Below, piece by piece: positions 1 to 64,000 of a stretch of DNA of 64,000 bases. Each line of letters starts with the position of its first letter. Position 1 is the stretch's first letter. This DNA comes from Gammaproteobacteria bacterium. Its GTDB lineage: Bacteria > Pseudomonadota > Gammaproteobacteria > Steroidobacterales > JACDCP01. Made by a program: the position numbers and the translations under genes. The stretch covers positions 766-64,765 of the forward strand of contig DATLFD010000003.1 of assembly GCA_035524935.1 (NCBI GenBank), in the 5' to 3' direction. The notes beneath the pieces were generated by a model, which did no database searches, was not told the origin of the DNA, and saw only the letters and a list, made by a program, of their open reading frames with translations.

Positions 1-180
1 GGTGTCACCGTCGGCGTCGCGAAACGGGCCGAAGCGTGCGCGGCGGGGCTCCGGCAGGCCACCCAGCACGGCTTCGCCGATCGGCCGCACGAGCGGTCCG
101 GACACGCGCACGATGCCGATGCCGCCACGTCCCGGCGGCGTGGCGAGCGCGGCGATGGTCTCGTCGGCTGGCTCTGGCAT
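1..180 (-). CDS. mnmE: tRNA modification GTPase MnmE/TrmE, N-terminal 60 codons only (gene runs off the left edge)
   Basis: Reverse complement of 1-180 starts ATG (178-180) and reads [40 protein letters not shown]..., the conserved MnmE N-terminal IAAxATPxGxGGIGIVRxSG block. Not in the ORF track because it is truncated. Confidence 0.75.
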
Positions 181-233
181 GCGCGGTATCATCGGCCCGA
201 TATCGCCTCAGAGAAAGGCACGGGGGTCAGCGG

Positions 234-1466
234 ATGTCCAGTCGAACCGTCGAGTTTGAGAATTCCCAGGGCGCGACCCTCGCCGGCAGCCTTGAGTTGC
301 CCGACTCGGGCGCGCCCTCCGCGTTCGCGCTGTTCGCGCACTGCTTCACCTGCACGCGGAATTTCCGCGCCTCGCACAACATCTCGCGCGCTCTCGCCGC
401 CGAAGGGCTCGGCGTGCTGCGCTTCGACTTCACCGGCCTCGGTGAGAGCGAGGGCGAGTTCGCCGCCACCACTTTTTCTTCGAACGTCGGCGATCTCGTC
501 GCGGCCGCCGGCTACCTCGAAGCCGAGCACGCGGCGCCGAAGCTGCTCGTCGGCCATTCGCTCGGCGGCACCGCCGTGCTGCAGGCAGCGACGGCGATCC
601 CTTCGAGCGTTGCCGTGGCGACGCTCAATGCGCCGGCGAGCGCAAAGCACGTCCTGCGGCTGCTCGGCGATCAGCGCGAGCGTATCGAGCGGGACGGCGA
701 GGCGGACGTGCTGCTCGGCGACCGGCCGTTCCGCATACGCAGGACGTTCATCGAGGATCTCGAGCGGCACGCGCTGCCGGAATCGGTGCGCGAGCTCAGG
801 AAGGCGCTGCTGATCCTGCATTCGCCCCTCGACGATATCGTCGATATCGACAATGCCAGCCGACTGTTCCAGCACGCGCTGCACCCGAAGAGCTTCGTCT
901 CGCTCGACAAGGCGGACCATCTGTTGAGCCACGACGAGGACTCGCGCTATGCGGGCGCGGTGCTGGCGGCCTGGGCGAGCCGATATCTCGGCGCCGAGCC
1001 CGCGCCGGCCGCGGCGTTGCGCGCCGAGGGCGGTGTCGTGCTCGCGCGCACGCGCGCCGGCGCCTTCCGTACGGAGATCAGTGCGAACGGCCATGCGCTG
1101 GTGGCCGACGAGCCGGCCGAATACGGCGGCGCGGGCGCCGGGCCGACGCCCTACGATCTGCTGTCGGCCGCGCTCGCCGCCTGCACCAGCATGACGGTGC
1201 GCATGTATGCCGAGCACAAGAAGTTTCCGCTCGAGGCGGTGACGACCGCGGTACGTCACAGCAAGATCCACGCGATCGACTGCCGGACTTGCGAGACTAA
1301 AGAGGGCAAGATCGATCGCTTCGAGCGGAGCCTCGAGCTCGCCGGCGACCTGACCGGCGAGCAGCGCGAAAAAATGCTCGCCATCGCCGAAAAATGCCCG
1401 GTGCACCGCAGCTTGCATTCCGAGGTTTCGATCGAGACGAAGCTGGAGAACCCCGGCGACCACTGA
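234..1466 (+). CDS. bifunctional alpha/beta-hydrolase / OsmC-family protein
   Basis: Frame of ORF 36-1466. Likely start is ATG 234 (MSSRTVEF, preceded by GAGAAAGG). The N-half has the hydrolase nucleophile elbow GHSLGG. The C-half (GPTPYDLLSAALAACTSMT...KCPVHRSL) is OsmC/Ohr-like. Confidence 0.8.
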   Translation: MSSRTVEFENSQGATLAGSLELPDSGAPSAFALFAHCFTCTRNFRASHNISRALAAEGLGVLRFDFTGLGESEGEFAATTFSSNVGDLVAAAGYLEAEHAAPKLLVGHSLGGTAVLQAATAIPSSVAVATLNAPASAKHVLRLLGDQRERIERDGEADVLLGDRPFRIRRTFIEDLERHALPESVRELRKALLILHSPLDDIVDIDNASRLFQHALHPKSFVSLDKADHLLSHDEDSRYAGAVLAAWASRYLGAEPAPAAALRAEGGVVLARTRAGAFRTEISANGHALVADEPAEYGGAGAGPTPYDLLSAALAACTSMTVRMYAEHKKFPLEAVTTAVRHSKIHAIDCRTCETKEGKIDRFERSLELAGDLTGEQREKMLAIAEKCPVHRSLHSEVSIETKLENPGDH

Positions 1467-1576
1467 CCGCCCCGGCATTCGCCGGGATGACGAAATTCCG
1501 GATCCGGGCTTCCGGGAAGGTCTTGGGCGTGTCCCTGGTGTAAAATTGCCGGTCGTTTGTTGCCCGGGGCAGTCGA

Positions 1577-2761
1577 TTGTTGCAGCTCTTGCTGAACGCT
1601 CATGTATTCGCTCCGCAAGACCTTGGCATTCGGCATCTCCTGATCGGCGGAAACCGGATCCTCTGGATCGGTGAACAGAAGGCAGATCTTTCTCCGCTGA
1701 ATGCAACCCGTGTCGATCTCGAAGGGCGGCGGCTGATTCCCGGGCTCATCGACGGTCATGCCCATGTCACAGGCGGCGGGGGCGAGTCTGGATTCGCCAG
1801 CCGGGTGCCGCCGGTGCCGTTGAGCCGCTTCACGACCGCAGGCGTTACCACGGTCGTCGGCGTGCTGGGGACGGACGACACGACGCGCGATACGCGCGCG
1901 CTTCTGGCCCAGATCCGTGCCTTGCGCGACGAAGGCTTGGGCGCCTGGTGCCATACGGGCGGCTACCATGTCCCGCCCGTGACGCTGACCGGGAACGTCC
2001 GGGACGATATCGTCCATCTGGATCCGGTCATCGGCGTGGGTGAGCTGGCGTTGAGCGATCACCGCTCGAGCCAGCCCACGCTGGACGAGATATTACGGAT
2101 CGCCAGCGATGCGCACGTGGCCGGGATGATCACCGGCAAGGCCGGAATCCTGCATCTGCATCTCGGCGACGGCGAGCGCGGCCTGGACCTCGTGCGCGAG
2201 GCGCTGAACGTCAGCGAGCTGCCGCCGCGGGTTTTCAACCCGACCCATGTCAACCGGCGCAAGGCCCTGTTCGAAGAGGCGCTGGATCTCGCCCGGCGCG
2301 GCTGCACGGTCGACATGACGGCGTTTCCCGTCGCAGCAGAGGACGATGCCTGGCCCGCCGATGTCGGATTGCAGAAATATCTCGAATCCGGCGCGCCGGC
2401 CGATCGCATCACGATCAGCTCCGACGGCGGCGGCTGTCTGCCGCAGTTCAACGACCAGGGCGAGCTCGTGCACATGGAGGTGGGCCGGCCGGCCTGCCTG
2501 GCGGAAACCCTGCGAAAATTCCTGTCCCGAGGCGTACCGCTGGAGTCCGTGCTGCCCGCTTTTACGGCCAATGTCGCGCAGATACTGCGATTGCACGACA
2601 AAGGCCGGATCCGGGCCGGCGCCGATGCGGACCTTGTCGTGCTCGGAAGCGAGGGTGAGGTCCGCGATGTCATGGCTGCCGGTATCTGGCACGTCCGGAA
2701 CGGACGGCAACAGGTCTTCGGACGTTTCGAGAATGAAAGCGATTACGGACCGCCCCCCTGA
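1577..2761 (+). CDS. iadA: isoaspartyl (beta-aspartyl) dipeptidase
   Basis: TTG start. Collinear with E. coli IadA: GLIDGHAHVTGGGGESG, GVTTVVGVLGTDD, ELALSDHRSS, NPTHVNR, ITISSDGGG, GADADLVV. Confidence 0.85.
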   Translation: MLQLLLNAHVFAPQDLGIRHLLIGGNRILWIGEQKADLSPLNATRVDLEGRRLIPGLIDGHAHVTGGGGESGFASRVPPVPLSRFTTAGVTTVVGVLGTDDTTRDTRALLAQIRALRDEGLGAWCHTGGYHVPPVTLTGNVRDDIVHLDPVIGVGELALSDHRSSQPTLDEILRIASDAHVAGMITGKAGILHLHLGDGERGLDLVREALNVSELPPRVFNPTHVNRRKALFEEALDLARRGCTVDMTAFPVAAEDDAWPADVGLQKYLESGAPADRITISSDGGGCLPQFNDQGELVHMEVGRPACLAETLRKFLSRGVPLESVLPAFTANVAQILRLHDKGRIRAGADADLVVLGSEGEVRDVMAAGIWHVRNGRQQVFGRFENESDYGPPP

Positions 2762-3594
2762 TGTGCCCCTCGAACCATGCGGATCCGTTGTCCCGCGGCT
2801 ACATCGTTCCGATCGGCGGGGCCGTGGACAAGTTCGACAACCCCGAGATCCTGGGCCGTTTCGTCACACTCTGCGGAGGCAAATCCGCGCGTATTGCGAT
2901 CATTCCCACGGCGTCGGAAGCCGATGACACCGGGCGAAACTATGAGAAATTGTTTCGCCGCCTGGGTATCCGGCACGCGCGCGTGTTACCCCTGATCACA
3001 CGCGATGATTGCAGTTCAGAAAAGTATCTCGAATATATCGGCGGCGCCCAGGGCATATTCATGACCGGCGGCAATCAGCTGCGTCTTTCGACGACGATAG
3101 GCGGAACGCCAGTGGCACAACTGATTCGCCGCCGGAATGCAGCCGGCATGCACGTGGCGGGCACCTCGGCCGGCGCGGCGTTCATGGCCGAGCACATGAT
3201 CGCCGGCGGCAACGAGGGCAGCACACCGAGCCCGGACATGGTCACCATGGCGCCCGGCCTCGGCTTGACCAACAGCTTCATCATCGATCAGCATTTCCGC
3301 CAGCGCGACCGGCTCGGGCGGCTTCTGACCGCCCTGGCTTATAACCCGTTCGCCGTGGGCATCGGCCTGGACGAGGATACGGCCGCTTTCATCCGGCCCG
3401 GCGACGATCTCGAGGTGGTCGGCAGCGGCGGCATTACCATCATCGACCCGACCAACCTGAGCTATTCTTCGATGGACCGCGCCCGCCGCGGGGACCCGGT
3501 CAGCCTGATCGGTGTCAGGCTGCATATCCTGATCGCGGGAGGCCGCTTCGAAATCAAGGGCCGCAAGGCTCACGCGAATAACCGACCAGCATAA
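2761..3594 (+). CDS. cphE: cyanophycinase (peptidase S51)
   Basis: IVPIGGAVDK...IAIIPTAS...IFMTGGNQLRL...AGTSAGAA blocks typical of CphE. Its ATG overlaps the iadA stop (TGATG). Confidence 0.85.
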   Translation: MCPSNHADPLSRGYIVPIGGAVDKFDNPEILGRFVTLCGGKSARIAIIPTASEADDTGRNYEKLFRRLGIRHARVLPLITRDDCSSEKYLEYIGGAQGIFMTGGNQLRLSTTIGGTPVAQLIRRRNAAGMHVAGTSAGAAFMAEHMIAGGNEGSTPSPDMVTMAPGLGLTNSFIIDQHFRQRDRLGRLLTALAYNPFAVGIGLDEDTAAFIRPGDDLEVVGSGGITIIDPTNLSYSSMDRARRGDPVSLIGVRLHILIAGGRFEIKGRKAHANNRPA

Positions 3595-3625
3595 AAATCC
3601 ATTGAACAGCGCCTGAGGCGAGGCC

Positions 3626-6412
3626 GTGAAGATCATCAGCACCAACGTCTACGTTGGCCCCAACATTTACGCGCACTTTCCGGTCATCCGCCACGTCCTG
3701 GACCTCGGCGTGCTGGAACACTGGCCGACGAGCCGTCTCGGCGGCGCGTTCGTGGATCCCCTGATCGGGCACCTGCCGGGGCTGCATGAACACGGCTGTT
3801 CCTATGGCGAGCCCGGCGGATTCATTCGACGCCTTTGCGAAGGCGAAGGGACCTGGCTCGGCCACGTCATGGAGCACGTCGCGCTCGAGCTGCAGAACGT
3901 CGCCGGTTCGCCGGTCGCGTTCGGCCGCACGCGGTCGGTCGACGGCCAGCCCGGGCATTACAACATGGTCTTTCAATACAACGACGAGGATGTGGGCCGG
4001 GAGGCCGGCCGGCTCGCGCTGTCGCTGATCCATCACCTGTTGCCAGAGCATCTGAAGCCGACAACGGCGCCGCCCGCCGGATGGGATTTTCCGGAACAAC
4101 GGGACATGTTCATCCGCTACGCCCAGCGACGCGCCTTCGGGCCGAGCACCGCGGCGCTGATACGGGCGGCGGAGGAACGCGACATTCCCTGGCTCAGGCT
4201 CAATCGCCAGAGCCTCGTTCAGTTCGGTCACGGCCGCAATCAGAAGCGCATCCAGGCCACGACGACGGGCACTACGAGCAATATCGCCGTCGAGCTGGCT
4301 TCGGACAAGGAGGAGACAAATCGCATTCTGCGCGACCTCGGGCTGCCGGTGCCCGTTCAGCGCCTGGTCGAGACGTCGCGCGACGCGAAACGGGCCGCGA
4401 AACGAATCGGTTTCCCGGTGGTCGTCAAGCCGCTCTCCGCCAATCATGGACGCGGCGTTTCCATCAATCTGCGCACTCGCGGCGAAATCGAGGTCGCATT
4501 CGACGAAGCCAGAAAGCACGGGCCCAACGTCGTCGTCGAAAGCTTTCTCGAGGGCTTCGACCACCGCCTGCTCGTCATCGACGGCGAGCTCGTCGCCGCT
4601 GCAAAACGGGTCCCGGGGCACGTGATCGGCGACGGAGAGCACTCGATCGAACAGCTCATCACCCTGGTCAACCAGGATCCGCGCCGCGGCGTCGGTCACG
4701 AGAAAACCCTGACCCGGCTCGAGCTCGATCAACAGGCCGAACGCCTGCTGGCCAGCGCGGGTTACGACCGCGGCACGGTCCCGGCACGGGGCGAGCTCGT
4801 CTATCTGCGCTCCACGGCGAATCTCTCGACCGGAGGCACGGCGATCGACGTGACCGATGACGTGCATCCGGACAACCGGGAGATGGCGATCCGTGCGGTC
4901 AAGGCGATCGGACTGGATATCGGCGGTGTGGATTTTCTCACCGTGGACATCAGCAAGTCCTACAGAGACGCCGGCGGCGGCATCTGTGAGATCAACGCGG
5001 GACCCGGATTCCGGATGCACGTCGCGCCGAGCGAGGGAACGCCCAGGGACGTGTCCGGCCCGGTCATCGACATGCTGTTCCCGCCCGATGCGCCGAGCCG
5101 GATTCCCATCGCCGCGGTCACCGGAACCAACGGCAAGACCACGACCGCGCGGATGCTCGCGCATGTCCTCAAGCTGAGGGGTTTCACCGTGGGGCTCACG
5201 TCGACGGACGGGGTCTACATCGACGCCCAGTTGTCCGTGCCCGGGGATATGACCGGGCCGGCGTCGGCCCGCATGATCCTGCGCGATCCGTCGGTCGACG
5301 CCGCCGTGCTGGAAACCGCGCGCGGCGGATTATTGCGCGGCGGGCTCGGTTTCTCCGAATGTAACGTGGCCGCCTGCATCAACGTCACTTCGGATCATCT
5401 CGGGTTGCGCGGCGTCGAGACGCTCGAGCAGCTCGCCGAGGTCAAGCGAGTGCCCATCGAGGTGGCCAGGGACGCCGCGGTCCTCAACGCCGACGACACG
5501 CTGTGCCTGCAAATGGCGGACTACACCGACGCCAGGACCGTGTGCTACGTGACCATGAATCCGGGTCACCCGCTCGTCAAGAAACACATCCAGGCCGGTG
5601 GCCAGGCATTCGTCCTCGAGCAAGGCATGAACGGCCACATGATCACGATTTACGACAACGAGCACCATCATCCGTTGCTCTGGACGCACCTGATTCCAGC
5701 CACCGTCGAGGGGCGCGCCATGCACAACGTGCAGAACGCGATGTTTGCCGCCGCGCTGGCGTACAACATGAATATCGGCCTCGAGGACATCCGCCATGGC
5801 CTGCGCACCTTCGACGCGACGTTTTTCCAGGTGCCCGGGCGCATGAACATCTTCAACGAGCATCCGTTCAAGGTCATCCTGGACTATGCTCACAACGCGG
5901 CCGCGGTCAGGGCCATGTGCAATCTCGTCGATCGATTCGAGCCGAAGGGTCGGCGCATCGTCGTTCTGTCGGCGCCGGGCGACCGGCGTGACGAGGATAT
6001 CCGCGAGATCGCGGCAGAGGCAGCCGGGCATTTCGATCATTTCATCTGCCGCGCCGACGACAATCCGCGCGGCCGCGGCCCCGACGAGGTTCCGCGCATG
6101 CTCAGGGATCGCCTGCTCGAGGCGGGTCAGCCCGCGGACGCCATCGAGGTGATCGCCGACGAGCAGGCGGCGACGCTGGCTGCCTTGCGGATGGCAAAGC
6201 CCGACGATCTGATTCTCATCCTTTCGGACTCGATCAAGCGGACCTGGAAGCAGATCATCTATTTCGATGCCCAGGCCGAATCGGACGTTCCAGCGAAGAG
6301 GCAGCCCATACCGCTCGACGACTTGCAGCCGCACACGTTCCGGTTCGATGAGAGCCTCGAAATCATCAGCGACGAGCGCGGCGTACGCATTGCCCGCGAA
6401 GCCGGCGACTGA
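3626..6412 (+). CDS. cphA: cyanophycin synthetase (N domain + ATP-grasp + Mur-ligase-like domain)
   Basis: 928 aa with a GTG start after GAGGCGAGG. N-terminus is MKIISTNVYVGPNIY. ATP-grasp segment is GFPVVVKPLSANHGRGVS. Mur-ligase P-loop is VTGTNGKTTT. Confidence 0.9.
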   Translation: MKIISTNVYVGPNIYAHFPVIRHVLDLGVLEHWPTSRLGGAFVDPLIGHLPGLHEHGCSYGEPGGFIRRLCEGEGTWLGHVMEHVALELQNVAGSPVAFGRTRSVDGQPGHYNMVFQYNDEDVGREAGRLALSLIHHLLPEHLKPTTAPPAGWDFPEQRDMFIRYAQRRAFGPSTAALIRAAEERDIPWLRLNRQSLVQFGHGRNQKRIQATTTGTTSNIAVELASDKEETNRILRDLGLPVPVQRLVETSRDAKRAAKRIGFPVVVKPLSANHGRGVSINLRTRGEIEVAFDEARKHGPNVVVESFLEGFDHRLLVIDGELVAAAKRVPGHVIGDGEHSIEQLITLVNQDPRRGVGHEKTLTRLELDQQAERLLASAGYDRGTVPARGELVYLRSTANLSTGGTAIDVTDDVHPDNREMAIRAVKAIGLDIGGVDFLTVDISKSYRDAGGGICEINAGPGFRMHVAPSEGTPRDVSGPVIDMLFPPDAPSRIPIAAVTGTNGKTTTARMLAHVLKLRGFTVGLTSTDGVYIDAQLSVPGDMTGPASARMILRDPSVDAAVLETARGGLLRGGLGFSECNVAACINVTSDHLGLRGVETLEQLAEVKRVPIEVARDAAVLNADDTLCLQMADYTDARTVCYVTMNPGHPLVKKHIQAGGQAFVLEQGMNGHMITIYDNEHHHPLLWTHLIPATVEGRAMHNVQNAMFAAALAYNMNIGLEDIRHGLRTFDATFFQVPGRMNIFNEHPFKVILDYAHNAAAVRAMCNLVDRFEPKGRRIVVLSAPGDRRDEDIREIAAEAAGHFDHFICRADDNPRGRGPDEVPRMLRDRLLEAGQPADAIEVIADEQAATLAALRMAKPDDLILILSDSIKRTWKQIIYFDAQAESDVPAKRQPIPLDDLQPHTFRFDESLEIISDERGVRIAREAGD

Positions 6413-6429
6413 CCGTATAGCGGGGATCG

Positions 6430-8112
6430 ATGCAGTTCCTCGACGCGCGCAGGCTGACCGGCCCAAATCTGTTCCTCGAAGGGCCCGGCACGGTGCTCGA
6501 CGTGCGCTGCACGACCGACGAAGCCGGCCGCCTGCTGCCGCTGTGGGAGCAGTGCAGCCGCGGCATGCTCGACGCGGCCGGCTGGCGGCGGGAAGTCATT
6601 CGGGCGCACCGCTTCCCGGCGGGGGTCAGCCTCGCGTTCTCCGCGCCCATCGACGCCCTGTACGCCGCCACCGACATGAACCTGTGGGCGTGGCGGAGCT
6701 GCGAGAGCCGCCTTGGGAATACCGATCCGCCCGACTTTGCGGCCGCCCTCGAGGAATTCAGACGGGCCATTGCCCGAGAAGCCAACCCGGGGCTGATCGA
6801 GATCGGCCGTGCCGCCGCCGATCACAACGTCGCGTTCCTGCATGACGACGACAACGCTTCCATCGGGCTCGGCAGCGGTTCCCGGACGTGGTCGGTGCGG
6901 GAAATTCCGGAAATCTCCGCCATCGACTGGGACGCAATCCACGATGTTCCCGTCGCCCTCGTCACGGGCACAAACGGCAAAACGACCACGGTTCGGCTGG
7001 CCGCGCACATCGGCCGCAGCGCCGGCCTGAAAGTCGGGTTGAGCTCGACGGACTGGACGGCGATCGACGGCGCCGTGCTCGATCGCGGCGACTTCGCCGG
7101 ACCCGGTGGCGCAAGAAGCGTGCTACGGCATCCTGCAGTCGAGTTGGCGGTTCTTGAAACGGCACGCGGCGGCCTGCTGCGCAGAGGGCTTGCGCTGACC
7201 AGTGCGGACGCCGCGGTCATCACCAACATCGCCGAAGATCACCTGGGGGACTTCGGATCGCAGAGCCTCGAAGAGCTGCTCGAAATCAAATGGATCGTCA
7301 GCCGTGCCGTAGCGGCGTCCGGCACACTGATACTCAATGCCGACGACAGCCTGCTCGTCGAAAGGACCGCCGGATACCCTGGCAGGATCGTCTGGTTCGG
7401 TCTGGACGAACGCAATCGTGCGATCGGAACGCATGTCGCGGCCGGCGGCACGGCATTCGTCCTCGACGATGAGCGCCTGCTGCGCATCGACGCGGCGGCG
7501 CGCAAAACAATCTGCTCCGTCCAGGACGTACCGCTGGCGCTGGCCGGCGCCGCCCGACATAACCTCTCCAATGCCCTCGCCGCCGCGGCATTGACCTGGT
7601 GCCTCGGCGTATCGCCGCCCGCTATCGGCCGCGGCCTGAGCTCGATGTCGCAGGACAACAACCCCGGTCGGTGCAACGTGTTCGCGATAGCGGGTGTGAA
7701 CATACTCGTGGATTTCGCGCACAACCCGCACGGCATGCGGGCGCTGCTGGACATGGCGCGCACGCTGCCGGGCAAACGCAGGCTGCTGGCCTTCAGCCAG
7801 GCCGGCGACAGACCGGACGAGGCTATTCGCGAGCTCGCGCGGAGCGGCTGGTCGATCGGGCTCGACGAGGTCATCGTCTCCGAGCTCCGCTCGTACTCTC
7901 GAGGCCGTGCGCGCGGCGAGGTCTACGGCATTATTCGCAGCGAGCTCCTGAAGCTCGGCGCGCGCCCCGCTCAGATCCGGCATTTCGAGGAGGAAAGGGA
8001 ATCGCTCGATGCGGCGCTTGCGTGGGCAGAGCCGGGAGACCTCATCATCCTGCTCGTGCTCGGCGACATCCAGGCGATCCTCGATCGCTTGAGGGTGCTG
8101 GCCGGACAGTGA
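6430..8112 (+). CDS. cphA2: cyanophycin synthetase-like ligase lacking the ATP-grasp core (CphA2 / CphA-prime type)
   Basis: 560 aa. The N-terminus MQFLDARRLTGPNLF parallels the CphA N domain. The segment LIEIGRAAADHNVAFL... then runs almost directly into the Mur-ligase P-loop VTGTNGKTTT. The roughly 250-aa ATP-grasp stretch of cphA has no counterpart. Confidence 0.75.
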   Translation: MQFLDARRLTGPNLFLEGPGTVLDVRCTTDEAGRLLPLWEQCSRGMLDAAGWRREVIRAHRFPAGVSLAFSAPIDALYAATDMNLWAWRSCESRLGNTDPPDFAAALEEFRRAIAREANPGLIEIGRAAADHNVAFLHDDDNASIGLGSGSRTWSVREIPEISAIDWDAIHDVPVALVTGTNGKTTTVRLAAHIGRSAGLKVGLSSTDWTAIDGAVLDRGDFAGPGGARSVLRHPAVELAVLETARGGLLRRGLALTSADAAVITNIAEDHLGDFGSQSLEELLEIKWIVSRAVAASGTLILNADDSLLVERTAGYPGRIVWFGLDERNRAIGTHVAAGGTAFVLDDERLLRIDAAARKTICSVQDVPLALAGAARHNLSNALAAAALTWCLGVSPPAIGRGLSSMSQDNNPGRCNVFAIAGVNILVDFAHNPHGMRALLDMARTLPGKRRLLAFSQAGDRPDEAIRELARSGWSIGLDEVIVSELRSYSRGRARGEVYGIIRSELLKLGARPAQIRHFEEERESLDAALAWAEPGDLIILLVLGDIQAILDRLRVLAGQ

Positions 8113-8125
8113 TCGCGGCCGCGCT

Positions 8126-9694
8126 CTATCCGCGCAACCCCAGGATCAGATCCGCTGCCTTCTCGGCAATCATGATCGTCGGGGCATTGGTGTTTCCATT
8201 GACGAGACTGGGCATGACCGAGGCGTCGGCGATGCGCAAGCCATCCAGTCCATGCACGCTGAGACGGGAATCGACGACGGCCTGCGGATTCTCGCCCATC
8301 GCGCAGGTCCCCGCCGGATGAAAGGCGGTCTCTATCGTCTGCTTCACATAGCTGGCGAGCTCGCTGTCCGACTGAACCGCGGGACCCGGCGCGAGCTCCC
8401 GTTTCAATCCGAATTCCCGCAACGCCCTGGTGCGGGTCAGCGCGCGGGCGAATCGGACGGCTTCGACCATCACGCCGACTTCGCGCGGCGCCGCCAGATA
8501 GTTCGGATCGATGATCGGATCATGCCGGGGATCGGCCGATGCCAGGCGGATGCTGCCCCTGCTTTCGACGTCGATCAGGCAGGCCTGCAGATCGACCGCG
8601 GCGCGGAACGGCGGGCTGCCGGCCCACTGGACCGAGAACTGGCAGTCCGCAAGCTCGCTGGCCTCGGAAAGTTTCATGAACGCGCCCGCGGCGATCATCG
8701 GGGACGTAAAGATCCCCTGGCGCGACCAGCACCATTGCAGAAACGGAACGGCGAGGGCCGCAACCGTCAATGAGACCGGCTCGGCTGGCTCGTAGAGAAT
8801 CGGCAGACGGGGGTGGTCCTGCAGTCCCTTGCCCACGCCCGGCAAATCGCAGCGGGGTTCGATGCCGATGGCGTGCAGCTCGTCGGCCGGGCCGATCCCG
8901 GACAGCAGCATCAGCCGTGGCGTGCCGAAGGCGCCCGCACAGAGAATGACTTCCCGGCTGGCATGCGCGGAGAATTCACCGTCCGAGCGGCGGCAAACGA
9001 CGCCGACCGCGCGCTGTCCGTCCAGGATTATCCGCTGCGCTTCTGTTTTCGACCGAACCTCGAGGTTCCGGCGAGGCTCAGCGGGCTTCAGATAACCGAG
9101 CGCGGTGCTGGAGCGCTCGCCGTCCGACTGGGTGTACTGATAAAACCCGGCGCCGAGCTGCTCAGCGCCCGTGAAATCATCGTTGCGGCGAAGCCCCATT
9201 TCGACACATGCATCGATGAAGGCCTGACCGAACCGTGACTTGTAACGGCTTCCGCACACGCCGACGGGTCCGCCGACGCCGTGATACCTGCTCTCGCCGC
9301 CCTCGAAGTCCTCCATTCCGCGGAAATAGGGCAGTATGTCGTCGAAACCCCACCCGCGCGCCCCCTGTTCGACCCAACGGTCATACGCCCGGCGCTCGCC
9401 GCGCACGTACATCATCGCGTTGACCGATGAGCCGCCGCCCATCGTGCTGGCCACCGGCTGGCGAATGCGTCGCGAATGGCAATTCACCTGCTCGCAGGTC
9501 TCGTAAGTCCGCAGGCGGGACGCCATGAACTTCTTCCCGAGCAGCGGTATCCCTAGAGCAAGGCGCTTGTATCTGGCGCCCCGTTCGATCAACAGGACCT
9601 CGACGGCCGGGTCTTCGCTGAGTCGGCTGGCCAGCACGCAGCCTGCAGACCCGCCGCCGACGATGACATAGTCGTATTGTGTCACCGGCGGCAT
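8126..9694 (-). CDS. GMC-family FAD oxidoreductase (choline dehydrogenase-like)
   Basis: N-terminal YDYVIVGGGSAGCVLASRLSED and C-terminal HPAGTCAMG...VHGLDGLRIADASVMP are GMC signatures. Confidence 0.85.
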   Translation of the reverse strand: MPPVTQYDYVIVGGGSAGCVLASRLSEDPAVEVLLIERGARYKRLALGIPLLGKKFMASRLRTYETCEQVNCHSRRIRQPVASTMGGGSSVNAMMYVRGERRAYDRWVEQGARGWGFDDILPYFRGMEDFEGGESRYHGVGGPVGVCGSRYKSRFGQAFIDACVEMGLRRNDDFTGAEQLGAGFYQYTQSDGERSSTALGYLKPAEPRRNLEVRSKTEAQRIILDGQRAVGVVCRRSDGEFSAHASREVILCAGAFGTPRLMLLSGIGPADELHAIGIEPRCDLPGVGKGLQDHPRLPILYEPAEPVSLTVAALAVPFLQWCWSRQGIFTSPMIAAGAFMKLSEASELADCQFSVQWAGSPPFRAAVDLQACLIDVESRGSIRLASADPRHDPIIDPNYLAAPREVGVMVEAVRFARALTRTRALREFGLKRELAPGPAVQSDSELASYVKQTIETAFHPAGTCAMGENPQAVVDSRLSVHGLDGLRIADASVMPSLVNGNTNAPTIMIAEKAADLILGLRG

Positions 9695-9775
9695 CTCCGA
9701 TCATGTCCTGCGGTGTCATTTCGAAAATTCGTCTTTATAGTATTCTGCGGACACCGCAATAGAGAAATCCGCCCG

Positions 9776-10528
9776 TTGAGTCAATTCAACACTGCGCTCG
9801 GGCGCCGCCTGCCGGGTTCTGGCCAATCCATACAGACGCCAGCGGGCCGTTTCCGGGACAAGCTCGATTGGATCGCCGGGTACGTGGGCGACAAGAGCGT
9901 CCTCTACATCGGCAGCGTCGACGCGAATCCGGAAAACTTCGACAAGCACAGGGCTGCCCAGGCGCTGCTCGAGGAGCGGGCGGGATCGCTGCTCGGGATA
10001 TACAGCACCGATGAGCAAGTGGCCGGAATTCGCGAAGCGGGGCACAAAGCCAGACGCGGGGAAGTCGAAGAACTGGATCTGGCGGCAAGCTTCGACGTCG
10101 TCGTCGCCGCGGACAATATCGAGCATCTTGCGAACTGCGGGCGTTTTCTGCACAGCATGGAGCGCCACCTTGCCCCGGACGGTGTGTTCCTGGTGTCGAC
10201 CCCCAATCCGACCAGCCTGGTGAGGATCCTCGAGCTGCTGGCCAGACGCAGAACCAAGGCCAACCTCGAGCACACCGGCTGGTATACCGGCCAGGTACTC
10301 GACCAGCTCGCAAGGCGCTTCGGGCTTTTCGTGGAGACGGAAGTATTCATCGACGAGATGCACAAATATCACCAGACAGGTCCCGGCAGCCGGCGCACGG
10401 GGACGGTCAACAAGCTGGCGAAGAGGCTGCTCGTGGGACTGAACCGGGTCGCCTGCACCGCTTTTCCCCAGTTGTCGGAGACTTTCGGATTCGTACTCAG
10501 AAAGAGCCCCGTGGCTCGCGGCACATGA
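9776..10528 (+). CDS. class-I methyltransferase-fold protein with a degenerate SAM-binding loop
   Basis: Frame of ORF 9677-10528. The start is uncertain (TTG 9776 avoids overlap with the GMC gene). Motif II/III-like FDVVVAADNIEHL and LAPDGVFLVSTPNP are present. Where VLDxGCGxG is expected, the sequence is VLYIGSVDANPENF. Confidence 0.5.
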   Translation: MSQFNTALGRRLPGSGQSIQTPAGRFRDKLDWIAGYVGDKSVLYIGSVDANPENFDKHRAAQALLEERAGSLLGIYSTDEQVAGIREAGHKARRGEVEELDLAASFDVVVAADNIEHLANCGRFLHSMERHLAPDGVFLVSTPNPTSLVRILELLARRRTKANLEHTGWYTGQVLDQLARRFGLFVETEVFIDEMHKYHQTGPGSRRTGTVNKLAKRLLVGLNRVACTAFPQLSETFGFVLRKSPVARGT

Positions 10529-10547
10529 CAGCCTTCGCAGTCAGCGA

Positions 10548-11648
10548 ATGACCTCGGCTTTCCCGCGCGGCGGCAATCGCGATCCGCGTTCGTTGGGCGC
10601 GATAGTCGTGAACTTCAACGGCGGCGAGAAAATCGTCGAATGCATCCAGGCGTTGCGCGGCCAGGCGGTCCCGCTGCGGGATATCGTGGTCGTGGACAAC
10701 GGCTCTACCGACGCGAGTGTCGCGTGGTTGCGGGCAGAGACGCCCGATGTCCGTATCGTCGAGCTCGGTGAAAACCGCGGGCTTGCGTTCGCGCGCAATG
10801 TCGGTTTGAAGACTCTCGGCACCGACCTCGCGCTCTCGGTGGACAGCGATGTGAATGTGGCGGACGATTGCCTCGAAAAGCTCGTGCGCGCGTTCGTCCG
10901 GCACAAGGTTGCGATTGCCTGCCCGAGGATCCTGCTCCTGCCCGAGGCGAGTTTCGTGCAATGTGACGGCGCCTCGCTGCATTTTCTCGGCACCCTTGCG
11001 CTGCGGCACGCCTGTCGCCCGGCGGATTCGCTGCCCGGCAACGGTGACTTCGTCGGCGGCTGCATCGGCGCCTGCATGCTGCTGGATAGACGCATCGCAC
11101 TCGAGGCCGGCGGCTTCAACGAGCAGTTCTTTTTCTATTTCGAAGATCTCGAGTTTTGCCTCCGGCTGCGCGCTCGCGGCCATCGGATCTACTGCGAGCC
11201 TGCCGCCGTCGTGTATCACGACCGCGGGCAGGGCACACCGGGGCTGTCCTGGCGAGGCGACGGCAGCTATCCGCCGCGCCGGGCCTACCTGTCCATGCGG
11301 CACCGATGGCTGGCGATTCTGATCCACTATCGTTTGCGCACGATCATGGTCCTGTTTCCCGCGCTTGTGTTGTACGAACTGGCCACGGTCGGGGCGTCGA
11401 TCACGCGCGGCTGGCTCCACGCCTGGGGGCAAGCCTGGTGGTGGCTGCTGCTGCACAGAAACGAGGTCTGCGCGCGGAGAAAAAGAGCCCAGGCTGCCCG
11501 CACGACCGGCGACCGGGAATTGCTCGAGGGCGGACCGATTCCTCTCGCAACCGGTTTCATCCGCTCGGCATTGCTCGCACGCTGCGTGGCAGCCTTTTCG
11601 GCGTTGCTGAATGCGTACTGGGTGGTCGCCCGGAAATTGGCCGGCTGA
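10548..11648 (+). CDS. family-2 glycosyltransferase
   Basis: AIVVNFNG...IVVVDNGSTDAS...ENRGLAFARNVG...SVDSDV are the GT2 (GT-A, DxD) layout. It sits 20 nt after the preceding gene. Confidence 0.8.
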   Translation: MTSAFPRGGNRDPRSLGAIVVNFNGGEKIVECIQALRGQAVPLRDIVVVDNGSTDASVAWLRAETPDVRIVELGENRGLAFARNVGLKTLGTDLALSVDSDVNVADDCLEKLVRAFVRHKVAIACPRILLLPEASFVQCDGASLHFLGTLALRHACRPADSLPGNGDFVGGCIGACMLLDRRIALEAGGFNEQFFFYFEDLEFCLRLRARGHRIYCEPAAVVYHDRGQGTPGLSWRGDGSYPPRRAYLSMRHRWLAILIHYRLRTIMVLFPALVLYELATVGASITRGWLHAWGQAWWWLLLHRNEVCARRKRAQAARTTGDRELLEGGPIPLATGFIRSALLARCVAAFSALLNAYWVVARKLAG

Positions 11649-11657
11649 GACACGCTC

Positions 11658-12680
11658 ATGCGGCTCGAGCCTATCGGGGACCTTTCGGGGGATGCCTGGA
11701 ACGAGGCGATAGCCCCCTACGACTCGGCGATGTTCTATCACCACTCTGCCTGGCTGTCGTTCCTGGAGGAGCGCGGTCGCGGAAAGGCCGTCCGATTCAG
11801 GATCCTCGACGGCGCCGAGCCGCGGGGCTATTTCGTGGCGTTCCTCCTCAGGAAGGGACCGTTCCGCATACTCGGCAGCCCGCTCTCGGCCTCGATGAGC
11901 GAGTATATGGGCCCGATCGTCGACGCGGATTTCGAAGTCGAGCAGTTCCTGGTGTCGCTCGACGCCCTCTGCGAATCGCTGCGCATCCACCATGTCGAGC
12001 TCGGCAGCCCGCTGCTCGAGCCCGGCGTCATGCGCCGCCACCACTACGAGACGCAAGAGTGGATGACCTACCGGATTCCCCTGTCCCGCGACCAGGACGC
12101 GATGTGGAAGGGCCTCAAGAGACAGTCGCGAAATCGTATCCGCCGCGGCCTCAAGAACGGTCTGGTCGTCGAAGATACCCGCGATCCGTCGTTTGTCGAC
12201 ACGCATTACAGCCAGGTCGTCGAAGTGTTCGGGCGCCAGGGGCTCGCGCCTCCCTTTGTCATCGAGGATTTCCGTGCGCTTTACAAATGGCTCAAACCGC
12301 AGGACCTGGTCTTTTCGCTCGAGGTGAAGCGGCAGGGAACCGGCGATGTCATCGCGAGCGGCATTTTCCCGCACGACAGCCGGCACGTTTACTCGTTGAG
12401 CACCGCATCGAGAACCGACAGCCGCAGCCTGTACCCGAACGAGCTGCTGCACTGGACGGTCATGCGGCTGGCCGGACAGCGGGGCCTGGAGCGGTACAGT
12501 ATCGGCGACAGCCATCGAGCGCCGGACAGCGGCGGGAAATTCAAGGACAAGTTCCGCGGCGACTATGTGCCCGTGCATCGTTTCAGGCGCAATTACTCGC
12601 TACTGGCCAAGTACTCCCGGCAGGTCTATGCCGCCGTCACGCGCGCGAAGCAGCGATTCGCGTGGCGCGGGTCACGCTGA
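11658..12680 (+). CDS. FemAB-like / GNAT-fold acyl(aminoacyl)transferase
   Basis: 340 aa, 10 nt after the GT2 gene. The pattern FYHHSAWLSFLEE...KRQSRNRIRRGLKNGL...LHWTVMRLA resembles FemAB-related (EPS-locus associated) acetyltransferase-fold proteins. Confidence 0.6.
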   Translation: MRLEPIGDLSGDAWNEAIAPYDSAMFYHHSAWLSFLEERGRGKAVRFRILDGAEPRGYFVAFLLRKGPFRILGSPLSASMSEYMGPIVDADFEVEQFLVSLDALCESLRIHHVELGSPLLEPGVMRRHHYETQEWMTYRIPLSRDQDAMWKGLKRQSRNRIRRGLKNGLVVEDTRDPSFVDTHYSQVVEVFGRQGLAPPFVIEDFRALYKWLKPQDLVFSLEVKRQGTGDVIASGIFPHDSRHVYSLSTASRTDSRSLYPNELLHWTVMRLAGQRGLERYSIGDSHRAPDSGGKFKDKFRGDYVPVHRFRRNYSLLAKYSRQVYAAVTRAKQRFAWRGSR

Positions 12681-12750
12681 GCGACGCGAAGGTGCTCCGC
12701 GAGCAGTCCAATCGGGAAGGCGGAGGAATCGCGCGCGACCGGGGACGCGA

Positions 12751-13998
12751 TCATCGCCACCGCAGGCGCAGGTCATCCTCCTCGCCCGGCTCCACGCGGC
12801 AACCGAACGGCCGGGATTCCCGGTCCAGGGTGTCGCGCAGCCAGTTCGTGTCACTACGCGCCGGCCGGGTCAGACGAAATCGCCTGATCTGTTGTGGAGC
12901 CATGTCGAGCCCGATGAGCCGGCCCGTCGCGACGTCCAGGCGCGGGAAATACAGCAGCCCGAGATCTCCGCGGAAGCGTTGCTGGCCGGCAATGCCTTCG
13001 TAATCGTTCAGCAGATCGCCACAGCCGTACAGCACAGGCCGTTCCCGGTAGACCTCGATCGCGAGCGGATGATGGGAGGAGTGGCCATGGACGACGTCGA
13101 CCCCCGCGTCGATGAGGCCGTGCGCGAACCGGCGATGCCCCGCCGGCACCTCGTATCCCCAGTTGCCGCCCCAGTGGAGAGAGACTAAGACGAGGTCGCG
13201 AGCCTGCCGATGTCGCTCGATGAGTTCCGCGATCCGTCGCACGGCGCGGCCGTCCGGCTCCTCGATCAGATTCACGCCGCCGCGCGCTGCCGTCGCAGCC
13301 CATTGGCGCGGGATGCCGCTCGACATTACACCGTAAGCGAACACCAGCAGGCGCACTCCGCCGCGCAGGCCGATCATCGCCGGCTGCTCGGCTTCCGCGA
13401 GATTGCGGCCGGCGCCGGCCGTGCGCAGCGCGGACTGCTCGAGACTGCGCAAGGTCTCGTCGAGCCCGCCGTATCCCCAGTCGAGCACGTGGTTGTTCGA
13501 AAGCACGCAGCAATCGATCTGTGCCGCCACGAGGCACGAGACGTTGTCGGGGTGCATGCGGTAATGAATGCTCTTGCCGCGCCAGTAATCATCGCTGGTC
13601 GTCACGCTCGTCTCGAGGTTGACGATGCGAGCGTCGGGCTGCGCGCGGCCCAGATCCTCGAGCGCGCTGCCCCAGATGTAGGCAGCGTCGACAGGCCTTG
13701 CAATGGGCCCGTTGCGCTGCTCGGCGAGCCGCAGATAGCCGAGCGCGCTGCTCATGCCCGGCTCGTGAATGGCCGGATCTGCGGGGTGAGGCAGGATCTG
13801 GTCGATGCCGCGACCGGTCATCACGTCGCCACAGACGAAGAGCGTCGCGGTACCGCCGGGATTGGCGGATTCGTTCATGGGCCAGCCGGCCTCGGCGGGA
13901 CGACCGAACGCCGCTGTGATCCTTGAACCCGAAGCGGCCAGGAGAGACTGAGCGGCACCGATCAAAAACCGGCGGCGATCCACGGCGGCACGGGACAC
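12751..13998 (-). CDS. CapA-family metallophosphatase-like protein with a Tat-type signal
   Basis: Signal RRRFLIGAAQSLLAASG, then FVCGDVMTGRG...NLETSVT...LSNNHVLDWGYGGL...VSLHWGGNWG (PGA_cap/CapA blocks). Starts 4 nt after the yidC stop. Confidence 0.8.
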   Translation of the reverse strand: MSRAAVDRRRFLIGAAQSLLAASGSRITAAFGRPAEAGWPMNESANPGGTATLFVCGDVMTGRGIDQILPHPADPAIHEPGMSSALGYLRLAEQRNGPIARPVDAAYIWGSALEDLGRAQPDARIVNLETSVTTSDDYWRGKSIHYRMHPDNVSCLVAAQIDCCVLSNNHVLDWGYGGLDETLRSLEQSALRTAGAGRNLAEAEQPAMIGLRGGVRLLVFAYGVMSSGIPRQWAATAARGGVNLIEEPDGRAVRRIAELIERHRQARDLVLVSLHWGGNWGYEVPAGHRRFAHGLIDAGVDVVHGHSSHHPLAIEVYRERPVLYGCGDLLNDYEGIAGQQRFRGDLGLLYFPRLDVATGRLIGLDMAPQQIRRFRLTRPARSDTNWLRDTLDRESRPFGCRVEPGEEDDLRLRWR

Positions 13999-14002
13999 GG
14001 CA

Positions 14003-15691
14003 CTATGAGCCCTTCTTCGCCGCGTGCACCTGCCGGTTGATATGCCACTGCTGCGCGAACGACAGCAATGTATTGGTCAGCCAGTAGAGGACGAGCCCGG
14101 CCGGGAAGAACGCCATGAACACACTGAACACGACCGGCAGGAACTGCATGACCTTGGCCTGCACGGGGTCGCCGGGCGGCGCGGCGCTGATCTTCTGCTG
14201 GAAGAACATGGCGACGCCCATCAGCAGCGGCAGGATGAAATACGGGTCGCGCGCCGACAGGTCGTCGATCCAGAGCATGAACGGCGCCTGGCGCATCTCC
14301 ACGCTCTCGAGCAGCACCCAGTAGAACGCGAGAAAGAACGGGATCTGCACGAGCATCGGCAGGCAGCCGGCGACCGGGTTCACCTTCTCGCGCTTATACA
14401 GTTCCATCATCGCCCGGCTCAGCGCCTGGCGGTCGTCCTTGTAGCGCTCCTGCAGATTTTTCATGCGCGGCTGCAGCTCGCGCATGCGCGCCATGGACAG
14501 GCCGCTGGTCTTGGTGAGCTTGTAAAACAGCAGCTTGATGAGCACGGTGACGATGATGATCGACCAGCCCCAGTTGCCGACCACGCCGTGCACCTTGCTG
14601 AGCAGCCAGAACAGCGGCTGGGCAATGAGCGTGAGAAAGCCGTAGTCGACGGTCAGCTCCAGCTCCGGCGCGGTCGCCGCGAGCTGGCGCTGCAGCTTCG
14701 GGCCGACGAAAAGCCGCTCCGCATAATCTCGCGTGCCGCCGGCCGGCACCGCTTGCAGGGCGCCGATGGCGCTCGCGGTCACCAGGTCTTCGCGGCGGCT
14801 GGCCCGGTAGCTGAAGGGCTCGTCGGGCGGCGGTACAGCCGCAGCCAGAAAGTGGTGCTGGATGGAGGCGATCCAACCGCCGGTGGCGTTGAGCTCGACC
14901 GGCTCGTCGGCCAGGTCGTCGCCGTCGAGCTTCCGGTACTTGTTGCCGTCATAGATGACCGGGCCGATGAAGGAATAGGTGTCGACGTCGAACATCGAGC
15001 GGTCGGGGTGCAGATTGCGGCGCACGATCTGCACGTAGCTCGCGCCCTGCCATGGCTCAGGCCTGGCGTTCTCGATGTGGTAACCGAGGTCGATGGCGTG
15101 GCTGCCACGCCGGAACGTATAGGTCTTGCGCACGGTGAGGCCGCCCTCGGCCCACAGCAAGGGCACGACGAGCTCCTCATCACCTTCGTTCAGCCGATAC
15201 ACGTCGCGCTCGCTCTCGTATTCGGCAAGATGGTTCGGCTCCGGAGCGCCGCCGCCGGCACGCCAGCCGGTGCGGAACACGAAATACGTGGCGGGCTCGT
15301 CATCGAGCAAGGTCACCGGCTGGTCGGGCTGGTCCTTGTGGACGGGGTAGCCGGGCAGACGTGCCTCGACCAGGTCGCCGCCGGAGAGTGAAATGACGGC
15401 GTCGAGCACATCGGTCACGACCCGTACGCGCGACGTAGGGGACGGCTGCGCGGGCAGCGTGGGCGCCTGCGTTTCCCCGGCGCCCGCCGGCGCGGGCCCT
15501 GCAGGCAGCTGCGGCAACTCAGACGGCAGCGCCTCGGCCGCAGGCTCGTCCGGCAGGCCGTCGCCGGCCTGCGACTCCGCAGGGGGTGGCTCCGCCGTAT
15601 GCGGACGCCGGTAGTCGGTCACCCACGCCTGGTAAATGAGGAAGCAGACGAAGCCGAACGCCAGCCAGAGAAAGATGCGCGGGTTATCCAT
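14003..15691 (-). CDS. yidC: membrane protein insertase YidC
   Basis: 562 aa with N-terminus MDNPRIFLWLAFGFVCFLIYQAW and a C-terminal 60-kDa insertase core GWSIIIVTVLIKLLFYKLT...GCLPMLVQIPFFLAFYWVL. Confidence 0.95.
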   Translation of the reverse strand: MDNPRIFLWLAFGFVCFLIYQAWVTDYRRPHTAEPPPAESQAGDGLPDEPAAEALPSELPQLPAGPAPAGAGETQAPTLPAQPSPTSRVRVVTDVLDAVISLSGGDLVEARLPGYPVHKDQPDQPVTLLDDEPATYFVFRTGWRAGGGAPEPNHLAEYESERDVYRLNEGDEELVVPLLWAEGGLTVRKTYTFRRGSHAIDLGYHIENARPEPWQGASYVQIVRRNLHPDRSMFDVDTYSFIGPVIYDGNKYRKLDGDDLADEPVELNATGGWIASIQHHFLAAAVPPPDEPFSYRASRREDLVTASAIGALQAVPAGGTRDYAERLFVGPKLQRQLAATAPELELTVDYGFLTLIAQPLFWLLSKVHGVVGNWGWSIIIVTVLIKLLFYKLTKTSGLSMARMRELQPRMKNLQERYKDDRQALSRAMMELYKREKVNPVAGCLPMLVQIPFFLAFYWVLLESVEMRQAPFMLWIDDLSARDPYFILPLLMGVAMFFQQKISAAPPGDPVQAKVMQFLPVVFSVFMAFFPAGLVLYWLTNTLLSFAQQWHINRQVHAAKKGS

Positions 15692-15700
15692 GCTCCGCCC

Positions 15701-15940
15701 TCAGCGCGGCAGCCGGGCCGGCGGCACGGGATCGAAGCCGCCCTCGCGCCACGGGTGACAGCGGCCGATCCGACGCAGTGCGAGCCAGCCGCCGCGCCAC
15801 ACGCCGAAGCGCTCCACGGCGGTCTCGGCATAGCGCGAGCAGGTCGGCTCATATCGGCAGGCGGGCCCGAGCAGCGGACTGACGAGCCAGCGGTAACCGC
15901 GTATGAGGACGCTCACCACGTTGCGGCCCGTCAACTGCAT
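15701..15940 (-). CDS. yidD: membrane protein insertion efficiency factor YidD
   Basis: [31 protein letters not shown]...RIGRCHPW is the YidD signature. Confidence 0.9.
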
Positions 15941-16332
15941 TGCTCGATGATCCTTCGCCAGTGCCGCTCGAGGCTCGCCATCAGTTCGCGATTTCCCGAG
16001 CCGGTCGCGTTCGGCTTCGCCATCACGATGCAGTCCACTGTGGGCAATTCGTGCTGTCGGCGGCGGAACGATTCGCGAATCAGCCGCTTGAGCCGGTTAC
16101 GCTGCGCGGCGGTGCCCGCCGCCTTGCGCGCGATGGCAAGGCCGAGACGCGCGTAATCGAGATCGTTCTTCCGCGCGAGCACCGTCAGCATGCCATCCGC
16201 GGAGCGCGTCGCCGACTCGAACACGCGCGCAAACTCTCGCGGCCGCGTCAGGCGTTGTCGTCTCGAGAAGGCTGAGCTGTTCGTCGCGGCTCCGGCCGGC
16301 CAGCCGGCGCCCTCAACGCGGCTTAAGGGCAG
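15931..16332 (-). CDS. rnpA: ribonuclease P protein component (start codon uncertain)
   Basis: [18 protein letters not shown]...[30 protein letters not shown] is the RnpA RNR motif. The 5' part of ORF 15931-16488 is read-through across rpmH. The only plausible in-frame initiator before the conserved block is CTG 16330-16332. Confidence 0.75.
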
Positions 16333-16457
16333 AGCCGCGCACGGCCTTTCGCACGCCGCTGACTCAGCACCTTGCGCCCGTTCTTGGTGGCCATGCGCGC
16401 ACGGAAACCATGCGTGCGCTTGCGATGAAGATTGCTGGGTTGGAAGGTGCGTTTCAT
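16323..16457 (-). CDS. rpmH: 50S ribosomal protein L34
   Basis: Hand translation from ATG 16457 gives [44 protein letters not shown]. At 44 aa it is too short for the ORF track. Confidence 0.95.
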
Positions 16458-16487
16458 GACTGCGAACGCCCGCGGCCAAAACAGGCA

Positions 16488-16516
16488 ACCTTACGCAGCG
16501 CCCTTTCGCGTGTCAA
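16488..16516 (-). promoter_or_regulatory. putative sigma-70 promoter of rpmH
   Basis: The minus strand reads TTGACA (16516-16511), 17 nt, then TAAGGT (16493-16488), about 30 nt upstream of the rpmH ATG. Confidence 0.35.
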
Positions 16517-16524
16517 TAGAACGC

Positions 16525-16532
16525 CCCCTGCG
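16525..16532. repeat. left copy of the 8-bp target-site duplication CCCCTGCG
   Basis: Identical to 19707-19714 and abuts the left terminal inverted repeat. Confidence 0.6.
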
Positions 16533-16553
16533 GGTAGTGGGTTAGTTTGAAAC
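16533..16553. repeat. left terminal inverted repeat GGTAGTGGGTTAGTTTGAAAC
   Basis: Matches the reverse complement of 19686-19706 at 18 of 21 positions. It begins GGTAGTG, like IS1 ends (GGTAATG/GGTGATG). Confidence 0.65.
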
Positions 16554-16600
16554 TCGCTCGCCTTGACGATTCGGGCTTCATCTGTCAGGCTTTTTTCACC

Positions 16601-16864
16601 ATGCCTGACCGTTCAAGCAAGCGCAAGAAACGACCCCGCGACGTGAACGCGCTGGCTGCGTCCGTAGTAGCCGAAGCTGTAGGCGATGCACCAGCCGAGC
16701 CGGAGCGGCCGGACGATGGCAAAGACCCCGCTGCGGTCGCTCTGGGGCGCAAGGGCGGTCTCAAGGGCGGTAAGGCTCGGGCAACTAAGCTAAGCGCTCA
16801 GAAAAGAAAAGAGATTGCCAGAAAAGCGGCTAAAGCAAGGTGGCGCAGCCACCAGAGTGATTAG
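16601..16864 (+). CDS. small basic protein with a KGG-type motif
   Basis: MPDRSSKRKKRPRD...ALGRKGGLKGGKARATKLSAQKRKEIARKAAKARW. The frame is open from TTG 16547, which lies inside the left TIR. No clear SD precedes ATG 16601. Confidence 0.45.
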   Translation: MPDRSSKRKKRPRDVNALAASVVAEAVGDAPAEPERPDDGKDPAAVALGRKGGLKGGKARATKLSAQKRKEIARKAAKARWRSHQSD

Positions 16865-17178
16865 CCAGTTGGCAATGGACCATACTCTTTCTCGTAATGC
16901 TCAATCTGCTTTTGCAAAATTCTTACAAGAGATTTCGCGTGCGCCGGAGAAGTAGAAACAACTACCTGCGGATCAATAAAAACTTTATTGCCCTCGGTAT
17001 CAACAGCTTGGCCTAAGGTCATTCTAACGTCGAACATGGTAGTTCGAACGCTAGCATTGTTTATGTAGAAAGAAGGTATGTCTTTGAGATCCCGTATGAA
17101 AACGGGCTCTATTACCTTCACGGTCTCTTTCGCAACTACAGGCTCGTTTTGCGTAGATTCTTCGGGTTTCTTAGGCAT
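16861..17178 (-). CDS. DUF3467-family protein
   Basis: 105 aa. FYINNASVRTTMFDVRMTLGQ...VVVSTSPAHAKSLVRILQKQIEHYEKEYGPL follows the DUF3467 pattern (Y.N......EF.LDF ... PEHAKRL...L...I..YE..FG). Its ATG is embedded in the stop region of the upstream XRE gene (8-nt overlap). Confidence 0.6.
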   Translation of the reverse strand: MPKKPEESTQNEPVVAKETVKVIEPVFIRDLKDIPSFYINNASVRTTMFDVRMTLGQAVDTEGNKVFIDPQVVVSTSPAHAKSLVRILQKQIEHYEKEYGPLPTG

Positions 17179-17734
17179 TTTGTGCTTCGCTTAGGATATC
17201 TGCAGGAGTGCTGTCCAATGTGAAGGGTTGCTGAGTTGCGATTCCAACATCGGCCCTAGGTATCGAGGGGGTATAGTCAGTTAATCCTCTGAAGTTATAA
17301 GTATTTGCCTTAAAGATGGGAACCACATTACTTTCCGCACTTTCGCCGGCCGGTCTCAAGCCTAGGTCGCTACCGAAATCCGGTACTTCAAGTTCTCTGG
17401 TTGAGAAACAAGCAGCCCTATCCGCTAACAAACTGAACGGAACGAAAGCCACGAGCAAGCCCACGTCAAACGCTGAAGCCAATTCCCGCAGCGTCTTTAG
17501 AGTGAAACTTCCATAACCTGGGCTCTCAAGGCGAGAGATTTGCGGTTGCGGCTTGTTGCACAATTCCGCTAAGTGTTCTTGTGTCCACCCTCGCAAATCT
17601 CGCATTCCCTTAATCTGAAAGGGAATGCCAATGTTGATAGCGTTCTCAACAAAAGCGTCGCGATATTCTTTGCTCTCAAGACTATCGACGATTTGTTCGC
17701 GTCGAGAAATTATGTCTTTCCGTTCTACCTTCAT
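17171..17734 (-). CDS. XRE-family helix-turn-helix regulator (putative antitoxin)
   Basis: KEYRDAFVENAINIGIPFQIKGMRDLRGWTQEHLAELCNKPQPQISRLESPG is a typical HigA/XRE N-terminus. It has a C-terminal extension of about 90 aa. Confidence 0.8.
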   Translation of the reverse strand: MKVERKDIISRREQIVDSLESKEYRDAFVENAINIGIPFQIKGMRDLRGWTQEHLAELCNKPQPQISRLESPGYGSFTLKTLRELASAFDVGLLVAFVPFSLLADRAACFSTRELEVPDFGSDLGLRPAGESAESNVVPIFKANTYNFRGLTDYTPSIPRADVGIATQQPFTLDSTPADILSEAQNA

Positions 17735-18107
17735 TGCTATCTAACCTTTCGCGTCTGTGTTTTGCTTTCGTGCAAACTCCTTCAGGTACAAACCTTTTGT
17801 TCTGCTCCTCTGCTCCAGCAAGAATAGTTATCTGGCCACGATTGGGACCGTAATATGCGATGGGGCGAAATTGCTGTCCACCGTAGGGCACTATCAATTC
17901 GATAAGGTCGGCGCAGTCTTTGCCTTTCTGTTTTTTAAGCTTGCCGACATAGGGACGCCGTAAAGGTTCACGCGACGCCTCTATGTTGATGATGGCTGTA
18001 TCGACCGCATTTCGTGCCGCATCTGATAAGCCGTGCAACCACGCTGACACCACATTAGTCCCACGGTGATCAACGTAGTCGAGCACTTCCCAAGTTCGTT
18101 CTAGCAC
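17682..18107 (-). CDS. Gp49/HigB-like RelE-ParE-superfamily toxin (addiction-module killer protein)
   Basis: GTG start. WEVLDYVDHRGTNVVSAWLHGL...VGKLKKQKGKDCADLIELIV...FRPIAYYGPNRGQITILAGAEEQ follows the Gp49 pattern. It lies upstream of the XRE gene and overlaps it by 53 nt. Confidence 0.7.
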   Translation of the reverse strand: MLERTWEVLDYVDHRGTNVVSAWLHGLSDAARNAVDTAIINIEASREPLRRPYVGKLKKQKGKDCADLIELIVPYGGQQFRPIAYYGPNRGQITILAGAEEQNKRFVPEGVCTKAKHRRERLDSNEGRTERHNFSTRTNRR

Positions 18108-18109
18108 GA

Positions 18110-18164
18110 TATATCATTATTGCTATACTGTCGAGTCGTCCGGCAGTATATCATTATTGTTATA
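18110..18164. promoter_or_regulatory. pair of 18-bp AT-rich direct repeats enclosing a short palindrome (operator/promoter candidates)
   Basis: TATATCATTATTGCTATA (18110-18127) and TATATCATTATTGTTATA (18147-18164) match at 17 of 18 positions. TATACTG-N13-CAGTATA lies between them. The pair sits between the divergent toxin operon and the transposase. Confidence 0.45.
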
Positions 18165-18225
18165 TTCCGGTCCCGAATTGGCCCAAACGCTTGACCGGTC
18201 AAGCAAGATGGGTCATAATGATTCC

Positions 18226-19053
18226 ATGAACAAGCTATCCCTAGAGCGTCGTGCTCAGATTCTACGCTGCTTGGTCGAGGGTAACAGCATACGGTCAACA
18301 GTTCGCATGACTGGAGCGGCCAAGAATACGGTCGTGAAGCTGCTGGCGGATGTGGGCCCGGCCTGCGCCGAGTATCAGGACAGGCAGCTACGGCACCTGC
18401 CCTGCCGCCGCGTCCAGTGTGACGAAATCTGGTCATTTTGCTACGCCAAGGAGAAAAACGTCCCGGCTTCTCGGAAGGGCCAGTTTGGCTACGGTGACGT
18501 ATGGACGTGGACCGCCCTTTGCGCCGAGACCAAGCTGGTGCCGTGCTGGCATATCGGGCCGAGGGACGCCGAAGCGGCCCGCCAGTTCATCGGGGATCTC
18601 GCCGGCCGGCTGAATAACCGCATCCAGCTAACGACGGACGGCCACAGGGCCTACCTCAACGCGGTGGAAGGTGCTTTCGGCGCGGACGTGGATTACGCAC
18701 AGCTGGTCAAGGTCTACGGGGAGGCCCCGAAGTCTGCCGAGCGGAAATACAGCCCGTCAGAGTTCGTGTGTGCGTCCAAGAGCGCCGTCGAGGGATACCC
18801 AGACCCCCGGCACGTCAGCACCAGCTTTGTCGAGCGCCAGAATCTGACCATGCGAATGCAGATGCGCCGCTTCACCCGGCTGACCAATGGCTTCTCGAAG
18901 AAAATCGACAACCTGGGCCATGCGGTTTCACTACACTTCATGCACTACAATTTCGGCCGCATTCACCAGAGCCTGAGGGTTACGCCGGCCATGGAAGCCG
19001 GGGTCTCGGATCATGTCTGGTCAATGGAGGAAATTGCAAAACTGGCCGGCTGA
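18226..19053 (+). CDS. IS1-family DDE transposase (single-ORF type with N-terminal HTH)
   Basis: Frame of ORF 18157-19053. Probable start is ATG 18226 (MNKLSLERRAQILRCLVEGNSIR), just after TTGACC-N17-CATAAT (18191-18219). The blocks CDEIWSF, TTDGHRAY and VERQNLTMRMQMRRFTRLTNGFSK parallel IS1 InsB MDEQWGY, TDGWPLY and [24 protein letters not shown]. Confidence 0.75.
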   Translation: MNKLSLERRAQILRCLVEGNSIRSTVRMTGAAKNTVVKLLADVGPACAEYQDRQLRHLPCRRVQCDEIWSFCYAKEKNVPASRKGQFGYGDVWTWTALCAETKLVPCWHIGPRDAEAARQFIGDLAGRLNNRIQLTTDGHRAYLNAVEGAFGADVDYAQLVKVYGEAPKSAERKYSPSEFVCASKSAVEGYPDPRHVSTSFVERQNLTMRMQMRRFTRLTNGFSKKIDNLGHAVSLHFMHYNFGRIHQSLRVTPAMEAGVSDHVWSMEEIAKLAG

Positions 19054-19104
19054 GTTAAACTTGTGGTGGGCATTCCCGCCCATTAGCAAACATGGAGAAT
19101 TGCG

Positions 19105-19296
19105 ATGCCCCAATATCGAAAAAAGAAAGGCAATGACACATGGCACTGGTGCAGGAATTGCAGCAATTGGCCGAAGGGTACGGAAGGTGTTGATTACACA
19201 GCTACAACAGTACCGGCCGGCAAACGACCGTCCAGTGGTGAACTCGACAATGAGTGCCTTTCCAAAGAAAAGCGCGGCGATTGCACCACCGGATAA
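19105..19296 (+). CDS. small Cys-rich protein (WHWCxNCSxWP motif)
   Basis: 63 aa, MPQYRKKKGNDTWHWCRNCSNWP...GELDNEC, with GGAG 8 nt upstream of the ATG. It overlaps the convergent ORF 19194-19685 by about 100 nt. Confidence 0.5.
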   Translation: MPQYRKKKGNDTWHWCRNCSNWPKGTEGVDYTATTVPAGKRPSSGELDNECLSKEKRGDCTTG

Positions 19297-19685
19297 AGCG
19301 CAGCAAAGAAAACACGAATTGATACAGTCCAGAGGTCTCTGCGATTATCGAAGTCGATAACCGTTACTTCCTGGCCCCAAGCCGTATATTCCCGCGATAC
19401 TGTCTCTATCCCAGGCAGGCGAGCAAGCACATGGCCCCAACGGTCAAAGGCTTCGCTCGCCGCCTGATCGAGCCATAACCATAGCCCTCCATTTTGGGCA
19501 TCGTGTCCGGCGCATGATTGTAGTGTGCAAACGCCTGGGATAGCGTTCAGAAAATCGCATAACGGGACGATCTCGATGTCGGCAAAGCCCTCACCGCCAC
19601 GGCCTGCAGCGGGCAGAGCGTTACTTCGCTTTGTTTCCCATTCCCGCAGTTCTTCTGCCTTCGCTTGTGGGGTAAGGTATTTCAC
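19194..19685 (-). CDS. hypothetical protein, no family recognised
   Basis: 163-aa ORF with a GTG start immediately inside the right TIR and no obvious SD. The composition is protein-like (VPLCDFLNAIPGVCTLQSCAGHD...). Confidence 0.35.
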   Translation of the reverse strand: MKYLTPQAKAEELREWETKRSNALPAAGRGGEGFADIEIVPLCDFLNAIPGVCTLQSCAGHDAQNGGLWLWLDQAASEAFDRWGHVLARLPGIETVSREYTAWGQEVTVIDFDNRRDLWTVSIRVFFAALYPVVQSPRFSLERHSLSSSPLDGRLPAGTVVAV

Positions 19686-19706
19686 GATTCAGACTGACCC
19701 ACTACC
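19686..19706. repeat. right terminal inverted repeat (reverse complement GGTAGTGGGTCAGTCTGAATC)
   Basis: Matches the left TIR at 18 of 21 positions. Confidence 0.65.
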
Positions 19707-19714
19707 CCCCTGCG
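19707..19714. repeat. right copy of the 8-bp target-site duplication CCCCTGCG
   Basis: Identical to 16525-16532 and abuts the right TIR. Confidence 0.6.
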
Positions 19715-19729
19715 TGCGCCCCCCGCAGC

Positions 19730-19759
19730 TTGTGGATAACTGCGAGTCACAGGTATAGA
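19730..19759 (+). promoter_or_regulatory. putative dnaA promoter overlapping a perfect DnaA box
   Basis: TTGTGG (19730-19735), 18 nt, then TATAGA (19754-19759). TGTGGATAA at 19731-19739 is the exact reverse complement of the DnaA box TTATCCACA, the classical autoregulation arrangement. Confidence 0.45.
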
Positions 19760-19817
19760 CTCCACCGTTCTCCCGATTCGCACCGCCTCGAACTTTAAAG
19801 CCTTAGGAGCCCGGCCC

Positions 19818-21140
19818 GTGCAGGCGTCTCTCTGGAACAGTTGCGCAAGACAACTGCAAAACGAACTGACCGAGCAGCAATTCAACACCTGGATACGACC
19901 CCTGCAAGCCGTTGAGGAAGGCGAAGTTCTGCGCCTGCTCGCACCGAATCGTTTCGTCGTCGACTGGCTCCAGGAACATTTCTACGATCGCATTAACGAG
20001 CTCGTCTCCGCGGCTTCCGGGGAGCCCGGCACGGCGATCGTCCTACAGGTCGGCTCACGCCTGCGTCCGGAAGCCGCACCGGTCGCGTTGCCGCGCCGCG
20101 ATGCCTCGGCGGCCAGCGTCGGCAGCCGGTTGAACCCGGCGTTCACGTTCGCCAATTTCGTCGCCGGCAAAAGCAATCAGCTGGCACGCGCCGCGGCGAC
20201 GCAGGTCGCTGCGAACCCCGGCAAGGCCTATAACCCGCTGTTCATTTACGGGGGCGTAGGCCTTGGCAAGACCCACCTCATGCATGCTGTCGGCAACGCG
20301 ATGATCGGCAGCGATCCGCAGGCGCGCATTGCATATGTGCACTCCGAGCGTTTTGTCGGCGACATGGTCCGTGCGCTGCAACACAACAGGATCAACGAGT
20401 TCAAGCGTGCGTATCGTTCGCTCGACGCGCTGCTCATCGACGACATCCAGTTCTTCGCCGGCAAGGAGCGCAGCCAGGAAGAATTCTTTCACACCTTCAA
20501 TGCGCTGCTCGAAGGCCAGCAACAGGTGATCATGACCTGCGATCGCTACCCGAAGGAGGTGACAGGGCTCGAGGAACGACTCAAGTCGCGATTCGGCTGG
20601 GGGCTCACAGTCGCCATCGAGCCGCCCGAGCTCGAGACCAGCGTCGCGATCCTCATGAGCAAGGCGGCGGCGGACAATGTGCACCTTCCTGCCGACGTAG
20701 CCTTCTTCATCGCCAAGCGCATCCGCTCCAACGTGCGCGAACTGGAGGGGGCCTTGCGCCGCGTGATCGCGAACTCCCAGTTCACCGGACGCCCGATCAC
20801 CATCGAGTTCGCGACCGAAGCCTTGCGGGATCTGCTCGCCCTCCAGGACAAGCTCGTGAGCATCGAGAATATCCAGAAAACGGTGGCTGAATATTTCAAG
20901 ATCCGCGTCACCGACCTGCTCTCGAAGCGCCGCAGCCGGTCAATCACGCGGCCACGCCAGATCGCGATGGGGCTCGCCAAGGAATTGACGCAGCACAGCC
21001 TGCCGGAGATCGGCGAGGCGTTCGGCGGCCGGGACCACACGACGGTGCTGCATGCCTGCCGGCGGGTGAAGGCGCTGCGGGACACGGAACCGAGGGTGAA
21101 CGAGGACTACGCCAACCTGTTGAGAACCCTGACCGGATGA
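19818..21140 (+). CDS. dnaA: chromosomal replication initiator protein DnaA
   Basis: GTG start, 440 aa. [22 protein letters not shown] (Walker A), LLIDDIQF, and C-terminal [21 protein letters not shown]. Confidence 0.97.
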
Positions 21141-21350
21141 TGGGGACGGCCTGTGGACAGAAAAGCGAACCGTGGTTATGCACAGCCCGTCCACAGCTTG
21201 CAGACTTGAAGCACCGTGTTCCATCCCCCATATTTAATTTATGCAAGTATATGAAAAATAAGTACTTTTATTGATATATGCAGCGCCTGCAGCCGTCTTT
21301 AACAACGACAGATATCGTTTCGAAAAGATAACTATTAACAGGATGGGGAC
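21141..21350. other. candidate oriC / DnaA-box cluster plus AT-rich unwinding region in the dnaA-dnaN spacer
   Basis: TTATGCACA at 21176-21184 fits the TTATNCACA consensus. TGTGGACAG at 21152-21160 is 7/9 on the other strand. CCGTCCACA at 21187-21195 is 6/9. An AT-rich tract of about 50 bp at 21229-21280 stands in an otherwise GC-rich genome. Confidence 0.4.
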
Positions 21351-22451
21351 ATGAAGCTGAGCGGAGAAAGAGAGGCGCTCCTGAAGCCGTTGCAGGCGGT
21401 TATCGGTGTCGTCGAACGTCGCCAGACGATGCCGATTCTGGCCAATGTCTTGCTGGTTGCCCGACCTGACGGCACCGTCACCGTGACTGCGACCGACCTC
21501 GAGGTGGAGCTGGTAGCCAGCACGCGGCTGGATGTCGAGAAGGAAGGTGAAATCACGGTGCCGGCCCGCAAACTGCTCGATATCTGCCGTGCACTACCCG
21601 ACGACGCCAAAGTGACGCTCAGCCTGGATGGGGACAAGCTGCTCGTGCGCTCTGGTCGCAGCCGATTTACTTTGGCGACCTTGCCGGCCGCTGAATTCCC
21701 GACCGTGGAAGACATCGCGGCCAGGCAGACCGTGCAATTGGGCCAGGCTGATGCGCGCCGGCTGCTCGAGAAGACCCACTTCGCGATGGCCCAGCAGGAT
21801 GTGCGCTACTACCTCAATGGCCTTCTGCTGGAGACCGACGGCGCCATACTGCGCGCTGTGGCAACCGATGGGCACCGGCTGGCGCTCTGTGAAGTGGAGA
21901 TGCGAAGCACAGGACAGCACGCTCAGCAGGTGATCGTGCCGCGCAAGGGAGTGCTTGAGCTGCAGCGCCTGCTCGGGGGGGAAGGCGACGTCAGCATTGC
22001 CATAGGCGACAATCACATCCGGGTCGAGGTTGCAGACATCCGCTTCACGTCGAAGCTCGTCGACGGCCGATTTCCTGAATATGCGCGGGTTATCCCCCGC
22101 GGGCCGAGCCATAAGCTGACGGCGGATCGAAACCTGTTGCGCCAGGCGCTGCATCGCACAGCGATCCTGTCCAACGAGAAGTACCGCGGCATCCGGCTCG
22201 AGGTAAAGAACAACGGCGTCGTCATCCAGGCGCACAATCCCGAGCAGGAAGAAGCGGAGGAAGAAATCGAGGTCGAATACCAGGACGAGCCGCTGGAGAT
22301 CGGCTTCAACGTCAACTACCTGCTCGATGCCCTGGGCGCCATCGATTCGGACAATGTCGAGGTCGGCCTTACCGACGGCAGCAGCAGCTGCCTGATTTCC
22401 GAGCCGGCCTCGGATCGGTACAAGTACGTGGTCATGCCCATGCGGCTGTAG
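21351..22451 (+). CDS. dnaN: DNA polymerase III beta sliding clamp
   Basis: 366 aa, with MKLSGEREALLKPLQAVIGVVERRQTMPILANVLL and C-terminal YVVMPMRL. Confidence 0.97.
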   Translation: MKLSGEREALLKPLQAVIGVVERRQTMPILANVLLVARPDGTVTVTATDLEVELVASTRLDVEKEGEITVPARKLLDICRALPDDAKVTLSLDGDKLLVRSGRSRFTLATLPAAEFPTVEDIAARQTVQLGQADARRLLEKTHFAMAQQDVRYYLNGLLLETDGAILRAVATDGHRLALCEVEMRSTGQHAQQVIVPRKGVLELQRLLGGEGDVSIAIGDNHIRVEVADIRFTSKLVDGRFPEYARVIPRGPSHKLTADRNLLRQALHRTAILSNEKYRGIRLEVKNNGVVIQAHNPEQEEAEEEIEVEYQDEPLEIGFNVNYLLDALGAIDSDNVEVGLTDGSSSCLISEPASDRYKYVVMPMRL

Positions 22452-22499
22452 GCGGCTGGTTCCACGTGAAACAAATGCCTCGCCGGCCACCCCCAGCGC

Positions 22500-23567
22500 A
22501 TGACCCTCGCGCATCTCGCGGCTGAGAACTTTCGCTGCTTCGCCACCCTTGATTTCAGCCCCGACCCCGACCGGAATCTGATCACGGGCCCGAACGGGGC
22601 GGGCAAGACCAGCCTGCTCGAGGCCATCTTTTTTCTGGGCCGCGGCAGATCATTCCGGGCCGGCGAGCCGGCCACCCTGCGCCGCGACGGCAGCCGGCAA
22701 TTTACGCTGGTCGGGCAGGTCGCCCGCCGGTCGCGCCGGATTCCCGTCGGCATCCGTTTCGAGCCCGGACGGACCGAAGTGCGTATCGACGGCCGCGACA
22801 CCGCGAGCCTGGCCGAGCTGGCCTCGCTGCTGCCGGTGCAGGTGATCGAGCCGGGGGCGCACAAGCTCATTGAGGAAGGGCCGGCGCGCCGCCGGAGGTT
22901 TTTGGACTGGGGGGTGTTCCACGTGGAACCCCGGTTCCTGGACGCATGGCGCCGGTACCAGCGCGCCCTCCGACAGCGCAACGCCGGCCTCAAACAGGGG
23001 CTGACGGATGCGGCATTGCGGGGCTTCGAGAATGCGTTGATCGAGGCCGGCGAGATCGTCGGAGCATTCCGAGCCCGCCATGTCGAAGGCCTGCGGCCGC
23101 TGCTAGACGCGGCCAGCCGTCAGATCCTGACAGTGCCCGTGGAATGCGACTACGTTCATGGCTGGCCGGCCGGAAAGTCGCTTTCGGATGCCCTCGAAGA
23201 AGGGCGCTCGGCCGACCGGCGCAGCCTGACCACCCGGGCCGGGCCGCATCGGGCCGACCTGCACCTTCGCGTTCAGCATCGGGCTGCCCGTGAGCGCGTT
23301 TCGCGTGGCGAGCAGAAACTCCTGGCCGCGAGCCTCATTCTCGCTCAGGTCGACCTGCTCGCCGCGCTCGGCCACTCACCGGGTGTGCTGCTGGTCGACG
23401 ATCCGGCTGCCGAGCTCGACCGCACGCGGCTCGAGCGCTTCATGGAAGCGGTGCGGGAACGGCCCGCGCAGCTCTATGTCACTGCGCTGCAAGCCGATTC
23501 AGCGATGCTGCGGGAAGGCGCGCGGGTGTTTCACGTGGAACCAGGCGGCCGGCTCGAAATGCTATAA
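22500..23567 (+). CDS. recF: DNA replication and repair protein RecF
   Basis: GPNGAGKTSLLEAI (Walker A), RRRFLDWGVFHVEP and LLVDDPAAELD. Confidence 0.95.
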   Translation: MTLAHLAAENFRCFATLDFSPDPDRNLITGPNGAGKTSLLEAIFFLGRGRSFRAGEPATLRRDGSRQFTLVGQVARRSRRIPVGIRFEPGRTEVRIDGRDTASLAELASLLPVQVIEPGAHKLIEEGPARRRRFLDWGVFHVEPRFLDAWRRYQRALRQRNAGLKQGLTDAALRGFENALIEAGEIVGAFRARHVEGLRPLLDAASRQILTVPVECDYVHGWPAGKSLSDALEEGRSADRRSLTTRAGPHRADLHLRVQHRAARERVSRGEQKLLAASLILAQVDLLAALGHSPGVLLVDDPAAELDRTRLERFMEAVRERPAQLYVTALQADSAMLREGARVFHVEPGGRLEML

Positions 23568-26045
<2,478 letters not shown>

Positions 26046-26108
26046 CATGGACGCTAATTGTCCAGAACGTCGCCTAACTTGCCTGTAACTTGCGCGATAT
26101 AGCGCCGA

Positions 26109-26837
26109 TCAGGACAGCCTCCACGGAGCGCGGACACCGATCTCGGCCATGCGGGCCTCGATCCAGGCCCGGGCCTCCTCGTTGATATCGCGCACTTCCC
26201 GGCCGGCCGTTTCGATGGGTGGCCCGATGCACACGCGAATCGTGCCCGGTCGCTTGAGGAGCCCCCGGCGCGGCCAGAAGTCCCCGGCGTTATGCGCCAC
26301 CGGCACGAGTCGCCGCCCGGTCTTCTGCGCCAGCAGGGCGCCGCTGATGCCGTAACGCCGGGTTGTGCCGGCGGGCATGCGCGTGCCTTCGGGGAAAATG
26401 CAGACCCACAGGCCGGACTCGAGGCGCCGGCGGCCCAGGGCGAGCACTTGCTCGACCGCGGAGTGGCCGGCGCGGCGGTCGATGGCGATAGGCTTCAGCA
26501 GGGCAATGCCCCAGCCGAGAAAAGGGGCCCACATCAGCTCGCGCTTGAGCACCCAGCTCTGGGTGGGGAAAATCCGGAACTGGGCGATGGTTTCCCACGC
26601 CGACGAGTGCTTCCAGTACGCGACCCCGGGCTCTCCGCGAATGTGCTCCCGGCCCTCCACCGCGTAGTCGAGCCGGCACAAGATCCTGAGCGCCCACAGG
26701 ACGCTGTCCACCCATACGAGCGTGATGCGATAGCGGGCCCGGTAGGGCAACGGGGCGCTCGCCACCACGATCACGGCGAAAATCACCACCGACACGAAGA
26801 GGTAGCCGGTGAAGAGTATGGAGCGCAGGACCTGCAT
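26109..26837 (-). CDS. plsC: 1-acyl-sn-glycerol-3-phosphate acyltransferase
   Basis: LPLAT fold with KHSSAWET in the H(X)4D-motif position (the Asp is replaced by Glu, seen by eye), plus IFPEGTR. It occupies the classical glyQS-gmhB-plsC position. Confidence 0.8.
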   Translation of the reverse strand: MQVLRSILFTGYLFVSVVIFAVIVVASAPLPYRARYRITLVWVDSVLWALRILCRLDYAVEGREHIRGEPGVAYWKHSSAWETIAQFRIFPTQSWVLKRELMWAPFLGWGIALLKPIAIDRRAGHSAVEQVLALGRRRLESGLWVCIFPEGTRMPAGTTRRYGISGALLAQKTGRRLVPVAHNAGDFWPRRGLLKRPGTIRVCIGPPIETAGREVRDINEEARAWIEARMAEIGVRAPWRLS

Positions 26838-26842
26838 TGCCG

Positions 26843-27385
26843 CTACTGCCCTCCTGGCCGCAGCAACGCGTCGACCGCGGCGCCCAGATCGGCATAGGAT
26901 TCCACGCCCGTCCGCCGCGCCGCATCAACGCCGTTGCCCGTCAGCACGAGCATCGGCCGCGCGCCGACGGCCCGGGCCGCTTCCACGTCGCGCACCGAAT
27001 CGCCGATGGCGGGCACGCCGTCCAGCCCCACGTGGTAAGCCGCCGCTATCTGCCGGAAAAGACCCGGGCGCGGCTTGCGGCAATCGCAGCCGGCCTCGGG
27101 CGCGTGCGGGCAGAAAAAAACGCGGTCGATTTCGCCGCCCGCGGCACGCACCCGTTCCTGCATCAGGTCGTGGATCTGCGCCAGCACCGGCAGGCTCAAC
27201 AGGCCGCGGCCGATGCCGGACTGGTTGCTGGCCACTACAGCCGTCCAGCCGGCGCGATGCAACCGCGCCAGTGCGTCCAGGCTGCCGGGAAGGGGCTGCC
27301 ATTCCGCCGGCGACTTGATGAACTCGGCCGAGTCGGCATTGATGACACCGTCGCGATCGAGAATGACGAGCCGGGGGCCGCTCAC
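26843..27385 (-). CDS. gmhB: D-glycero-beta-D-manno-heptose-1,7-bisphosphate 7-phosphatase
   Basis: GTG start. LVILDRDGVIN...VVASNQSGIGRG...FFCPHAPEAGCDCRKPRPG are HAD/GmhB motifs. Confidence 0.85.
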   Translation of the reverse strand: MSGPRLVILDRDGVINADSAEFIKSPAEWQPLPGSLDALARLHRAGWTAVVASNQSGIGRGLLSLPVLAQIHDLMQERVRAAGGEIDRVFFCPHAPEAGCDCRKPRPGLFRQIAAAYHVGLDGVPAIGDSVRDVEAARAVGARPMLVLTGNGVDAARRTGVESYADLGAAVDALLRPGGQ

Positions 27386-27413
27386 CTGTGCCGCATTCGG
27401 CCGTTACAGGCCA

Positions 27414-29495
27414 CTAGATCTGCAGCCGGGACAGATCGGCCGTGGTCAGGCACAGCCTGCGCAGCGCGTCGAGCAGGGCCAGTCGGTTAAGCCGCAGACG
27501 CTTGTTCTCGCTCATCACCATCACGGCATCGAAAAAGCCGTCGACGGGCTCCTTGAGCGTGGCCAGGCGCTCGAGGACGAGGCCGTATTCGCGTGCCGCC
27601 ACGAGCGGGCTGATCTCCGCCTGCAGCTCGACGAGCCGCGCATAGAGCGCCTGCTCCTGCGGCTCCCGGAGGGCGGCGGCCTCCGGAGCGCCCGGCAACT
27701 TCTCGCTGGTCTTGCGCAGGATGTTGGCGATCCGTTTGTTCGCGGCGGCGAGGCTGGCTGCCGTCTCGAGGCGGGCGAAACGCTTCACCGCCATGAGCCG
27801 CTCGTGAAAATCGAGGGGCGAATCGGGGCGATTGGCGAGCACGGCGTCGAACATGTCGTTGCCGATCCCCTCGCCGGGCATCTCTGTGTAATAAGTCCGC
27901 AGCCGTTCCATCATGAAGTCGTAAACCTCGGCCTCGAGTCCGGCCGGGGCGGCAACCGGCAGACTGTGCGCGGCAACCTCGATCAGGCGGGGCAGGCTGA
28001 GCTCGATGCGCCGCTCGACGAGGATGCGCAGCACGCCGATCGCGGCGCGGCGCACGCCGAAGGGGTCGCGAGTGCCGGTCGGTTTGTCGCCGATCGCGAA
28101 GCTGCCGACCACGGTATCCACTTTCTCGGCGATGGCCGCGGCATTGCCGGCGGCGCTTTGCGGCAGACGATCGCCCGCGAAGCGGGGCAGGTATTGCTCC
28201 TCGATGGCTACGGCCACCGCTTCGGGCTCGCCGTCGGCGCGCGCGTAATAGCAGCCGATGATGCCCTGCAGCTCCGGGAACTCGCCGACCATTGTCGTCA
28301 GCAGGTCGCATTTGGCGAGCGCCGCGATTCGCGCCCCGACTGCGGGCTCGATGCCCGACGGCGCTGCGACGAACCCGAGGATGGTCCCCATGCGCTGCTG
28401 GCGATCAAAAAGCGAGCCGAGCGTCTCGTGGTAGACGACACGCTCGAGATCGACGGCGCGCGAGGCGAGCGGCCGCTTGCGGTCCGTGGCCCAGAAGAAG
28501 GCCGCGTCCTCGAGCCGCGGGCGCACGACCCGCTCGTTACCGGTGCGCACCTGCTCCGGCTGCCGGCTGGCCAGGTTGCTGACGGCAATGAACCGCGGCA
28601 TGAGCTTCCCATTGGCGTCGCGAACGGGAAAGAATCGCAGATGTCCGCGCAGGGTCGCCACCAGCACCTCGGGCGGCAGCTCGAGAAAGCGCGCCTCGAA
28701 ACTGCCGATCTGCGCGACCGGCCATTCGACCAGCGCATTGACGTCGTCGATGAGCTCGTCGTCGAGCAGCGCCTCGCCCGGGATGCGTGCGGCTGCCGCA
28801 GTCACCGCCTCGATCACGCGCTGGCGGCGACGCGCAGGATCGGCGATGACCCGGCCCTTGTTCTCGAGCACGTGAACGTAGGTCGCCGGCCGCGACACGG
28901 TCAGTTCCTGCGGCGCGAGGAACCGATGGCCGCGTGTGCGGTTTCCGGCGCGGATGCCGAACAAGACGGCATTGACGATCTCGCCGCCGAACAGCATCAC
29001 GACCCAATGCACGGGACGCACGAAGGCGTGGTCGCCGCTGCCCCAGCGCATGAGCCGGCGCACCGGCAGGTCGTCGAGCGCGCGTTCGACGATGCCCGGC
29101 AGCAGGGCCTGCGTCGGCCCGCCGGGCTCGACGGCCCGGTGCACGAGCCAGGCGCCCTTCGCGGTTTCCTCGACGTCGAGGGCCGCGACCGTCACGCCGC
29201 AGCTCTCGGCGAAGGCGAGCGCCGCCTGGGTCGGCTCGCCCGCCGCGTCCCGGGCGACGCTGAGCGGCGGTCCGCGGCGCTCGGTGCTGCGCTCCGGTGG
29301 ATGCGGCGCGAGCTTGCTCACGCGCACTGCGAGTCGGCGGGGCGTGGCGAAGGACTCGACCGCCGAGTAGCGCAGCGCGGCCTCGTCCAGCCCGGCCTGC
29401 AGGTTCGCCGCAAAGGCCTCGGCGAGCGGGACGATCGAGCGCGGCGGCAGTTCCTCGGTGCCGATCTCGACGAGGAAATCGCGGTGCTTATCCAT
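27414..29495 (-). CDS. glyS: glycine--tRNA ligase beta subunit
   Basis: True start is ATG 29495 ([18 protein letters not shown]). The rest of ORF 27414-29822 is in-frame read-through over glyQ. Confidence 0.95.
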
Positions 29496-30417
29496 GCGCC
29501 GGATCGGCTGCGCCGAGCAGCGGAAAGCCGAGTGCCTCGCGCCGTGCGAGGAAGGCTTCTGCGACGGCCTGCGCCATGCGCCGCACGCGCAGGATATAGC
29601 GCTGCCGTTCCGTGACCGATACGGCGTTGCGGGCGTCCAGGAGATTGAAGACGTGCGAGGCTTCCAGCACCTGGTCGTAGGCCGGCAATGCGAGGCCGGA
29701 TTCGATGAGGCGCCGGCAGCTCCGCTCGCTGTGCTTGAAGCGCTCGAACAGGAAGTCGGTGTCGGCGAGCTCGAAATTGAAGGTCGACATCTCGACCTCG
29801 TTCTCCCGGAAGATGTCGCCATAGCTGACCCGGCCGGCCGGCGTCTCGGTCCACAGCAGGTCGAACACGCTGCCGACGTCCTGCAGGTACATGCCGATAC
29901 GCTCGAGGCCGTATGTGATCTCGCCGGTCACCGGCCGGCAGTCGAGCCCGCCGACCGCCTGGAAGTAGGTGAACTGGCTGATTTCCATGCCGTTCAGCCA
30001 CACTTCCCAGCCGAGCCCCCAGGCCCCCAGCGTCGGCGATTCCCAGTCGTCCTCGACGAAACGCACGTCGTGCACGAGCGTATCGATGCCCAGCGCCCGC
30101 AGCGAGTCGAGGTAGATTTCCTGGATGTCCAGCGGCGAGGGTTTGAGCGCGACCTGGAACTGGTAGTAATGCTGGAGGCGAAACGGATTCTCGCCGTACC
30201 GCCCGTCGGTCGGGCGGCGGCAGGGCTGCACGTAGGCGACGCTCCACGGCTCGGGACCGATCGCGCGCAGGAAGGTTGCCGGGTGAAACGTAGCGGCGCC
30301 GACCTCCATGTCGTACGGCTGCGCGATGATGCAGCCGCGCTCGGCCCAGTAGGACTGAAGCGAGAGGATCAGCTCCTGAAACGTGGCCGGGCGCCGCGGG
30401 GCGGCTCGTGCATCCAT
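29488..30417 (-). CDS. glyQ: glycine--tRNA ligase alpha subunit
   Basis: [47 protein letters not shown]. Overlaps glyS by 8 nt. Confidence 0.95.
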
Positions 30418-30602
30418 CTCAGCGGGCCCGGGCGTCCCGGGTGCGGCGAGGCGGAACCTTGAGTGGGGGGCTTGAAATCATGCGGCGCGGCGGATTCGAA
30501 GTGGCCGCAGTATAGCTTTTGGGGCACGCGTTGGGCAGGTCGCGGGAGGCTGGATGGCGCTGGCACGCCCGGGAGAATCCTGATGCAGCCGACGGCGGGC
30601 GG

Positions 30603-30618
30603 TGGCATGCTACGCGCT
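30603..30618 (+). promoter_or_regulatory. possible sigma-54 (-24/-12) promoter of glnA
   Basis: TGGCATGCTACGCGCT has GG and GC spaced as in E. coli glnAp2 (TGGCACAGATTTCGCT). It lies about 40 nt upstream of the glnA ATG. Confidence 0.35.
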
Positions 30619-30655
30619 TTGCAGCGATCGACTCGGTCAGGGGAGGGACGGATCG

Positions 30656-32065
30656 ATGACAGCCGCCGAAGTTTTGCGCGAAATCAAGGACAACGAAGTC
30701 AAGTTCGTCGATTTGCGATTCACCGATACCAAGGGCAAGGAACAGCATGTCACGGTTCCGGCGCGCACAATCGACGAGGATTTCTTCGAGGACGGCAAGA
30801 TGTTCGACGGCTCCTCCATCGCGGGCTGGAAGGGAATCAATGAATCCGACATGATCCTGATGCCCGACGCGGACACCGCGGTCATGGACATCTTCTCCGA
30901 AGACACGACCCTGGTGCTGCGTTGTGACGTCATCGAGCCGTCGACCATGCAGGGCTATGAGCGCGATCCGCGCTCGCTCGCGCGGCGTGCCGAGGCCTAT
31001 CTCAAGTCCACTGGCATCGCCGACACCGCATATTTCGGTCCCGAGAACGAGTTCTTCGTCTTCGACGACGTGCGCTGGGGCGCAGAGATGAGCGGCGCGT
31101 TCTACAAGATCGACTCGAGCGAGGCCGGCTGGAATTCCGAGAAAGTATATGCCGACGGCAACTTCGGCCATCGCCCGGGGATCAAGGGCGGTTATTTTCC
31201 CGTGCCGCCGGTGGATTCGCTCCACGACCTGCGTTCCGCCATGTGCCAGGCACTGGAGGACATGGGGCTCGCCACCGAGGTGCACCATCACGAGGTGGCG
31301 ACGGCCGGCCAGTGCGAGATCGGCGTGGCGTTCAACTCGCTGCTGCGCAAGGCCGACGAGGTGCAGATCCTCAAGTACGTGATCATGAACGTGGCGCAGA
31401 GTTACGGCAAGACCGTGACCTTCATGCCCAAGCCCGTCGTCGGCGACAATGGCAACGGCATGCACGTGCACCAGTCGCTCGCCCTCGACGGCAACAACCT
31501 GTTCACGGGTGACGGCTACGGCGGGCTGTCGGAAACGGCGCTCTACTATATCGGCGGCATCGTGCGGCACGCGCGCGCGCTCAACGCTTTCACGAACGCG
31601 AGCACAAACAGCTACAAGCGGCTCGTGCCCGGTTTCGAGGCGCCGGTCAAGCTCGCGTATTCGGCGCGCAACCGCTCCGCGTCGATCCGCGTGCCTTACG
31701 TGCCGAACCCCAAGGCGCGACGCATCGAAGTGCGTTTCCCGGACTCGACGGGCAACCCGTATTTTGCATTCTCGGCGATGATGCTCGCAGGGCTCGACGG
31801 CATTCAAAACCGCATCCACCCGGGCGATGCCTTGGACAAGGATCTCTACGATCTGCCGGCCGAGGAAGCGAAGGACATCCCGGAGGTATGCTACTCGCTC
31901 GAGCAGGCGCTCAAGGAGCTGAACCACGACCGGCAGTTTCTCACCGCCGGCGGCGTGTTCTCCGACGACCTCATCGACGCCTACATCAAGCTCAAGATGG
32001 AAAACGTGACGCGGCTGCGCATGACCACGCACCCGGTCGAGTTCGACATGTACTTCAGCCTCTGA
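30656..32065 (+). CDS. glnA: type I glutamine synthetase
   Basis: Start is ATG 30656 after GGGGAGGGA ([31 protein letters not shown]). [19 protein letters not shown] and [13 protein letters not shown] are present. Confidence 0.95.
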
Positions 32066-32127
32066 GGCGGCGGCGGGGCTACCGTACAGGTTTTGTTTAC
32101 CGCGCAACGGCGCGCTATGCTGGCACC

Positions 32128-32664
32128 ATGCGCGCCTCGATAGCTCTGCTGCTCGTGCTGGCGCTGGGTCCCGCCGGCGCGGTCACTCTATATAAATGGG
32201 TCGATGAGGACGGCGTGCGGCACTTCTCGGACCAGCCGCACCCGGGCGCGGAGGTCATCGAGCTCGAGGAGGCGCAAACCTTCGCCGCGCCGCGGGTGGT
32301 CGAGCGGACTCCGGATCGCGCGGGCACCGATGCGGGCGAGGGATTCAGCTATCAGGGCTTCTGGGTCGCAACGCCGCGGGGCGGGCAGACGCTCTGGAAC
32401 ATCGAGGGGAATCTCGGCGTGGCGCTGTCGCTGACGCCTGCGCTCCAGCCCGGTCACCGCATCCGTGTTTTTCTCGACGGCGAGCTCGTCGAGGAATTGC
32501 CCGATTCGAGCACGTCGTTCACGGTGCCGGAGGTTTACCGAGGCACGCATACGCTGCGCGCAACAGTGGTCGACGCCGCCGGCAACGTCATCGCGGAGAC
32601 CGAGCCGATCACGTTCTACGTGCACCAGACGTCGATACTGTCGCCGGCGCGTCAGAACCGGTAA
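32128..32664 (+). CDS. DUF4124 domain-containing secreted protein
   Basis: Start is ATG 32128. Signal peptide MRASIALLLVLALGPAGA, then LYKWVDEDGVRHFSDQP (DUF4124 motif). Confidence 0.7.
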   Translation: MRASIALLLVLALGPAGAVTLYKWVDEDGVRHFSDQPHPGAEVIELEEAQTFAAPRVVERTPDRAGTDAGEGFSYQGFWVATPRGGQTLWNIEGNLGVALSLTPALQPGHRIRVFLDGELVEELPDSSTSFTVPEVYRGTHTLRATVVDAAGNVIAETEPITFYVHQTSILSPARQNR

Positions 32665-33659
32665 GCGCCCTCCACCTCGAGCACGAGCTCGCGCCGGCAG
32701 ATATCGCCGCGCAGGCATACGATCCGGTCGCCGGCCTCGAGGCAATCCGGCAGCAGCGCAGTCGCGGCCTGCAGATCTTCGCGTCGCCGGAGATAAATGC
32801 GCAGGCTCGCGGCGGCGGCGGTGCTTGCGCCGCCGCAGTCCGCCTGCGCCTGGCGGCGAAGGGCGCGGATATTGCGGAACGTTTCCGTGACCTGGCCCGC
32901 GATGCTGCCGCCGTGCAGGGACTCGTGGCCGACGATGCTCGCAGTGCCGGAGACGAGGAGCTGGCGCGCGCTGCCGGCCTCGAGCAGCACCGCGCGCGAA
33001 AACGAAGGGCTGCGCGGGCCGAACCGTCGCGGGTAGCGGTAGGCGCTCGTCTGGCGCGGATTCTCGACGGCGCGCCGGGGCGCGCCTGCGGCGAGAAGGG
33101 TAATGGACAGCGGCGTCGCGGCCCCCGTGCCGATCGCGGTGCCGGCCGGCAGCTGCCGCCCACGATAGCCGAGCGCATCGAACGCGAGCGCGCGGCCCAG
33201 CGAGAACACCCGGTAGCGCTCGCCGTCACCGTCCCCCGAGTTGATCTCCGGGAACAGGTTCCAGACGCGCAGCAGATGCGGATAGCCGCGCCGGCGCGCG
33301 CACTCGATCAGCCGCCGGTACGCCCGATTGGCGAGCTCGTCGAGCGGGCGGCTGCCGTCGACCTCGAGCTGCAGATGCACGACCAGATGGCCGCGGCTCT
33401 GCCGGAAGCGAAGCTCCCCAAGCTCGCCGCCGCCGACCTCGCCCGTGGAGCACCACACTTCGTCCAACTGCGCGCCGCCCAGGGGCTCGACCTGCAGCGG
33501 AAATACGCCGGCGGCCAGGGAGCCTGCCGCCGCGCCGCCGAAGCGGAAGCGGAACAGCTCGCCTTCGAGCGGCGCTGCGCCCACGGGCTCGAGCTGCACG
33601 CCGAGTGGCGCGGCAGTCCGCTCGCCGGCCGCGTAGCGCCGGGCTGCTTCGCGAATCAC
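32652..33659 (-). CDS. xanB2: FkbO/Hyg5-family chorismatase (XanB2-like; 3-/4-hydroxybenzoate synthase)
   Basis: LLRVWNLFPEINSGDGDGERYRVFSLGRALAF and C-terminal LVSGTASIVGHESLHGG...QVTETFRNI match the FkbO/XanB2 pattern. Its GTG overlaps the stop of the upstream halogenase gene (GTGA). Confidence 0.8.
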   Translation of the reverse strand: MIREAARRYAAGERTAAPLGVQLEPVGAAPLEGELFRFRFGGAAAGSLAAGVFPLQVEPLGGAQLDEVWCSTGEVGGGELGELRFRQSRGHLVVHLQLEVDGSRPLDELANRAYRRLIECARRRGYPHLLRVWNLFPEINSGDGDGERYRVFSLGRALAFDALGYRGRQLPAGTAIGTGAATPLSITLLAAGAPRRAVENPRQTSAYRYPRRFGPRSPSFSRAVLLEAGSARQLLVSGTASIVGHESLHGGSIAGQVTETFRNIRALRRQAQADCGGASTAAAASLRIYLRRREDLQAATALLPDCLEAGDRIVCLRGDICRRELVLEVEGAYRF

Positions 33660-34921
33660 GGCGACGCGACCGGCTGCCGGGCGCAGCCGCCGACCAGCCG
33701 CGTGATCGCGTAGACGGTCTTGAAAAGCGCAAGCCGCAACCTGAGCTCGCGCCCTTCGTACACGTCGCCGGCGAGCATGGAGACGACCGCCTGCTCGAGC
33801 TTGAACAGGTTGCGCGGGCGCTCGAAAAGCCGGCGCATGGTCGGCGTCGTGAATCGGTAGATGAACCAGCAGAACGTGTCGAGCCCCCTGCGTACGGTGC
33901 GCCCGTAACGCCGGGCCTCGCGGCGATAGGCGCGCTGCTCCCCGGCCAGCCAGCGCTCGACGACCGGCACGATGCGCGTCGCGCTCGACATGGCGAGATA
34001 GACTCCGCTCGAGAACACGGGATCGACGAAGGCGAAGGCGTCGCCGATCATCGCATAGCCTGCGCCGACCTGGCGCCGCGAGAAATACGAGTAATTGGCG
34101 GCGACCCGCGACGGCATCACCTGACGGGCGTTACGGCAGCGCGCCGACGCGCCCGGGCAGAGCTCGATGGTCTCGCGCAGGAATTCGTCGCGCGAGCCGC
34201 GGCGCTCCCTGAGGTAGGCGGGGCGGCAAACTGCGCCGATGCTCATGACGCCGCTGGTCAGCGGGATCAGCCACAGCCAGCCGGTCTCGAACCAGTACAC
34301 GCTGATATTGCCCGCTTCGCCGCCGCCGCGCTCGGTCACGCCTTCGAAGTGCGCGAATATCGCCGCCGCCGCATGGTGCGGGTTACGCACCCGCCAGCGC
34401 TCCTGCGAGGCCAGCACGGTTTCCTGTCCCGAAGCGTCGATGAGATAGCGGCAGCCCCAGGTCTGCTCGCTATCGTCCGGGGCGCGCACGTTCACGCAAT
34501 GCGGCTCGCCGAATACCACGCTGGTCACACAATGGCCCTCGAGCGCGTTCACGCCTGCTTCGAGACAGTTCTCGAACAGCAGCGCGTCGAACTCGGAGCG
34601 CCGGACCTGGAAGGCATAGGCCGGCGAGTCGCGCAGCGCGGACGAGAAACAAAACGACCGGTGGGGCGCGGCGTTCCGCCCGGCCGTGAAATCCGCGCCC
34701 GGCTTGAGCACGCCGATTCGGCGCACCCGATCGAGGACGCCGAGCTGGTCGAGTATCGGCATGTTCATCGGCAGCAGCGATTCGCCGATGTGGAAGCGCG
34801 GATGAGTGTCGCGCTCGAACAGAGTGACGTTCCAGCCCCTGCGGCTGAGCAGCGCGGCGGCCGTCGTGCCCGCGGGGCCGCCGCCCGCGACGACCACGTC
34901 GCACTCCCTGGACTCCCCCAT
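33656..34921 (-). CDS. flavin-dependent halogenase-like FAD oxidoreductase
   Basis: True start is ATG 34921 (MGESRECDVVVAGGGPAGTTAA). It carries WxWxIP (GWLWLIP) and FxDPxxSxG (FVDPVFSSG) motifs. The upstream part of ORF 33656-35416 is antisense to the ACP gene. Confidence 0.75.
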   Translation of the reverse strand: MGESRECDVVVAGGGPAGTTAAALLSRRGWNVTLFERDTHPRFHIGESLLPMNMPILDQLGVLDRVRRIGVLKPGADFTAGRNAAPHRSFCFSSALRDSPAYAFQVRRSEFDALLFENCLEAGVNALEGHCVTSVVFGEPHCVNVRAPDDSEQTWGCRYLIDASGQETVLASQERWRVRNPHHAAAAIFAHFEGVTERGGGEAGNISVYWFETGWLWLIPLTSGVMSIGAVCRPAYLRERRGSRDEFLRETIELCPGASARCRNARQVMPSRVAANYSYFSRRQVGAGYAMIGDAFAFVDPVFSSGVYLAMSSATRIVPVVERWLAGEQRAYRREARRYGRTVRRGLDTFCWFIYRFTTPTMRRLFERPRNLFKLEQAVVSMLAGDVYEGRELRLRLALFKTVYAITRLVGGCARQPVASP

Positions 34922-35020
34922 GGTCCGCGATTGTACTTGAACAAAAACTCGCTCAAAATAGCTTGCGCTCGCCGGTTTTGCCGAGAGCGCCCATTCACAT
35001 ACGAAAGCGGGGGAAGCGCC

Positions 35021-35302
35021 GTGGCAGAGCAGAGCCAGGAAGAGCATCGGCTCGCGTGCCTCATCGTCGATGCCTTGAACCTGGAAGACGTCGAACCCGC
35101 CGACATAGATCCTGCGCAACCGCTGTTCGACGGCGGCCTCAACCTGGACTCGATCGACGCGCTCGAAATCGCGGTAGCCGTGGCTCAGGAATACGGCGTG
35201 CATCTGCGCGCCGAGGATGAGGAAACCAAGTCCATCTTCTCGACGCTGCGCAGCCTGTCGGCCCACATTCATCGCCAGGCGGGCCTCCGCGAGGCGAGCT
35301 AG
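35021..35302 (+). CDS. acyl carrier protein (XanC-like)
   Basis: GTG 35021 after GAAAGCGGGGGAAG. GGLNLDSIDALEIAVAV contains the phosphopantetheine serine motif DSxD. Confidence 0.75.
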   Translation: MAEQSQEEHRLACLIVDALNLEDVEPADIDPAQPLFDGGLNLDSIDALEIAVAVAQEYGVHLRAEDEETKSIFSTLRSLSAHIHRQAGLREAS

Positions 35303-35368
35303 ATCGATCCCGCCAGCCTGCAAAAGACGCCGGCGAGCAGCGCCGCGCGCCGCGACGCCGGGCCAGTC

Positions 35369-36697
35369 GTGCTCGACCGGCGCCTGGATGCTCCGCTCGC
35401 GATACGGGGCACGCAAACCATCACCTGCGGCGATTTTCTCGCCGCCGCGATCGAACTGGCGGCGCGGCTGCCGGATCGGCCCGAGGCGATCAATCTCTGC
35501 GCGGAGCGTTATACATTCATGCTGTCGTTCCTCGCGGCGGTGCTGCGCGGACAGTGCAATCTGCTGCCGCCGGCTCGCCAGGGGGTCGCAGTGCAGGAGA
35601 CACTGCGCAGCTTTCCTCAGGCCTACGTGCTGCGCGACGGGCCGGCGGTCGTTCCAGGTGCGCAGGCGCCGGAATTCGTCGTCGAAGCGGACCGTCTCGC
35701 TGCCGGCGCGCCGCTCCCGGCGGGCGTGCCCTCGATAGCCGGGGATCAGATCGCGGCGGTCGTGTTCACGTCAGGCAGCACCGGCGCCGCACAGGCCGTC
35801 GCCAAGAGCTGGCGCACGCTCGCGGCGGGGGCGCTCGTCAACCGGCGCCACCGCCCCGGCGACGCCGGCGCGCTCTGCGGCATGGTGGCGACGGTGCCAC
35901 CGTGGCACATGTACGGCCTCGAATGGTCGCTGATGCTGCCGCTCGTCAGCGAATGCGCGGTGCACTGCGGCGATGCCTTCTATCCCGCCGACATCCTGCG
36001 CGCGCTCGAGCACGTGCCCGCGGAGCGCGTGCTGGTGTCGACGCCGCTGCACCTGCGGGCGATGGTTCGTTCGAAGCTGCGCTTTCCGGGCGTGCGCACC
36101 GTGCTCTGCGCGACGGCGCCGCTCGATCCCGTTCTCGCCCGCGACGTGGAGCGCCTGCTATCGGCGCAGGTGTTCGAGATTTACGGCTGCAGCGAGGCCG
36201 GCTCGATGGCTTGCCGATGGCCTGCGCGCGAACCGGAATGGCGGTTCTTCGACGAGTTTCGGGCCGAGTCGGAACACGGCGCCGTGCGCGTCACCGCGGC
36301 ACATCTGCCTGCGCCGGTGCAGCTGGCCGATGCCATCGAGTTCATGGCCGACGGACGCTTCGCGCTGCACGGCCGCGCGGAGGATATCGTCAAGATCGGC
36401 GGCCGCCGCGCGTCGCTCGGCGAGCTCAACAACCGGCTGCTCGCCCTCGACGGCGTCGACGACGCCATCGTATTCCATCCGGCGTCTCTCGGGCTTGCGG
36501 ACACCGGCCGGCTCGCCGCGCTCGTGGTGTCGAAAAGCCGCAGCGCAAGGCATATCCGCCGCGAGCTCGCGGCAGTCGTCGACCGGGTGTTTCTGCCGCG
36601 GCCGATCCGGCTCGTCGATGCGCTGCCGCGCTCCGCGACCGGCAAGCTCCGCCGCAGGGAGCTGCTCGAGCTGATCGGCGATGACAGGAGCACATGA
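35369..36697 (+). CDS. AMP-dependent (hydroxy)benzoate:ACP ligase (XanA2-like)
   Basis: AVVFTSGSTGAAQAV is the AMP-binding core motif, with YGCSEAG and KIGGRRASLGEL. It lies next to the ACP and chorismatase genes. Confidence 0.8.
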   Translation: MLDRRLDAPLAIRGTQTITCGDFLAAAIELAARLPDRPEAINLCAERYTFMLSFLAAVLRGQCNLLPPARQGVAVQETLRSFPQAYVLRDGPAVVPGAQAPEFVVEADRLAAGAPLPAGVPSIAGDQIAAVVFTSGSTGAAQAVAKSWRTLAAGALVNRRHRPGDAGALCGMVATVPPWHMYGLEWSLMLPLVSECAVHCGDAFYPADILRALEHVPAERVLVSTPLHLRAMVRSKLRFPGVRTVLCATAPLDPVLARDVERLLSAQVFEIYGCSEAGSMACRWPAREPEWRFFDEFRAESEHGAVRVTAAHLPAPVQLADAIEFMADGRFALHGRAEDIVKIGGRRASLGELNNRLLALDGVDDAIVFHPASLGLADTGRLAALVVSKSRSARHIRRELAAVVDRVFLPRPIRLVDALPRSATGKLRRRELLELIGDDRST

Positions 36698-37692
36698 GCG
36701 GCGCGGCGCGGCAGGCGGCGCGCGCCGCACCGCGCGAGGGCGGCGCCCTCGACGAGACGACAGCCCGCGCAGCCGGCGATGTCCGCAGCGCTGTGAGCGG
36801 CCCGGAACCCGTGTGGCGCCGCCGGCCCGAGGCGGGGACGCTGCTCGGCATCCGCTTTCTCGAATGGGTCGCGCTGGTCCTCGGCCGGCGCGTGCTGCAT
36901 CTGGCGCTCGGGCCGGTCACGCTCTATTTCCTGCTGCTGCGCCCCACCGAGCGGCGCGCTTCGCGAGCGTTCCTCGCCCGCGTCACGGGCCGGCCTGCCT
37001 CCACCGCGAAAGTCATGCGTCACTTCCTCACGTTCGCGCGCGTCACCGCCGACCGCATCTATTTCCTCACCGGACGCGACGACCGCGTGCCGGTGCGCCT
37101 GCACGGCGCAGACGTGCTGCGGCGTCTCGTGAGGGAAGGCCGCGGCGGCATCTTTCTCGCCGGTCACCTGGGCTCTTTCGAGGCGGCGCGGGCCGTCGGC
37201 GTGCAACATCCCGGCGTGATCATGCGCATCGTGCTCGACCGCTCGGTCGGCCGAAGGCTGACGGGAAGGCTCGAAGCCGTGAACCCCGGGTTCGCCCGGG
37301 CCGTCATCGACACGGAGCAGTCGGCTCCGGGCCTCGGCCTCGAGATCGCCGGCGCCCTCGGCCGCGGCGAGTGGGTCGGGTTCCTGGCCGACCGGCACCG
37401 CCCCGGCGACCGCATCACGAGCTGCGATTTCCTCGGCGCGCCGGCCAAGTTTCCACTCGGGCCGTTCATGATCGCGGCCGTATTTCGCGTGCCCGTGGTA
37501 TTCGTCTTTCCCGTTTACGCGCGCGGGCGTTATGAGATTCACTTCGAGACCCTGAGCGAGTCGTTCTCGATTCCGCGACAGGGCCGCCAGGCGCAGCTCG
37601 GCGCGGTCGCGCAGCATTTTGCCGACCGTCTCGCGGAGCATGCCCGGCGCGCGCCGTATAATTGGTTCAACTTCTATGATTTCTGGGCATGA
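36694..37692 (+). CDS. LpxL/HtrB-like lipid A-type (lysophospholipid) acyltransferase
   Basis: Its ATG overlaps the ligase stop (ATGA). FLEWVALVLGRRVLH...IFLAGHLGSFEAA...GFLADR follows the LpxL-family layout seen in aryl-polyene clusters. Confidence 0.7.
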   Translation: MSGAARQAARAAPREGGALDETTARAAGDVRSAVSGPEPVWRRRPEAGTLLGIRFLEWVALVLGRRVLHLALGPVTLYFLLLRPTERRASRAFLARVTGRPASTAKVMRHFLTFARVTADRIYFLTGRDDRVPVRLHGADVLRRLVREGRGGIFLAGHLGSFEAARAVGVQHPGVIMRIVLDRSVGRRLTGRLEAVNPGFARAVIDTEQSAPGLGLEIAGALGRGEWVGFLADRHRPGDRITSCDFLGAPAKFPLGPFMIAAVFRVPVVFVFPVYARGRYEIHFETLSESFSIPRQGRQAQLGAVAQHFADRLAEHARRAPYNWFNFYDFWA

Positions 37693-38266
37693 GCCGCGGC
37701 GCGCGCCGCGCGCGCGGCTGGCCGCCGCGCTGTGCCTGGCGGTATGGACGGTGCCTGCCGCTGCGGACGACTTCGAGTCGATTCTCGAGGCCATAGAAAC
37801 GCCGCGCGACGTGCCCATCCCGTTCGTCGAGAAGCGCGGTAACGCGTTGCTGGCCGAGCCGCTGGTGTTGACCGGCGAGGCCGAGTTCGGCGCAGACGGC
37901 ACCCTGTCGAAGTCCATCGAGACGCCATTTCGCGAGCGCGTCGTCATCACCCGCGACATGCTGGAGCTGACGCGTGACGGCCGCACGCGGCGGCTGTCCC
38001 TGCAACGCAAGGACGACGTCCGGCAGTTCTATGCCGCGCTGCGCGCCTTGCTCGAGGGCGACGCGCAGACCCTGCGCGAGCTGTTCACGATCGAGACGGC
38101 GCGCAACGCGGATTGCTGGCGGCTGGTGCTGGTCCCCGCAGCGGAGCCGCTTGCGGCCTTCGTCGGGAGAATGGTGGTATCCGGGCGATCGTCGCGAGTG
38201 CTCGAAGTTCGGACCGAGCATGCCGCGGACGACTGGCAATCGCTGTCGTTTGGCGGCGCCCCCTGA
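37676..38266 (+). CDS. LolA-like outer-membrane lipoprotein carrier family protein
   Basis: Start is ATG 37676. It has a signal peptide (AAALCLAVWTVPAAA). Size and position (before the MMPL exporter) are as in aryl-polyene clusters. Confidence 0.55.
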   Translation: MISGHEPRRAPRARLAAALCLAVWTVPAAADDFESILEAIETPRDVPIPFVEKRGNALLAEPLVLTGEAEFGADGTLSKSIETPFRERVVITRDMLELTRDGRTRRLSLQRKDDVRQFYAALRALLEGDAQTLRELFTIETARNADCWRLVLVPAAEPLAAFVGRMVVSGRSSRVLEVRTEHAADDWQSLSFGGAP

Positions 38267-40545
38267 GCGCGCGCTGGCGAATCGCCGCCTGGACCGTCGG
38301 CGCGCTCGTCGCGGCAGGGCTCATCGCGACCCGGCTCGAAATCACGGTCGATCTCGCCTACTTTCTGCCGCGGCCGGTGACGTTGCAGGAGCAGCTGCTC
38401 GTCGAGCGGCTGGGGCAGGGCCCCGGCTCGCAGCTCGTCTTCATCTCGGTCGACTGCGGGCCCGCACGGTGTGCCGAGGTCACCGCGCAGCTCGAGTCGC
38501 GGCTGCTCGAGAGCGGGTTGTTCTCGCAGGTCGCCGACGGTCACGACATGCCCGGCGTCGAGGCGGTACCGGCACCGATCCTCGAGAGCCGCTTCCTGCT
38601 GGCCGACATCGACGTCAGCGAGCGCGGACTGCGCCGTGCGCTAGAGGCGCGCCTCGCCGACATGGCGGTCTTTTCCGGCGCAGACATGCTCGCGCTGGTC
38701 GCCGCTGACCCGTATCTGACGGCGCTGGCGATCATGGAAAACCTGGCGCCCGCGGGGCTCGCGGACGAGGGCGCCTGGCGCAGCCCGGACGGCATGCGCG
38801 CCTACCTCGTGGCGCGCACCGAGGCGCCCGCCTTCGAAATCGGGGCACAACAGGCTGCCATGGAGGCCATCCGCGCCGCGGTCCTCGACCTGACCGGCGA
38901 GCCGCCGGAGCTGCACGGCGTCGGTGTTTACGGTGTAGCGTTGCAACGAACGATTCGTTCCGAGGCGGAGTTCAGGAGCGCGCTGGCCGCGGCAGCGATA
39001 GCGCTCGTGTTGCTCGCGGCTTACCGGCGGCCGAGCGTGCTCGTCATCGTCGGCGTGCCGCTCGCGATCGGCTGCCTGGCCGGGCTGGCCGCCGTGGCGG
39101 TCGGCTTCGAGGCCGTGCACGGCATCACGCTGGCTTTCGGATTCACATTGTTCGGCGTGGCCGTCGACTACCCGCTGCACGCGCTGAGCCACATGCGCGG
39201 CGGCGAGCGCGGCGAAACGCTCGAGTCCATCTGGCCGACGCTGCGGCTCGGCGCGCTCACAACCGTCATCGGTTACGCGGCAATCGCCGCCTCGGGATCC
39301 CGCGGCCTCGCGCAGCTCGGCTGCTTCTCGGCGGTCGGCGTCACGGCCGCGCTGTTTGCGACCCGCTCGCTGATTCCCGATCTGGTGACGCGCTTCGCAA
39401 CAGGTCGGCCTGCGGCCGGCGGGCTCTCCGCGGTGCAACGACCCGTTTTCCGCCACCGCGTGTGGATCGGCGTGCTCGCGGCCGGCGCCGGGCTGCTCGC
39501 CGTGCAGGATCGGATCTGGAGCAACGATCTCGCGAGCCTGACGCCGCTGCCGGCCGAGACGCTCGCCGAGGATCGGGCCCTGCGTCAGGCGCTCGGTGCG
39601 CCCGACATCCGCTTCCTCGCGGCGACAGTCGCCGACAGCGAGGAAGCCGTGCTGCGGGAGACCGAGCGCCTGGGCGTGCTGCTCGATGCAGCGGCCGAGG
39701 CCGGCGAGCTCGCCGCCTTTCAGCAGGTGACCGATGTACTGCCCAGCCGCGCGACGCAGGCGCGGCGCGCGGCGCGCCTCGCCGACGTGGAGGAGATCGA
39801 GGCGCGCCTGCGTGCGGCGGCCGCAGGCACGCCGCTCGCTCCCGGTGCCTTCGCGCCGTTCGTGGAGGGGTTGCGCCGCACGGCGGAAAAGCCGCCCTTT
39901 GTCACCGCGCGCTCGTTCGAGGGCACCGCGCTCGAGGACTTCGTGTCGGGCAAGTTGTATGACAACGGGGAGCGATGGGTCTCGCTCGCGACCCTGCATG
40001 GGGTGCGTGAGCCCGCCCGCCTGGGGGCGCGGCTCGACGAACGAGCACCGGCCGCAACCCTCGTCGATCTCGGAGCGGCGTCGGAATCGCTCGTCGCCCG
40101 CTATCGGCTGCGCGTGCTCGAGGTACTCGGCCTGGCCCTGTTGGCTATCGGATTGCTGCTGCTCTGGCGCGTCGGATGGGGTGCGCGGCTCGCATGGATC
40201 GGGGGGACCCTGGCGGCCGCGCTGGTCATGACCGTCGCGCTCGCCGCGCTTGCGCTCGGCAGCCTGTCCCTGTTCAACCTGATCGCCATCGTGCTGGTCG
40301 CGGGACTCGGTTTCGACTACGCGTTGTTCTTCAGCCGCACCGAGCATGGTGGCGGGGCGCTGCGCGACACACGCCACGCGCTGCTCGTGTGCGCCGTGTC
40401 CACGCTGGCCGCGTTCGGCGTGCTCGCGTTCTCGTCGGTGCCGATCCTGCGCGGCATCGGCATCTGCGTGGCGCTCGGGGTGACGCTGTGCTATGGCGTG
40501 GCGCAGCTCGGCCTGGCGCAGCGTTCCGCGGAGCCCGCGCCCTAG
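38263..40545 (+). CDS. MMPL/RND-family exporter (start uncertain: CTG 38263 coupled to upstream stop, or TTG 38113)
   Basis: About 760-810 aa, with two blocks of TM helices separated by periplasmic domains (YRRPSVLVIVGVPLAIGCLAGL...; LLWRVGWGARLAWIGGTLAAALVM...). The first TM helix begins right at 38263 (LSARWRIAAWTVGALVAAGLI). Confidence 0.8.
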   Translation: MSARWRIAAWTVGALVAAGLIATRLEITVDLAYFLPRPVTLQEQLLVERLGQGPGSQLVFISVDCGPARCAEVTAQLESRLLESGLFSQVADGHDMPGVEAVPAPILESRFLLADIDVSERGLRRALEARLADMAVFSGADMLALVAADPYLTALAIMENLAPAGLADEGAWRSPDGMRAYLVARTEAPAFEIGAQQAAMEAIRAAVLDLTGEPPELHGVGVYGVALQRTIRSEAEFRSALAAAAIALVLLAAYRRPSVLVIVGVPLAIGCLAGLAAVAVGFEAVHGITLAFGFTLFGVAVDYPLHALSHMRGGERGETLESIWPTLRLGALTTVIGYAAIAASGSRGLAQLGCFSAVGVTAALFATRSLIPDLVTRFATGRPAAGGLSAVQRPVFRHRVWIGVLAAGAGLLAVQDRIWSNDLASLTPLPAETLAEDRALRQALGAPDIRFLAATVADSEEAVLRETERLGVLLDAAAEAGELAAFQQVTDVLPSRATQARRAARLADVEEIEARLRAAAAGTPLAPGAFAPFVEGLRRTAEKPPFVTARSFEGTALEDFVSGKLYDNGERWVSLATLHGVREPARLGARLDERAPAATLVDLGAASESLVARYRLRVLEVLGLALLAIGLLLLWRVGWGARLAWIGGTLAAALVMTVALAALALGSLSLFNLIAIVLVAGLGFDYALFFSRTEHGGGALRDTRHALLVCAVSTLAAFGVLAFSSVPILRGIGICVALGVTLCYGVAQLGLAQRSAEPAP

Positions 40546-40549
40546 GACA

Positions 40550-42118
40550 CTAGACGGAGCCGGCTTCGACGCTGCTCATGGCCGCCGGCAGCGGCAGCTC
40601 GTCGAAGCTCGCCGCGAGGAGCCCGCGCAGGCTGCCGGCGAGCCGTTCGAGCCTCGCCACGTTGTCCCGCAGCCGCTCGCCGGTCGACGTGCCGTTGTCG
40701 CTCACGAGCTGCTGCTTGAGCTCGTAGAACCATGGCACGGCGCAGTGGTCGACGAAGCGGCCCTCGGCCGGCAGGCAGCGCCGGCGCGCTGCCGCTTTCT
40801 CGAAGCTTTTCTGCATCTGGCGGTTCAGCCTCAGGGCCAGCAGCAGGTCCTGCTCAGCGGTCCTGAGAAAAGCCACGTCCGTGAGCCGCTGCTCGAAGAA
40901 CAGCTTGGCGAGCACTGCCCAGTAATAGGCGTAGTCCCACACCGACTTCAGCGCCATGAGATCGCGGTCGCCGAAACCCGGGTACTGGTTGGTGAAAAGC
41001 GACAGCGTGCTCGAGAAGAACGAGAAATAGAGCCGCTGAAAGAATTGCGCGCGCATCGGAAGGTCGTGCACGTCACCTAGTATGAGGTCCGCGATCAGCG
41101 TGTTGCCGATGCCGATGAAGTCACTGCCCGGCGAGTAGAACGGATCGGAGAAAACCCCGGCTTCGCCGGTCAGCGCCCAGCGGTGCGCTGAAAATACCTG
41201 CCGGCAGCCGTGCGGATAGCCGCGCAGAAAGCGGAAATCCATGATGCTGTCACGACGGGCGCGGACCGCTGCGGCCGCCAGCGGCTGGTGCTCGTCGAGC
41301 CAGCCGAGCAGTCCATCGAGTTTGCCGACCCGGGCGAGCGAGTGCAGCCGCGGGTCGAAAACGAGCCCTACGCTGGTCGCCCCCGAAGCGAGCGGGATGA
41401 ACCAGACCCAGTAGCCGGGGCCCATCAGATGGTTGGTGCTGAGCCGCCGCGGCCAGTTACCGCAGCGCGCCTGCCAGTCTTCGGCTTCGCTCCAGGTGCC
41501 GATGTCGATCGGTTCGGCGGTGCGCAGCCAGACGGCACAATTGCGATGCGCGGTCACTCTCTCGAGGCCGAGCTCGCGCTTGATCACGCCGCGTCGGCCG
41601 GTCGCGTCGACGATCCAGCCCGCGCGCACGCTGCGCGCGCCCGCATCGGTGCGAATCACGGCGCAGTGCGTGCCGCCCGAGTCCGACAGCTCGACCTGCT
41701 GCACGCCGGCGCCGTCGACGAGCTCCACGCCGACGGCCCGCGCGCGCTCCGCGAGGTGGTTCTCGAACAGGCCGCGATCGAGCTGGTAGCTCCTCACCGG
41801 CAGCAGCTCGCTCGGGCCGATCTCGTCGTATCCGGCGAGGTCCATGCCGGGGCTCGGCCCGCCGAAGAAGAAGCGCAGGCCGAACTTGAGCAGCTGTTTC
41901 TCCTCGAGATGCCGCTCGAGCCCGAGCACCTTGGCGAAATAATGCGCGCCGATCTCGACGGTCGATTCACCGACCTTGTGGGCTGCGACCGGTACCGGGA
42001 ACCGGGAGCGCTCGATGACCGCCACGTCGAGCCCGGGCCGCCGGAGCTTGAGCTGGAGCGCGAGCGTGAGGCCGGCGAGGCCGCCGCCGAGAATCAGGAT
42101 ATCGTGATCATCGCGCAT
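40550..42118 (-). CDS. flavin-dependent halogenase-like FAD oxidoreductase (second paralogue)
   Basis: DILILGGGLAGLTLAL (GxGxxG), YWVWFIPL (WxWxIP) and FSDPFYSPG (FxDPxxSxG). Confidence 0.8.
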   Translation of the reverse strand: MRDDHDILILGGGLAGLTLALQLKLRRPGLDVAVIERSRFPVPVAAHKVGESTVEIGAHYFAKVLGLERHLEEKQLLKFGLRFFFGGPSPGMDLAGYDEIGPSELLPVRSYQLDRGLFENHLAERARAVGVELVDGAGVQQVELSDSGGTHCAVIRTDAGARSVRAGWIVDATGRRGVIKRELGLERVTAHRNCAVWLRTAEPIDIGTWSEAEDWQARCGNWPRRLSTNHLMGPGYWVWFIPLASGATSVGLVFDPRLHSLARVGKLDGLLGWLDEHQPLAAAAVRARRDSIMDFRFLRGYPHGCRQVFSAHRWALTGEAGVFSDPFYSPGSDFIGIGNTLIADLILGDVHDLPMRAQFFQRLYFSFFSSTLSLFTNQYPGFGDRDLMALKSVWDYAYYWAVLAKLFFEQRLTDVAFLRTAEQDLLLALRLNRQMQKSFEKAAARRRCLPAEGRFVDHCAVPWFYELKQQLVSDNGTSTGERLRDNVARLERLAGSLRGLLAASFDELPLPAAMSSVEAGSV

Positions 42119-42119
42119 A

Positions 42120-42923
42120 TCAGTGAAAGGATCCCGTGGCGAGCGAGACGCTCAGGTGGCAGGCCGCTCCGAGCGGCCAGCGCAGCGTGGCTGCGCGGTC
42201 CCGGGTCAGGGCTTCGAGCAGCGGCAGACAGTACGCGGACGGATTCGCCGCCGCAAGGGCGCGCAGGGTCGCGCTGCGCGGGGCCGGCGCCTCCGCGCAG
42301 CCGCTCGCGCAGCCGATCTCGACGGCGCGCGCGCGCGCGGCTGTCGCGTCCGGTTCGAGCACCAGCGCGGCGGCGAACGGCTCGGCGATCGCGCGGATGT
42401 CCGCTAAAGGCGGCCCGTTGGCGATGTCGTAGGCGGCGAGGAGCACCGGCAGCCTTTCAGAAGCGCAGAGCGTCGCCGCCTCGAGCAGCGCGGCGGCGAA
42501 CGCATGGTGGAAGTCGCCGGCAAAGCTGCTGGGCGCGCGGTTGCCGGCGCTGATCGACCAGTAGCCTGACGGCGCGTTATGCACGGAGTTGTGAAACTTC
42601 GTCGGCGAAAGCAGCTTCGCCGGCCCGGCGAGCGCGCGACACAGATAGTCGGTGATGTCAGTGTCGCCCATTGTCGAGGTGAACACCGAGGCGATGGCGC
42701 CCTTGTCCGCGCCGGCCATGTCGCAGGCCTGGTGCGCGACCTCGACGGCGAGCTTGACCGGCAACGGTGCCCGCCGGCGCTCGCGCGCGGGAATCGCTGC
42801 CGGCTCAGGGGCGAGGAAGCCGCCATCGCGCAGCGGAAAACCCTGCGCGGCGAGGCGCTCGAAGTCGCGCCAGTTGCGTAGGCCGCGGGCGTACAGGCCC
42901 ACGCCGGAAATACCGAGCCTCAT
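42120..42923 (-). CDS. beta-ketoacyl synthase chain-length-factor-like protein
   Basis: 267 aa, coupled by overlap to the upstream KS. It is KS-like (SPTKFHNSVHNAPSGYWSI) but I see no GPxxTxxTACSS-type active-site cysteine block, as in aryl-polyene CLFs. Confidence 0.7.
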   Translation of the reverse strand: MRLGISGVGLYARGLRNWRDFERLAAQGFPLRDGGFLAPEPAAIPARERRRAPLPVKLAVEVAHQACDMAGADKGAIASVFTSTMGDTDITDYLCRALAGPAKLLSPTKFHNSVHNAPSGYWSISAGNRAPSSFAGDFHHAFAAALLEAATLCASERLPVLLAAYDIANGPPLADIRAIAEPFAAALVLEPDATAARARAVEIGCASGCAEAPAPRSATLRALAAANPSAYCLPLLEALTRDRAATLRWPLGAACHLSVSLATGSFH

Positions 42924-44116
42924 GACGCGAGGCGATCGAAGATCAGGCTGCAGTTATTGCCGCCGAAGCCGAAGGAATTCGACATCGCCCGCTCGAGCGG
43001 CGCGCGCCGGCCCTCGAGCAGCACACCGGCGCCGCAGGCGGGATCCGGCGAGCGCGTGTTGACGGTGCCGGGCGCAAAACCGCGGGCGAGCGCGTGCATC
43101 GCGAAGATCGCCTCCGTGATGCCGGCCGCGCCGAGCGTATGCCCGGTCCAGCCCTTGGTCGCGCTCCTCAGGGTCGAGGGCGGAAACAGCCGCGTGCACA
43201 GGCTGCCCTCGATGACGTCGTTCGAGCGCGTGCCGGTGCCGTGCAGGTTCAGGTAGTCGATGTCGGCGAACGAGAGCCCGCTGCGCTCGATCGCCGCCCG
43301 CATCGCGAGCTCGGCGCCGAGGCCCTCGGGATGGGCGCTCGACATGTGGTAGGCGTCGGTGCTTTCGCCATAGCCGAGCAGCCGCACGTCGCCGTCCTGC
43401 GGCTCGCGCGTCAGCAGCGCGAAGCCCGCCGCTTCGCCGAGGCTGATGCCGTCACGCTCGAGGTCGAACGGCCGGCAGGGTTGCGACGAAACGAGCTGCA
43501 GCGAGTGGAACCCGTAAATGACGCTCAGGCACAGGCTGTCGACGCCGCCCGCGACCACGGCGTCGGCCACGCCGCACTCGAGCCAGCGTGCGGCGCTCGC
43601 GAACACCTTCGCGCTTGACGAGCAGGCGGTGCTGATGGTCACGGCCGGCCCGCCGAGGCCGAGGCTGGCCGCGACGAATGCGCTCGCCGAGTGGGGGTTG
43701 TGCACCTCGGGCTGGCGGAACGCCGGCCGGAAACGGCCGTCGGCGCCGAGGTCGCTGTAGGCCGCCTCGGTGCGGCCGATGCTCGACGTGCTCGTGCCGA
43801 TGACGACCCCGCAGCGATCGGCGCCGTAACGGTCGACCGCAGCGCGCACGCGCGCCGGGAAGCCGTCCTGCTCGAGGCCGAGCCGCGCAAGTCGATTGTT
43901 GCGGCAGCGCCAGCGCGGCTCGATATCGTCTGCGAAGCCATCGTCGAGCGCGGTGACGCGCCCGAGCCAGGTGCCGAGGCCGCAGCCCGGCCATGCCGCG
44001 TCGCTCAACCCGCTCCGTCCGTTCGCGAACGCTTCGTCGATGGTGGCGAGCCCGGCGCCCAAAGCAGTGGTGAGCGTATAGGCGCTGACGGCGGCCGGAC
44101 TCATGGGCGGGCTCAT
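42920..44116 (-). CDS. beta-ketoacyl-ACP synthase (aryl-polyene KS)
   Basis: Start is ATG 44116 or 44104. GPAVTISTACSSS holds the active-site Cys. HGTGT and GHTLGAAG hold the His residues. Confidence 0.85.
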   Translation of the reverse strand: MSPPMSPAAVSAYTLTTALGAGLATIDEAFANGRSGLSDAAWPGCGLGTWLGRVTALDDGFADDIEPRWRCRNNRLARLGLEQDGFPARVRAAVDRYGADRCGVVIGTSTSSIGRTEAAYSDLGADGRFRPAFRQPEVHNPHSASAFVAASLGLGGPAVTISTACSSSAKVFASAARWLECGVADAVVAGGVDSLCLSVIYGFHSLQLVSSQPCRPFDLERDGISLGEAAGFALLTREPQDGDVRLLGYGESTDAYHMSSAHPEGLGAELAMRAAIERSGLSFADIDYLNLHGTGTRSNDVIEGSLCTRLFPPSTLRSATKGWTGHTLGAAGITEAIFAMHALARGFAPGTVNTRSPDPACGAGVLLEGRRAPLERAMSNSFGFGGNNCSLIFDRLAS

Positions 44117-44129
44117 GGGCGTCGACAAG

Positions 44130-44855
44130 CTAGCACAAGGGGGGATGCCGGGCGACCGCCGGCGCGGCGAGCGTCCCCGCGACGGCCTCGTGTGCCACGA
44201 GCCGCGCGGCCTCGCCATGCCGGCCCCAGGCGGCGACGGCGAGCAGGCGCATCCGCGGAGCGCGCCGGCCGAGCGACACCACCGTCAGCCAGAAGCGGTC
44301 CGGGCACAGCCAGCTCTGCGCGAAGCCGCCTGCGGCTGCGGCCGTGCCCGGCACACCGGGCGGCAATGCATGTGCGAGCGCGGCGAAGAGCGCGCGCTGC
44401 GGCTCGCCGGAGCCGCCGGGCAGCTTGAGCGTCGCTTCCCAGAGGGTCCAGAGCTGGTAGAACCGGTTGCACGTCAGCGCCGTGTCCGTGCAGGACGCGG
44501 GCCACGGGAGCTGCCGAGCGAGGTCGGTGAAGCGCCGCTCGCGTGTGACTTCGACGTCGACTGCGAGGGCCGTGCAGCCCGAGGCGGCCGCGGCGAGAAA
44601 TCCGCCGGAATGCGTCAGGCTCACCTCGAGGTGGCCCGCGTCCGGCGGCGCGCCGCACGCGAACGGGCGGCCGGATGCATCGCGGCCGATGCGCCACAAA
44701 CGCGCGCCCGCACCGCTCGCGTCGTCGAGCGCGATGCGCATCAAACGCTCGCCGAGGCGCGCCCGCAGCTTCTGGCGCTGAGCGTTCGCCCGCCCGTCCG
44801 GGCCGCGCTCGAGCCTGTCGTCGCGCGCGATGACGAGCGAGACCGTGTCCGCCAT
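44130..44855 (-). CDS. 4'-phosphopantetheinyl transferase
   Basis: LEVSLTHSGGFLAAA, AVDVE and FYQLWTLWEATLKL (W/F-x-x-KEA-x-x-K-like) motifs. Confidence 0.7.
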   Translation of the reverse strand: MADTVSLVIARDDRLERGPDGRANAQRQKLRARLGERLMRIALDDASGAGARLWRIGRDASGRPFACGAPPDAGHLEVSLTHSGGFLAAAASGCTALAVDVEVTRERRFTDLARQLPWPASCTDTALTCNRFYQLWTLWEATLKLPGGSGEPQRALFAALAHALPPGVPGTAAAAGGFAQSWLCPDRFWLTVVSLGRRAPRMRLLAVAAWGRHGEAARLVAHEAVAGTLAAPAVARHPPLC

Positions 44856-45003
44856 TTAAAGCAGTTCCGTTGCCGGGAGGTGTTCGGAATATAGCGCGGG
44901 CGCGCACGGGTGATACAATCCCGGCGGTCACGAAGACGCTCAGCCACCGCCTCAGGCGCCGTCCGCTGGACGCCTGCGAGAGACCGAGACTATCCAAAGA
45001 TCA

Positions 45004-45822
45004 ATGGCGGATGCACCGGCCGGTCGCGCGGTTTCGCCGCACCGGCATGCGGCGGTTGCGGATCTCGGCTGGCGCTGGATCGGCACTGCGCTGTCGTATG
45101 CCGTGTTCGGCCTGGGCAGCGTGGTGCTCGGCCTCGTCGCCGTGCCGCTGGTCACCGTCGCGATCCGCGATACTCCGCGCAGGGTCGCGTGCGTGCGCTC
45201 GCTGATCGGTGGCGCCATGCGGTTCTTCATCCGCTTCGCGCACGGGATCCGACTCATGGACTGGCATTGCGAGGGGCTCGAGCGGGCGCGCGCCGGCGAG
45301 AGCTACCTCATCGTGGCCAATCATCCGACCCTGATCGACGCCGTGTTCCTGCTCGCGCAGTTCCCGCAGGCCGACTGCGTGGTCAAGGCCGGCATGGTCC
45401 GTAACCCGTTCACACGCCAGCTGGTGCGTGCGGCCGATTACATTCCGAACGCGGATCCGGTGGCGTTGCTCGAGACGTCCGTCGAGCGGCTCGTGGCCGG
45501 CCGTTCCCTGATTCTGTTCCCGGAGGGCACGCGCACCGCGCCCGGCCGGCTGCCGGCGCTCAAGCCCGGCGCCGCAGCAGTCGCCGTGCGCTCCGGGCGC
45601 CGCTGCCTGCCGGTCGTCATCCGCTGCGAGCCCCCGACACTGAGCAAGTCCGACCCCTGGTACCGTATCCCGCGGCGGCGGCCGCACTTCTCCCTTGCCG
45701 TGCAGCCTCCAGTGGCGCCGTCCGCGGTCCTCGACGAAACGCTCGAGTCGCGCTACGCGCACCGCGCGTTCAATGCCTGGCTCGAGGCGTACTTCGCCGC
45801 ACGCCTCGAGGGTGTGCGCTGA
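45004..45822 (+). CDS. PlsC-type lysophospholipid acyltransferase
   Basis: VANHPTLIDAV (H(X)4D) and LFPEGTRT motifs. Its stop overlaps the ACP start. Confidence 0.8.
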   Translation: MADAPAGRAVSPHRHAAVADLGWRWIGTALSYAVFGLGSVVLGLVAVPLVTVAIRDTPRRVACVRSLIGGAMRFFIRFAHGIRLMDWHCEGLERARAGESYLIVANHPTLIDAVFLLAQFPQADCVVKAGMVRNPFTRQLVRAADYIPNADPVALLETSVERLVAGRSLILFPEGTRTAPGRLPALKPGAAAVAVRSGRRCLPVVIRCEPPTLSKSDPWYRIPRRRPHFSLAVQPPVAPSAVLDETLESRYAHRAFNAWLEAYFAARLEGVR

Positions 45823-46064
45823 TGGACGCAGCCGGGGGCGACCCGCTCGAGCGCCTGCGGGAGGTGCTCGCGGAGCGCTTCGGCATCGACCGGGCGGCCG
45901 TCGTCGACGATGCGCGGCTGTACGAGGATCTCGATCTCGACAGTATCGACGCGGTCGACCTGATCGTCCGGCTCCGCGAGCTCACGGGCAAGACCGTGCC
46001 GCCGCAGGCATTCCGGTCGGTGCGCACCGTGGGCGACGTCGTGCGCGTGCTCCGCTCGCTGTGA
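45822..46064 (+). CDS. acyl carrier protein (second ACP of the cluster)
   Basis: 80 aa, with LYEDLDLDSIDAVDLIVRL (DSxD Ser motif). Confidence 0.85.
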   Translation: MDAAGGDPLERLREVLAERFGIDRAAVVDDARLYEDLDLDSIDAVDLIVRLRELTGKTVPPQAFRSVRTVGDVVRVLRSL

Positions 46065-46639
46065 GCCGCCTGCCCGCGGGCGCGGCCGGCGGGGCGCTGG
46101 TGCTCGCGGCGCTGCTCGCGTATCCGGTGGTCGTCTATTTCCTGCTCGAGCCGCTCGGCGCCGGCTGGCTCGGCGTGGTGCTGATCGGCCTGCTCGTGCT
46201 GCGCGCGGGCTTCGCCGCGCCGCGCACCGCCCGTTTCGCGGCGCTGACCGGGGCGGGCGCCGCGTACCTGGCATTGCTCGCAGCCGCGGACCGCGAGCTG
46301 ATCCTCAAGCTGTACCCGGCGCTGGCAAGCCTCGCCATGCTCGCCGCGTTCGCCTGGACGCTGTTGCGTCCGCCGTCGATGATCGAGCGCCTCGCCCGGT
46401 GGTTCGGCATGAGCGTGAGCCCGCAGGGCATCACGTACATGCGCGCGGTAACGCGCCTGTGGTGCGCGTTCTTCGCGCTCAACGCGATAGTGTCCCTGGC
46501 CGTGACCCTGGGCGGCTCGCTGCGGGCCTGGGCTTTCTACAACGGCTTCCTGTCCTATCTGCTGAGCGGAGCCCTGTTCGCGGGCGAGTACCTCTACCGG
46601 CAATCGTACCGGCGGCGGGTGCATCAGGACGGTGCGTGA
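46061..46639 (+). CDS. integral membrane protein of the aryl-polyene cluster
   Basis: GTG 46061 overlaps the ACP stop (GTGA). About 5 hydrophobic helices (ALVLAALLAYPVVVYFLL..., WLGVVLIGLLVL...). Confidence 0.6.
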   Translation: MSRLPAGAAGGALVLAALLAYPVVVYFLLEPLGAGWLGVVLIGLLVLRAGFAAPRTARFAALTGAGAAYLALLAAADRELILKLYPALASLAMLAAFAWTLLRPPSMIERLARWFGMSVSPQGITYMRAVTRLWCAFFALNAIVSLAVTLGGSLRAWAFYNGFLSYLLSGALFAGEYLYRQSYRRRVHQDGA

Positions 46640-47280
46640 TGCTGGAGACTCCGCCCTGGTGCGGCCGGGGGCCGCTGCTCAGCCGGCCGCCGCTCCTCTA
46701 TGCGGCCCGGACGGGCGTCGCGGCGACGCTTGTTGCGGCGCTCAGCGAAACCGGACGGCAGGCCGCGTTCGAGCACGGCATCGCGGCCTGCGCGACGCTC
46801 GTCGCCGCGCAATGCCTGGACGAGCGTGCGGCCGCAGGCCGCGAGGTCCACTGGTATTTCGTCGAGCGGGCGCTGATTGCCGATCTCGCCGCGCTCGACG
46901 CGCACCTCGCAACCGTGCTCGCGTCCGGCCACGCACCGCGACAGCCCAACGTGCTCGATCGCACCGAGCGTGGGGACCGCGCGGAATACCTGCTGCAGGT
47001 GCCGCGCGATCTCGTCTGGTTCGACGGCCATTTTCCCGGCGCCCCCGTGCTGCCGGGCGTTGTGCAGGCCGACTGGGCCATCTACCATGGGCGCGCGCTC
47101 GGCTTCGGCCCCGACCGGTTTCGCGGCTTCCCCCGCCTCAAATTCAAGGCCGTGATCCGCCCGGACGCCGTATTGCGGCTTGCATTGCGCCGGCGCAGCG
47201 AAAATCGCCTCGAGTTCTCGTATGCGTCCGCGGCCGCGCTGCATTCTGCGGGCAGCATCGAATACGCCGGGCGCGCATGA
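46639..47280 (+). CDS. FabA/FabZ-like hot-dog dehydratase with an N-terminal extension
   Basis: Its ATG overlaps the upstream stop. WFDGHFPGAPVLPGVVQ is the FabZ-type HFPxxPxxPG catalytic motif. Confidence 0.7.
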   Translation: MLETPPWCGRGPLLSRPPLLYAARTGVAATLVAALSETGRQAAFEHGIAACATLVAAQCLDERAAAGREVHWYFVERALIADLAALDAHLATVLASGHAPRQPNVLDRTERGDRAEYLLQVPRDLVWFDGHFPGAPVLPGVVQADWAIYHGRALGFGPDRFRGFPRLKFKAVIRPDAVLRLALRRRSENRLEFSYASAAALHSAGSIEYAGRA

Positions 47281-47374
47281 TCATGAGCAAGGTGGACATC
47301 AGCTTCACGCACCGGCGGCTGCCGCGACTGCTGCCCGGGCCGGCGGCACCCGCGCCCGCCGGCGGCGCGCCGCA

Positions 47375-47839
47375 GTGAGGGTCGATGCCCCGGCGGCGCT
47401 GATCGCGCCTGCCGTTCTGCTCGAGGCGAAGGTGTCGCTCAAGGTCCCGTACCAGGACGCCGATCCGGCAGGGGTGGTCTGGCACGGCAATTACTTCCGC
47501 TACTTCGACGCGGCGCGCTGCGCGCTGCTCGAGACCATCGACTACGGCTACCGCCGCATGCAGGAGTCGGGCTATCTGTGGCCGATCATCGACACGCGCG
47601 TGCGTTTTGCACGGCCGATCCGTTACGAACAGGTCATCGAAGTCACGGCCGGGCTTCTGGAATGGGAGTACCGGCTCAAGATCGCCTACGAGATCCGCGA
47701 CGAGTCCGGCGAACGCCTGACACGCGCCTACACCGTGCAGGTGGCGGTCGACGGCCGCAGCGGCACGCTCTGCCTGGGCGCGCCGGATGCGCTCGTGCAA
47801 CGGCTGGAGGCGCGCGGGCTGGCCGGGGGCTGCCGATGA
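47375..47839 (+). CDS. 4HBT/YbgC-type acyl-thioesterase
   Basis: GTG 47375. VPYQDADPAGVVWHGNYFRYFDAAR is the YbgC/4HBT catalytic-Asp motif. Confidence 0.75.
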   Translation: MRVDAPAALIAPAVLLEAKVSLKVPYQDADPAGVVWHGNYFRYFDAARCALLETIDYGYRRMQESGYLWPIIDTRVRFARPIRYEQVIEVTAGLLEWEYRLKIAYEIRDESGERLTRAYTVQVAVDGRSGTLCLGAPDALVQRLEARGLAGGCR

Positions 47840-48270
47840 CCCGCGCCCCCGAGCGTCACCAAGCCCTGATCCCGCATCGTCCGCCGATGGTGCTCATTGA
47901 CGGCGTGCTCGATGCGGGAGACGCCTTCCTCGTCGCGGAAGTGCGCATCGCGCCGGGCGTCCCGTTTTTCACCGACGGCCTCGGTGTGCCGGCCTGGGTC
48001 GGGCTGGAGTACATGGGGCAGGCGATCGCCGCCCTGGCCGGGCTTCGCGCCGAGCGCGCCGGTGAGCCCGTCGGCTCCGGGCTGCTCGTCGGGTGCAGCC
48101 GCTATACGAGCGTGGTCGCCGCGTTCGCGCCCGGCCGCCGGCTCGAGGTGGAGATTCGCGACGCCGGCACGGGCGCCGGGCGGTTCTGCGCTTTCGACGG
48201 GCTCATTCGCGACGGCGCGGTGCTCGTGAGGTCGTCCATCTCCGTCTATCTGCGTCCGGCCGCGGCATGA
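47836..48270 (+). CDS. hot-dog fold 3-hydroxyacyl-ACP dehydratase-like protein (aryl-polyene type)
   Basis: Its ATG overlaps the upstream TGA. LIPHRPPMVLIDGVL...GLEYMGQAIAA is typical of the small ApeP-like dehydratase. Confidence 0.7.
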   Translation: MTRAPERHQALIPHRPPMVLIDGVLDAGDAFLVAEVRIAPGVPFFTDGLGVPAWVGLEYMGQAIAALAGLRAERAGEPVGSGLLVGCSRYTSVVAAFAPGRRLEVEIRDAGTGAGRFCAFDGLIRDGAVLVRSSISVYLRPAAA

Positions 48271-49010
48271 GTGCGCCACCGCGGGACACGGTGCTGGTCA
48301 CGGGCGCGAGCCGTGGGATCGGCCGGGCGACCGCGCTGGAGCTTGCAGCCTCGGGCTGCGACGTGGTCGTGCACTTTCGCAGTGACGAGGCCGCCGCCGG
48401 CCGGGTCGCGGGCGAGCTGCGCGCGGCGGGCGCCGACTGTCGCCTGCTCTGCTTCGACACCGGCGACCGGCAGGCGGCGCGGCTCGCGCTCGAGGACGAC
48501 ATCGCCCGGCACGGCGCCTACTACGGCGTGGTCTGCAACGCCGGTATCAGCCGCGACAACGCCTTCCCGCTCATGTCCGGTGAGGAGTGGGACGCGGTCC
48601 TGCGCACCAATCTCGACGGCTTCTACAACGTGCTCAACCCCGTGGTCATGCCGATGGTCCGCCGCCGCAGACCGGGCCGCATCGTCGCCGTATCCTCGGT
48701 GGCCGGTTTGATCGGCAATCGCGGCCAGGTCAATTACAGTGCCGCGAAGGCCGGCATCATCGGCGCCGTGAAGGCGCTCGCGCTCGAGCTCGCCAAGCGG
48801 GAGATCACCGTCAACTGCGTCGCGCCCGGCTTCATCGAAACGGACATGACCGACGCGCTGCCGGCAGCCGACATCGCGCGCATGATTCCCATGCGCCGCG
48901 CGGGGCAGGCCGTAGAGGTGGCGAAAGTGATCTCCTTCCTGTGCTCGCCGGCGGCATCCTACCTGACCCGGCAGGTCGTCACTGTCGACGGCGGGCTGTC
49001 CGGATGCTGA
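48267..49010 (+). CDS. fabG: 3-oxoacyl-ACP reductase (SDR)
   Basis: VLVTGASRGIGRA, NAG, and YSAAKAG (YxxxK). Its ATG overlaps the upstream stop. Confidence 0.9.
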   Translation: MSAPPRDTVLVTGASRGIGRATALELAASGCDVVVHFRSDEAAAGRVAGELRAAGADCRLLCFDTGDRQAARLALEDDIARHGAYYGVVCNAGISRDNAFPLMSGEEWDAVLRTNLDGFYNVLNPVVMPMVRRRRPGRIVAVSSVAGLIGNRGQVNYSAAKAGIIGAVKALALELAKREITVNCVAPGFIETDMTDALPAADIARMIPMRRAGQAVEVAKVISFLCSPAASYLTRQVVTVDGGLSGC

Positions 49011-50257
49011 CGGCGACGCGGGGCGGCATGCCACGGCGGGTCGTCGTCACCGGCGCGGGCGCCGTCTCGCCGCTGGGCTCGAGCTGGGCGGAGGTCGAGC
49101 CGCGGCTGCGCGCGCGGCGCAACGCCGTCGTGTGCATGGAGGCCTGGAAGCATTACACCGGCCTCAACACGACCCTCGCGGTGCCGGTCACCGGCTTCAC
49201 CACGCCGGCGCATTACACGCGCAAACGAACGCGCAGCATGGGCCGCGTCGCCCTGCTCGCCGTGCGCGCGGCGGAGCTCGCGCTCGAGGACGCGGGCCTG
49301 CTCGGCGATCCGGTTCTGCGCGGCGGATCGGCCGGCGTCTCGTTCGGCTCGGCCGCCGGCAGCATCGACGCGCTCACCGAGTTCGCGCTCGTGCGCACCG
49401 AGCACAACACGCAGGGGGTGAACGCGACCAGCTACGTGCGCATGATGAGCCATACCGCGGCTGTCAACATCGGCGTGTTCTTTGGCCTCACCGGGCGGCT
49501 GATACCGACCAGCAGCGCCTGCACGGCGGGCAGCCAGGGCATCGGCTACGCCTTCGAGGCGATCAGGCACGGCTACCAGGACATCATGGTCGCCGGCGGC
49601 GCGGAGGAGCTCTGCGCCACCGAGGCGACGGTGTTCGACACCCTCTATGCGACCAGCACGCGCAACGATTCGCCCGAGCTGACCCCGCGCCCGTTCGACC
49701 GCGACCGCGACGGCCTCGTGGTCGGCGAGGGCGGCGGGGCGCTGATTCTCGAAGAGCGTGAGCGCGCCCGCGCGCGAGGCGCACGCATCTATTGCGAGAT
49801 CGCCGGCTTCGGCACCAACTGCGACGGCACGCACGTGACCTATCCGAACCGGGAGACCATGCAGCGCTGCCTCGAGCTCGCGCTCGCCGATGCCGGGCTG
49901 GGCGCGGCCGCGATCGGCTACGTCAACGCCCACGGCACGGCCACCGAATCGGGGGACATCGCCGAGAGCCACGCGACAGCCGGGGCGCTCGGCGGGCGCG
50001 TGCCGATCAGCTCGCTGAAGAGCTATATGGGCCACACCCTGGGCGCCTGCGGCGCGCTGGAAGCATGGATGAGCATCGAGATGATGAACGGCGGCTGGTT
50101 TGCGCCCACCGTCAATCTCGATCACCTCGACCCGCGCTGCGCGGAGCTCGACTATATCGTCGACGACGGCCGCGAGCTCGACTGCGAGCACGTCATGAGC
50201 AACAATTTCGCGTTCGGCGGCATCAACACCTCGCTCGTGTTCCGCCGCGAAGTCTAG
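49004..50257 (+). CDS. beta-ketoacyl-ACP synthase (FabF/FabB-like)
   Basis: RRVVVTGAGAVSP, PTSSACTAGSQG (active-site Cys), NAHGTAT and GHTLGACG. Confidence 0.9.
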   Translation: MLTATRGGMPRRVVVTGAGAVSPLGSSWAEVEPRLRARRNAVVCMEAWKHYTGLNTTLAVPVTGFTTPAHYTRKRTRSMGRVALLAVRAAELALEDAGLLGDPVLRGGSAGVSFGSAAGSIDALTEFALVRTEHNTQGVNATSYVRMMSHTAAVNIGVFFGLTGRLIPTSSACTAGSQGIGYAFEAIRHGYQDIMVAGGAEELCATEATVFDTLYATSTRNDSPELTPRPFDRDRDGLVVGEGGGALILEERERARARGARIYCEIAGFGTNCDGTHVTYPNRETMQRCLELALADAGLGAAAIGYVNAHGTATESGDIAESHATAGALGGRVPISSLKSYMGHTLGACGALEAWMSIEMMNGGWFAPTVNLDHLDPRCAELDYIVDDGRELDCEHVMSNNFAFGGINTSLVFRREV

Positions 50258-50395
50258 GGAACTCTGCTCAACCCCGTCGTTCCGGCGCGGGAAGCCGCAC
50301 ACCGGCTTTCACCGCGGTGGCGAGACGAGGCGGAGTGGCTCGATCGGTTGCCTCGAATCGTCGTCCGGCCGCGCGAGGTGCGCCCTTTTCAGGGA

Positions 50396-51376
50396 TCAGC
50401 CGGCCACGCAGATGTCCGAGAGCCCCGGCGCCGTGACCAGGCTGCCGACGAGGTCGGTCACGCGGCTGAAGCCGTGCCGGTCGAGATAATCGGCGATGCC
50501 GGCGTTGATGGCCTTGAGCACCAGCGGGTCGTAGAACAGCGCGGTGCCGACGCCCACGGCCGCCGCGCCGGCGATGAGGAACCCGATCGCGTCCTCGGCC
50601 GTCAGCACGCCGCCCTGGCCGATGACGGGTACGCCGTGGCGGCGCGCGACATCGTAGACCTGGTGCACCTTGAGCAGCGCGATTGGCCGGATCGCGGGGC
50701 CCGACAGCCCGCCCTGCAGGTTGCCGAGCACGGGCCGGCGGCTTTCGACATCGATGGCCATGCCCATGATCGTGTTGATGACCGCGAGCGCGTCGCTGCC
50801 CGCCTCGATGCAGCGGCGCGCATTCTCGCGGATGTCGGTCTGGTTCGGCGACAGCTTGGTGATGAGCGGCTTGGCCGTCGCCCGGCGGCAGGCCTCGACG
50901 ACGCGCGCGGACATGTCCGGGTCGTTGCCGAAGGCGACGCCGCCCTCGCGGATGTTCGGGCAGGAAATGTTGATCTCCATGCCGTCGATGGGCGAATCGT
51001 CGAAGCGCCGCGTGACTTCCGCGTACTCGTCGACCGTCGAGCCGCAGATGTTGGCGATGAAGCGCGTCTCGGTGAAATCGAGCGCCGGCAGGATGTCGCG
51101 GACCACCGCGTCGACGCCGGGATTCTGCAGGCCGATGGCGTTGAGCATGCCCATCGGCGTCTCGTAGATACGGTGCGGCGGATTGCCGAGGCGCGGCTCG
51201 AGGGTGGTGCCCTTGAGCACGACGGCTCCGGCGTCACGGTTCGAGAATCCGGCCACGCGGGTGTACTCTTCGCCGAAGCCGACGCAGCCCGAGAGCAGCA
51301 CAAGCGGCGTCGCGAGCTTAAGTCCGCACAACTCCATGCCGAGCGCCGCGACGTTGTGCTGGCCGTCAACCTTCAT
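50396..51376 (-). CDS. pyrD: class-1 (1B-like) dihydroorotate dehydrogenase catalytic subunit
   Basis: Collinear with B. subtilis PyrD: LLSGCVGFGEEY, MLNAIGLQNPG, EINISCPN (active-site Cys), GGLSGPAIRPIAL, IGQGGV. The start is ATG 51376 or ATG 51337. Confidence 0.8.
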   Translation of the reverse strand: MKVDGQHNVAALGMELCGLKLATPLVLLSGCVGFGEEYTRVAGFSNRDAGAVVLKGTTLEPRLGNPPHRIYETPMGMLNAIGLQNPGVDAVVRDILPALDFTETRFIANICGSTVDEYAEVTRRFDDSPIDGMEINISCPNIREGGVAFGNDPDMSARVVEACRRATAKPLITKLSPNQTDIRENARRCIEAGSDALAVINTIMGMAIDVESRRPVLGNLQGGLSGPAIRPIALLKVHQVYDVARRHGVPVIGQGGVLTAEDAIGFLIAGAAAVGVGTALFYDPLVLKAINAGIADYLDRHGFSRVTDLVGSLVTAPGLSDICVAG

Positions 51377-51390
51377 TAAGCGGCGCGCAC

Positions 51391-51849
51391 ATGTTCGACC
51401 TGATCATCTTCGAGCCCGAGATCCCGCCCAACACCGGCAACATGATACGCCTGTGCGCCAATACGGGCGCGCGGCTGAATCTCGTGCGGCCGCTCGGTTT
51501 CTCGCTCGACGAGCCGCGGCTGAGGCGCGCCGGGCTCGATTATCGCGAGCTTGCGCAAGTCAGCGTGCACGACAGCCTCGATGCCTGTCTTTCCGCGCTC
51601 GAAAATCCGCGCGTCTTTGCATTCTCGACACGTGCGGAGCGTGTCTACACCGATGCGGACTTCGCGCCCGGCGATGCGCTGCTGTTCGGTCCGGAGACGC
51701 GCGGTCTGCCGCAGGCCCTGCTCGATGCGCTGCCCGCAAGGCAGCGCCTGCGCATCCCGCTGCGGGCGGGCAACCGCAGCCTGAACCTCGCCAACGCCGC
51801 CGCCGTCGCGCTCTACGAGGCCTGGCGGCAGAACGGTTTCAGCGAGTGA
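51391..51849 (+). CDS. trmL: tRNA (cytidine/uridine(34)-2'-O)-methyltransferase
   Basis: MFDLIIFEPEIPPNTGNMIRLCANTGARL...RRAGLDY...FGPETRGLP...NLANAAAVALYEAWRQ matches E. coli TrmL/YibK closely. Confidence 0.9.
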   Translation: MFDLIIFEPEIPPNTGNMIRLCANTGARLNLVRPLGFSLDEPRLRRAGLDYRELAQVSVHDSLDACLSALENPRVFAFSTRAERVYTDADFAPGDALLFGPETRGLPQALLDALPARQRLRIPLRAGNRSLNLANAAAVALYEAWRQNGFSE

Positions 51850-51921
51850 CGCGGGTGGCCGCGACGCAGGTCACCCACTCCCGGCCCTGCGACGAGAGCG
51901 ACCGGCTGCCGCCGCGCGAAG

Positions 51922-52899
51922 TCACTCGGCGCGGGGCGCGCGACCCATGAGGGCGCGCACGGCTTCGGCGGGCGGCGCGCCCTCGTAAACGATGCGGTGG
52001 ATCTGCTCGGTGATGGGCATGTCCACGCCGAGCCGCCGGGCCACGGACCACACCGCCTTCGCGGCGGGGACGCCCTCGACGGCCTGGCCGATTTCGCCGA
52101 GCGCCGTCTCCACGCTCTTGCCCTCGGCCAGCTTGAGGCCCATGCGCCGGTTGCGGGACTGGTCGTCGGTGCAGGTCAGCACCAGGTCGCCCATGCCGGC
52201 AAGGCCGTTGAAGGTCTCGGCCTGCGCGCCGAGCGCGACGCCGAGCCGGGTCATCTCGGCGAGGCCGCGCGTGATCAGCGCGACGCGCGTGTTCGCGCCG
52301 AAGCCCAGGCCGTCCGAGATTCCGGCGCCGATCGCGAGCACGTTCTTGACCGCCCCGCCGACCTCGACGCCTACTATGTCGCAGGACGTGTAGACGCGAA
52401 ACGTATCGGTCGCCAGGCTTTCGGCGAGCGCGCGCGCAAAGCGCGCGTCGGCCGAGGCCACGGTCATCGCCGTCGGCAGGCCGGCGCCGACCTCGCGCGC
52501 GAACGTCGGCCCTGACAGCACGGCAGTCGGCAGGCCCTCGCCGAGCACCTCGCGCGCGACCTGGTGGGGCAGCCTGCCGGAATCGATCTCGAAGCCCTTG
52601 GTCGCCCAGGCTACACGCGCGTTCGTGGGCAGCACGCCCGCGAGCTCGCCGAGCACGCCGCGAAAGGCGTGGCTCGGCACGGCAACAAGCACTGCGGTCG
52701 CCGCACGCAGCGCATCGCCGAGTCGGGCCGCGACGGTCAGGCCCGCGGGGAAGTGTGCGTCCGGCAGGTAACGCAGGTTGCGGCGGTCGCGCTCGAGCGC
52801 CGCCATCTGAGCCGGGTCTCGCCCCCACAGCAGGGTCGGCCGGCCCGCGCGCGCGAACTGGATGGCGAGCGCCGTGCCCCAGGAGCCGGCGCCGATCAC
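51922..52899 (-). CDS. gpsA: NAD(P)H-dependent glycerol-3-phosphate dehydrogenase (annotated from the only canonical start, GTG 52899; see finding)
   Basis: IGAGSWGTALA...GPTFAREV...GAVKNVLAIGAGISDG...TCTDDQSRNRRMG are collinear with E. coli GpsA. Confidence 0.9.
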   Translation of the reverse strand: MIGAGSWGTALAIQFARAGRPTLLWGRDPAQMAALERDRRNLRYLPDAHFPAGLTVAARLGDALRAATAVLVAVPSHAFRGVLGELAGVLPTNARVAWATKGFEIDSGRLPHQVAREVLGEGLPTAVLSGPTFAREVGAGLPTAMTVASADARFARALAESLATDTFRVYTSCDIVGVEVGGAVKNVLAIGAGISDGLGFGANTRVALITRGLAEMTRLGVALGAQAETFNGLAGMGDLVLTCTDDQSRNRRMGLKLAEGKSVETALGEIGQAVEGVPAAKAVWSVARRLGVDMPITEQIHRIVYEGAPPAEAVRALMGRAPRAE

Positions 52900-52950
52900 T
52901 GCGATGACGGCGTTGCGTGGCGCTTGCGTGACCGGCTCCCGCGGCGCGGG

Positions 52951-53430
52951 TCAGCGCTGCCCTTGCGCGGCCTGGCGCGTTTCCGCCTGCAGGTACAGGG
53001 CGTCGAAGTTCATCGGTTGCAGCAACAGCGGCGGGAAGCCGCCGTCGCTGACGAGGCCCGCGATCGTCTGGCGCGCGAACGGGTAGAGCATGCTCGGGCA
53101 GTAGTTGCCGACCAGCGGCTTGAGCTGATCGGTGGGGTAGTCCTTGAGCACGAAGATGCCGGCCTGCTGCAGCTCGATGAGGAAGGCGACCGTGTCGCCC
53201 ATCTTCGCTTCGACATTGACGTTGAGCACGATCTCGTGCGTGCTCTCATCGAGCTTGCTCGTCGTCGAATTCAAGGTCAGCGTGATCTTCGGATTCCACT
53301 CGCCCTTGAAGATGCCCGGACTGTTGGGCGCCTCGAACGAGCAATCCTTGATGTAGACCTTTTGCAGCGAAAGCTGCGGTGACGCCGTCGGTTGATCGGT
53401 GAATCGTGTGGATACCGCCTCTTCTGCCAT
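52951..53430 (-). CDS. secB: protein-export chaperone SecB
   Basis: Start is ATG 53430. LSLQKVYIKDCSFEAPNSP...EIVLNVNVEAK...LYPFARQTIAGLVSDGGFPPLLLQPMNF. Confidence 0.9.
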   Translation of the reverse strand: MAEEAVSTRFTDQPTASPQLSLQKVYIKDCSFEAPNSPGIFKGEWNPKITLTLNSTTSKLDESTHEIVLNVNVEAKMGDTVAFLIELQQAGIFVLKDYPTDQLKPLVGNYCPSMLYPFARQTIAGLVSDGGFPPLLLQPMNFDALYLQAETRQAAQGQR

Positions 53431-53474
53431 GTCGAATTCCTGTTGCCCTGGATGTTTGTCTGCCGAATCCCGGC

Positions 53475-53951
53475 TCACCTGCGGGCGCGCTTGCGCTTCG
53501 GCTGCCGCCGGCCGGCGCCGCGCGCGCCGGCCTTCTCGACCGGCAGGTTGTCGCGCTGCCAGGCCGCGAGGCCGCCTCGCAGGTTGTACACCGGCGCGAA
53601 GCCGTTCGCACGCAGGAGTTGCGCCGCGCGCGCGCCGGACGCGCCGTTGCCGCAATAGCTGATGACGGTTTTACCGGCATGTTGCTTCCTGATCGCGTCG
53701 AGCCGGTCCGCAAGCGTATCGAGCGGCGCATTGAGCGCGTTGATGATGTGGCCCTCGGCGTATTGCTCGGGCGCACGCGCGTCGAGCACGAGCGCGCCGT
53801 GATTCATCTCCGCGATGGCGGCGCCCGGCGTCAGCTCGGTCACGCCCCGCAGCCGCGTGCGAAGCTCGTTTACAATGATCAACGCGATCAGCAGCACCGC
53901 CGCCAGAATCAGGATCGGATGATTGCCGGTAAATTCGACGATCTGCGCCAT
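53475..53951 (-). CDS. membrane-anchored rhodanese-domain protein (YibN-like)
   Basis: N-terminal TM helix ILILAAVLLIALIIV, then LVLDARAPEQYAEGHIINALN...ISYCGNGASGARAA (rhodanese active-site Cys loop). Confidence 0.8.
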   Translation of the reverse strand: MAQIVEFTGNHPILILAAVLLIALIIVNELRTRLRGVTELTPGAAIAEMNHGALVLDARAPEQYAEGHIINALNAPLDTLADRLDAIRKQHAGKTVISYCGNGASGARAAQLLRANGFAPVYNLRGGLAAWQRDNLPVEKAGARGAGRRQPKRKRARR

Positions 53952-55145
53952 GCAGGCCTCGGGCCGCCACGTTCGCGCGCGGTAAAGCGCGGGATTATAG
54001 CAGCCGCCTGCAGCCCGGCCGTGATCGCCTGCCTGCTCTCAGGGGCCCCTGCGGTTGCCGGCGACGCGGACAACGAGGCGAAGCTCGGGCGCGTGCGCGA
54101 GCGTATCGAGATCCTGCGCAGCGAGATGCGCGCCGACGTCGAGAAGCGCGATGCGCTCGCCGCGCGCCTGCGCGACAGCGAAGAGCAGCTCGCGGCGGCC
54201 AGCCGCGCGCTCGAGTCCATACGCGACAAGCGCGTCGCGAGCGAGCGGCGGCTCGACGAGCTCGTGGCGCGGCAGTCCCGGCACCAGACAGCGCTCGCCC
54301 GGGAACGCGCCACTCTCGCGCGCCAGATTCGCTCCGCTTACATGAACGGCCGGCAGGAGCGGCTCAAGCTCATGCTCAGCCAGCAGGATGCCGCGGCGCT
54401 CGGCCGGCTCATGGTCTACTACGGATACTTCAACCGCCTGCGCGCGGGGCGCATAGAGTCCGTCGCCACCCGGCTTGCCGAGCTCGACCGGCTCGGCGCC
54501 GATCTCGGGCGTGAGCAGGCGCGGCTCCACGGGCTCGAAACCGCACGCGCCGCGGAGCTCGAGGAACTCGAGACCGCACGGCGGGAACGAGCGGCTTCGC
54601 TGTCGGCGCTCGCCGGCCGCATAGCGGCACGCGGCGGCGAGGTCGCCGGCCTCGAGGCGAATGCGCAGGCGCTCGAGAAACTCGTCGAGGAACTGCGCCG
54701 CGCGCTGGCCGACCTGCCCGTGACCGGTCAGCAACCGTTCGACGAGGTGCGCGGCCGGCTCGCGTGGCCGGTCGAGGGCCGGCTGATCAGCGATTTCGGC
54801 GAGCCGCGCGCGGGCGGGCGGCTCAAGTGGAACGGTGTGCTGATCGGCGCCGAGCGCGGCGCAGAGGTGCGCGCGATCCATCATGGCCGGGTGGCCTATG
54901 CCGGCTGGCTGCCGGGCCTCGGGCTGCTGCTCGTGATCGAGCACGGCGGCGGCTACCTGAGCCTCTACGGGCACAATCTGTCCCTCGCCCGGGACGTCGG
55001 CGACCTGGTCGCGCCGGGCGCGGTCATCGGCCGGGTCGGAGACAGCGGCGGGCGCGCCGAGCCCGCGCTCTACTTTGAGATTCGCCGCGCCCGCGAGCCC
55101 CTCGACCCACACGGCTGGATCGCCCGCAAGCTGGTCCGGCGCTGA
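53919..55145 (+). CDS. envC: EnvC-like murein hydrolase activator (coiled coil + M23/LytM domain); start uncertain (ATG 53919 or GTG 54021)
   Basis: A long coiled-coil region is followed by LAWPVEGRLISDFG...GVLIGAERGAEVRAIHHGRVAYAGWLPGLGLLLVIEHGGGYLSLYGHN...GRVGDSGG. Confidence 0.8.
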   Translation: MIAGKFDDLRHAGLGPPRSRAVKRGIIAAACSPAVIACLLSGAPAVAGDADNEAKLGRVRERIEILRSEMRADVEKRDALAARLRDSEEQLAAASRALESIRDKRVASERRLDELVARQSRHQTALARERATLARQIRSAYMNGRQERLKLMLSQQDAAALGRLMVYYGYFNRLRAGRIESVATRLAELDRLGADLGREQARLHGLETARAAELEELETARRERAASLSALAGRIAARGGEVAGLEANAQALEKLVEELRRALADLPVTGQQPFDEVRGRLAWPVEGRLISDFGEPRAGGRLKWNGVLIGAERGAEVRAIHHGRVAYAGWLPGLGLLLVIEHGGGYLSLYGHNLSLARDVGDLVAPGAVIGRVGDSGGRAEPALYFEIRRAREPLDPHGWIARKLVRR

Positions 55146-55226
55146 TGCCGCCCGCCTGACGCTATGCTATCGTGACTGCGCGGCCATTCGGCCGAAAGTC
55201 GCGCGGGCAGGACCCCGGAGCCGTTT

Positions 55227-56489
55227 ATGTCGTTGAGAGCAAGAAGCGTACTGGTGCTGGTCATCGGCACCGCGCTCGGCCTGTCGCTGTCCGTCGGCGG
55301 CGGCGTGCTGGCGGAACGCGGCGCGGATGCCGAGGACACCCTGCCGTGGGAGGACGCCCGCCTGCTGGCCGAGGTGCTGCAGCGGGTCAAGCGCGATTAT
55401 GTCGAGCAGGTCGACGACCACGAGCTCATCGAAGCGGCGATCCGCGGCATGGTGGCGGACCTCGATCCGCACTCGGCATTCCTCGATTCGGAGGAATACC
55501 AGGAGATACGCATCAGTACGACCGGTAACTACTCCGGGGTCGGCCTCGAGGTGAGCCTCGAGGAGGAACAGGACGGGCAGACGCAGCGCGTGCGCGTCAT
55601 CGCGCCCATCGAGGGTACGCCCGCCGCGCGCGCCGGCATCCGGCCCGGCGACGCCATCATCAGCATCGACGGCATGCCCGTCGATCCTGCCAACCTGGCC
55701 GACACCGTCAACCGCATGCGCGGCGAGCCGGGCACGCAGGTACGCATCACCGTCGAGCGCGACGGGCTCGAGGAGCCGTTGAGCTTCACCCTGGTCCGCG
55801 ACCACGTGCTCGTGCGCAGCGTCAAGCACGAGATGCTCGAGCCGGGCTATGGCTACGTGCGCATCACTCATTTCAGCGAGACCACCGGCAACGACCTGAA
55901 CACCGCGCTGGCCGGGCTCCAGGACGCCGCCGGCGAATCCGGCCTGCGCGGGCTCGTGCTCGACCTGCGCAACAATCCGGGCGGTGTGCTCGACTCGGCG
56001 GTCGACGTTTCCGACGCCTTCCTCGACAGCGGCGTCATCGTCACCGCGGACGGCCGCGTCAGCGAGGCGCGCTTTCGCATGGATGCACGCAGCGGCGACC
56101 TTCTGCGCGGCGCCGAGCTCGTCGTTCTCGTCAACGGCGGTTCGGCCTCGGCATCCGAGATCGTCGCCGGCGCGCTCAAGGACAATCATCGCGCGACCCT
56201 GGTCGGCACACCGACCTTCGGCAAGGGCTCGGTGCAGACGGTCATGCCGCTGTCCGAAGGGCGCGCCATCAAGCTCACGACGTCGAAGTACTACACGCCC
56301 TCCGGGACATCGATCCACGACCGCGGCATCGAGCCCGACATCAACATCGACAACGACAGCATCGATGCGGCGCGCATCGCGCAGCTCCCGGAGATCCATG
56401 GCGAGGACCGGAAGCTGGCCAGCGATTATCAGCTGCGCGCGGGGCTGCAGGCGCTGCAGGACAAGCGCATCGCGCACACGGCCCAGTGA
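55227..56489 (+). CDS. ctpA: carboxy-terminal processing protease (S41)
   Basis: Signal peptide, PDZ segment (GVGLEV...PIEGTPAARAGIRPGDAIISIDG), and LVLDLRNNPGGVL...NGGSASASEIVAGAL...GTPTFGKGSVQ. Confidence 0.9.
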   Translation: MSLRARSVLVLVIGTALGLSLSVGGGVLAERGADAEDTLPWEDARLLAEVLQRVKRDYVEQVDDHELIEAAIRGMVADLDPHSAFLDSEEYQEIRISTTGNYSGVGLEVSLEEEQDGQTQRVRVIAPIEGTPAARAGIRPGDAIISIDGMPVDPANLADTVNRMRGEPGTQVRITVERDGLEEPLSFTLVRDHVLVRSVKHEMLEPGYGYVRITHFSETTGNDLNTALAGLQDAAGESGLRGLVLDLRNNPGGVLDSAVDVSDAFLDSGVIVTADGRVSEARFRMDARSGDLLRGAELVVLVNGGSASASEIVAGALKDNHRATLVGTPTFGKGSVQTVMPLSEGRAIKLTTSKYYTPSGTSIHDRGIEPDINIDNDSIDAARIAQLPEIHGEDRKLASDYQLRAGLQALQDKRIAHTAQ

Positions 56490-56609
56490 ATTCGCAACCG
56501 CCTGCGCGCCGTCCGCTGTGAGGAGCGGGGCCCTGCACGCGGCGCGCGCCGCCGTCGCGTTTTGCCACGCCGTCCACGCCGCGCGCGGGCCCGCCGGCCG
56601 GGACCGCCC

Positions 56610-56762
56610 GTGAGCACGACGCTGTGGGTTTTCGGCCTGGTGGCGCTGATCGGACTGATCGCCTTCGTGAGCTACATGCGGCGGCTGTTTCGCGAAAGCC
56701 GCGAGGCCGAGAAGCGCCTCGACTATTCGAAAATGCGCAAATGGGAGGACGAAGACGGCTGA
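56610..56762 (+). CDS. possible small single-pass membrane protein
   Basis: GTG 56610 gives STTLWVFGLVALIGLIAFVSYMRRLFRESREAEKRL.... No family recognised. Confidence 0.3.
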   Translation: MSTTLWVFGLVALIGLIAFVSYMRRLFRESREAEKRLDYSKMRKWEDEDG

Positions 56763-56813
56763 GGCGCGGCCGCCTTCGGGCGCATTCCCCGAGCCCGCAG
56801 CAGTGGAAGGCCC

Positions 56814-57593
56814 ATGAAGCTCGACATCTACCAGGTTGACGCCTTTACCAGCGAGGTGTTCGCCGGAAATCCCGCGGCGGTCTGCCCGCTGAAAGCGGAC
56901 TGGCCCGGCGACGTGCTGCTGCAGTCGATCGCCGCGGAGAACAACCTCTCCGAGACCGCGTTCTTCCGCCGCGAAAACGGCGCTTACGCACTGCGCTGGT
57001 TCACGCCGCGCAGCGAGGTCGACCTGTGCGGCCATGCCACGCTGGCCTCAGCGTTCGTCATCTTCCATCACCTCGAGACCGGCGCACCGGCGCTGCGCTT
57101 CGATACCTGCAGCGGGCAGCTGGAGGTGACACGCGATGGGGAGCTGCTCCGCATGGACTTCCCGAGCCATCCCGCCCGGCGGCTGGCCGGCGACACGGAT
57201 CTCTCCGCCGCGCTCGGCAGCGAGCCCGCGGAAGTGCTGCTGTCGCGCGACTACCTGGCGGTTTTCGACACGCAGGCCGAGATGTTGGCGCTCGATCCCG
57301 ACATGCGCCTGCTCGAGAAGCTCCGGCGCGGCGTCATCGTCAGCGCGCCCGGCGAGGACGCCGATTGCGTGTCGCGCTACTTCGCGCCGCACGTCGGCAT
57401 TCCGGAGGACCCGGTCACGGGCTCCGCGCACTGCACGCTCGTGCCATATTGGGCGCAGCGGCTCGGCCGGAGCACGCTGCGCTGCCGGCAGCTCTCGGCG
57501 CGCGGCGGGGAGCTTCTCTGCGAAGATCTCGGCGCGCGGGTGGCTATCGGGGGCCGCGCGGTACAGTACCTGCGCGGACAAATCGAAGTGTGA
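56814..57593 (+). CDS. PhzF-family isomerase
   Basis: MKLDIYQVDAFTSEVFAGNPAAV...NLSETAFF...RWFTPRSEVDLCGHATLA...PVTGSAHC. Confidence 0.85.
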   Translation: MKLDIYQVDAFTSEVFAGNPAAVCPLKADWPGDVLLQSIAAENNLSETAFFRRENGAYALRWFTPRSEVDLCGHATLASAFVIFHHLETGAPALRFDTCSGQLEVTRDGELLRMDFPSHPARRLAGDTDLSAALGSEPAEVLLSRDYLAVFDTQAEMLALDPDMRLLEKLRRGVIVSAPGEDADCVSRYFAPHVGIPEDPVTGSAHCTLVPYWAQRLGRSTLRCRQLSARGGELLCEDLGARVAIGGRAVQYLRGQIEV

Positions 57594-57618
57594 GCGAAGA
57601 CTTCGCGGCGCGCCGTCA

Positions 57619-58026
57619 ATGACCAGCCGCGCGCAGCGCCTGGCGATGCCGGTCACGGCCGGCGCGCTCGCCGCGGCCGCTGCCGTGGTCGTGGCCACGT
57701 ACGACCGCGAGCGCTCGCTCGAAGTCACCGCCACCGCCTACAACTCGGTCGAATGGCAGACCGACGAGCGCCCCCGGCACACCGCCTTCGGCGACAATCT
57801 CGAGCCCGGAATGCGCGCGATCGCCGTGTCGCGCGACCTGCTGGCGCTCGGGCTCGACGCCGGCACCGCCGTTCACATCGACGGCCTCCCCGGGGTATAT
57901 ATCGTGCGCGACACCATGGGGCGGCGCTGGAAAAAGCGCATCGACATCTACATGGGCGAGGATATCGAGGCGGCGCGCGAGTGGGGCGTGCGCGAGGTCA
58001 CCGTGCGCTGGCGCGAGCAACGCTGA
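57619..58026 (+). CDS. 3D (MltA-like) domain-containing protein
   Basis: Start is ATG 57619. Signal or anchor, then TATAYNS...GMRAIAVSRDLL..G..VHIDGLPGVYIVRDTMGRRWKKRIDIYMG (3D-domain pattern). Confidence 0.7.
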   Translation: MTSRAQRLAMPVTAGALAAAAAVVVATYDRERSLEVTATAYNSVEWQTDERPRHTAFGDNLEPGMRAIAVSRDLLALGLDAGTAVHIDGLPGVYIVRDTMGRRWKKRIDIYMGEDIEAAREWGVREVTVRWREQR

Positions 58027-58101
58027 GCCGCGGTCCGTGCGGGCGCCGGGCGCAGCCTCTACAATGAACGCCGGCCCCGACCGCCCCGGCAGGGAGTACC
58101 A

Positions 58102-58578
58102 GTGCACTACAGCGCGCGCCCCGCCTGGCGCAATTCGATCCTGCGCATCGCCACGGCCCTGCTCGTCGCCGTATTCGGCGGCGCGCTTTCGTTGACGGCG
58201 CTCGCCGATTCCGATCCGCCGCTGCGAGTTGCCGTCGTGGTCGTCGCCGCAGTCATCGCGCTCCTTCTGCTCGCGCCGGGGATCTACCGGCACTACGCGT
58301 GGCGCTACCTGATCGCGGATCGCAGCATCGAGTGCCATTACGGCATCCTGTCGCGCGACGTGAGCGCCGTGCGATTGCGTGACCTGCGCAACGTCAACGT
58401 GCGCCAGTCGATGCTGCAGCGGATCCTGAACGTCGGCGACGTCGAGTTCTCGAGCGCGGGCGGCAGCGGCATCGAGGTCGCGTTTCGCGGCGTGGTCGAT
58501 CCGCTCGGACTCAAGCGCAAGGTGCAGATCGTGCAGGAAGAGCACGATGCGCTGCGCCCGGCGTCGCGGGGCGACTGA
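58102..58578 (+). CDS. bacterial PH-domain (bPH_2 / YdbS-like) membrane protein
   Basis: Two TM helices, then YLIADRSIECHYGILSRDVSAVRLRDLRNVNVRQSMLQRILNVGDVEF. Confidence 0.7.
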   Translation: MHYSARPAWRNSILRIATALLVAVFGGALSLTALADSDPPLRVAVVVVAAVIALLLLAPGIYRHYAWRYLIADRSIECHYGILSRDVSAVRLRDLRNVNVRQSMLQRILNVGDVEFSSAGGSGIEVAFRGVVDPLGLKRKVQIVQEEHDALRPASRGD

Positions 58579-59331
58579 ATGGGCGCCGCGGCCACGGGTG
58601 CGAGGCAGGCGTCAGGCGCCACCGAGACCGAGCGCATGGCCGTGCGCGGCACGCACGAGAACGTGCTCGCGCTCGTCACGGCCACATTTACTCCGGCCCC
58701 CGGCGTCGAGGTGCTCGACGTGGGCGCGGGACGCGGTGGGCTGTCGCGCAAGCTGCTCGAGGCCGGATACCGGGTGCGCGCCTGCGATCTCGATCCCGGG
58801 GCGTTCGCCGTGCCGGGTGTCGAATGCCGGCGGGCCGATGCCGGCGGCGGCCTGCCCTACGCCGACGCAAGCTTCGACCTCGTGCTTGCCGTCGAGCTCG
58901 TCGAGCACATCGAGGGCCACGCGGTGCTGTTCGACGAGATGGGCCGCGTGCTGCGCCCCGGCGGCAGCCTGCTGTTCACCACGCCGAACATCCTGTCGCT
59001 AAAGTCGCGGATGCGTTTCCTGCTGAGCGGGTACTTCTATTCGTTCGGCACGCTCGACCCGGACGTCCTCGACCCGGCTTCGCAGCACATCACGCCCTTC
59101 ACGCTCGACCGTTACCTCTGGCGGCTCCGGCAGAGCGGGCTCTCGGTGAGCCGCGTGTCCACCGACAAGCTGCAGACCAGCTCGCTGCTGCTCGGTTTTC
59201 TGTGGCCGCTGATCCGGGCGTACGCGCGACTCACGCAGGGGCGCTCGTCGAGCGTCGGCCTCGAAAACTCGGCAACTGCGCTGTTCGGTCGCAAGCTCGT
59301 CGTCATCGCGCGCAGGGAACCCGGAGAATGA
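58579..59331 (+). CDS. class-I SAM-dependent methyltransferase
   Basis: VLDVGAGRGGLS (motif I), FDLVLAVELVEHI and LRPGGSLLFTTPN. Starts 1 nt after the upstream stop. Confidence 0.75.
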   Translation: MGAAATGARQASGATETERMAVRGTHENVLALVTATFTPAPGVEVLDVGAGRGGLSRKLLEAGYRVRACDLDPGAFAVPGVECRRADAGGGLPYADASFDLVLAVELVEHIEGHAVLFDEMGRVLRPGGSLLFTTPNILSLKSRMRFLLSGYFYSFGTLDPDVLDPASQHITPFTLDRYLWRLRQSGLSVSRVSTDKLQTSSLLLGFLWPLIRAYARLTQGRSSSVGLENSATALFGRKLVVIARREPGE

Positions 59332-59669
59332 GGAGTTTCCTGCTCCGGCTGCTGATCGGCGCGCTCAGTCTCTGGCTGGCCGCGGCCATCGTGCCCGGCA
59401 TGCAGATCACGGGCATCGGCACGCTGTTCCTGGCCGCATTGCTGCTCGGCCTCGTCAACGCAGTGGTGCGGCCGATATTCATCCTGCTGACCCTGCCGTT
59501 GACCCTGTTGACACTCGGGCTGTTTCTGCTGGTCGTCAATGCGGCGATGCTGGGCCTCGTGGCGGCGATGCTCGACGGCTTCTCGCTGGACGGCTTTTTC
59601 CCGGCCTTGCTCGGCTCGCTGATCGTCAGCCTGACCGGCTGGCTCGCCTCCCGCCACCTCGTGTCCTGA
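59328..59669 (+). CDS. DUF360 / 'phage holin 4_2'-family small membrane protein
   Basis: Its ATG overlaps the upstream TGA. LIGALSLWLAAAIVPGMQI...LLLGLVNAVVRPIFILLTLPLTLLTLGLFLLVVNA. Confidence 0.7.
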   Translation: MRSFLLRLLIGALSLWLAAAIVPGMQITGIGTLFLAALLLGLVNAVVRPIFILLTLPLTLLTLGLFLLVVNAAMLGLVAAMLDGFSLDGFFPALLGSLIVSLTGWLASRHLVS

Positions 59670-59680
59670 GCCTTCCGGGC

Positions 59681-60109
59681 TCAGTCGGTCGACTTGAGCG
59701 GTGTGAACAACCGCAGCACGAGGAAGTTCGCAAGCGATAGAGCGATCGCCATGCCGTACAGGTGATGGGCGACGGCCGCGCCGATCGCGCCCATCATCCA
59801 GATGCTCGCGGCCGATGCCGTGCCTGCGACGCGGTCCTTGCCCTTGAGGATCGCGCCGCCGCCGATGAAGCCGATGCCCGCCATCATGCCCTGCAGCAGC
59901 CTGGCCTGAGCATCGCTGTCACCGGGGCCGATGAACGATTCGCCGACGAGCACGAACGCGCAGCTGCCCATGGCAACCAGCGGAAAGGTCCGCAGGCCCA
60001 TGATCTTCGTATGCCGTTCGCGGTCCCAGGCCACCGGTATCGCCAGGCAAAAGGCGACGCCGAGCTGCAACAGCGACTGCACGGTGTCGCGCCAGTCGAT
60101 TTCGAGCAT
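59681..60109 (-). CDS. MgtC/SapB-family membrane protein
   Basis: Start is ATG 60109. GLRTFPLVAMGSCAF...GIGFIGGGAIL...GTASAASIWMMGAIG. Confidence 0.8.
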   Translation of the reverse strand: MLEIDWRDTVQSLLQLGVAFCLAIPVAWDRERHTKIMGLRTFPLVAMGSCAFVLVGESFIGPGDSDAQARLLQGMMAGIGFIGGGAILKGKDRVAGTASAASIWMMGAIGAAVAHHLYGMAIALSLANFLVLRLFTPLKSTD

Positions 60110-60144
60110 GCCTATCTGCAAGCAAGCCGCGTGCCAGCCGCCGG

Positions 60145-61050
60145 TCAGGGCATGCGCCGCCAGATGCCGCGGGGCCGGCGCGCTGGAAAGGACACCAGCA
60201 TGACGCCGATGAGAATGACCAGCATGCCGGCGAACTTGCGCGGGCCGAGCGCCTCGTCGAGCCACCACCAGCCGAGCACCGTGGCGATCGCGGGATTCAC
60301 GTAGCCGATGGTGCCGAGTTTGTCCGGGGTGGTGTTGCGGATCAGCCAGACGTAGGTGGCGAAGGCGAGGCAGGAACCGAACAGGGTCAGATAGGCCAGT
60401 GCGGCGATGCCCGGCAGGGTCCAGGTCCAGCGCGCGGCCTCCCCGACCGCGAGACCTGCGACGATGAGGGCGCTGCCGCCGGCGAGCATCTGCAAGCCTG
60501 CAAACATGAGCGGCTCGACCGCGACCGGATTGTTCCGGTTATAGGTCGTGCCGGTGGCCCAGCCGATTACCGCCAGCAGGATGCCGCATTGCGCGAGCAG
60601 GTGCGCGCGGTCGAAACCTTCCTCCGGCCAGAACATGAGGATGACGCCGCAGAAGCCGATCCCCAGGCCGAGCATGCTGCGCGCGCTGAGCTTGTGCGCG
60701 TGGCGGCCGAAGGAGCCGAACAGGGCGATCCACAGGGCGGAGCTCGCGGCGATCAGCGCCGCCTGGTTGGAGGCCACCCATTGCTCGCCCCAGGTGACGA
60801 AGAAATTGCCGATCACGATCATGAAGAAGCCCATGACCGCGACCGGTATCCAGTCAGCGCGTCGCGCCGGCCAGCCCTGTCCCAAAAGCCGCGCGAGCAG
60901 CGTGAGCAGGATGCCGGCCACGGCATAGCGCACGCCGGTCATGAGCGCGGGCGGCAGATCGTGCACGCCGATGCGGATGGCGAGATAAGTCGAGCCCCAC
61001 ACCAGGTAGACGACGAGAAACGCCGCCGTCAGGCGGACATATGGGGACAT
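60145..61050 (-). CDS. EamA/DMT-family transporter
   Basis: 10-TM pattern with duplicated EamA halves (VWGSTYLAIRIG...; LGTIGYVNPAIATVLGW). Confidence 0.85.
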   Translation of the reverse strand: MSPYVRLTAAFLVVYLVWGSTYLAIRIGVHDLPPALMTGVRYAVAGILLTLLARLLGQGWPARRADWIPVAVMGFFMIVIGNFFVTWGEQWVASNQAALIAASSALWIALFGSFGRHAHKLSARSMLGLGIGFCGVILMFWPEEGFDRAHLLAQCGILLAVIGWATGTTYNRNNPVAVEPLMFAGLQMLAGGSALIVAGLAVGEAARWTWTLPGIAALAYLTLFGSCLAFATYVWLIRNTTPDKLGTIGYVNPAIATVLGWWWLDEALGPRKFAGMLVILIGVMLVSFPARRPRGIWRRMP

Positions 61051-61112
61051 TCCTGATTTATTCGCTATCCGTGCCGGCGATTGCGTGGCGGAAAAAAATC
61101 AGGAATGTCCCC
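61043..61112. repeat. perfect 17-bp inverted repeat (36-nt spacer) filling the OPT-EamA spacer and covering the EamA start codon
   Basis: GGGGACATTCCTGATTT (61043-61059) and AAATCAGGAATGTCCCC (61096-61112). The EamA ATG (61050-61048, minus strand) lies inside one arm. Confidence 0.7.
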
Positions 61113-61115
61113 TTT

Positions 61116-63050
61116 TCAAGCGTACGCGGGGCCCCTGGAGATCCGGTACAGCACATAAGCGAGCAACGCCACGACGGGCAGGCCCGGCAGGCCGGCGAAC
61201 GGTTCGTCGGCGATCGCGAGCACGCTCGCGTCGCCCGACACCACGATCGGGATGGCCATGAATATGCCGATCAGCGCCTCGCCGGTGATCAGCCCCGCCG
61301 CGAACAGCATGCCCGTGCGCATGTTCGATTCGGTCTGCGCCGCCGAGCCGCGCCGGGCGTTGTGGCGCGCGGCGAGCAGCGACACGACGCCGCCGAAGAA
61401 TATCGGCACCGACAGCTCGAGCGGCAGGTAGATGCCCACGGCGACGGCGAGCACGGGCGCACGGAACTTCGCGCCACGCGCCTTGAGAATTTCGTCGGTG
61501 ACGATGATGGCGATGCCGATGCCGACGCCGAGGCCGACCATCGTCCAGGGCAGGCCGCCGCCGAACACGCCCTTCGCCACCGAGGCCATGAGCGTCGCCT
61601 GCGGCGCGAGCAGCGGATCGGGTTGCGCCTCCGTCGGCACGCCGATGCCGTAGGCCTTGAGCAGCAGGTTCAGGATCGGCGCCAGCACGAACACCGCGGA
61701 AACGGCGCCGATGCTGAGCGCGAGCTGCTGCTTCCAGGGGGTCGAGCCGACGATGTAGCCGGCCTTGAGGTCCTGGAGGTTGTCGCCCGCGATCGCCGCC
61801 GCGCAGCACACCACGGCGCCGATCAGGATGGCAGCGGCGGCGCCGATGGAAGAGTCCGGGCCCATGAGCCACAGCAGCAGCAGCGAAGCGAACAGGATGG
61901 TGGCGATGGTGATGCCGGATATCGGGTTGTTCGACGAGCCGACGAGGCCGGCCATGTAGCCGGCCACCGAGGAAAACAGGAACCCCGCCACCACCATGAT
62001 CAGGGTCATGACCAGCCCGATGCCGAAGCTGCCGACGATGTGCTGGTACAGAAAGAAGATCGGGATCACGAACAGCACGATGCCTGCGAGCACGTACTGC
62101 ATCGGCGTATCCATCTCCGTGTGGTGGACGGCAGTGCCGGCGAGCGCCGCCGAGTATTGCCGCATGCCGCTCTTGACCCCGGAGAGGATCGAGTTGCGCA
62201 GCGAGATCAGCGCCCAGATGCCGCCGATGAGCATGGCGCCCACGCCGAGGTAGCGGATCTGCGTCGACCACACCGCGCCCGCCACGTCGGTCGCCGACTC
62301 GCCGCCGGCGATCATGGCGGCGATGGCCGGGTCCGCGTCTAGGAAGAAGGTCGTGTAGATCGGGATCGCGAAATACCACGAGATGGCGCCGCCCGCGAAC
62401 ACCAGCACGGCGATGTTGAAGCCCACGATATAGCCGACCCCGAGCAGTGCCGGCGACAGGTTTGTGCCGGCATAGGCGATAGTGCCCTGGCCGACGTAGG
62501 TCGCGGCCTGCGCGGTGCCGCTCCACAGTCTCAGGCCCGTCTCGACGAACTTGATGAGCCCGCCCGCTATCGCGGCGACCGCGAGATACTTGAGGCCGCT
62601 GCCGGGGTCCTCGCCGACCTTGAGCACCTCGGCCGTGGCCGTGCCTTCCGGGTAGGCGAGCTTCTGCTCGACGATCAGCGAGCGCCGCAGCGGTATCGAG
62701 AACATTATGCCGAGCAGTCCGCCGAGCCCGGCGATCGCGGCCACCCACCAGTAATGGAACACGTCCCAGTAGCCGAGGATGATGAGCGCCGGCAGCGTGA
62801 AGATGACGCCGGCGGCGACCGACTGCCCGGCCGAGGCAGTGGTCTGCACGATGTTGTTTTCGAGGATGTTCGATTCGCGGAAGAAGCTCAGCACGGCCAT
62901 CGAGACCACCGCGGCCGGAATCGACGCGGACACGGTGAGCCCCGCGAACAGGCCGAGATAGGCATTGGCGCCCGCGAGCACCACGGCGAGCACGATGCCG
63001 AGCACCATGCCCTTGATGGTGATCTGCGGCGGCGGATTGTCGGTGTGCAT
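61116..63050 (-). CDS. OPT-family oligopeptide transporter
   Basis: 644 aa, polytopic. QITIKGMVLGIVLAVVLAGANAYLGLFAGLTVSASIPAAV...NNIVQTTASAG is a typical OPT N-terminus. Confidence 0.9.
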   Translation of the reverse strand: MHTDNPPPQITIKGMVLGIVLAVVLAGANAYLGLFAGLTVSASIPAAVVSMAVLSFFRESNILENNIVQTTASAGQSVAAGVIFTLPALIILGYWDVFHYWWVAAIAGLGGLLGIMFSIPLRRSLIVEQKLAYPEGTATAEVLKVGEDPGSGLKYLAVAAIAGGLIKFVETGLRLWSGTAQAATYVGQGTIAYAGTNLSPALLGVGYIVGFNIAVLVFAGGAISWYFAIPIYTTFFLDADPAIAAMIAGGESATDVAGAVWSTQIRYLGVGAMLIGGIWALISLRNSILSGVKSGMRQYSAALAGTAVHHTEMDTPMQYVLAGIVLFVIPIFFLYQHIVGSFGIGLVMTLIMVVAGFLFSSVAGYMAGLVGSSNNPISGITIATILFASLLLLWLMGPDSSIGAAAAILIGAVVCCAAAIAGDNLQDLKAGYIVGSTPWKQQLALSIGAVSAVFVLAPILNLLLKAYGIGVPTEAQPDPLLAPQATLMASVAKGVFGGGLPWTMVGLGVGIGIAIIVTDEILKARGAKFRAPVLAVAVGIYLPLELSVPIFFGGVVSLLAARHNARRGSAAQTESNMRTGMLFAAGLITGEALIGIFMAIPIVVSGDASVLAIADEPFAGLPGLPVVALLAYVLYRISRGPAYA

Positions 63051-63075
63051 CGTCGCTCCTTATGCGAACGGCGGC

Positions 63076-64000
63076 CTACCAGCCGCAGGCCTGACCCTGG
63101 TTCCGCTCTTCGAGCCAGCCCATGAGCGGCTCGAAATAGTCGATGATCGCCGAGGCATCCATCTGGCCCGAGCCGGTCGCGGCCTCGAGTGCCTCGGGCC
63201 AGGGCTTGCTCGCGCCGAGCTTCATCATGGTCCAGAGCCGGTCGCCGGCCGCCTCGTTGCCGTAAATCGAGCACTCGTGGATCGGGCCCTCGAAACCGCC
63301 GGCCTCGCAAAGGGCGCGATGGAACTGGAACTGCAGGATGCGTGCGAGGAAATAGCGCGTATAGGGCGTATTGCCCGGGATGTGATATTTCGCGCCCGGG
63401 TCGAAATCGGCCTCGCTGCGCGGCACCGGCGGCGCGACGCCCTGATAGCGCGTGCGCAGCGCCCACCAGGCGGCGTTGTAATCCTCCGGCGCGATCTTGC
63501 CGGCGAACACGTTCCAGCGCCACTGGTCGATGAGCTTGCCGAAGGGCAGGAACGCGATCTTGTCCAGCGCGAGCTTCATCTGCTGATTGATGACCGCCTC
63601 GCGGCTCTTCTCGACCTCTTCGACGAGCCCGAGCTCCGCGAGGTAGGCGGGCGTCATCGACAGCGTCATGGTGTCGCCGATGCCCTCGTGGAAGCCGTCG
63701 TGCGCGCCGCTCTTGTAGAGCTCCGGCAGCGGCTTGTAGGCCAGGTAGTAATAGATATGGCCGAGCTCGTGGTGCAGCGTCTGCAGGTGCTCCTCGTTCG
63801 GCAGCACGCATTGCTTGATGCGCACGTCCTCGCCGCCCTCGAGCGGCCAGGCGCTCGCGTGACAGACGACGTCGCGGTCACGCGGCTTGGTGAGCAGCGA
63901 GCGCTCGTAGAAGCTGGCCGGAAGCTCGGGCATGCCGAGCGAAACGAAGAAATTCTCCGCCGTCCTCGTCATGCGCACGGCGTCGTATTCCTGTGCCTGG
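63076..64000 (-). CDS. M2-family peptidyl-dipeptidase (angiotensin-converting-enzyme-like), C-terminal part; gene continues past the window end
   Basis: [10 protein letters not shown] (HExxH zinc motif) and HEGIGDT (third ligand Glu). The frame stays open to position 64000 (…[18 protein letters not shown]). Confidence 0.85.

Follow-up and report, generated by a model that had tools for sequence, protein, structure and literature searches.

A toxin-XRE-DUF3467 operon with an exchangeable third gene, carried by an IS1-family element: a possible TAC-like module with a third protein unrelated to SecB

The presence of a SecB-like chaperone has so far been the defining trait of tripartite toxin-antitoxin-chaperone (TAC) systems, and recent work has shown them to act as sensors of phage. 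In these systems, which include HigB1-HigA1-SecB^TA of M. tuberculosis (Rv1955-1957) and HigBAC and CmdTAC of E. coli, a toxin gene is followed by the gene for an HTH antitoxin and by that for a small third protein. The ChAD regions borne by the antitoxins are variable and without significant similarity (PMC5105189), and the modules have been described as a toxin-antitoxin (TA) 'warhead' joined to an exchangeable third component (bioRxiv 10.1101/2024.02.24.581848). Gp49/HigB-HigA pairs, such as S. pneumoniae HigBA (6AF3/6AF4) and V. cholerae HigBA2, are likewise toxin-first with an XRE HTH antitoxin, and their Gp49-like toxin has a long basic C-terminal helix (PMC9098466). Within Tn3-family transposons, TA pairs of the Gp49-HTH_37 type were found embedded beside the genes for transposition (PMC7157771). 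IS1-family insertion sequences end in short inverted repeats and duplicate their target. A literature search found no published description of a toxin-XRE-DUF3467 trio, and searches concerning DUF3467 and passenger-carrying IS1 elements gave nothing relevant.

Such a trio occurs in the window, that is, the whole 64,000-nucleotide stretch of gammaproteobacterial DNA analysed here, as three packed genes:

17682-18107, minus strand: toxin-like gene, Gp49/HigB1-like (ORF with GTG start, 141 aa)
17171-17734, minus strand: XRE-HTH antitoxin-like gene (ORF, 187 aa; HTH_3, 8.2e-9)
16861-17178, minus strand: DUF3467 gene, the third of the operon (ORF, 105 aa; PF11950, 37 bits)

The ORF list agrees with the layout given in the first-pass annotation: the toxin and XRE genes share 53 nt and the XRE and DUF3467 genes 8 nt (AATGCCTAA), the DUF3467 start codon lying within the XRE stop region. 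The identities proposed there were borne out by HMM searches, which gave, besides the HTH_3 match, E=3.6e-9 for DUF3467 against PF11950 (cut-off 25 bits, placing the protein in the family) and, just under the cut-off, E=1.7e-4 for the toxin against Pfam Gp49 (PF05973; 22.0 bits, cut-off 23.9). PADLOC and PHROGs returned no informative names. The toxin-first HigBA order was also supported at the level of family profiles. That of the toxin, built from 28 sequences including the window's own, had M. tuberculosis HigB1 (7nbu_Y, 7awk_A) as its best PDB match, with E=2e-4 over positions 4-117, at full length, and that of the XRE protein matched HigA2, HipB and HigA structures. In M. tuberculosis, HigB1 acts as the toxin in a TAC system that depends on SecB. 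On sequence grounds, the window toxin is placed in the RelE superfamily, within its Gp49/HigB branch.

Two traits at first regarded as atypical proved to be ordinary. A length of ~180-200 aa is the norm for the XRE family, and the Arg-rich tail of the toxin is a basic C-terminus that aligns with the conserved C-terminal segment of its family, with ~7 residues extra; its counterpart in Gp49-like HigB toxins is the long alpha-3 helix (PMC9098466). Gene order, antitoxin type and the basic C-terminal helix of the toxin are shared with the described Gp49/HigB-HigA pairs. Differences from these pairs are an antitoxin of about double length, a conserved third gene that is probably coupled to it in translation, and the absence of two conserved basic residues from the window toxin.

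With the XRE protein alone as query, 68 loci were collected. The same toxin family lay upstream of XRE in ~64 of them, and the gene directly downstream was DUF3467 in 33-34, a ~220-aa family in 23-24 and DUF6941 in one, so that the neighbourhood of toxin, XRE and DUF3467 is far above chance. The cassette is syntenic in at least eight phyla, and the third gene overlaps the XRE stop or sits within ~35 nt of it in nearly all loci. This synteny, the gene overlaps and a natural XRE-DUF3467 fusion protein (P0258) sustain the initial suggestion of a conserved cassette and a possible tripartite TA module. Overlaps are common among small ORFs, and the three genes could in principle be neighbours by chance, but dozens of loci, drawn from many phyla, show the same order and spacing; the synteny counts refute a chance association, the probability of which is practically nil.

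The third slot of the cassette is modular, being filled by DUF3467, by the unrelated ~220-aa family or by DUF6941 in otherwise closely related cassettes. The type of third gene switches ~16 times on the XRE tree, including within well-supported sister pairs (e.g., L049/L056), and the toxin family is constant across the third-gene types. No homology was found between DUF3467 and the alternate ~220-aa protein, and the ~220-aa family had no PDB or Pfam match. In this respect the cassette differs from the known TACs, as its third protein is DUF3467 (beta3-alpha, ~105 aa) and not a SecB homologue, and two further unrelated families also take this place. The constant backbone with a swappable third gene constitutes a natural experiment in module exchange.

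A feature new for the window is that the cassette is carried by an IS1-family element at 16532-19707. This 3,176-bp transposable element occupies the rpmH-dnaA intergenic region, and the three-gene operon is its cargo, divergent from the transposase gene. The remaining parts of the element and its borders are the following:

16526-16531, unstranded: probable left target-site duplication, CCCTGC (hexamer repeated at 19708-19713)
16532-16551, plus strand: left terminal inverted repeat, GGGTAGTGGGTTAGTTTGAA (18/20 complementary to 19688-19707)
16547-16864, plus strand: conserved passenger ORF of 105 aa, small, basic and KGG-rich, convergent with the operon
18157-19053, plus strand: DDE transposase of the IS1 family, divergent from the toxin gene (NCBIfam IS1, 5.9e-15)
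19194-19685, minus strand: extra passenger ORF, 163 aa, in the ORF list, between the transposase and the right repeat
19688-19707, minus strand: right terminal inverted repeat, TTCAGACTGACCCACTACCC (20 bp, pairing with the left repeat)
19708-19713, unstranded: right target-site duplication, CCCTGC, directly after the right inverted repeat

Inverted repeats, a target duplication and an empty site in relatives were all found. In two genomes of the same genus (G401 and G402) the flanks of the element are only 13-15 bp apart, and homology to both genomes ends at the left inverted repeat. The boundary of the left duplication is ambiguous by 1-3 C residues. The transposase scores 55.7 bits against NCBIfam IS1 (cut-off 100) and 23.0 against Pfam DDE_Tnp_IS1 (cut-off 24.1), and plasmid homologues with 65-66% DNA identity to it are annotated as 'IS1 family transposase'; its true start is probably the ATG at 18208 or 18226. 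Short terminal inverted repeats and a target duplication are shared with IS1-family insertion sequences, from which the element differs by its four or five passenger genes, by a duplication that appears to be of 6 bp and by a transposase under the NCBIfam IS1 cut-off. The 163-aa passenger had no homologue in the 68 related loci, its family matches being weak and sub-threshold only.

The element is not confined to this genome. Four related loci (L047, L034, L045 and L118) carry the window's repeat at both element ends; the sources of elements flanked in this way include a Scalindua MAG, a metagenome contig and a Mesorhizobium loti plasmid. Related elements are bounded by GGGTAGTGGGTCAGTTTGAA. 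Since near-identical inverted repeats occur in Planctomycetota, Alpha- and Gammaproteobacteria, small insertion sequences evidently move TA modules as integral cargo as well, besides Tn3-family transposons. The Gp49-HTH_37 pairs of the latter belong to the same TA family and are also divergent from the adjoining transposition gene, suggesting a role in stabilisation of the element. In contrast to those pairs, the module described here is tripartite, and, unlike the Tn3-family transposons with their resolvase, its carrier is a small IS1-family element of 2.6-3.4 kb with 20-bp inverted repeats.

The presence of a transposable carrier raises the question of whether DUF3467 and its alternates are only cargo or accessory factors of the IS1 element, perhaps involved in transposition or host interaction, that are co-transcribed with a plain HigBA pair and have no control over the toxin. 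The element does have other conserved passengers, as in at least 17 related loci a homologue of the KGG-rich ORF follows the third gene in convergent orientation and a divergent transposase homologue occurs at the equivalent position in at least 26 of the 68; unrelated proteins occupy the third position; and DUF3467 genes are found mostly outside TA contexts (27 of the top 30 in Acidobacteriota and all 31 sampled in Pseudomonadota). However, the close spacing to the XRE stop in nearly all loci, the retention of the third gene where no transposase lies within 3 kb and the existence of an XRE-DUF3467 gene fusion argue against a mere accessory, which would also leave the extra tail of the antitoxin unexplained. 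This explanation is accordingly held to be rather unlikely. The TA-linked DUF3467 proteins form a fast-evolving cluster, while adjoining chromosomal paralogues evolve slowly, a split that mirrors that between SecB-TA and SecB. The ordinary SecB of this genome is encoded elsewhere in the window.

Among representative proteins, 533 matched DUF3467 as relatives at E<=1e-3; a word-index homologue search retrieved the query only. Its AF2 model (pLDDT 90.5) shows a beta3-alpha fold. The resemblance to SecB-type chaperones on which the first-pass annotation had speculated did not hold: hhalign against the SecB alignment gave a probability of 0.04-0.05%, Pfam returned PF11950 and not PF02556, and a Foldseek search against the PDB gave no SecB among the 50 matches listed and none below E=0.2. 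To our knowledge, DUF3467 has no described chaperone activity. The top Foldseek matches, all weak, were PC4/Sub1 and PUR-alpha folds (E 0.2-0.4, TM to target ~0.43), and viral libraries gave no significant match.

The faint likeness of this fold to PC4/PUR-type single-strand binders, along with the lack of a tail motif in the antitoxins, could indicate that DUF3467 binds nucleic acid, or that it targets the toxin rather than the antitoxin tail, serving as an additional inhibitor, as an activator or as a specificity factor. The structural matches fall short of significance, though, the unchanged toxin family across third genes argues against a toxin-specific partner, and in the natural fusion DUF3467 is joined to the antitoxin and not to the toxin; a target other than the antitoxin tail is therefore considered improbable.

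The antitoxin itself consists, according to the family alignment, of a conserved N-terminal portion of ~130 aa and a hypervariable tail of ~59 aa, to which the stretch NVVPIFKANTYNF belongs. The tails are not alignable between close relatives, even where the N-domains are 82% identical. Tail similarity or a motif following the third-gene type was not demonstrable, with three or four weak pairs only, and no motif or charge pattern was found that distinguishes DUF3467-paired from 220-aa-family-paired tails. Nor did basic tails go together with acidic DUF3467 proteins (Spearman correlation -0.23, p=0.2); the tails have a median charge of -1, and that of the window is acidic. In the model of the P0258 fusion the tail is predicted to be disordered (pLDDT 32-39) and the domain is confident; the model contained no induced strand, only one moderate-confidence helix. 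By analogy with the long, variable C-terminal extensions of ChAD-bearing antitoxins (PMC5105189), the extension beyond the conserved N-terminal ~130 aa is a candidate ChAD-like region.

Two operator-like sequences precede the toxin gene:

18110-18127, unstranded: proximal operator-like 18-bp imperfect palindrome (direct repeat family D1), ending 2 nt from the toxin start codon
18147-18164, unstranded: distal operator-like sequence, likewise an imperfect palindrome of 18 bp, lying 37 bp upstream of the proximal copy

Both are copies of a conserved TATAAC-N6-GTTATA-type motif, which lies at the equivalent place in L047, L034, L042, L046, L075 and L078, and seven independent elements carry two palindromes in the same place. 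The repeats, the transposase and this palindrome all recur in other phyla.

The explanation preferred overall for the IS1-family-borne operon with its modular third slot, with a rough probability of 0.45, is that it encodes a TAC-like module whose third protein, DUF3467, has the disordered antitoxin tail as its target. The likeness to TACs, from which we infer this action, lies in the order of toxin, HTH antitoxin and small third protein, in HigB1 being the best solved relative of the toxin family, and in the long, variable antitoxin extension. The 8-nt overlap of the XRE and DUF3467 genes, the P0258 fusion and the fast-evolving cluster of TA-linked DUF3467 proteins are further parallels. In such a module, an XRE dimer would bind the palindromes and autoregulate the operon, and the conserved N-terminal ~130 aa of XRE would neutralise the toxin, by homology a putative ribosome-dependent mRNase. 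DUF3467, its translation presumably coupled to that of the antitoxin, would bind the fast-evolving ~59-aa tail and control the stability or solubility of the antitoxin, as a non-SecB analogue of the TAC chaperone. If DUF3467 were lost or titrated, for instance through a phage protein or under stress, the toxin would then be freed, and the module might serve as an addiction or stabilisation device for the element.

A more ambitious version of this TAC-like reading, doubtful at present, holds that the third slot is filled by addiction or sensor subunits that can replace one another and are unrelated to SecB, namely DUF3467, the ~220-aa family and DUF6941. Each would recognise the disordered antitoxin tail inherited along with it and so gate a HigB1-like toxin, and the whole would pass between phyla on an IS1-family transposon as a stabilisation and/or anti-phage module. 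If it were true, chaperone-addicted TA systems would have arisen more than once, and DUF3467 would receive its first function. Even short of that, a widespread cassette that combines the same toxin family with a long-tailed antitoxin and has a third protein other than SecB would broaden the TAC concept, and the uncharacterised DUF3467 would gain a testable role.

The toxin copy in the window deviates from its family. At the positions equivalent to HigB1 R68 and K95 it has I72 and Q102, respectively, whereas R or K is found at position 72 in 60 of 66 family members and at position 102 in 51 of 66; it is the sole member of the 66 without both equivalents, and thus does not retain the complete set of conserved basic active-site residues (HigB1 R68, R77 and K95). 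In HigB1, K95A and R68A each abolished toxicity (PMC9098466). Because two conserved active-site basic residues are missing, this toxin copy may be attenuated, perhaps non-toxic. Carried further, these substitutions and a Gp49 score under the cut-off would be expected if the window copy were a decaying, non-toxic remnant, the operon supplying only the XRE regulator and DUF3467. Such decay is judged not very probable, as the three ORFs are intact with family-typical overlaps, E70, R118 and R81 (the R77 equivalent) are kept, and the 18/20 intact repeats with a perfect target duplication suggest a fairly recent insertion. Moreover, K104 and R105, placed two to three residues past position 102, might compensate.

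The IS1-family carrier, the interchangeable third gene, the mostly non-TA occurrence of DUF3467 and the two missing basic residues of the toxin are points that the first-pass annotation did not contain. Among the minor passengers of the element, the KGG-rich ORF had no Pfam match, and its equivalent on a Mesorhizobium loti plasmid is annotated as 'histone H1'.

The three overlapping minus-strand genes that the first-pass annotation had read as a possible tripartite toxin-antitoxin (TA) module form the cargo of a transposon. The mobile element, probably of the IS1 family (window 16532-19707), carries genes for a HigB1-like toxin and a long-tailed XRE protein, a third gene that is modular, and a conserved operator-like site. 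The ORF list reproduced the annotated coordinates of the three genes exactly, and the element reads as follows:

16547-16864, plus strand: small KGG-rich ORF, the first gene in the element, before the three-gene operon
16861-17178, minus strand: DUF3467 gene, 105 aa; ATG inside the XRE stop region, 8-nt overlap
17171-17734, minus strand: XRE gene, 187 aa; 53-nt overlap with the toxin gene
17682-18107, minus strand: toxin-like gene, GTG start, 141 aa
18157-19053, plus strand: IS1-like transposase, divergent from the three-gene operon
19194-19685, minus strand: extra ORF, 163 aa, between the transposase and the right inverted repeat; weak sub-threshold matches (TYW3-like, 16 bits)

Pfam searches matched HTH_3 (E=8.2e-9) and DUF3467 (E=3.6e-9, 37 bits), with Gp49 just below its cut-off (E=1.7e-4, 22.0 bits against 23.9). 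The islet that holds the trio, located between yidC-yidD-rnpA-rpmH and dnaA, has a GC content of 43-52%, compared with about 65% for the genome.

The trio is a conserved cassette. Related loci were collected from the XRE alignment and nothing else, which keeps the sample free of bias towards any neighbour; 66 genome loci, two metagenome loci and the window gave 69 rows, 68 of them with a clear XRE match. The genome loci span Chloroflexota, Acidobacteriota, Nitrospirota, Planctomycetota, Thermodesulfobacteriota, Myxococcota, Alpha- and Gammaproteobacteria, and other groups. A toxin homologue lies directly upstream of the XRE gene in about 64 of the 68 loci; directly downstream, a gene matching a DUF3467 profile follows in 33-34. 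In 23-24 of the 68 this third position is occupied instead by an unrelated family of about 220 aa, and in one by DUF6941. The 220-aa family (alignment A5; for example L033:3564-4235, L042:3567-4229 and about 22 other loci, about a third of related cassettes) had no match in Pfam, PDB, PADLOC or PHROG and no relationship to DUF3467 by hhalign. The DUF6941 protein (PF22091, E=1.2e-14) occurs in a Thermomicrobiales MAG (L036:3500-3946), in an otherwise similar cassette. On a tree of the XRE N-terminal domain the two main third-gene types are intermingled throughout, about 16 changes being needed for 56 rows, and differ even within well-supported close sister pairs such as L049/L056; the third slot is therefore often exchanged while the toxin-antitoxin pair stays.

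The limits of the element were defined by comparison with two genomes of the same genus (G401 and G402), whose match to the window breaks off at about 16521 and resumes at about 19716, the flanks there lying only 13-15 bp apart. The intervening 3,176 bp end on both sides in 20-bp inverted repeats, GGGTAGTGGGTTAGTTTGAA / TTCAGACTGACCCACTACCC (18 of 20 positions matching), with a CCCTGC direct repeat on both sides; the assembly holds a single copy. A near-identical repeat, GGGTAGTGGGTCAGTTTGAA, bounds elements of 2.6-3.4 kb in a Scalindua MAG (L047), a metagenome contig (L034), a Chloroflexi MAG (L045) and a Mesorhizobium loti plasmid (L118), the last annotated with "IS1 family transposase", "helix-turn-helix domain-containing protein", "hypothetical protein" and "histone H1". 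The ORF at 19194-19685 lacks a counterpart in related elements and is apparently an additional passenger found in the window's copy alone. Gp49-HTH TA pairs, the type found in the window, adjoin transposition genes of Tn3-family transposons, for which a role in transposon stabilisation was proposed (PMC7157771). A transposase homologue in the same divergent position accompanies at least 26 of the 68 cassettes and the small KGG-rich ORF at least 17, each with either third-gene type. On a rival reading, the third gene product would be an accessory factor of the transposon.

The element inserted in the rpmH-dnaA intergenic region (window 16522-16531, 19708-19745), about 25 bp upstream of a DnaA-box-like TTGTGGATAAC conserved in both G401 and G402, so the insertion could influence the promoter of dnaA or the gene's autoregulation. 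On an Acidiphilium multivorum plasmid (L119), a related IS1-family transposase is flanked by a RES-domain toxin and MbcA/ParS/Xre antitoxin pair, so this transposase lineage may carry other TA types too.

HigB1 of M. tuberculosis is the toxin of a SecB-dependent toxin-antitoxin-chaperone (TAC) system. It is also the best solved match of the toxin family profile (7nbu_Y, 7awk_A; E=2e-4, full length). The basic C-terminal stretch, previously regarded as atypical, falls on the conserved C-terminal segment in the family alignment and adds only about 7 residues. Its counterpart in Gp49-like HigB toxins is their typical alpha-3 helix, long and positively charged, which in HigB1 contacts P-site tRNA (PMC9098466). 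Toxin genes of the family usually overlap the XRE start, and the protein P0015 is a fusion of toxin and XRE protein. Position 72 is R/K in 60 of 66 family members and I in the window, position 102 is K/R in 51 of 66 and Q in the window, and the window toxin is the sole member without both basic residues. Alignment of the family profile to HigB1 equates these positions with R68 and K95, where the substitutions R68A and K95A each abolished toxicity (PMC9098466). Because neither position is basic, the window toxin may be attenuated. The cassette could even be a decayed copy; E70, R81 and R118 are retained.

XRE relatives are many, about 170-200 aa long, with a conserved N-terminal portion of about 130 aa and a variable C-terminal tail; the family profile matches the HTH domains of HigA2, HipB and HigA. 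A "FDVGL.VRFVPFS.L" block and a "(L).VP.F..D" motif are followed by the last 59 or so residues, in which no motif is conserved; tails were unalignable by BLAST even at 82% N-domain identity and with the same third-gene type. In this they are like the C-terminal extensions (ChAD) of real TAC antitoxins, which vary in length and sequence without significant mutual similarity (PMC5105189). A single chain of 283 aa (P0258) joins XRE protein, tail and DUF3467; it is a singleton with a deletion in the XRE domain, and its fold gave a tail pLDDT of 32-39 versus 65-78 for the HTH region, alignment depth being lacking for both in that run.

DUF3467 is a broad family, most of whose members have no TA linkage. 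It was matched in 90 of 401 genomes of the window's phylum, where none of 31 loci examined had an XRE neighbour and these copies either adjoin MazG and rpsB or precede a HlyD-like protein of about 480 aa. Of 301 Acidobacteriota genomes, 173 gave a match; among the best 30, only three follow the XRE-toxin pair and 18 precede a membrane protein of about 485 aa. The sole other match in the window's class (L032:3983-6552) is coupled to an AAA+ ATPase (766 aa, WHD + AAA+), the two genes sharing 4 nt at the start of the ATPase gene, a different pairing of the same small domain. On the DUF3467 tree the TA-linked copies cluster (2 changes versus a shuffled mean of 27) and could have a single origin, with the caveat of long-branch attraction, their branches being very long compared with the slowly evolving chromosomal copies. 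This picture, in which a housekeeping family has given a fast-evolving branch devoted to TA, recalls the relation of SecB to SecB-TA.

Synteny of the 'housekeeping' genes is conserved, with a same-strand GAF/HlyD-like protein of about 480 aa following in Pseudomonadota (L002-L008), a position between MazG and rpsB in another lineage, and a same-strand multi-pass membrane protein of about 485 aa following in Acidobacteriota (L121-L147); this might reveal the family's general role. A 1,346-aa protein (P0158) has nine DUF3467-like stretches, so tandem arrays of the domain can exist.

The AlphaFold2 model of DUF3467, built with 28 cassette homologues, is confident (pLDDT 90.5), with an unstructured N-terminal 40 residues, three antiparallel strands (41-46, 51-62, 65-76) and one long helix (78-99). 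Foldseek found no significant match in the PDB or in a viral structure library; the best PDB matches (E 0.2-0.4) were PC4/PUR-type beta-sheet-plus-helix folds. The loose resemblance to SecB suggested earlier is unsupported, since hhalign against a SecB alignment gave 0.05% probability and no SecB chain was among the 50 PDB matches listed. The canonical secB of this genome (window about 52975-53388, minus strand; PF02556, E=2.6e-52) is unlinked to the cassette.

Among the papers searched, none describes DUF3467 function or a non-SecB tripartite HigBA module. By analogy with SecB-TA acting on ChAD in TAC systems, the third protein would bind the predicted disordered tail of the antitoxin and control its stability, and loss or titration of the third protein would then release the toxin. 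We place this tentative reading at roughly 45%. Comparison of XRE tails with third proteins found no charge complementarity and no tail motif, and another rival reading has the third gene product act on the toxin or on nucleic acid.

Just upstream of the toxin start lie two 18-bp imperfect palindromes, TATATCATTATTG(C/T)TATA (18110-18127 and 18147-18164), 37 bp apart, the proximal one abutting the start codon. Paired TATAAC-N6-GTTATA-type palindromes occupy the same place in L047, L034, L042 and L046, and a TATAAT-N6-ATTATA variant does so in L075 (single copy) and L078; they are probably the XRE operator. A perfect palindrome, TTGACCGGTCAA, marks a transposase promoter-like site (18189-18207), with the near-identical CTTGACCGCTCAAG at the same place in L034 and a 17/19 direct copy within the small KGG-rich ORF (16603-16621), and might provide the element with a second regulatory site.
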